From a virus (taxonomy: Duplodnaviria; Heunggongvirae; Uroviricota; Caudoviricetes): a stretch of 4,420 nucleotides of DNA. Shown here one piece after another: positions 1-4,420 of the stretch. The notes beneath the pieces were generated by a model that saw nothing but the letters and a program-made list of their open reading frames with translations, ran no database searches and had not been told where the DNA came from. The stretch lies in IMG/VR virus record IMGVR_UViG_2706794686_000006; one strand, 5' to 3'. Numbering within the stretch: position 1 is the stretch's first letter; each line of letters opens with the position of its first letter. The translations under genes and the position numbers were made by a program.

Positions 1-51
1 GGGGAATATCTCCCCGGCAGCCTTCAGGGAAAAATATCATCAGATGGCTGC

Positions 52-405
52 TTAAAAAAAGAACAAATGGTAGTGTCCGCTATTGCCAGTACACCTCAAT
101 TGCTCTGCGGCTTCGCTCAGAGCTGGCGTATGTTCCCGGCCTACTGATTCACACAGGTAATCAACGAAACCGGACACCAGTTTTCGTTCGCGAGGCGTGA
201 TCGCCCCACCGACCGGAGTCCAGTAATCGAAACCCAGTTGCAGGAGTTTGAAAAAACGCTTGTGGAATGCGTAGTTACACACACGCTTAAAGTCTGCGTG
301 TATCCACTCACCTATTTTGATTTGATGCAGAAAATCGCAACTCTCCGGCGTCGCCGGGAGAAGTAATCCGGAAGAGGTTTGTTTGACCAGTTGTATATGT
401 GCCAT
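52..405 (-). CDS. hypothetical prophage protein, about 117 aa (MAHIQLVKQTSSGLLLPATPESCDF...)
   Basis: Open frame on the minus strand ending at TAA (plus 52-54). The first ATG is at 405-403 with GGAG about 7 nt upstream. The track start at 447 is a TTG overlapping the upstream stop, so I prefer ATG 405. No family recognised. Confidence 0.55.
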   Translation of the reverse strand: MAHIQLVKQTSSGLLLPATPESCDFLHQIKIGEWIHADFKRVCNYAFHKRFFKLLQLGFDYWTPVGGAITPRERKLVSGFVDYLCESVGREHTPALSEAAEQLRCTGNSGHYHLFFF

Positions 406-443
406 CGGCTTTCTCCGGTGGCACGGTGTTACACAGCAGGAGT

Positions 444-731
444 TCAATCCTGCTCAAGATTGTAGATGAGTTTATTCTTCAGCAAAAGCAGAAAACCAGC
501 CTTAAAACCAATCTCTTTCAAAACCCGTAATGATGTGACAAATTCGTCCTCACGCAAAATAAAACCGTCCGTCAGAAGTCCATTACAAAAATAAAATAAC
601 ACAGCACCGCTCTTCCTTTGTTGAGATTGCAAACATCTAATGCGGCAATGGCTGACAATCGCTCCATTCTCAACGCGCACAGCATAGAGGCCATTTTCAC
701 TAAAAATTTCACGCAATTCTTCGATTTTCAT
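444..731 (-). CDS. hypothetical small protein, 95 aa (MKIEELREIFSENG...)
   Basis: Minus-strand ORF with ATG at 731-729, preceded by GGAAGGA about 8 nt upstream; stop TGA at plus 444-446. Same orientation as and closely spaced with neighbouring genes. No family recognised. Confidence 0.55.
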   Translation of the reverse strand: MKIEELREIFSENGLYAVRVENGAIVSHCRIRCLQSQQRKSGAVLFYFCNGLLTDGFILREDEFVTSLRVLKEIGFKAGFLLLLKNKLIYNLEQD

Positions 732-1064
732 CTTCAGAATCCTTCCAGATAAATAGCTCTCCCCTGTTCGGGGTCCATCCCTCTTCTCCCTGCGCGCTAC
801 NNNNNNNNNNNNNNNNNNNNNNNNNNNNNNNNNNNNNNNNNNNNNNNNNNNNNNNNNNNNNNNNNNNNNNNNNNNNNNNNNNNNNNNNNNNNNNNNNNNN
901 NNNNNNNNNNNNNNNNNNNNNNNNNNNNNNNNNNNNNNNNNNNNNNNNNNNNNNNNNNNNNNNNNNNNNNNNNNNNNNNNNNNNNNNNNNNNNNNNNNNN
1001 NNNNNNNNNNNNNNNNNNNNNNNNNNNNNNNNNNNNNNNNNNNNNNNNNNNNNNNNNNNNNNNN

Positions 1065-1156
1065 TCACAGAGGTCTTTCCTCGTTACCAGTGCCGTCACT
1101 ATGACGGTTAAACAGATGACGATCAGGGCGATTAACATCGCCTTTTGCTGCTTCAT
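1065..1156 (-). CDS. hokD: Hok/Gef-family type I toxin (membrane peptide); only the first 30 codons are visible, the 3' end is in the N-block
   Basis: Minus-strand translation from ATG 1156-1154 gives MKQQKAMLIALIVICLTVIVTALVTRKDLC, a single hydrophobic helix followed by the RKDLC motif typical of Hok proteins. It matches my recollection of the E. coli HokD/RelF N-terminus. Checked codon by codon against the sequence. Confidence 0.8.
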
Positions 1157-1438
1157 AGCCTGCTNNNNNNNNNNNNNNNNNNNNNNNNNNNNNNNNNNNN
1201 NNNNNNNNNNNNNNNNNNNNNNNNNNNNNNNNNNNNNNNNNNNNNNNNNNNNNNNNNNNNNNNNNNNNNNNNNNNNNNNNNNNNNNNNNNNNNNNNNNNN
1301 NNNNNNNNNNNNNNNNNNNNNNNNNNNNNNNNNNNNNNNNNNNNNNNNNNNNNNNNNNNNNNNNNNNNNNNNNNNNNNNNNNNNNNNNNNNNNNNNNNNN
1401 NNNNNNNNNNNNNNNNNNNNNNNNNNNNNNNNNNNNNN

Positions 1439-2083
1439 GATAAGAGGGCGTCCCTGAGATTTGCGGTGTAGATTGGTATCGCGCAGAGAATACACACAGC
1501 CACAATATTCCTGCTGATAGAATTTTTCGCGCTTGCTGATTTCAATCATACGGGACGAGCCGCCCTGCTTGCGCCAGTTATAATCCCAGTACACCATGCC
1601 CGGATAATGCGCGACGGCTCGCCGCCCACAGTCGTTAACCTGCTGCATATTTTTCCAGCGTGAAATGCCCAGTGAACTGCTGATCACACTGAAACCATTT
1701 TCAGCGGCGTACAGCGCTGTCCGCTCAAAACGCATGTCAAAACACATGGTGCAACGGATCCCTCGTTCGGGCTCCCATTCCATTCCTTTGGCTCGTTCAA
1801 ACCAGTTGTCTGTGTCGTAATCAGCATCAATAAACGGCACGCCGTGTTGTTCAGCAAAGCGAATATTCTCATCCTTACGAATTAAATACTCTTTCTGAGG
1901 ATGAATGTTCGGGTTGTAGAAAAAGATGGTGTAGTCGATTCCCGAGGCCTGAAGCGCCTCCATCACCTCACCGGAACATGGAGCACAGCAAGAGTGCAGT
2001 AGTAGTTTGTTTGCCCCGTTTGGGAGCTCCAATTTGGGCCGTTTGAAATCAGCAACTGTCATAAATATGTTTATTGGGGTCAT
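1439..2083 (-). CDS. queH: QueH-like (DUF208) Fe-S protein, epoxyqueuosine reductase homologue; 3' end lies in the masked block
   Basis: Minus-strand ORF from ATG 2083 (alternative ATG 2062). The translation carries the cysteine motifs I associate with QueH/DUF208: [20 protein letters not shown] and YCGCVYS. About 215 codons are visible before the N-block. Neither ATG has a Shine-Dalgarno sequence; the upstream region is AT-rich. Confidence 0.75.
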
Positions 2084-2230
2084 AAAAATATCAAAGAGTG
2101 TAGCATTAGAACGGGGCTATCGGAAACAGATGTGTGACTGCTCCCCGCCCTTTCGGGTGGTCTCCTGATGATTTGAGGGTGCAGAAATCCCTCCGGTTAA
2201 GGATTAAATTTTTAACAGTGCTAAATTTAA

Positions 2231-2644
2231 TTATTCAGTTCTGGATTTTGTCGCCCTGCGTATCCGCGCTTTCGCGTTACGCTCAATCTGTATCAGCTTT
2301 TCTATATTTCTCCGCCTTTCCTGTTCCTCCTGGCGCAATAGCCTTACATCATCTGCCAGTCTGGTTTCTCTTTTTGCCACAGAGAGCATCCAGTCAAACG
2401 GCTCCACAACCGCACCGCAGATTTTACAGCGGACCTGACGCTCTTTTTCGTCAACCCGTACAGAGGCGTGATGGCAATATGGTCTTTCCGATGGCTCATA
2501 AAGAAAATTAACCTGATTACGAGGGTCATCCTCTTTTACCGGAAATAAAACGATATTGCTTAACTCATCTTCTGGTTTTATTTCCATGCTCCTCTCCTTT
2601 GATGCGAATGCCAGCGGTAATTGAAGCCTGATAGCTAATTTCAT
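2231..2644 (-). CDS. zinc-ribbon plus coiled-coil protein of unknown function (start at ATG 2644, or ATG 2587 giving 118 aa)
   Basis: Minus-strand ORF. ATG 2644 abuts the upstream stop (TGAATG) with GGAGG 11 nt upstream. An internal ATG at 2587 is preceded by AAAGGAGAGGAG. The product has PYCHH...CKIC (a C/H ... CxxC ribbon-like pattern) and a charged C-terminal helix (RLLRQEEQERRRNIEKLIQIERNAKARIRR). Confidence 0.6.
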   Translation of the reverse strand: MKLAIRLQLPLAFASKERSMEIKPEDELSNIVLFPVKEDDPRNQVNFLYEPSERPYCHHASVRVDEKERQVRCKICGAVVEPFDWMLSVAKRETRLADDVRLLRQEEQERRRNIEKLIQIERNAKARIRRATKSRTE

Positions 2645-3067
2645 TCACAGTATCGCCTCCTGAAAATTACCCTGATAGAAAGCCAGTACACGCTGCATAG
2701 CTTCGCTCTTCCGGCACTCGCGACAGATTATATTCAGGCGCCTGTCGTAGCGGCGTATTTCTCCGTCAGGTAATGACCAGATAAGGTCCGGATCAACAAC
2801 AACCGGTTTCCTCACCTTTACTCTCGAGAGTTTTTTGCGGGCGCTTTGCCAGTCCTTGCGAGCCTGTTCAGACGGGAATAAGCCGTAGCCAGAATTATAT
2901 ACATCACCACTTGCGACCAGTTCTATGCATAAGCGACCGACAGACGCACGACTGATACCTGTTTCATCTGACAACTGCCGAATCGTGACCCGACCGTCCT
3001 GATGCACGAGTTCCACAATTCGCGTCTTCAGTTCTTCCCGCTGTTCGGGAGTAAAAGGTTTCGCCAT
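2645..3067 (-). CDS. winged-helix/HTH DNA-binding protein, 140 aa
   Basis: Minus-strand ORF with ATG 3067-3065 preceded by AGGAGG (3077-3072); stop TGA at plus 2645-2647. The N-terminal segment TIRQLSDETGISRASVGRLCIELVASGDV looks like a helix-turn-helix recognition unit. It sits 14 nt downstream of the preceding gene's stop. Confidence 0.7.
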   Translation of the reverse strand: MAKPFTPEQREELKTRIVELVHQDGRVTIRQLSDETGISRASVGRLCIELVASGDVYNSGYGLFPSEQARKDWQSARKKLSRVKVRKPVVVDPDLIWSLPDGEIRRYDRRLNIICRECRKSEAMQRVLAFYQGNFQEAIL

Positions 3068-3081
3068 AAATCCTCCTGAAA

Positions 3082-3918
3082 CTACTTAACAACCCTCGAA
3101 TGGCTAACATTCGGACGCCAGCTCTCCCAGTTAAAATTCACCCAGCGNNNNNNNNNNNNNNNNNNNNNNNNNNNNNNNNNNNNNNNNNNNNNNNNNNNNN
3201 NNNNNNNNNNNNNNNNNNNNNNNNNNNNNNNNNNNNNNNNNNNNNNNNNNNNNNNNNNNNNNNNNNNNNNNNNNNNNNNNNNNNNNNNNNNNNNNNNNNN
3301 NNNNNNNNNNNNNNNNNNNNNNNNNNNNNNNNNNNNNNNNNNNNNNNNNNNNNNNNNNNNNNNNNNNNNNNNNNNNNNNNNNNNNNNNNNNNNNNNNNNN
3401 NNNNNNNNNNNNNNNNNNNNNNNNATTCGCAAACGAGCATTTACGGTGCAACGGCTGGATGCCTGAGCGATTCNNNNNNNNNNNNNNNNNNNNNNNNNNN
3501 NNNNNNNNNNNNNNNNNNNNNNNNNNNNNNNNNNNNNNNNNNNNNNNNNNNNNNNNNNNNNNNNNNNNNNNNNNNNNNNNNNNNNNNNNNNNNNNNNNNN
3601 NNNNNNNNNNNNNNNNNNNNNNNNNNNNNNNNNNNNNNNNNNNNNNNNNNNNNNNNNNNNNNNNNNNNNNNNNNNNNNNNNNNNNNNNNNNNNNNNNNNN
3701 NNNNNNNNNNNNNNNNNNNNNNNNNNNNNNNNNNNNGGCGCGAACAGGCCCTGGTATTCATTGGCGATGCTGTGTCGAATCACCTGCTCAGGTGTAAAAC
3801 CCTGCTGACGGAATTTTTCCAGTTCCCGTATCGCCCCGTTAGCGCCCTGCTCCGTTCGAATCGGTTTTCGCAATGCCTGTCTGAACCGGACCCACTCATG
3901 CCAGAGTGTTTCCGGCAA
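3082..3918 (-). CDS. C-terminal portion of a replication-initiator/replisome-organiser-like protein; middle is N-masked; probably not an independent gene
   Basis: The visible 60 codons (3918 to 3739) read LPETLWHEWVRFRQALRKPIRTEQGANGAIRELEKFRQQGFTPEQVIRHSIANEYQGLFA. From memory this resembles the conserved C-terminal domain of phage replication proteins (W..F...R...P.T......L..F...G......V..SI.N.W.GLF). The nominal start is TTG with no SD, and the frame is open upstream to 3984. Stop TAG is at plus 3082-3084. Continuity across the two N-blocks cannot be verified. Confidence 0.45.
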   Translation of the reverse strand: MPETLWHEWVRFRQALRKPIRTEQGANGAIRELEKFRQQGFTPEQVIRHSIANEYQGLFAXXXXXXXXXXXXXXXXXXXXXXXXXXXXXXXXXXXXXXXXXXXXXXXXXXXXXXXXXXXXXXXXXXXXXXXXXXXXXXXXXXXXXXXXXIAQASSRCTVNARLRXXXXXXXXXXXXXXXXXXXXXXXXXXXXXXXXXXXXXXXXXXXXXXXXXXXXXXXXXXXXXXXXXXXXXXXXXXXXXXXXXXXXXXXXXXXXXRWVNFNWESWRPNVSHSRVVK

Positions 3919-3950
3919 CCAATCGGGCAGCTCAATAGCCTCCGGCTCGA

Positions 3951-3957
3951 ATTTTTT
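3951..3957 (-). other. A_AAA_AAU heptamer in frame C, at the frame C to frame B break (A6 run)
   Basis: The minus strand reads cta aaa aat tcg in frame C (L K N S). Frame B, at -1 relative to it, reads tct aaa aaa ttc gag and continues into the conserved C-terminal domain. Confidence 0.4.
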
Positions 3958-3997
3958 AGACGCTCGTTTTTGGCGAGGGGGAGATCAGTATTTAGAT

Positions 3998-4015
3998 CTT
4001 CCTCTTCCTCTTCCT
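3998..4015. repeat. perfect tandem hexamer (CTTCCT)x3; on the minus strand (AGGAAG)x3
   Basis: Read directly: cttcct cttcct cttcct at 3998-4015. In minus frame C it encodes EEEEEE; on the plus strand it produces the poly-Ser tail of the spurious 3100..4032 ORF. Confidence 0.9.
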
Positions 4016-4018
4016 CTG

Positions 4019-4060
4019 GTAACGCTTTTTGATCCGTTTGTGTAACGCTGGCAGCGTTAC
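4019..4060. repeat. cluster of GTAACGCT motifs including a 19-bp perfect palindrome (iteron- or operator-like)
   Basis: GTAACGCT occurs at 4019-4026 and 4042-4049, and its reverse complement AGCGTTAC at 4053-4060. The span 4042-4060 (gtaacgctg g cagcgttac) is a perfect inverted repeat with 9-bp arms. Degenerate copies lie at 4087-4091 (GTTAC) and 4102-4106 (GTAAC). The direct copies are 23 bp apart. Confidence 0.5.
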
Positions 4061-4070
4061 CTTTTCGTTT
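4042..4070 (+). terminator. candidate plus-strand intrinsic terminator (8-bp stem, 3-nt loop, then CTTTTCGTTT)
   Basis: The palindrome 4042-4060 can fold as an 8-bp stem with loop GGC in plus-strand RNA and is followed by a T-rich tract at 4061-4070. The minus-strand version is not followed by U residues. No convincing promoter was found upstream, so this is tentative. Confidence 0.3.
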
Positions 4071-4087
4071 CAGTTCGCGTATTTTTG

Positions 4088-4351
4088 TTACTCGCTCGTT
4101 TGTAACCGCCCGTTTTTTTTAGAGCTTTTTCCGTTATGACGTTCAAAGTTAGGTAGAGAAAGCCCTCCGTCATTTTCGACCAGCCATCCAACCTGAATTA
4201 ACGCATCAGCAAAACCAGACATAAAAGTGATGCGATCTATTGCACTTTTTGTAACGCCGCGAGCGTTACAATCTGCATTACCGTCTATCATTTGTTGATC
4301 CGCCCATGCCCAGAAGCGAATAACCTGAGGTAGCCTGAGTTTAACGGACAC
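4088..4351 (-). CDS. 87-codon ORF, possibly the N-terminal DNA-binding segment of the same replication-initiator-like gene
   Basis: Minus-strand ORF starting at GTG 4351, with AGGAAGGA immediately upstream at poor spacing; an internal ATG lies at 4291. It ends at TAA (plus 4088-4090). The translation (FWAWADQQMIDGN...ADALIQVGWLVENDGGLSLPNFERHNGKSSKK) loosely resembles N-terminal domains of phage replication initiators; this is a weak call made from memory. Confidence 0.45.
   Translation of the reverse strand: MSVKLRLPQVIRFWAWADQQMIDGNADCNARGVTKSAIDRITFMSGFADALIQVGWLVENDGGLSLPNFERHNGKSSKKNGRLQTSE
4112..4118 (-). other. A_AAA_AAC heptamer in the zero frame of the 87-codon ORF, at the frame A to frame C break (within an A8 run)
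   Basis: The minus strand reads tct aaa aaa aac ggg in the ORF frame (S K K N G). The -1 frame entered from this heptamer is open for 112 codons (4118 to 3783). Confidence 0.4.
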
Positions 4352-4389
4352 TCCTTCCTGAAATAGAATGGCATCAGAAGGAGCTAATA

Positions 4390-4420
4390 ATGAGCAGAAA
4401 AACCCAACGTTACTCTAAAG
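4390..4420 (+). CDS. 5' end of a divergently oriented gene (MSRKTQRYSK...), runs off the window
   Basis: ATG at 4390 is preceded by GAAGGAG (4377-4383) with a 6-nt spacer, a strong translation-initiation context. Only 10 codons are visible, so identity is unknown. Confidence 0.3.
   Translation, partial: MSRKTQRYSK

Follow-up and report, generated by a model that had tools for sequence, protein, structure and literature searches.

Queuosine (Q) influences how codons for Asp, Asn, His and Tyr are decoded, and links to stress, metal homeostasis, biofilm formation and virulence have been described. Genetically validated QueH proteins were reportedly described by Zallot and colleagues in 2017. 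E. coli does not synthesize B12 de novo. Its enzyme for the conversion of epoxyqueuosine (oQ) to Q, QueG, is cobalamin dependent (PMC4646009, PMC5175355), and tRNA keeps oQ when cells are grown in glucose-salts medium that lacks B12, as stated in a passage of PMC6850298 that cites Frey et al. 1988. QueH has been described as a nonorthologous replacement of QueG (PMC5372724) and as an alternative to the cobamide-dependent enzyme (PMC6461909). Among the viruses analyzed by Hutinet et al. (2019), no homologue of QueA, QueG or QueH was reported (PMC6884629). Here, we describe a queH gene that belongs to a temperate phage lineage, and we consider it likely that this gene is a captured, QueH-type epoxyqueuosine reductase gene whose product would permit B12-independent formation of Q in the lysogen.

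The window (by which we mean the whole 4,420-nucleotide stretch of DNA that was analyzed) is a piece of a lambdoid (Rac/Qin-like) prophage from E. coli or Shigella, and its genes all lie on the minus strand. Its unmasked core (positions 1439 to 3147) matches E. coli FDAARGOS_944 and FDAARGOS_943 at 99.8% identity, and the 41.7-kb stretch around that match (L001) served as an unmasked guide to the window.

The queH product matches the Pfam family PF02677 (QueH) with an E value of 1.6e-65 and 220.9 bits against a cut-off of 23.5, over profile positions 1 to 174 of 175; at this E value, and with a nearly full profile, the match is far beyond chance. The T. maritima QueH structures 7lc5 and 7lc7, representing the sole solved relatives of the prophage protein, match at an E value of 5e-22, and the alignment pairs the cysteines of the CC, CxxC and CxC motifs, such that HSCCAPCS and RCTMC of the prophage protein align with HVCCAPD and RCERC, and the C-terminal YCGCVYS aligns with YCGCVFS. 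The N-terminal CC and central CxxC are presumably [4Fe-4S] ligands in T. maritima QueH, an assumption that is partly backed by the C9S entry 9d86. Across 36 sequences, with identity extending down to 36%, C25, C26, C29, C104, C107, C187, G188 and C189 are invariant. The residue following CCAP is Cys in 100 of 104 diverse representatives of 50%-identity clusters (and Asp in 3 of the 104); since it is also Cys in the prophage protein, the latter has the majority form, and the CCAPD of T. maritima is the rare one. In T. maritima, the residue at this position (Asp13) has been probed by the D13N structure 9dco. An AlphaFold (AF2) model of the prophage protein, built on the 36-sequence alignment, has a pLDDT of 96.2, and Foldseek aligns it with 7lc5 at an E value of 4.7e-15 (rmsd, 1.2 Å; target-normalized TM score, 0.92). 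The next folds, TtuA, LarE and GMP synthase, follow at 7e-5 or worse and are distant members of the adenine-nucleotide-alpha-hydrolase-like group. Profile search, cysteine motifs and predicted fold thus all agree with the sequence-only reading, which had proposed a QueH/DUF208 Fe-S enzyme, and the predicted identity of the enzyme as QueH is well supported. The name itself is not new: PGAP/RefSeq already calls the protein "epoxyqueuosine reductase QueH", although an NCBIfam scan of the product returned zero families. PHROGs assigns it to phrog_3217 ("unknown function"), a profile that lacks the CCAPC motif because it begins at Met34. Given that label, phage annotation pipelines miss QueH; the isolated phage HannyBb, for example, carries queH annotated as "hypothetical protein".

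The open reading frame from which this work started, at 1439 to 2083, is real: on the minus strand, it comprises 215 open codons without a stop, the YCGCVYS motif and the other quoted motif letters included. Both of its ends nevertheless move, the start likely to 2062 and the stop to a position beyond 1439. We favor the ATG at 2062 (MTVADF...) over the ATG at 2083 as the probable true start because the N termini of 11 homologues align to it, because PGAP places the start there in a 99.8%-identical record, and because the ATG at 2083 is ATT in a divergent E. coli O7:H15 allele and in a Klebsiella plasmid copy; the extension between the two is probably 5′ leader rather than coding sequence. Codons 1 to 208 are readable at 1439 to 2062, and the final 13 codons and the stop are masked. 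The tail in L001, which is the closest relative available unmasked, reads KIGQLHYGKEEKE-stop, giving a total of 221 aa and zero additional cysteines. Judged from L001, the stop would lie near 1397, a coordinate that is uncertain (by at most about 13 nt) because the window carries 13 nt more than L001 somewhere in 1165 to 1438. The features of the window are collected in Table 1.

Table 1. Features of the queH locus (window coordinates)
Feature	Position	Strand	Basis
queH coding sequence	1397..2062	-	PF02677 full length; fit of AF2 model to 7lc5; PGAP CDS in NZ_CP065613; end at 1397 inferred from L001
In-frame extension from ATG at 2083 (MTPINIF), probably leader	2063..2083	-	Homologue N termini; ATT at 2083 in two alleles
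Conserved 5′ block (about 80 nt) that accompanies queH	2063..2142	-	Upstream alignments over 4, 7 and 25 distinct contexts
TGCTACACT, extended -10-like (TG, one base, TACACT), candidate promoter element	2097..2105	-	Conserved; ends 34 nt before the ATG at 2062
hokD toxin gene, usual downstream neighbor, partly masked	1001..1156	-	PGAP; visible peptide MKQQKAMLIALIVICLTVIVTALVTRKDLC
118-aa hypothetical protein with zinc-ribbon-like CxxC pair	2231..2587	-	PGAP CDS; phrog_1621 (PHROGs, 6.4e-56)
DUF977/Ren-like gene, also annotated "LygF", end of replication module	2645..3067	-	PF06163 (1.1e-33); phrog_142

The gene order of the prophage runs from a cro-like gene through ydaT, an initiator-like gene, the DnaC-like ydaV, DUF977 and the gene for the 118-aa zinc-ribbon protein (whose Pfam match to Zn_Ribbon_TF is weak and falls under the curated cut-off) to queH, and then through hok/sok, a 95-aa protein, DUF1367 (NinB-like) and DUF1364 to DUF1133, which we interpret as Q-like. 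Next come four tRNA genes and then the genes for lysis, head and tail, and the prophage is integrated beside ybhA/modC. The sok antisense RNA (Rfam RF01794, 117 bits, L001 19726 to 19901) overlaps the 5′ side of hokD. That queH lies between the replication genes and DUF977 on one side and hok/sok and the nin-like genes on the other, i.e., in the early-right region, bears out the proposal that it is accessory cargo in a prophage replication region. The prophage in the window looks decayed: the end of an IS600 element (window 1 to 98) directly adjoins the NinB-like gene, of which half the length remains; the initiator-like gene is frameshifted, having lost 10 bp and gained 2 bp in comparison with L001; and about 180 bp are missing from the ydaV region. 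Despite the decay around it, the visible 208 codons of queH are intact.

Far from being confined to the window, queH occurs in 995 of 5,426 complete E. coli genomes (18%), among them O157:H7, O104:H4, APEC O1 and strain 042, nearly always as a single chromosomal copy and, throughout the records listed, under the PGAP name QueH; a look-up by cluster extends the list to Shigella sonnei, S. boydii, E. albertii, Enterobacter, Klebsiella and Citrobacter. The description of an accessory function in an unusual place is therefore apt as regards accessory prophage cargo, but a gene found at this frequency and already named by PGAP is not a rarity. In IMG/VR, 215 viral contigs encode a relative, and in the closest 80 of the 215, as at every annotated locus sampled, slot and orientation are identical: (DnaC-like)-(DUF1627)-DUF977-(zinc-ribbon)-queH-hokD, followed by DUF968/RusA or by Rem/DUF1367 genes. 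The suggested survey of related prophages thus yields one fixed slot, in 80 of 80 contigs. DUF977 lies upstream of queH in 75 of these contigs, the other five having no gene upstream of the zinc-ribbon gene or of queH, and the zinc-ribbon gene is an optional insertion between DUF977 and queH (15 of 80). A further 24 INPHARED records match QueH by tblastn. One of them, MT835504 ("UNVERIFIED Bacteriophage sp."), proved to be a piece of bacterial chromosome that encodes ABC transporters, argininosuccinate lyase and topoisomerase I, and on that account the QueH matches in fecal, Staphylococcus and Listeria "phages" were discounted. The discounting is based on this one record, and the 330- to 380-kb "Acinetobacter phage MD-2021a" records were left out.

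All 995 carriers also have queG, which is present in 5,426 of the 5,426 E. coli genomes. The statement in the sequence-only reading that enterobacteria use QueG consequently holds for E. coli but not across the order, as other Enterobacterales carry a chromosomal queH. The nearest cellular relatives of the prophage protein are the chromosomal QueH proteins of Erwinia, Providencia, Proteus, Photorhabdus, Gibbsiella, Ewingella and Pantoea, which are 80 to 86% identical to it; in Providencia, the gene sits among core genes (tmcA, purC and dapE-type), and in Photorhabdus it likewise lies outside any phage. These close homologues in core chromosomal contexts indicate that the prophage queH is of cellular origin. 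A sister lineage, at 90 to 93% identity, is found on Klebsiella IncF plasmids, where a TIR-domain protein and entry-exclusion genes are encoded nearby; altogether, 302 plasmid records encode a QueH.

Upstream of queH, conservation begins sharply about 80 nt before the ATG (window 2142), and the DNA farther out is unrelated between prophages. Within this block, TGCTACACT does not vary among seven aligned alleles from E. coli prophages and phages, is the same in the copy on the Klebsiella IncF plasmid, and is at least 95% conserved over 25 distinct upstream contexts. Its conservation and its resemblance to an extended -10 element make it a candidate private promoter of queH. A consensus scan called no sigma-70 promoter upstream of queH, since TGCTACACT has no usable -35 hexamer, and no intrinsic terminator was predicted on the queH strand on either flank. 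The moron-like independent expression that had been proposed for the gene accordingly has a conserved, extended -10-like motif traveling with the gene in its favor, and the uncalled promoter and the lack of flanking terminators against it. Two simpler observations, the lack of a Shine-Dalgarno sequence before queH and a leader rich in A and T (G+C is about 26% over the 35 nt preceding the ATG), are directly visible in the sequence. An Rfam search of L001 19000 to 21300 for a riboswitch or other RNA element found only sok. A predicted upstream RNA fold (z = -3.2) was rejected as an element, as it is driven by a GC hairpin that is specific to the window, missing from the other alleles and without a T run. 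On the other side of the gene, some 65 nt 3′ of the queH stop are also conserved, and a TTGATT-18-TAGAAT site there could serve downstream genes.

Taken together, the missing promoter call and the lack of an isolating terminator mean that queH may be silent in the lysogen and, once induction has occurred, transcribed solely from the early-right promoter. Expression in the lysogen is plausible; after induction, the gene should certainly belong to the early-right transcript. It is conceivable, if rather unlikely, that the same QueH enzyme acts in the lytic cycle only, as a delayed-early product of the early-right promoter that replenishes Q-tRNA ahead of the surge in late protein synthesis, with the gene silent in the lysogen. 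This would account well for the position of queH, which is codirectional with and directly 3′ of the cro-like, ydaT, O-like, DnaC-like and DUF977 genes, with no terminator predicted in between and no canonical promoter called upstream. It accounts less well for an extended -10-like motif that accompanies queH into plasmids and unrelated prophages, or for visible codons that stay intact within a decayed prophage, which fits use by the host. Nor does the NAU/NAC codon usage of the prophage stand out: the NAU fraction is 0.54 in 35 prophage genes (late genes equaling early ones) versus 0.62 in 7 flanking host genes, a small sample. The same figures lend no support to the suggestion that the gene biases NAU versus NAC decoding.

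The interval between queH and hokD is itself variable. It holds a Dcm and NgoMIV-like restriction pair in 11 of the 80 contigs (a twelfth contig, which is truncated, shows only Dcm) and Kiwa KwaA/KwaB in 4 of the 80, and PADLOC confirms both the restriction-modification pair and Kiwa; queH is therefore situated at the edge of an accessory/defense hotspot. BtuB, the B12 receptor, is also a receptor for phages and colicins. One might accordingly imagine a function in conflict, in which the state of Q34 alters sensitivity to anticodon nucleases or colicins, or in which the host can lose BtuB and yet keep Q; a role against tRNA-targeting nucleases was also among the suggestions of the sequence-only reading. 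The restriction and Kiwa genes in the adjoining slot, the type I toxin-antitoxin locus hok/sok next in line and the TIR-domain and entry-exclusion neighbors of the Klebsiella plasmid copies all point in this direction, but adjacency in a hotspot is weak evidence, and QueH itself fits no PADLOC model (zero families, whereas KwaA, KwaB and the type II restriction enzyme encoded in neighboring slots, used as controls, match strongly). Moreover, its close identity to the housekeeping copies comes with no sequence sign of changed function, and we know of no nuclease that distinguishes oQ from Q. We consider such a function improbable.

All seven queH alleles examined are intact. Among six distinct E. 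coli prophage and phage alleles, pairwise dN/dS is 0.025 to 0.049, with dS reaching 0.44; at the same loci, dN/dS is 0.07 to 0.32 for DUF977 and 0.09 to 0.11 for YdaV, and mostly higher for HokD. queH is under strong purifying selection, tighter than that on neighboring phage genes. Its dS is lower than that of its neighbors, which fits a module spreading by recombination into diverged backbones. The gene is nonetheless dispensable, being present in some closely related prophages and absent from others; strain VL40, for instance, has the DUF977 and zinc-ribbon genes and no queH. One could argue from the redundancy with queG in every genome, and from the commonness of related prophages that lack the gene (its flanking genes match in 4,309 genomes, versus 995 for queH), that queH is a neutral passenger, hitchhiking in a recombination hotspot without use to phage or host. 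We find this very hard to reconcile with the low dN/dS at appreciable dS, with zero disrupted copies among the alleles read, and with a constraint that exceeds the one on adjoining phage genes. No epoxyqueuosine-type DNA base is known to us. A substrate other than tRNA, such as a free nucleoside or phage DNA that bears a 7-deazaguanine base, has next to no likelihood in our view: phages do employ the preQ0 branch for DNA modification (PMC6884629), but the survey of that branch, DNA-modifying phages included, returned no QueA, QueG or QueH, and a DNA-modification role is made unlikely here by the absence of any annotated DpdA/TGT-like, FolE, QueC, QueD or QueE protein among the 50-odd features of the 32-kb prophage.

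We return, then, to a captured QueH that would act for the lysogen. The enzyme would reduce oQ to Q at position 34 of tRNA-Asp, tRNA-Asn, tRNA-His and tRNA-Tyr by Fe-S chemistry, without cobalamin. An Enterobacterales housekeeping queH, along with roughly 80 nt of the 5′ region native to it, was probably captured into a slot of Rac/Qin-like lambdoid phages, namely, the accessory site flanked by the replication module and the hok/nin region, from which it would later have spread by recombination among prophages, with a sister lineage passing to plasmids. Because QueG needs B12, which has to be imported by E. coli, completion of Q in a queH lysogen should be possible where B12 is not available, and an induced cell would do likewise by means of the early-right transcript. 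We infer from sequence the catalytic activity of the enzyme in E. coli, its transcription in the lysogen from TGCTACACT and any fitness benefit. The benefit may be small, given that the host has QueG and that the gut usually contains corrinoids, and we are aware of no phenotypic difference between oQ-tRNA and Q-tRNA. That such a gene might supply queuosine when cobalamin is limiting, as had been put forward, fits established knowledge, in particular the persistence of oQ in tRNA without B12 in the relevant passage of PMC6850298.

A broader possibility, which we advance only tentatively, is that the translation apparatus of E. coli and Shigella undergoes a form of lysogenic conversion by their temperate lambdoid phages, in which QueH would set the balance of oQ and Q on the four tRNAs with GUN anticodons and uncouple it from B12 and BtuB. 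Were this so, the conservation of queH would reflect a selectable difference between oQ-tRNA and Q-tRNA, whether in translation, in stress tolerance or in resistance to tRNA-directed toxins, and the gene would offer a first handle on whether oQ and Q differ functionally. About one in five complete E. coli genomes (O157:H7, O104:H4 and APEC included), plus Shigella, would carry a phage-borne, predicted B12-independent bypass; as the bypass is present in some strains, the state of tRNA modification may differ between strains under B12 limitation. If, on the other hand, queH proved to be silent or without phenotype, it would be merely another housekeeping gene captured in a prophage hotspot. Under the broader possibility of lysogenic conversion, and as far as we know, no virus-encoded enzyme acting at the tRNA-level steps of queuosine synthesis would have preceded the QueH described here. 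The QueH family, its reaction and the RefSeq label of the prophage gene were known already. What appear to be unrecorded in the literature searched are the presence of queH in a temperate phage lineage, its commonness and its constraint; a full-text search found no paper discussing a prophage or phage QueH.

Of the known systems, the crystallized T. maritima enzyme (7LC5, 7LC7 and 9DEU) shares with the prophage protein its family (PF02677/IPR003828), fold, CC/CxxC/CxC set and similar size, and presumably its reaction, the conversion of oQ34 to Q34 on tRNA without cobalamin. The two proteins are only 30% identical, however, and they differ in the residue after CCAP (Cys in one, Asp13 in the other) and in their setting, a temperate phage as opposed to a chromosome. 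The chromosomal queH genes of Enterobacterales are far closer, with 80 to 86% identity over the whole length and every motif invariant; they lie among core genes, whereas the E. coli queH lies in a prophage of a host that has QueG. QueG of E. coli (b4166) shares substrate and product with QueH, and both are Fe-S enzymes, but QueG is not homologous to QueH (PMC5372724) and needs B12, and queG is core in E. coli (5,426 of 5,426 genomes) while queH is accessory (995 of 5,426). The 7-deazaguanine sets of phages (FolE, QueC/D/E, DpdA and ArcS/Gat-QueC) are likewise phage-borne genes of the queuosine pathway; they represent the early preQ0 branch and modify phage DNA, whereas queH represents the last, tRNA-level step. 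Finally, although its product is a housekeeping-type metabolic enzyme, no terminator flanks it and its promoter is a candidate only, queH resembles the morons and other cargo found before the Q gene of lambdoid phages in being a variable, nonessential gene at a fixed hotspot, packed as a compact module with a short 5′ region of its own; relBE, which precedes hokD in the Qin prophage of K-12, is presumably another example of such lambdoid accessory cargo.

In the window, queH is followed immediately downstream by a hok/sok locus (sok RNA: Rfam RF01794, 117 bits). In other prophages, we found that the gap between queH and hokD is a hotspot for defence genes. Among the 80 closest of the 215 IMG/VR viral contigs that encode a QueH relative, 11 carry a Dcm plus NgoMIV-like restriction-modification pair in this gap, and the Kiwa genes KwaA and KwaB occupy it in another arrangement (4/80). 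Some 65 nt 3′ of the queH stop codon are kept across all contexts. Coordinates of these and the other features discussed here are collected in the table.

Features flanking queH and elsewhere in the prophage (L001, unmasked 41.7-kb guide around the E. coli FDAARGOS_944/FDAARGOS_943 match; L003 and L011, other queH prophage loci)
Feature	Position	Strand or direction	Remarks
IS600 (IS3-family) terminus	window 1-98		left end of window
DUF1367 (NinB/Orf-like, phrog_319) gene	window 99-405	minus	cut by IS to about half
hok/sok type I toxin-antitoxin locus, complete	window 1001-1156 plus masked 1151-1339; L001 19576-19901		hokD and sok RNA
TTGATT-18-TAGAAT promoter-like site	L001 19908-19937 (masked in window, ~1346-1375)	toward downstream cargo	within the ~65-nt conserved block
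GC-rich hairpin (GACCGCCCGAAAGGGCGGGG), without T run	window 2143-2175	minus	just 5′ of conserved queH block
118-aa protein, zinc-ribbon-like CxxC pair and charged helical tail	window 2231-2587	minus	phrog_1621, unknown function
DedA-family membrane protein gene	L001 14600-15112	opposite	between lysis and terminase genes
Four tRNA genes (Ile, Arg, Thr, Gly)	L001 17060-17370		between Q-like gene and lysis genes
queH-hokD gap with defence genes, other prophages	L003 4806-6816; L011 4153-5792

On the 5′ side, the phrog_1621 gene is an optional insert in the interval from DUF977 to queH, and its product also occurs in Stx2a phages that lack queH. The hairpin is particular to the window's backbone and is missing from other queH alleles. 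Elsewhere in the prophage, the DedA-family gene looks like another moron, and none of the four prophage tRNAs is a queuosine substrate.

At the left end of the window, the truncated DUF1367/NinB-like gene, whose Pfam match spans only profile positions 1-102 of 198, directly adjoins the IS600 end. A single genome may hold as many as 43 copies of the IS600 end sequence, and plasmids carry copies as well; these observations point to a host rich in IS elements, Shigella for example. In the replication genes (window 3148-4420), comparison with FDAARGOS_944 revealed that the initiator-like gene is frameshifted, having lost 10 bp (AGGGGGATTT) and having T8 in place of a T6 run, and that ca. 180 bp are absent from the DnaC-like ydaV region. 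Either the prophage is decaying or the sequence contains homopolymer errors.

In PHROGs, the group containing the window QueH (phrog_3217) is labeled "unknown function," and its profile begins at Met34 and therefore leaves out the CCAPC motif; label and shortened profile together would explain why phage annotators name the queH product hypothetical. The QueH-encoding fecal contigs deposited as "UNVERIFIED Bacteriophage sp." (INPHARED MT835504 and similar; L095) were rejected as phage, being fragments of bacterial chromosome as judged from MT835504, and database counts of phage QueH are therefore inflated.

QueH is also encoded on 302 plasmid records. The copies on two Klebsiella IncF plasmids (L013 and L014), which are conjugative or mobilizable, share 92.8% identity with the window QueH and lie among TonB/TolA-like fragments, a TIR-domain protein, an IS3 element, and the Exc1/Exc2 entry-exclusion genes. 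Within E. coli, the most divergent allele is that of O7:H15 (L009 5988-6656), in which the NDCG cysteine is replaced by serine, so that this cysteine is not essential. The T. maritima QueH likewise lacks the NDCG cysteine, in agreement with its being dispensable.

What the first reader, a model, noticed from the sequence alone, without database searches (positions are those of the whole stretch)
3919..4351. Replication-initiator-like gene split over three reading frames, with both breaks at A_AAA_AAY heptamers
The N-terminal ORF (frame A, 4351 to 4088) stops at TAA. The next 112 codons are open only in frame C (4118 to 3783), which has no start codon. The conserved C-terminal domain is in frame B, open from 3984 with only a TTG and no SD. 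Both A to C and C to B are -1 shifts. At each junction the incoming frame reads a canonical -1 slippery heptamer: A_AAA_AAC at 4118-4112 and A_AAA_AAU at 3957-3951. Reading through both gives a continuous, protein-like sequence: ...NGKSSKK-KRAVTNERVTKIRELKRKGNAASVTQTDQKALPEEEEEEDLNTDLPLAKNERLKN-KFEPEAIELPDWLPETLWHEWVRF... Three explanations are possible: homopolymer deletion errors in the A8 and A6 runs, a genuinely decayed prophage replication gene, or programmed -1 ribosomal frameshifting. Two obligatory shifts would make a programmed mechanism inefficient, so error or decay is the more parsimonious reading, but the identical heptamer class at both junctions is worth testing.
Basis: partly seen in the sequence, partly recalled or inferred. 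Interest (0 to 1): 0.65.

Follow-up and report, generated by a model that had tools for sequence, protein, structure and literature searches.

The report
Decayed prophage replication gene in Shigella
The three-frame "gene" is the dead remnant of a Rac-type prophage replication-initiator gene in Shigella sonnei, broken by an IS600 insertion, a two-base expansion of an A-run and a 10-bp deletion; it is an ordinary pseudogene, not a programmed frameshift.

Summary
The cause is gene decay.

The unmasked window is 100% identical to Shigella sonnei chromosomes. The gene is a YdaU/lambda-O-like prophage replication initiator (phrog_2509). It is one 262-codon frame in E. coli, S. flexneri, Salmonella, Klebsiella and isolated phages.

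The S. sonnei copy has three lesions relative to a near-identical E. coli allele:
- **IS600 insertion:** a 1264-bp IS600 sits after codon 36 with a 3-bp target duplication.
- **A-run expansion:** A6 became A8 at 4113-4120. This is an insertion of two bases, not a deletion, and it is what creates A_AAA_AAC.
- **10-bp deletion:** it lies between TCCCCCT direct repeats at about 3976-3983, roughly 25 nt upstream of the second heptamer.

The second heptamer is an unchanged ancestral Lys-Lys pair (AAA AAA).

The exact junction-plus-A8 ORF is indexed in 481 blocks of assemblies (492 contigs), and 8 of 8 loci inspected carry all three lesions, so it is not a sequencing error. Homologues show no two-frame arrangement, there is no significant stimulatory structure, and the remnant has no start of its own. 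Interest is low.

The parts
4326..4420 (+). Left end of an IS600 copy (IS3 family). The terminal inverted repeat TGAGGTAGCCTGAG starts at 4326 and the orfA ATG is at 4390. The window ends inside the element.
   Evidence: The stretch is 99% identical to regions annotated 'IS3-like element IS600 family transposase'. In S. sonnei locus L003 the full element is 1264 bp with TGAGG...CCTCA ends.
4323..4325 (-). One copy of the 3-bp target-site duplication (GGT on the gene strand) made by the IS600 insertion into codons 36/37 of the initiator gene.
   Evidence: L003 reads ...GGGAAGGT|IS600|GGTTATTCGC..., whereas the intact gene reads GGGAAGGTTATTCGC.
3737..4325 (-). 3' remnant of a YdaU / lambda-O-like prophage replication-initiator pseudogene, from codon 37 onward. 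It continues into the masked N run below 3737.
   Evidence: Apart from the two indels it differs from the intact 262-codon E. coli gene by one synonymous substitution. Its fragments hit phrog_2509 'replication initiation protein' at profile positions 34-102 and 180-244.
4088..4351 (-). Its GTG and first codons are IS600 terminal-repeat sequence; the rest is initiator codons 37-105 followed by an out-of-frame tail and TAA.
   Evidence: The exact protein is deposited as a 'putative bacteriophage protein [Shigella sonnei]' on 492 contigs.
4113..4120 (-). A8 tract. This is lesion 2, a +2 expansion of a conserved in-frame A6 (Lys-Lys), and it is what creates the A_AAA_AAC heptamer.
   Evidence: Alignment A1. 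The run is A6 in E. coli, Klebsiella and Salmonella homologues. No record among 5,426 complete E. coli genomes reaches 99% identity, so none has A7, A8 or A9. It is A8 in 8 of 8 S. sonnei loci.
3976..3982 (-). The surviving copy of the TCCCCCT direct repeat. This is lesion 3: one repeat plus spacer (TCCCCCTAAA, 10 bp) has been deleted, which is the true second frame break.
   Evidence: Alignment A1. Present in 8 of 8 S. sonnei loci. No full-length E. coli match lacks the 10 bp.
3951..3957 (-). AAAAAAT. This is an unmutated ancestral Lys-Lys codon pair (AAA AAA T) of frame B, not a lesion and not the frame break.
   Evidence: Identical in intact homologues. It is in frame at nt 481 of the intact gene.
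3997..4016 (-). GAGGAA hexamer repeat encoding the acidic linker (EEEEEE). Its copy number varies in frame among S. sonnei assemblies.
4042..4060 (.). Palindrome GTAACGC-N5-GCGTTAC, copy inside the gene. It is a candidate initiator-binding site or origin element.
4251..4269 (.). Palindrome GTAACGC-N5-GCGTTAC, second copy inside the gene.
1..98 (+). Right end of a second IS600 copy in the same orientation. It bounds the other side of the prophage fragment.
   Evidence: 98 of 98 nt are identical to the IS600 end next to the gene's 5' fragment in L003.

Best explanation
Window 4325-3737 (minus strand) is the non-functional remnant of the replication-initiator gene of a Rac-like cryptic prophage in Shigella sonnei. 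The gene belongs to the YdaU / lambda-O-like family and has an N-terminal domain, an acidic linker and a DnaT-like C-terminal domain.

Three independent mutations destroyed it:
1. IS600 transposed into codon 36/37. This separated the body of the gene from its promoter, ribosome-binding site and start codon.
2. Slipped-strand mispairing lengthened an in-frame A6 (Lys-Lys) to A8, shifting the frame and giving a TAA stop 9 codons later.
3. Slippage or recombination between two 7-bp direct repeats (TCCCCCT) removed 10 bp, shifting the frame again.

Because +2 and -10 do not sum to a multiple of three, the ancestral reading frame is spread over three frames. The two 'slippery heptamers' are by-products: one is the lesion itself, and the other is an ancestral AAA AAA pair seen from the wrong frame.

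Shown here: the identity of the gene, the three lesions, and their fixation in S. sonnei. Inferred: the mutational mechanisms, and that no functional initiator is made.
For: **Source.** All five unmasked blocks of the window match S. sonnei loci L003/L004 exactly. The 87-aa junction ORF is named Shigella sonnei by its sources.

**Gene identity.** The intact E. coli allele hits phrog_2509 end to end with E=1e-89. Isolated phages Rac and vB_EcoS-673R7 carry it as a single 262-aa 'ydaU' / 'DNA replication protein O'. Residues 170-262 resemble DnaT, PDB 2ru8, E=9.5e-5. A DnaC-like ydaV gene follows it.

**Lesions.** Alignment A1 shows A8 versus A6 and the 10-bp deletion. The IS600 is 1264 bp with a GGT duplication, and the 36-codon 5' fragment lies on its far side. 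Otherwise there is only one synonymous difference in 684 nt.

**Not an artefact.** The ORF is indexed in 481 blocks of assemblies. In 8 of 8 loci, from contigs of 55 kb to 4.9 Mb, A8, the deletion and A6 are all present.

**Family is single-frame.** 17 homologues at 59-99% identity align colinearly, with S-K-K-R-A nearly invariant. A6 is conserved in Klebsiella and Salmonella DNA. 1198 proteins match at E<=1e-20, and all 13 near-full-length hits at >=89% identity listed are 262-290 aa.

**Independent decay elsewhere.** Other lineages carry frameshifts at other sites of the same gene: P0089 at the second A-run and P0097 at the C5 run.

**Context.** IS600 is among the five IS that expanded in all Shigella species examined, and Shigella reference genomes each have >=199 pseudogenes (PMC7373316).
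Against: - Nothing here measures expression, so a low level of read-through product from the A8 tract cannot be excluded.
- A rare S. sonnei allele with A9 exists (in frame, one extra Lys) without the IS600 at codon 36. The order of events is therefore unresolved: A6->A8->A9 or A6->A9->A8. The tract may have been in frame for some time in the S. sonnei ancestor.
- The last ~100 nt of the gene are masked in the window itself. They were read only in the identical S. sonnei loci.
Confidence: 0.95

Rival explanations
1. Programmed -1 ribosomal frameshifting at A_AAA_AAC and A_AAA_AAU joins the three frames into one functional initiator.
For: Both heptamers are canonical and in phase for the incoming frame. 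A weak 5-bp hairpin starts about 5 nt after the first heptamer.
Against: - Homologues are single-frame with A6 at both positions, so no two-frame arrangement is conserved.
- Heptamer 1 is created by the mutation itself. Heptamer 2 is an ancestral Lys-Lys pair.
- Shifting at heptamer 2 would leave 8 out-of-frame residues (AKNERLKN) in place of the 11 ancestral residues NPPRQKRASKK.
- The 80-nt stretches downstream of each heptamer fold no better than shuffles: z -1.2 and -1.95, with 28 and 8 of 200 shuffles folding as well or better. At the second site the only real stem lies about 35 nt away.
- No GGAGG-like element lies within 25 nt upstream of either site (read directly).
- The upstream frame has no genuine start, because it is cut by IS600.
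Confidence: 0.01
2. The frame breaks are homopolymer sequencing or assembly errors in this one assembly.
For: One break is in an A8 homopolymer, a classic error site. A few S. sonnei contigs show A9.
Against: - The exact ORF that depends on both the IS600 junction and the A8-induced stop is indexed in 481 blocks and 492 contigs.
- 8 of 8 loci from fragmented and multi-megabase assemblies agree at A8, at the deletion and at A6.
- The second break is a 10-bp deletion, not a homopolymer miscount.
- The A9 contigs are a distinct allele with a different IS600 insertion site, seen in 3 contigs from about 9 samples.
Confidence: 0.01
3. Non-programmed leakiness: RNA-polymerase or ribosome slippage on the A8 tract produces a small fraction of frame-corrected product, and this partly suppresses lesion 2.
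For: From established knowledge, long A or T runs cause transcriptional slippage in E. coli and Shigella, and A_AAA_AAC is intrinsically shift-prone. The A-tract is length-polymorphic in S. sonnei, A8 or A9.
Against: Even if slippage occurs, the product would lack the first 36 residues and a real start, and it would still run into the 10-bp deletion. No function could be restored. Nothing here measures slippage.
Confidence: 0.03
4. The three segments are separate small genes with their own starts.
For: Gene callers annotate the 87-aa ORF as a protein. A TTG at 3918 opens a frame-B ORF.
Against: The segments are colinear pieces of one 262-aa protein in all homologues. The 87-aa ORF starts inside IS600. 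Frame C has no start codon, and the TTG at 3918 has no Shine-Dalgarno sequence and falls mid-domain.
Confidence: 0.01

Closest known systems
YdaU / lambda-O-like prophage replication initiators (phrog_2509). Examples: 'ydaU' of Escherichia phage Rac MN652886 and 'DNA replication protein O' of vB_EcoS-673R7.
   Same: The E. coli allele that matches the window apart from its lesions is about 96% identical in protein to these phage genes. The gene order is the same: repressor, cro, ydaT, initiator, DnaC-like ydaV. The same internal palindromes are present.
   Different: The window copy is interrupted by IS600, frameshifted twice and cannot encode the protein. It is a pseudogene of this family, not a working member.
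IS- and indel-driven pseudogenisation in Shigella (reductive evolution with IS1/IS2/IS4/IS600/IS911 expansion; Hawkey et al. 2020, PMC7373316).
   Same: There is an IS600 insertion with a 3-bp duplication, plus small slipped-strand indels, in a dispensable cryptic-prophage gene. The lesions are shared by every S. sonnei locus inspected.
   Different: Nothing material. This is one more instance of the phenomenon.
Programmed -1 frameshift sites of dnaX and IS3-family transposases (A_AAA_AAG plus stimulators).
   Same: The class of slippery heptamer (A_AAA_AAN) is the same. A genuine example, A_AAA_AAG in the orfA/orfB overlap of IS600, sits just outside the window.
   Different: Here there is no conservation of the two-frame layout, no significant stimulatory structure or upstream Shine-Dalgarno-like element, and no functional upstream ORF. 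The heptamers arise from a mutation and from an ancestral Lys-Lys pair.
Lambda ori inside gene O (iterons within the initiator's own coding sequence).
   Same: Three copies of a 19-bp palindrome lie at conserved positions in and just upstream of the initiator gene across E. coli, Salmonella and Klebsiella.
   Different: The sequence motif is different, and the copies are about 200 bp apart rather than clustered. Binding or origin activity has not been tested. This is a side observation, not the finding.

Membership tests
YdaU / lambda-O-like phage replication initiator (phrog_2509) | End-to-end sequence homology to the family profile | tested here: met
   The intact allele covers residues 1-262 against profile 1-277 with E=1.2e-89. 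The window fragments match profile positions 34-102 and 180-244. They are colinear with 17 homologues.
YdaU / lambda-O-like phage replication initiator (phrog_2509) | Position in the replication module, directly upstream of a DnaC/IstB-like helicase-loader gene and downstream of cro/ydaT | tested here: met
   Searches show ydaV (PF01695/PF00308) immediately downstream. In the window this region is mostly masked, but the unmasked island at 3425-3473 matches exactly within that ydaV gene in L003.
YdaU / lambda-O-like phage replication initiator (phrog_2509) | One uninterrupted open reading frame with its own start | tested here: not met
   There is an IS600 insertion after codon 36, a +2 frameshift and a -10 frameshift. 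The window copy is therefore a pseudogene of the family.
Programmed -1 ribosomal frameshift site | X_XXY_YYZ heptamer in phase with the incoming frame | tested here: met
   AAAAAAC at 4118-4112 and AAAAAAT at 3957-3951 are both in phase. However, 30% of shuffles give such a heptamer at site 2, and site 1 is the mutation itself.
Programmed -1 ribosomal frameshift site | Two-frame arrangement and slippery site conserved in homologues | tested here: not met
   All intact homologues are single-frame. A6 is read in frame as Lys-Lys at both positions.
Programmed -1 ribosomal frameshift site | Stimulatory element: a stable downstream structure at 5-9 nt and/or an upstream Shine-Dalgarno-like sequence | tested here: not met
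   Folding of the 80 nt downstream of each site gives z -1.17 and -1.95. The only solid stems lie more than 35 nt downstream. There is no GGAGG-like motif in the 25 nt upstream of either site.
Programmed -1 ribosomal frameshift site | Frameshift product demonstrated | not testable with these tools
   This needs a reporter assay or proteomics.
IS600 (IS3 family) | Near-identity to annotated IS600, a length of about 1.26 kb, TG...CA terminal inverted repeats, a 3-bp target duplication, and orfA/orfB with A_AAA_AAG | tested here: met
   The window end is 99% identical to annotated IS600. In L003 the element is 1264 bp with TGAGG/CCTCA ends, a GGT duplication and A7G at position 316. Only 95 nt of this copy lie in the window.
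Homopolymer sequencing artefact | Allele not reproducible across independent assemblies or technologies | tested here: not met
   A8, the 10-bp deletion and A6 are present in 8 of 8 independent S. sonnei loci. The dependent ORF is indexed in 481 blocks.

The most novel reading that the evidence does not exclude
The A-tract (A6 in E. coli; A8 or A9 in S. sonnei) behaves as a length-variable switch, and slippage on A8, whether transcriptional or ribosomal, still yields some initiator-related polypeptide with a residual role. One conceivable role would be acting at the conserved GTAACGC-N5-GCGTTAC palindromes of this or a co-resident Rac-like prophage.
Probability: 0.02. Interest if true: 0.3.

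Novelty: already known. Interest (0 to 1): 0.08.

Why it matters
It matters mainly as a caution. Two 'canonical slippery heptamers' at two frame junctions look suggestive, but both follow trivially from how the gene broke. An expanded in-frame AAA AAA tract is itself a heptamer. Any ancestral AAA AAA pair also looks in phase from the +1-displaced frame.

The locus is one more example of IS600-driven and slipped-strand decay of cryptic prophage genes in Shigella sonnei. It has no implication for recoding biology.

The only mildly useful by-product is a conserved palindrome triplet in and before the initiator gene. It may mark the binding sites or origin of this Rac-like replication module.

Tried and rejected
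- **Species-representative genomes.** An exact-pattern scan for the A8 allele found nothing. The window's source is not in that collection, or is masked there, so the scan gave no information.
- **Pfam.** No family matched the intact protein or any fragment.
- **NCBIfam.** The only hit was a sub-threshold DnaT match to the last 19 residues. PHROGs and PDB were used instead.
- **Literature.** A search for ydaU/ydaV replication returned no papers.
- **P0002 look-up.** It worked after a second homology search returned the protein.
- **ORFs running through N runs.** I rejected these, including the 278-aa ORF at 3082..3918. The masked runs do not preserve true length; the offsets change by +7, +179, -13 and -20.
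- **The 18 E. coli records at >=99% identity to the deletion-spanning query.** None of them appears among the full-coverage hits, which all carry the extra 10 bp. I take them to be partial alignments on one side of the deletion. This was not checked record by record.

Full report
**1. What is in the sequence**

- Frame A runs from a GTG at 4351 to a TAA stop at 4090-4088.
- Frame C is open from 4118 to 3783. It is preceded by TAA at 4121-4119 and ended by TGA at 3782-3780.
- Frame B is open from 3984, preceded by TGA at 3987-3985.
- AAAAAAC (4118-4112) and AAAAAAT (3957-3951) are each in X_XXY_YYZ phase for the incoming frame.

The raw observation is therefore accurate.

**2. Where the window comes from**

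The 87-aa frame-A ORF exists verbatim in public data as 'putative bacteriophage protein [Shigella sonnei]'. It is found on 492 contigs and is indexed in 481 blocks of assemblies.

All five unmasked blocks of the window match S. sonnei loci L003 and L004 exactly. The N runs of the window do not preserve the true lengths of what they mask; the offsets change by +7, +179, -13 and -20. Any ORF reading through them is therefore meaningless.

**3. What the gene is**

Megablast against 5,426 complete E. coli genomes finds the region in hundreds of Rac-like prophages as a single 789-nt gene. It lies between ydaT and the DnaC-like ydaV, and one record annotates it 'phage replication initiator YdaU family protein'.
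- The intact protein matches phrog_2509 'replication initiation protein' end to end, E=1.2e-89.
- It occurs as one 262-aa gene in isolated phages: Escherichia phage Rac as 'ydaU', and vB_EcoS-673R7 as 'DNA replication protein O'.
- Its C-terminal ~90 residues resemble the DnaT C-terminal domain, PDB 2ru8, E=9.5e-5.
- Pfam has no model for it.

A family search returns 1198 proteins at E<=1e-20. Seventeen homologues of 59-99% identity from E. coli, S. flexneri, Citrobacter, Salmonella, Klebsiella and Enterobacter align colinearly in one frame. The S-K-K-R-A motif at the first 'junction' is nearly invariant.

**4. The three lesions**

Alignment of the window with two intact E. coli alleles and inspection of the S. 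sonnei loci show the following.

- **(a) IS600 insertion.** Homology to the gene stops at window 4325. Positions 4326-4420 are the left end of IS600, 99% identical to annotated IS600. In L003 the element is 1264 bp, has TGAGG...CCTCA ends and is flanked by a GGT duplication. The first 36 codons of the gene (MASNWIKLEV...) lie on its far side.
- **(b) A-run expansion.** The A-run at 4113-4120 is A8, where all intact genes have A6 read in frame as Lys-Lys. This includes Klebsiella and Salmonella homologues at about 60% protein identity. It is a +2 expansion, and it automatically produces TCT AAA AAA AAC, i.e. the 'slippery' A_AAA_AAC.
- **(c) 10-bp deletion.** Intact genes read GATC-TCCCCCTAAA-TCCCCCT-CGCC. 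The window reads GATC-TCCCCCT-CGCC, having lost 10 bp between 7-bp direct repeats; the surviving copy is at 3976-3982. Frame B matches the ancestral protein from 3981 onward (PPRQKRASKKFEPEAIELPDW...). The real second break is therefore about 25 nt upstream of the AAAAAAT heptamer.

Apart from these lesions the remnant differs from the E. coli FDAARGOS_944 allele by one synonymous base in 684 nt. The decay is therefore recent.

**5. Are the heptamers more than chance?**

No. In the intact gene the two motifs are simply the two in-frame AAA AAA pairs, at nt 310 and 481. From the +1-displaced phase any such pair reads as an in-phase heptamer.

Site 1 is the mutation itself. For site 2, 30% of 5000 dinucleotide-preserving shuffles of the 204-nt zone in which a C-to-B shift would be stop-free contain at least one in-phase heptamer.

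The 80 nt downstream of each site fold no better than shuffles, z -1.17 and -1.95, and the solid stems lie more than 35 nt away. The stable stem downstream of site 1 is one of the DNA palindromes described in section 9. Neither site has a Shine-Dalgarno-like element within 25 nt upstream.

**6. Is it a sequencing error?**

No. All eight S. sonnei loci retrieved carry A8, the 10-bp deletion and A6. They come from contigs ranging from 55 kb to 4.86 Mb.

No complete E. coli genome reaches 99% identity to the A8-spanning query, so none has A7, A8 or A9. None of the full-length matches lacks the 10 bp.

**7. A nuance on the A-tract**

A minor S. sonnei allele exists in three contigs from about nine samples, L011-L013. 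It has A9, which is in frame with one extra Lys, and no IS600 at codon 36. L013 instead runs into an IS600 end after '...CAAAAAGCG', at about codon 136, and the other two contigs stop a few bases short of that point.

The tract is thus A6, A8 or A9 across lineages. The two IS600 insertions appear to be independent and later than the first expansion. Whether A8 arose from A9 or the reverse cannot be decided here. Either way these are real mutations in an already dispensable gene.

Other lineages show independent frameshifts at other positions of the same gene. P0089 is shifted at the second A-run and P0097 at the C5 run. This is the signature of neutral decay rather than of a conserved recoding signal.

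**8. Verdict**

This is a decayed prophage replication-initiator gene. It fits the well-documented IS expansion and pseudogene accumulation in Shigella (PMC7373316). Programmed frameshifting, sequencing error and a 'three separate genes' model are each contradicted by specific tests above.

Low-level slippage on A8 is physically plausible from general knowledge. It cannot restore function, because the start and first 36 codons are severed and the 10-bp deletion remains.

**9. Side observations**

- The window is bracketed by two directly oriented IS600 copies, at 1-98 and 4326-4420.
- A 19-bp palindrome, GTAACGC-N5-GCGTTAC, occurs at 4042-4060 and 4251-4269, with 0 expected by chance. In intact genes of E. 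coli, Salmonella and Klebsiella it is present in three copies at conserved positions: about -33, +148/160 and +367/424 from the start. It is encoded as the recurrent 'NAxxxVT' peptide motif. This suggests initiator-binding sites or an origin inside the initiator gene, by analogy with lambda ori in gene O. It was not tested further.

Noticed in passing
window 4042-4060 and 4251-4269; L001 2866-2884, 3058-3076, 3265-3283; L014 1468/1649/1925; L015 1468/1661/1868: A 19-bp palindrome, GTAACGC-N5-GCGTTAC, is present in three copies at conserved positions (about -33, +150 and +370-420 from the start codon) in E. coli, Klebsiella and Salmonella homologues that share only about 60% protein identity. 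None is expected by chance. In the protein it appears as a repeated 'NAxxxVT' motif. It is a candidate set of initiator-binding sites or an origin inside the initiator gene, like lambda ori in O.
   Followed up: partly
window 1-98 and 4326-4420: The window is bounded by the right end and the left end of two IS600 copies in the same orientation. Together they bracket a 4.2-kb prophage fragment carrying the initiator remnant, ydaV, DUF977, a hypothetical gene, queH, hokD, rem and a DUF1367 gene. The DUF1367 ORF (52-447, minus strand) runs into the IS at position 98.
   Followed up: partly
L011 2064, L012 1870, L013 1740 and the tail of L013: Rare S. sonnei contigs carry an in-frame A9 allele (SSKKKRAV) with no IS600 at codon 36. 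In L013 an IS600 end is inserted after '...GGATCAAAAAGCG', at about codon 136. The A-tract is therefore polymorphic (A6, A8 or A9), and IS600 hit this gene at least twice.
   Followed up: partly
window N runs 801-1064, 1165-1438, 3148-3424, 3474-3736: The masked runs do not have the length of the sequence they replace. Offsets to the identical S. sonnei locus change by +7, +179, -13 and -20. Reading frames and distances across them are unreliable, and the long ORFs listed through them are artefacts.
   Followed up: yes
window 3997-4016; L003-L010 about 6320-6360: The GAGGAA hexamer repeat encoding the acidic linker differs in copy number among S. sonnei assemblies, adding 18 or 24 nt in four multi-megabase assemblies. 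This is either a real in-frame VNTR or an assembly difference.
   Followed up: no
P0089, P0097 (proteins): Other E. coli-group genomes carry independent frameshift alleles of the same initiator gene at other sites. P0089 is shifted at the second A-run ('RASKNSSRR...') and P0097 at the C5 run ('NPLAKNERLKNSS...').
   Followed up: no
L007 and L010, 3176-5962: In some S. sonnei assemblies the far side of this IS600 is not the gene's 5' fragment. It is a truncated ydaV from a second Rac-like prophage whose initiator is the 285-aa DUF1376 type. This points to IS600-mediated recombination between two prophages.
   Followed up: no
L003 4763-6026 (IS600), position 316 on the transposase strand: IS600 carries its own A_AAA_AAG motif in the orfA/orfB overlap, the genuine IS3-family programmed -1 frameshift site. 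It lies just outside the window.
   Followed up: no

What the first reader, a model, noticed from the sequence alone, without database searches (positions are those of the whole stretch)
3961..4120. Iteron-like repeat cluster and AT-rich tract inside the replication-gene linker: candidate replication origin
Between the N-terminal and C-terminal coding segments lie two direct GTAACGCT copies 23 bp apart, an inverted copy forming a 19-bp perfect palindrome, degenerate GTTAC/GTAAC half-sites, a 9-bp direct repeat CGCTCGTTT at 3961-3969 and 4093-4101, and T-rich runs at 4061-4130. In phage lambda the origin (iterons plus an AT-rich region) lies inside the O gene, so an analogous origin embedded in the initiator linker is plausible here.
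Basis: partly seen in the sequence, partly recalled or inferred. Interest (0 to 1): 0.5.

Follow-up and report, generated by a model that had tools for sequence, protein, structure and literature searches.

The report
Relic phage replication origin in initiator pseudogene
The repeats are the likely binding sites of a phage replication origin that sits inside the phage's own replication-initiator gene, as in phage lambda; the same sites recur in relatives across several bacterial phyla, but in this window the gene is broken, so the origin is probably dead.

Summary
The repeats are real and far beyond chance.

The "linker" is not non-coding. The window holds a decayed initiator gene of a Rac-like prophage on the minus strand. 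IS600 cuts its 5' end at about 4322. It also has a +2 bp slip (4113-4120) and a 10-bp deletion (about 3982/3983). Intact homologues encode 262 aa.

In 80 diverse homologous loci (31-98% protein identity, several phyla) the motif sits at the same two places in the gene:
- It is read in two reading frames, with strongly biased synonymous codons.
- It is followed within 1-2 nt by a polypurine tract (window 3997-4017).
- Lineages with a different half-site sequence change both clusters together, and also change residues in a basic helix of the protein.
- The next gene encodes a DnaC-like loader, a lambda-P-like protein or DnaB.

Best reading: a lambda-style origin embedded in its initiator gene, from an initiator family with no Pfam model and a different layout. 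Here it is a relic. The 9-bp repeat and the "AT-rich tract" are not supported. Nothing was tested experimentally.

The parts
3737..4325 (-). Visible remnant of the replication-initiator gene (annotated in relatives as 'YdaU family' or 'DNA replication protein O'). It is a pseudogene and its 3' end is hidden in the N-masked run.
   Evidence: It aligns at 92-98% to intact 789-nt genes: L001 4913-5701, Rac MN652886 and phage 666R9. PHROG 2509 'replication initiation protein', E=1e-89.
4322..4420 (+). Left end of IS600, including the start of its orfA. The insertion removes the first ~100 nt of the initiator gene and the upstream site C.
   Evidence: 100% matches to annotated IS600/IS3-family transposase ends in many E. 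coli genomes (H11-H24). Homology to the initiator gene stops at about 4326.
4251..4269 (.). Site A: the palindrome GTAACGCCGCGAGCGTTAC, inside the N-terminal-domain coding sequence (it encodes C-N-A-R-G-V-T).
   Evidence: Present at gene nt 149-161 in 73 of 80 diverse loci. Synonymous codons are fixed: Gly GGT 63/64 against 23% background, Val GTT 70/73 against 38%.
4042..4060 (.). Site B: the perfect 19-bp palindrome GTAACGCTGGCAGCGTTAC in the linker-coding region. It is the core of the iteron cluster.
   Evidence: Present at gene nt 338-394 in 73 of 80 loci. Among the 60 loci with a close match it is read in two frames: xNAxxVT in 45 and VTxxAL in 15.
4019..4026 (.). Third half-site of cluster B (AGCGTTAC in gene sense, encoding K-A-L-P), 23 bp from the right arm of site B and 1 nt from the polypurine tract.
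   Evidence: D12. A CGTTAC directly before CAGAG/CTAGAG is conserved in most loci. The gap from the last half-site to the tract is 1-2 nt in 47 of the 71 loci with a measurable gap.
3997..4017 (-). Polypurine tract AGAGGAAGAGGAAGAGGAAGA (encodes EEEEEED). It is the enteric version of the conserved (GAAGA)n tract that abuts the last half-site, and the candidate unwinding, R-loop or loading element.
   Evidence: TRF array 3997-4017. Conserved across phyla. All 94 Arg codons in the tract are AGA, against 37 of 740 elsewhere in the genes. The least stable 30-mer of the region, 3984-4013, overlaps it.
4061..4112 (-). Coding sequence for the conserved basic helix (KKRAVTNERVTKIRELKRK). This is why the + strand is T-rich here. 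It includes GTTAC 4087 and GTAAC 4102.
   Evidence: Residues K104, R106 and R112 are invariant. AF2 predicts a helix at 102-123. The GTTAC/GTAAC pair is not conserved outside close relatives.
4113..4120 (.). T8 run (A8 in gene sense): a +2 bp slippage that causes the first frameshift.
   Evidence: The three intact homologues aligned have A6 here. The frame changes are shown.
3976..3983 (.). Junction of a 10-bp deletion between direct TCCCCCT repeats. It causes the second frameshift.
   Evidence: Alignment A1, columns 448-457.
3082..3147 (-). Visible 3' end of the downstream DnaC/IstB-like helicase-loader gene (ydaV). The rest is N-masked.
   Evidence: Window 1439-3147 is 99.8% identical to L001 2517-4225. 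L001 4160-4906 is annotated ydaV and matches IstB_IS21 and the DnaA ATPase domain.

Best explanation
The region is the remnant of a phage replication origin that lies inside the gene of its own initiator protein, as ori-lambda lies inside gene O.

What is shown by sequence comparison:
- In intact relatives the initiator has a small N-terminal domain with a weak winged-helix resemblance, a basic helix, a low-complexity linker and an exchangeable C-terminal domain.
- Its gene carries arrays of GTAACGC/GCGTTAC half-sites in two clusters. Site A lies in the N-domain coding part. Site B lies about 190-230 bp downstream in the linker-coding part. Enteric relatives have a third site just upstream of the start codon.
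- Cluster B is followed within 1-2 nt by a polypurine tract.

What is inferred:
- Initiator molecules bind the half-sites, as dimers on the 19-bp palindromes and side by side on half-sites spaced about 11-12 bp (one helical turn).
- Clusters A, B and C may be brought together into a wrapped or looped complex.
- The duplex opens at or next to the polypurine tract. Transcription running through the gene may help, because purine-rich RNA favours R-loops.
- The variable C-terminal domain hands the host helicase over through the loader or helicase encoded by the next gene.

In this window the system is dead or orphaned. IS600 has removed the gene's 5' end and the upstream site, and two frameshifts break the reading frame. 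The surviving sites could fire only if a matching initiator were supplied in trans.
For: 1. The motif is far beyond chance in the window.
2. In 80 loci from Enterobacterales, Pseudomonas, Burkholderiales, Planctomycetota and Verrucomicrobiota (31-98% protein identity), the palindrome sits at the same two gene positions in 73 loci each.
3. Half-site 7-mers occur at 7.65 per kb within -100..+450 of the gene, against 0.08 per kb in the flanks. They form three sharp positional peaks.
4. The constraint acts on the DNA. Site B is read in two frames. Synonymous codons at site A are nearly fixed. All Arg codons in the polypurine tract are AGA.
5. Both clusters change together. L077 has GTTGCGC/GCGCAAC at both; L080 has GTCACG/CGTGAC at both (in L073 only site A is a full GTCACGC palindrome and site B keeps a single half-site); L083 has GTAGACG/CGTCTAC at both. 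Phages epsilon15, phiPSA1 and RPZH6 have GTCCGCA/TGCGGAC at both. The same CCAGAGAAGAGAAG tract follows in each case.
6. The protein co-varies with the site. The basic-helix motif T-x-x-R-V holds in the GTAACG class (T 69 of 73, V 72 of 73) and is lost in all 7 loci that use other half-sites.
7. Tandem direct half-sites are spaced 11-12 bp.
9. Among the loci checked, the next gene is a DnaC/IstB-like loader, a lambda-P-like protein or DnaB in most.
10. K-12 Rac YdaU shares the C-domain but has a DUF1376 N-domain and different linker repeats (TGTTCAAACA) at the equivalent place.
11. Lambda precedent: the origin lies in the middle of gene O, and a 19-bp imperfect inverted repeat is the minimal O-binding site (PMC7466680).
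12. Decay in the window.
Against: - There is no experimental evidence of binding or origin activity for this family in the papers I could search.
- There is no clear AT-rich unwinding element: 40-bp AT content peaks at 62%.
- There are no DnaA boxes in the region.
- The layout differs from the lambda origin's tandem iterons. Two or three clusters about 200 bp apart would also suit an autoregulatory looping operator.
- The variant half-site classes represent only about 4-5 independent lineages, so the covariation statistics are not independent samples.
- (GAAGA)n encodes (EEKRR)n in every frame, so the case for DNA-level constraint on the tract rests on codon bias alone.
Confidence: 0.7

Rival explanations
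1. The sites are autoregulatory operators rather than origin sites. The initiator, or another phage regulator, binds clusters C, A and B and loops the DNA to repress transcription or translation of the replication operon.
For: Enteric relatives have a site 31-43 bp upstream of the start codon. The clusters are about 190-230 bp apart, a spacing that suits looping. There is no strong AT-rich unwinding element.
Against: Most non-enteric loci have no upstream site. Operators deep inside coding sequence are unusual. The invariant polypurine tract next to cluster B and the tandem half-sites at one-turn spacing are typical of origins. Initiators often do both jobs, so this reading is not exclusive.
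Confidence: 0.12
2. The repeats reflect protein-level constraint (a repeated N-A-x-x-V-T peptide and an acidic/basic linker) or chance, with no function at the DNA level.
For: N55, A56, V59 and T60 are nearly invariant in the protein alignment. (GAAGA)n gives the same EEKRR peptide in any frame.
Against: Site B is read in two frames that give different peptides. Synonymous positions are fixed: GGT 63/64, GTT 70/73, and AGA 94/94 in the tract. A copy lies in intergenic DNA upstream of the gene. Both arms and both clusters change together in variant lineages. Chance expectation is 0.01.
Confidence: 0.03
3. The palindromes act as RNA or DNA hairpins, for example an antisense-strand terminator, an RNase site in the mRNA or a cruciform, rather than as protein-binding sites.
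For: Site B followed by CTTTTCGTTT scores as a terminator-like site on the + strand. The arm changes in variant lineages keep complementarity.
Against: One terminator-like hit against 0.7 expected is not significant. Tandem direct half-sites and the extra lone half-sites cannot pair. The frequent GCGTTAG variant is not compensated on the other arm. The sequence itself is conserved across phyla, not just the pairing. There is no Rfam match.
Confidence: 0.05
4. The conserved polypurine tract and adjacent sites are module-boundary sequences, kept because they promote recombination between phages that swap C-terminal domains.
For: The tract lies exactly where the conserved N-module meets highly variable C-terminal domains (DnaT-like, YdaU C-domain, DUF1627 and others). 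The K-12 and window-type genes become homologous just downstream, at GATCTAAA.
Against: This does not explain the half-site arrays, their covariation with the protein, or site A. A recombination junction next to an origin is expected anyway, so this is at most an added effect.
Confidence: 0.1

Closest known systems
ori-lambda inside gene O of phage lambda and the Stx phages
   Same: The origin lies in the middle of the initiator gene, between an N-terminal DNA-binding part and a C-terminal part that recruits the helicase loader. The binding sites are 19-bp units with internal dyad symmetry. A strand-biased, easily opened stretch lies next to the last site. The loader gene follows directly (PMC7466680).
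   Different: The initiator has no detectable similarity to lambda O or to any Pfam family. The sites form two or three clusters about 200 bp apart, made of direct and inverted 7-bp half-sites, rather than four to six tandem iterons. The adjacent element is a polypurine tract ((GAGGAA)n here, (GAAGA)n in most relatives) of ordinary AT content, not a roughly 40-bp AT-rich tract.
Rac prophage of E. coli K-12 (ydaU-ydaV) and its origin oriJ
   Same: The prophage type and gene order are the same: ydaT, then the initiator, then ydaV (DnaC-like). The C-terminal domain of the initiator is nearly identical (97% DNA identity over 143 nt). Rac is reported to have an active origin, oriJ (PMC3945230).
   Different: K-12 YdaU has a DUF1376 N-terminal domain and TGTTCAAACA repeats in its linker, not GTAACGC. 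I could not read the oriJ papers, so the exact position of oriJ is unverified.
Iteron-type plasmid origins (winged-helix Rep proteins)
   Same: A sequence-specific initiator, possibly winged-helix-like (the fold match is weak), with repeated cognate sites at roughly one-turn spacing. One weak fold hit is a plasmid initiator, 4pta.
   Different: There are no DnaA boxes. The sites are embedded in the coding sequence. The family is almost exclusively in phages and prophages, with only 2 plasmid records.
DnaA boxes followed by DnaA-trios in bacterial oriC (an analogy from my own knowledge)
   Same: Double-strand binding sites are followed immediately by a short-period repeat on one strand, where opening would start.
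   Different: The period is 5-6 nt and purine-only. No evidence of single-strand binding is available here. This is an analogy only.

Membership tests
Lambda-type origin embedded in the initiator gene | Repeats lie inside the initiator gene, between the N-terminal and C-terminal domains | tested here: met
   Cluster B lies at codons ~113-136 of the intact 262-aa gene, between the modelled N-domain plus basic helix and the variable C-domain.
Lambda-type origin embedded in the initiator gene | Several initiator-binding repeats of about 19 bp with internal dyad symmetry | tested here: met
   Two 19-bp palindromes plus an extra half-site in the window. Intact enteric relatives have three palindromes. 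Other relatives have arrays of 3-6 half-sites. Binding itself was not tested.
Lambda-type origin embedded in the initiator gene | An AT-rich unwinding tract next to the repeats | tested here: not met
   40-bp AT content is 62% at most. The conserved neighbour is a polypurine tract of about 48% AT.
Lambda-type origin embedded in the initiator gene | The initiator is homologous to lambda O (Pfam Phage_rep_O) | tested here: not met
   No Pfam family matched, even at E of 10 or less, for the N-domain.
Lambda-type origin embedded in the initiator gene | The initiator binds the repeats and the fragment replicates when the initiator is supplied | not testable with these tools
   Only indirect evidence: covariation between the half-site sequence and the protein's basic helix.
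Lambda-type origin embedded in the initiator gene | A helicase-loader or helicase gene lies immediately downstream | tested here: met
   ydaV (IstB/DnaC-like) in L001-L003; lambda-P-like, DnaC-like or DnaB in most of the distant loci checked.
YdaU / DUF1376 family (K-12 Rac YdaU) | A DUF1376 (PF07120) N-terminal domain | tested here: not met
   K-12 YdaU matches DUF1376 at E=2.7e-26. The window-type protein has no match. Only the C-terminal domain is shared.
PHROG 2509 'replication initiation protein' | A full-length profile match | tested here: met
   E=1.2e-89 over residues 1-262. The annotation rests on homology and gene context, not on experiment.
Functional origin in this genome | An intact cognate initiator gene in cis and a complete set of sites | tested here: not met
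   IS600 truncates the gene and removes site C, and there are two frameshifts. Whether another copy in the genome supplies the initiator in trans could not be tested.

The most novel reading that the evidence does not exclude
This relic belongs to a large family of phage replication initiators with no Pfam model: about 4,000 clusters at 50% identity with E of 1e-10 or better. The family spans Proteobacteria, Planctomycetota and Verrucomicrobiota.

Its origin is written into its own coding sequence as two co-evolving half-site arrays plus a near-invariant (GAAGA)n polypurine tract that abuts the last half-site. That tract would be a new kind of origin-opening element, acting through single-strand capture, an R-loop formed by the purine-rich transcript, or helicase loading, in place of the classical AT-rich unwinding element.
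Probability: 0.4. Interest if true: 0.65.

Novelty: new variant of a known kind. Interest (0 to 1): 0.5.

Why it matters
If correct, this gives a sequence rule for locating replication origins in thousands of prophages and phages, including epsilon15-like, Xanthomonas, Pseudomonas and Ralstonia phages. The rule is the half-site arrays plus the adjacent polypurine tract.

It would also:
- define an initiator domain that has no Pfam model, and point to its likely recognition helix;
- offer a natural series of matched initiator/site specificities (GTAACGC, GTCACG, GTTGCGC, GTAGACG, GTCCGCA) for studying how origin specificity evolves while both partners are encoded in the same DNA;
- raise a testable question about how an origin opens without an AT-rich element.

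For this particular genome it matters little. The copy is a decayed remnant in a prophage disrupted by an IS element.

Tried and rejected
- **Literature.** Searches for oriJ, YdaU, DUF1376, epsilon15 origin and the motif itself found no description of this origin. The bare term 'oriJ' mostly hit an author name. The key oriJ paper (Potrykus 2000) is not held.
- **Other elements.** Rfam found nothing. The promoter/terminator scan gave chance-level hits only. No DnaA box lies in the region.
- **AT-rich unwinding tract.** No window exceeds 62% AT.
I rejected these as elements because they are not conserved.
- **Reading-frame variation as proof for the polypurine tract.** I withdrew this argument because (GAAGA)n encodes the same peptide in all frames. 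Codon bias carries the argument instead.
- **N-masked runs.** I tried to infer deletions in ydaV from their lengths. The run lengths disagree with the homologues in both directions, so no inference is possible.

Full report
**What the window is.** All relevant genes lie on the minus strand. Window 1439-3147 is 99.8% identical to a Rac-like prophage of E. coli FDAARGOS_944 (L001). That prophage has the gene order ydaT-like, initiator, ydaV (DnaC-like), DUF977, small protein, QueH, hok. Window 3737-4326 matches the initiator gene at 97.8% (H1). It matches 'Escherichia phage Rac' MN652886 and phage vB_EcoS-666R9 at 92%. From about 4322 onward the window is the end of IS600 (H11-H24). IS600 is abundant in Shigella (my own knowledge), and the closest protein clusters are from Shigella, so that is the likely source.

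**The 'linker' is an artefact of gene decay.** The three intact homologues aligned carry a single 789-nt gene of 262 aa. Relative to them the window has three defects:
- It has lost about the first 100 nt and the upstream region to IS600.
- It carries a +2 bp expansion of an A6 run (T8 at 4113-4120 on the + strand).
- It carries a 10-bp deletion between TCCCCCT repeats, near 3982/3983.

The three-frame translations show how the frames join. The stretch 3961-4120 is therefore coding sequence of the ancestral gene...KKRAVTNERVTKIRELKRKGNAASVTQTDQKALPEEEEEEDLNTDLPLNPPRQKRASKK...

**The observation.** All listed repeats are present.
Expectation is 0.01.
- The 7-mer occurs 6 times against 0.41 expected.
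- The 9-bp repeat CGCTCGTTT is about what chance gives in a region of this size, and it is not conserved.
- The T-rich stretch 4061-4130 is 57-62% AT. It encodes a conserved Lys/Arg-rich helix.

**Close relatives.** In intact Rac-type genes a third identical palindrome lies 14-32 bp upstream of the ATG (L001 5715-5733). The three sites are spaced 207 and 192 bp apart. The window has lost this site.

**Distant relatives.**
- The N-terminal 144 aa find homologues with many different C-terminal domains: DnaT-like, DUF1627, the YdaU C-domain and others.
- A full scan finds 6,709 50%-identity cluster representatives at E of 1e-3 or better, and 4,074 at 1e-10 or better.
- No Pfam family matches the domain.
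- 59 phage records carry it, including epsilon15, CP2, Xylella/Xanthomonas, Pseudomonas and Ralstonia phages. Only two plasmid records do.

I fetched 80 genome loci spanning Enterobacterales, Pseudomonas, Burkholderiales, Planctomycetota and Verrucomicrobiota, at 31-98% protein identity. Results:
- In 73 of the 80 the palindrome (2 mismatches or fewer) lies at gene nt ~149-161, and in 73 of the 80 at nt ~338-394.
- Half-site 7-mers occur at 7.65 per kb within -100..+450 of the gene start, against 0.08 per kb in the flanks.
- They form sharp peaks at -50..0, 100-200 and 300-450, with almost nothing else within 1 kb upstream or 1.5 kb downstream of the gene start.

**The constraint acts on the DNA.**
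- Among the 60 loci with a site-B match of one mismatch or fewer, 45 read it as x-N-A-x-x-V-T and 15 read it in another frame as V-T-x-x-A-L.
- At site A the synonymous positions are nearly fixed. Gly is GGT in 63 of 64 (background 23%), Val is GTT in 70 of 73 (38%), Ala is GCT in 56 of 70 (23%) and Asn is AAC in 72 of 72 (65%). The genes range from 43% to 62% GC.
- In the AlphaFold model site A encodes a lower-confidence loop at residues 48-60. A loop is a place where the protein can tolerate what the DNA dictates.

**Anatomy of cluster B.** Across the family it consists of 1-4 direct GTAACG half-sites 11-12 bp apart, then one or two inverted CGTTAC half-sites. In 47 of the 71 loci with a measurable gap, 1-2 nt later comes a polypurine tract: CCAGAGAAGAGAAGAGAAGAG or CCTAGAGAAGAGAAG. 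In enteric phages the tract is CCAGAGGAAGAGGAAGAGGAAGA, which is window 3997-4017 on the minus strand. Because (GAAGA)n encodes (EEKRR)n in every frame, frame variation proves nothing here. Codon use does: all 94 Arg codons in the tract are AGA, against 37 of 740 elsewhere in the same genes.

**Covariation.** Lineages with a different half-site change both clusters together:
- L077 has GTTGCGC/GCGCAAC at A and at B.
- L080 has GTCACG/CGTGAC at both. In L073 site A is a full GTCACGC palindrome, but site B keeps only one half-site.
- L083 has GTAGACG/CGTCTAC at both.
- Epsilon15, phiPSA1 and Ralstonia phage RPZH6 have GTCCGCA/TGCGGAC at nt ~54-85 and ~333-370.

In every case the cluster is again followed by CCAGAGAAGAGAAG. 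The protein changes with the site. In the basic helix after the invariant ERHNG, the motif R-A-L-T-x-x-R-V holds in the GTAACG class (T in 69 of 73, V in 72 of 73), and T and V are replaced in all 7 loci with other half-sites. These variants represent perhaps 4-5 independent lineages, so this is suggestive rather than statistical proof.

**The protein and its neighbours.**
- PHROG 2509 'replication initiation protein' matches at E=1e-89.
- The AlphaFold model is confident for residues ~10-100. It shows helices 16-25, 29-47, 61-68 and 73-80, a beta-hairpin at 84-91 and a long basic helix at 102-123. The rest is disordered.
- Among the loci checked, the next gene is a DnaC/IstB-like loader, a lambda-P-like protein (PF06992) or a DnaB helicase in most.
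- K-12 Rac YdaU shares the C-terminal domain, but it has a DUF1376 N-domain and, at the equivalent linker position, three copies of TGTTCAAACA. A different DNA-binding module therefore comes with different repeats at the same place. Rac is reported to have an active origin, oriJ (PMC3945230). I could not verify its exact coordinates.

**Interpretation.** The simplest account is a lambda-style arrangement. In lambdoid phages the origin lies in the middle of gene O. It consists of O-binding iterons plus an adjacent tract where opening occurs, and the minimal O site is a 19-bp imperfect inverted repeat (PMC7466680). Here the initiator is unrelated in sequence, the sites are split into two or three clusters about 200 bp apart, and the neighbouring element is a polypurine tract rather than an AT-rich tract. 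The following steps are inference:
- Dimers bind the palindromes, and monomers bind at one-turn spacing.
- The clusters are looped or wrapped together.
- The duplex opens at the polypurine tract, possibly helped by an R-loop from the purine-rich transcript.
- The C-terminal domain delivers the helicase.

Rival readings are weighed in their own section: autoregulatory operators, hairpins, protein-level constraint and recombination boundary sequences. Protein-level constraint and chance are effectively excluded. Autoregulation may well coexist with origin function.

**In this window.** The initiator gene is a pseudogene and the upstream site is gone. What remains is site A (4251-4269), site B (4042-4060), the third half-site (4019-4026) and the polypurine tract (3997-4017). 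This is a relic that could act only with an initiator supplied in trans.

**Verdict.** The kind of system is known. This version appears undescribed in the literature I could search, and it has an unusual, deeply conserved layout.

Noticed in passing
window 4322-4420: The left end of IS600, with the start of orfA (ATGAGCAGAAAAACC... at about 4390), is inserted into the initiator gene.
   Followed up: partly
window N-runs 801-1064, 1165-1438, 3148-3424, 3474-3736: The masked runs do not match the length of the corresponding DNA in close homologues: +20, +13, -179 and -7 nt relative to L001. I cannot tell whether ydaV carries a real deletion or the masks do not preserve length.
   Followed up: partly
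L008 4312-4383 (E. coli K-12-type Rac ydaU): K-12 YdaU (DUF1376 N-domain) has three copies of TGTTCAAACA/TGTTTGAACA in its linker-coding region, followed by an A-rich stretch. This is a candidate for the sequence-level position of oriJ.
   Followed up: partly
L171 2554-2585 and 2833-2900 (phage epsilon15); the same in L172 and L174: The initiator genes of epsilon15, phiPSA1 and Ralstonia phage RPZH6 carry GTCCGCA/TGCGGAC half-site arrays at two places in the gene. The second array abuts CCAGAGAAGAGAAGAGAAGAG. This is a predicted origin for these phages.
   Followed up: partly
window 1440-2083 (-): An epoxyqueuosine reductase QueH homologue (annotated as such in L001) is carried in the early region of the prophage. 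It is a tRNA-modification gene in a phage context.
   Followed up: no
window 1065-1164 (-): The visible fragment encodes a Hok-type toxin (MKQQKAMLIALIVICLTVIVTALVTRKDLC...). It corresponds to the annotated hokD in L001.
   Followed up: no
window 2231-3067 (-): Two small genes lie downstream of ydaV. One is a DUF977 winged-helix protein (2645-3067). The other is a 137-aa protein with a weak TFIIB-type zinc-ribbon match (2231-2644). Neither co-occurs with the initiator family outside the enterics, so they are unlikely to be the factor that binds the sites.
   Followed up: partly
window 3983-4035: Three GATC (Dam) sites lie within about 50 bp around the polypurine tract: GATC at 3983, 3996 and 4032. 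K-12 ydaU has a similar GATCTAAA...GATC pair. This may be relevant to SeqA/Dam control of the origin, or it may mark the module junction.
   Followed up: no
window 4042-4070 (+): Site B followed by CTTTTCGTTT scores as an intrinsic-terminator-like site on the strand antisense to the gene. The scan gave one hit against 0.7 expected, so it is not significant.
   Followed up: yes
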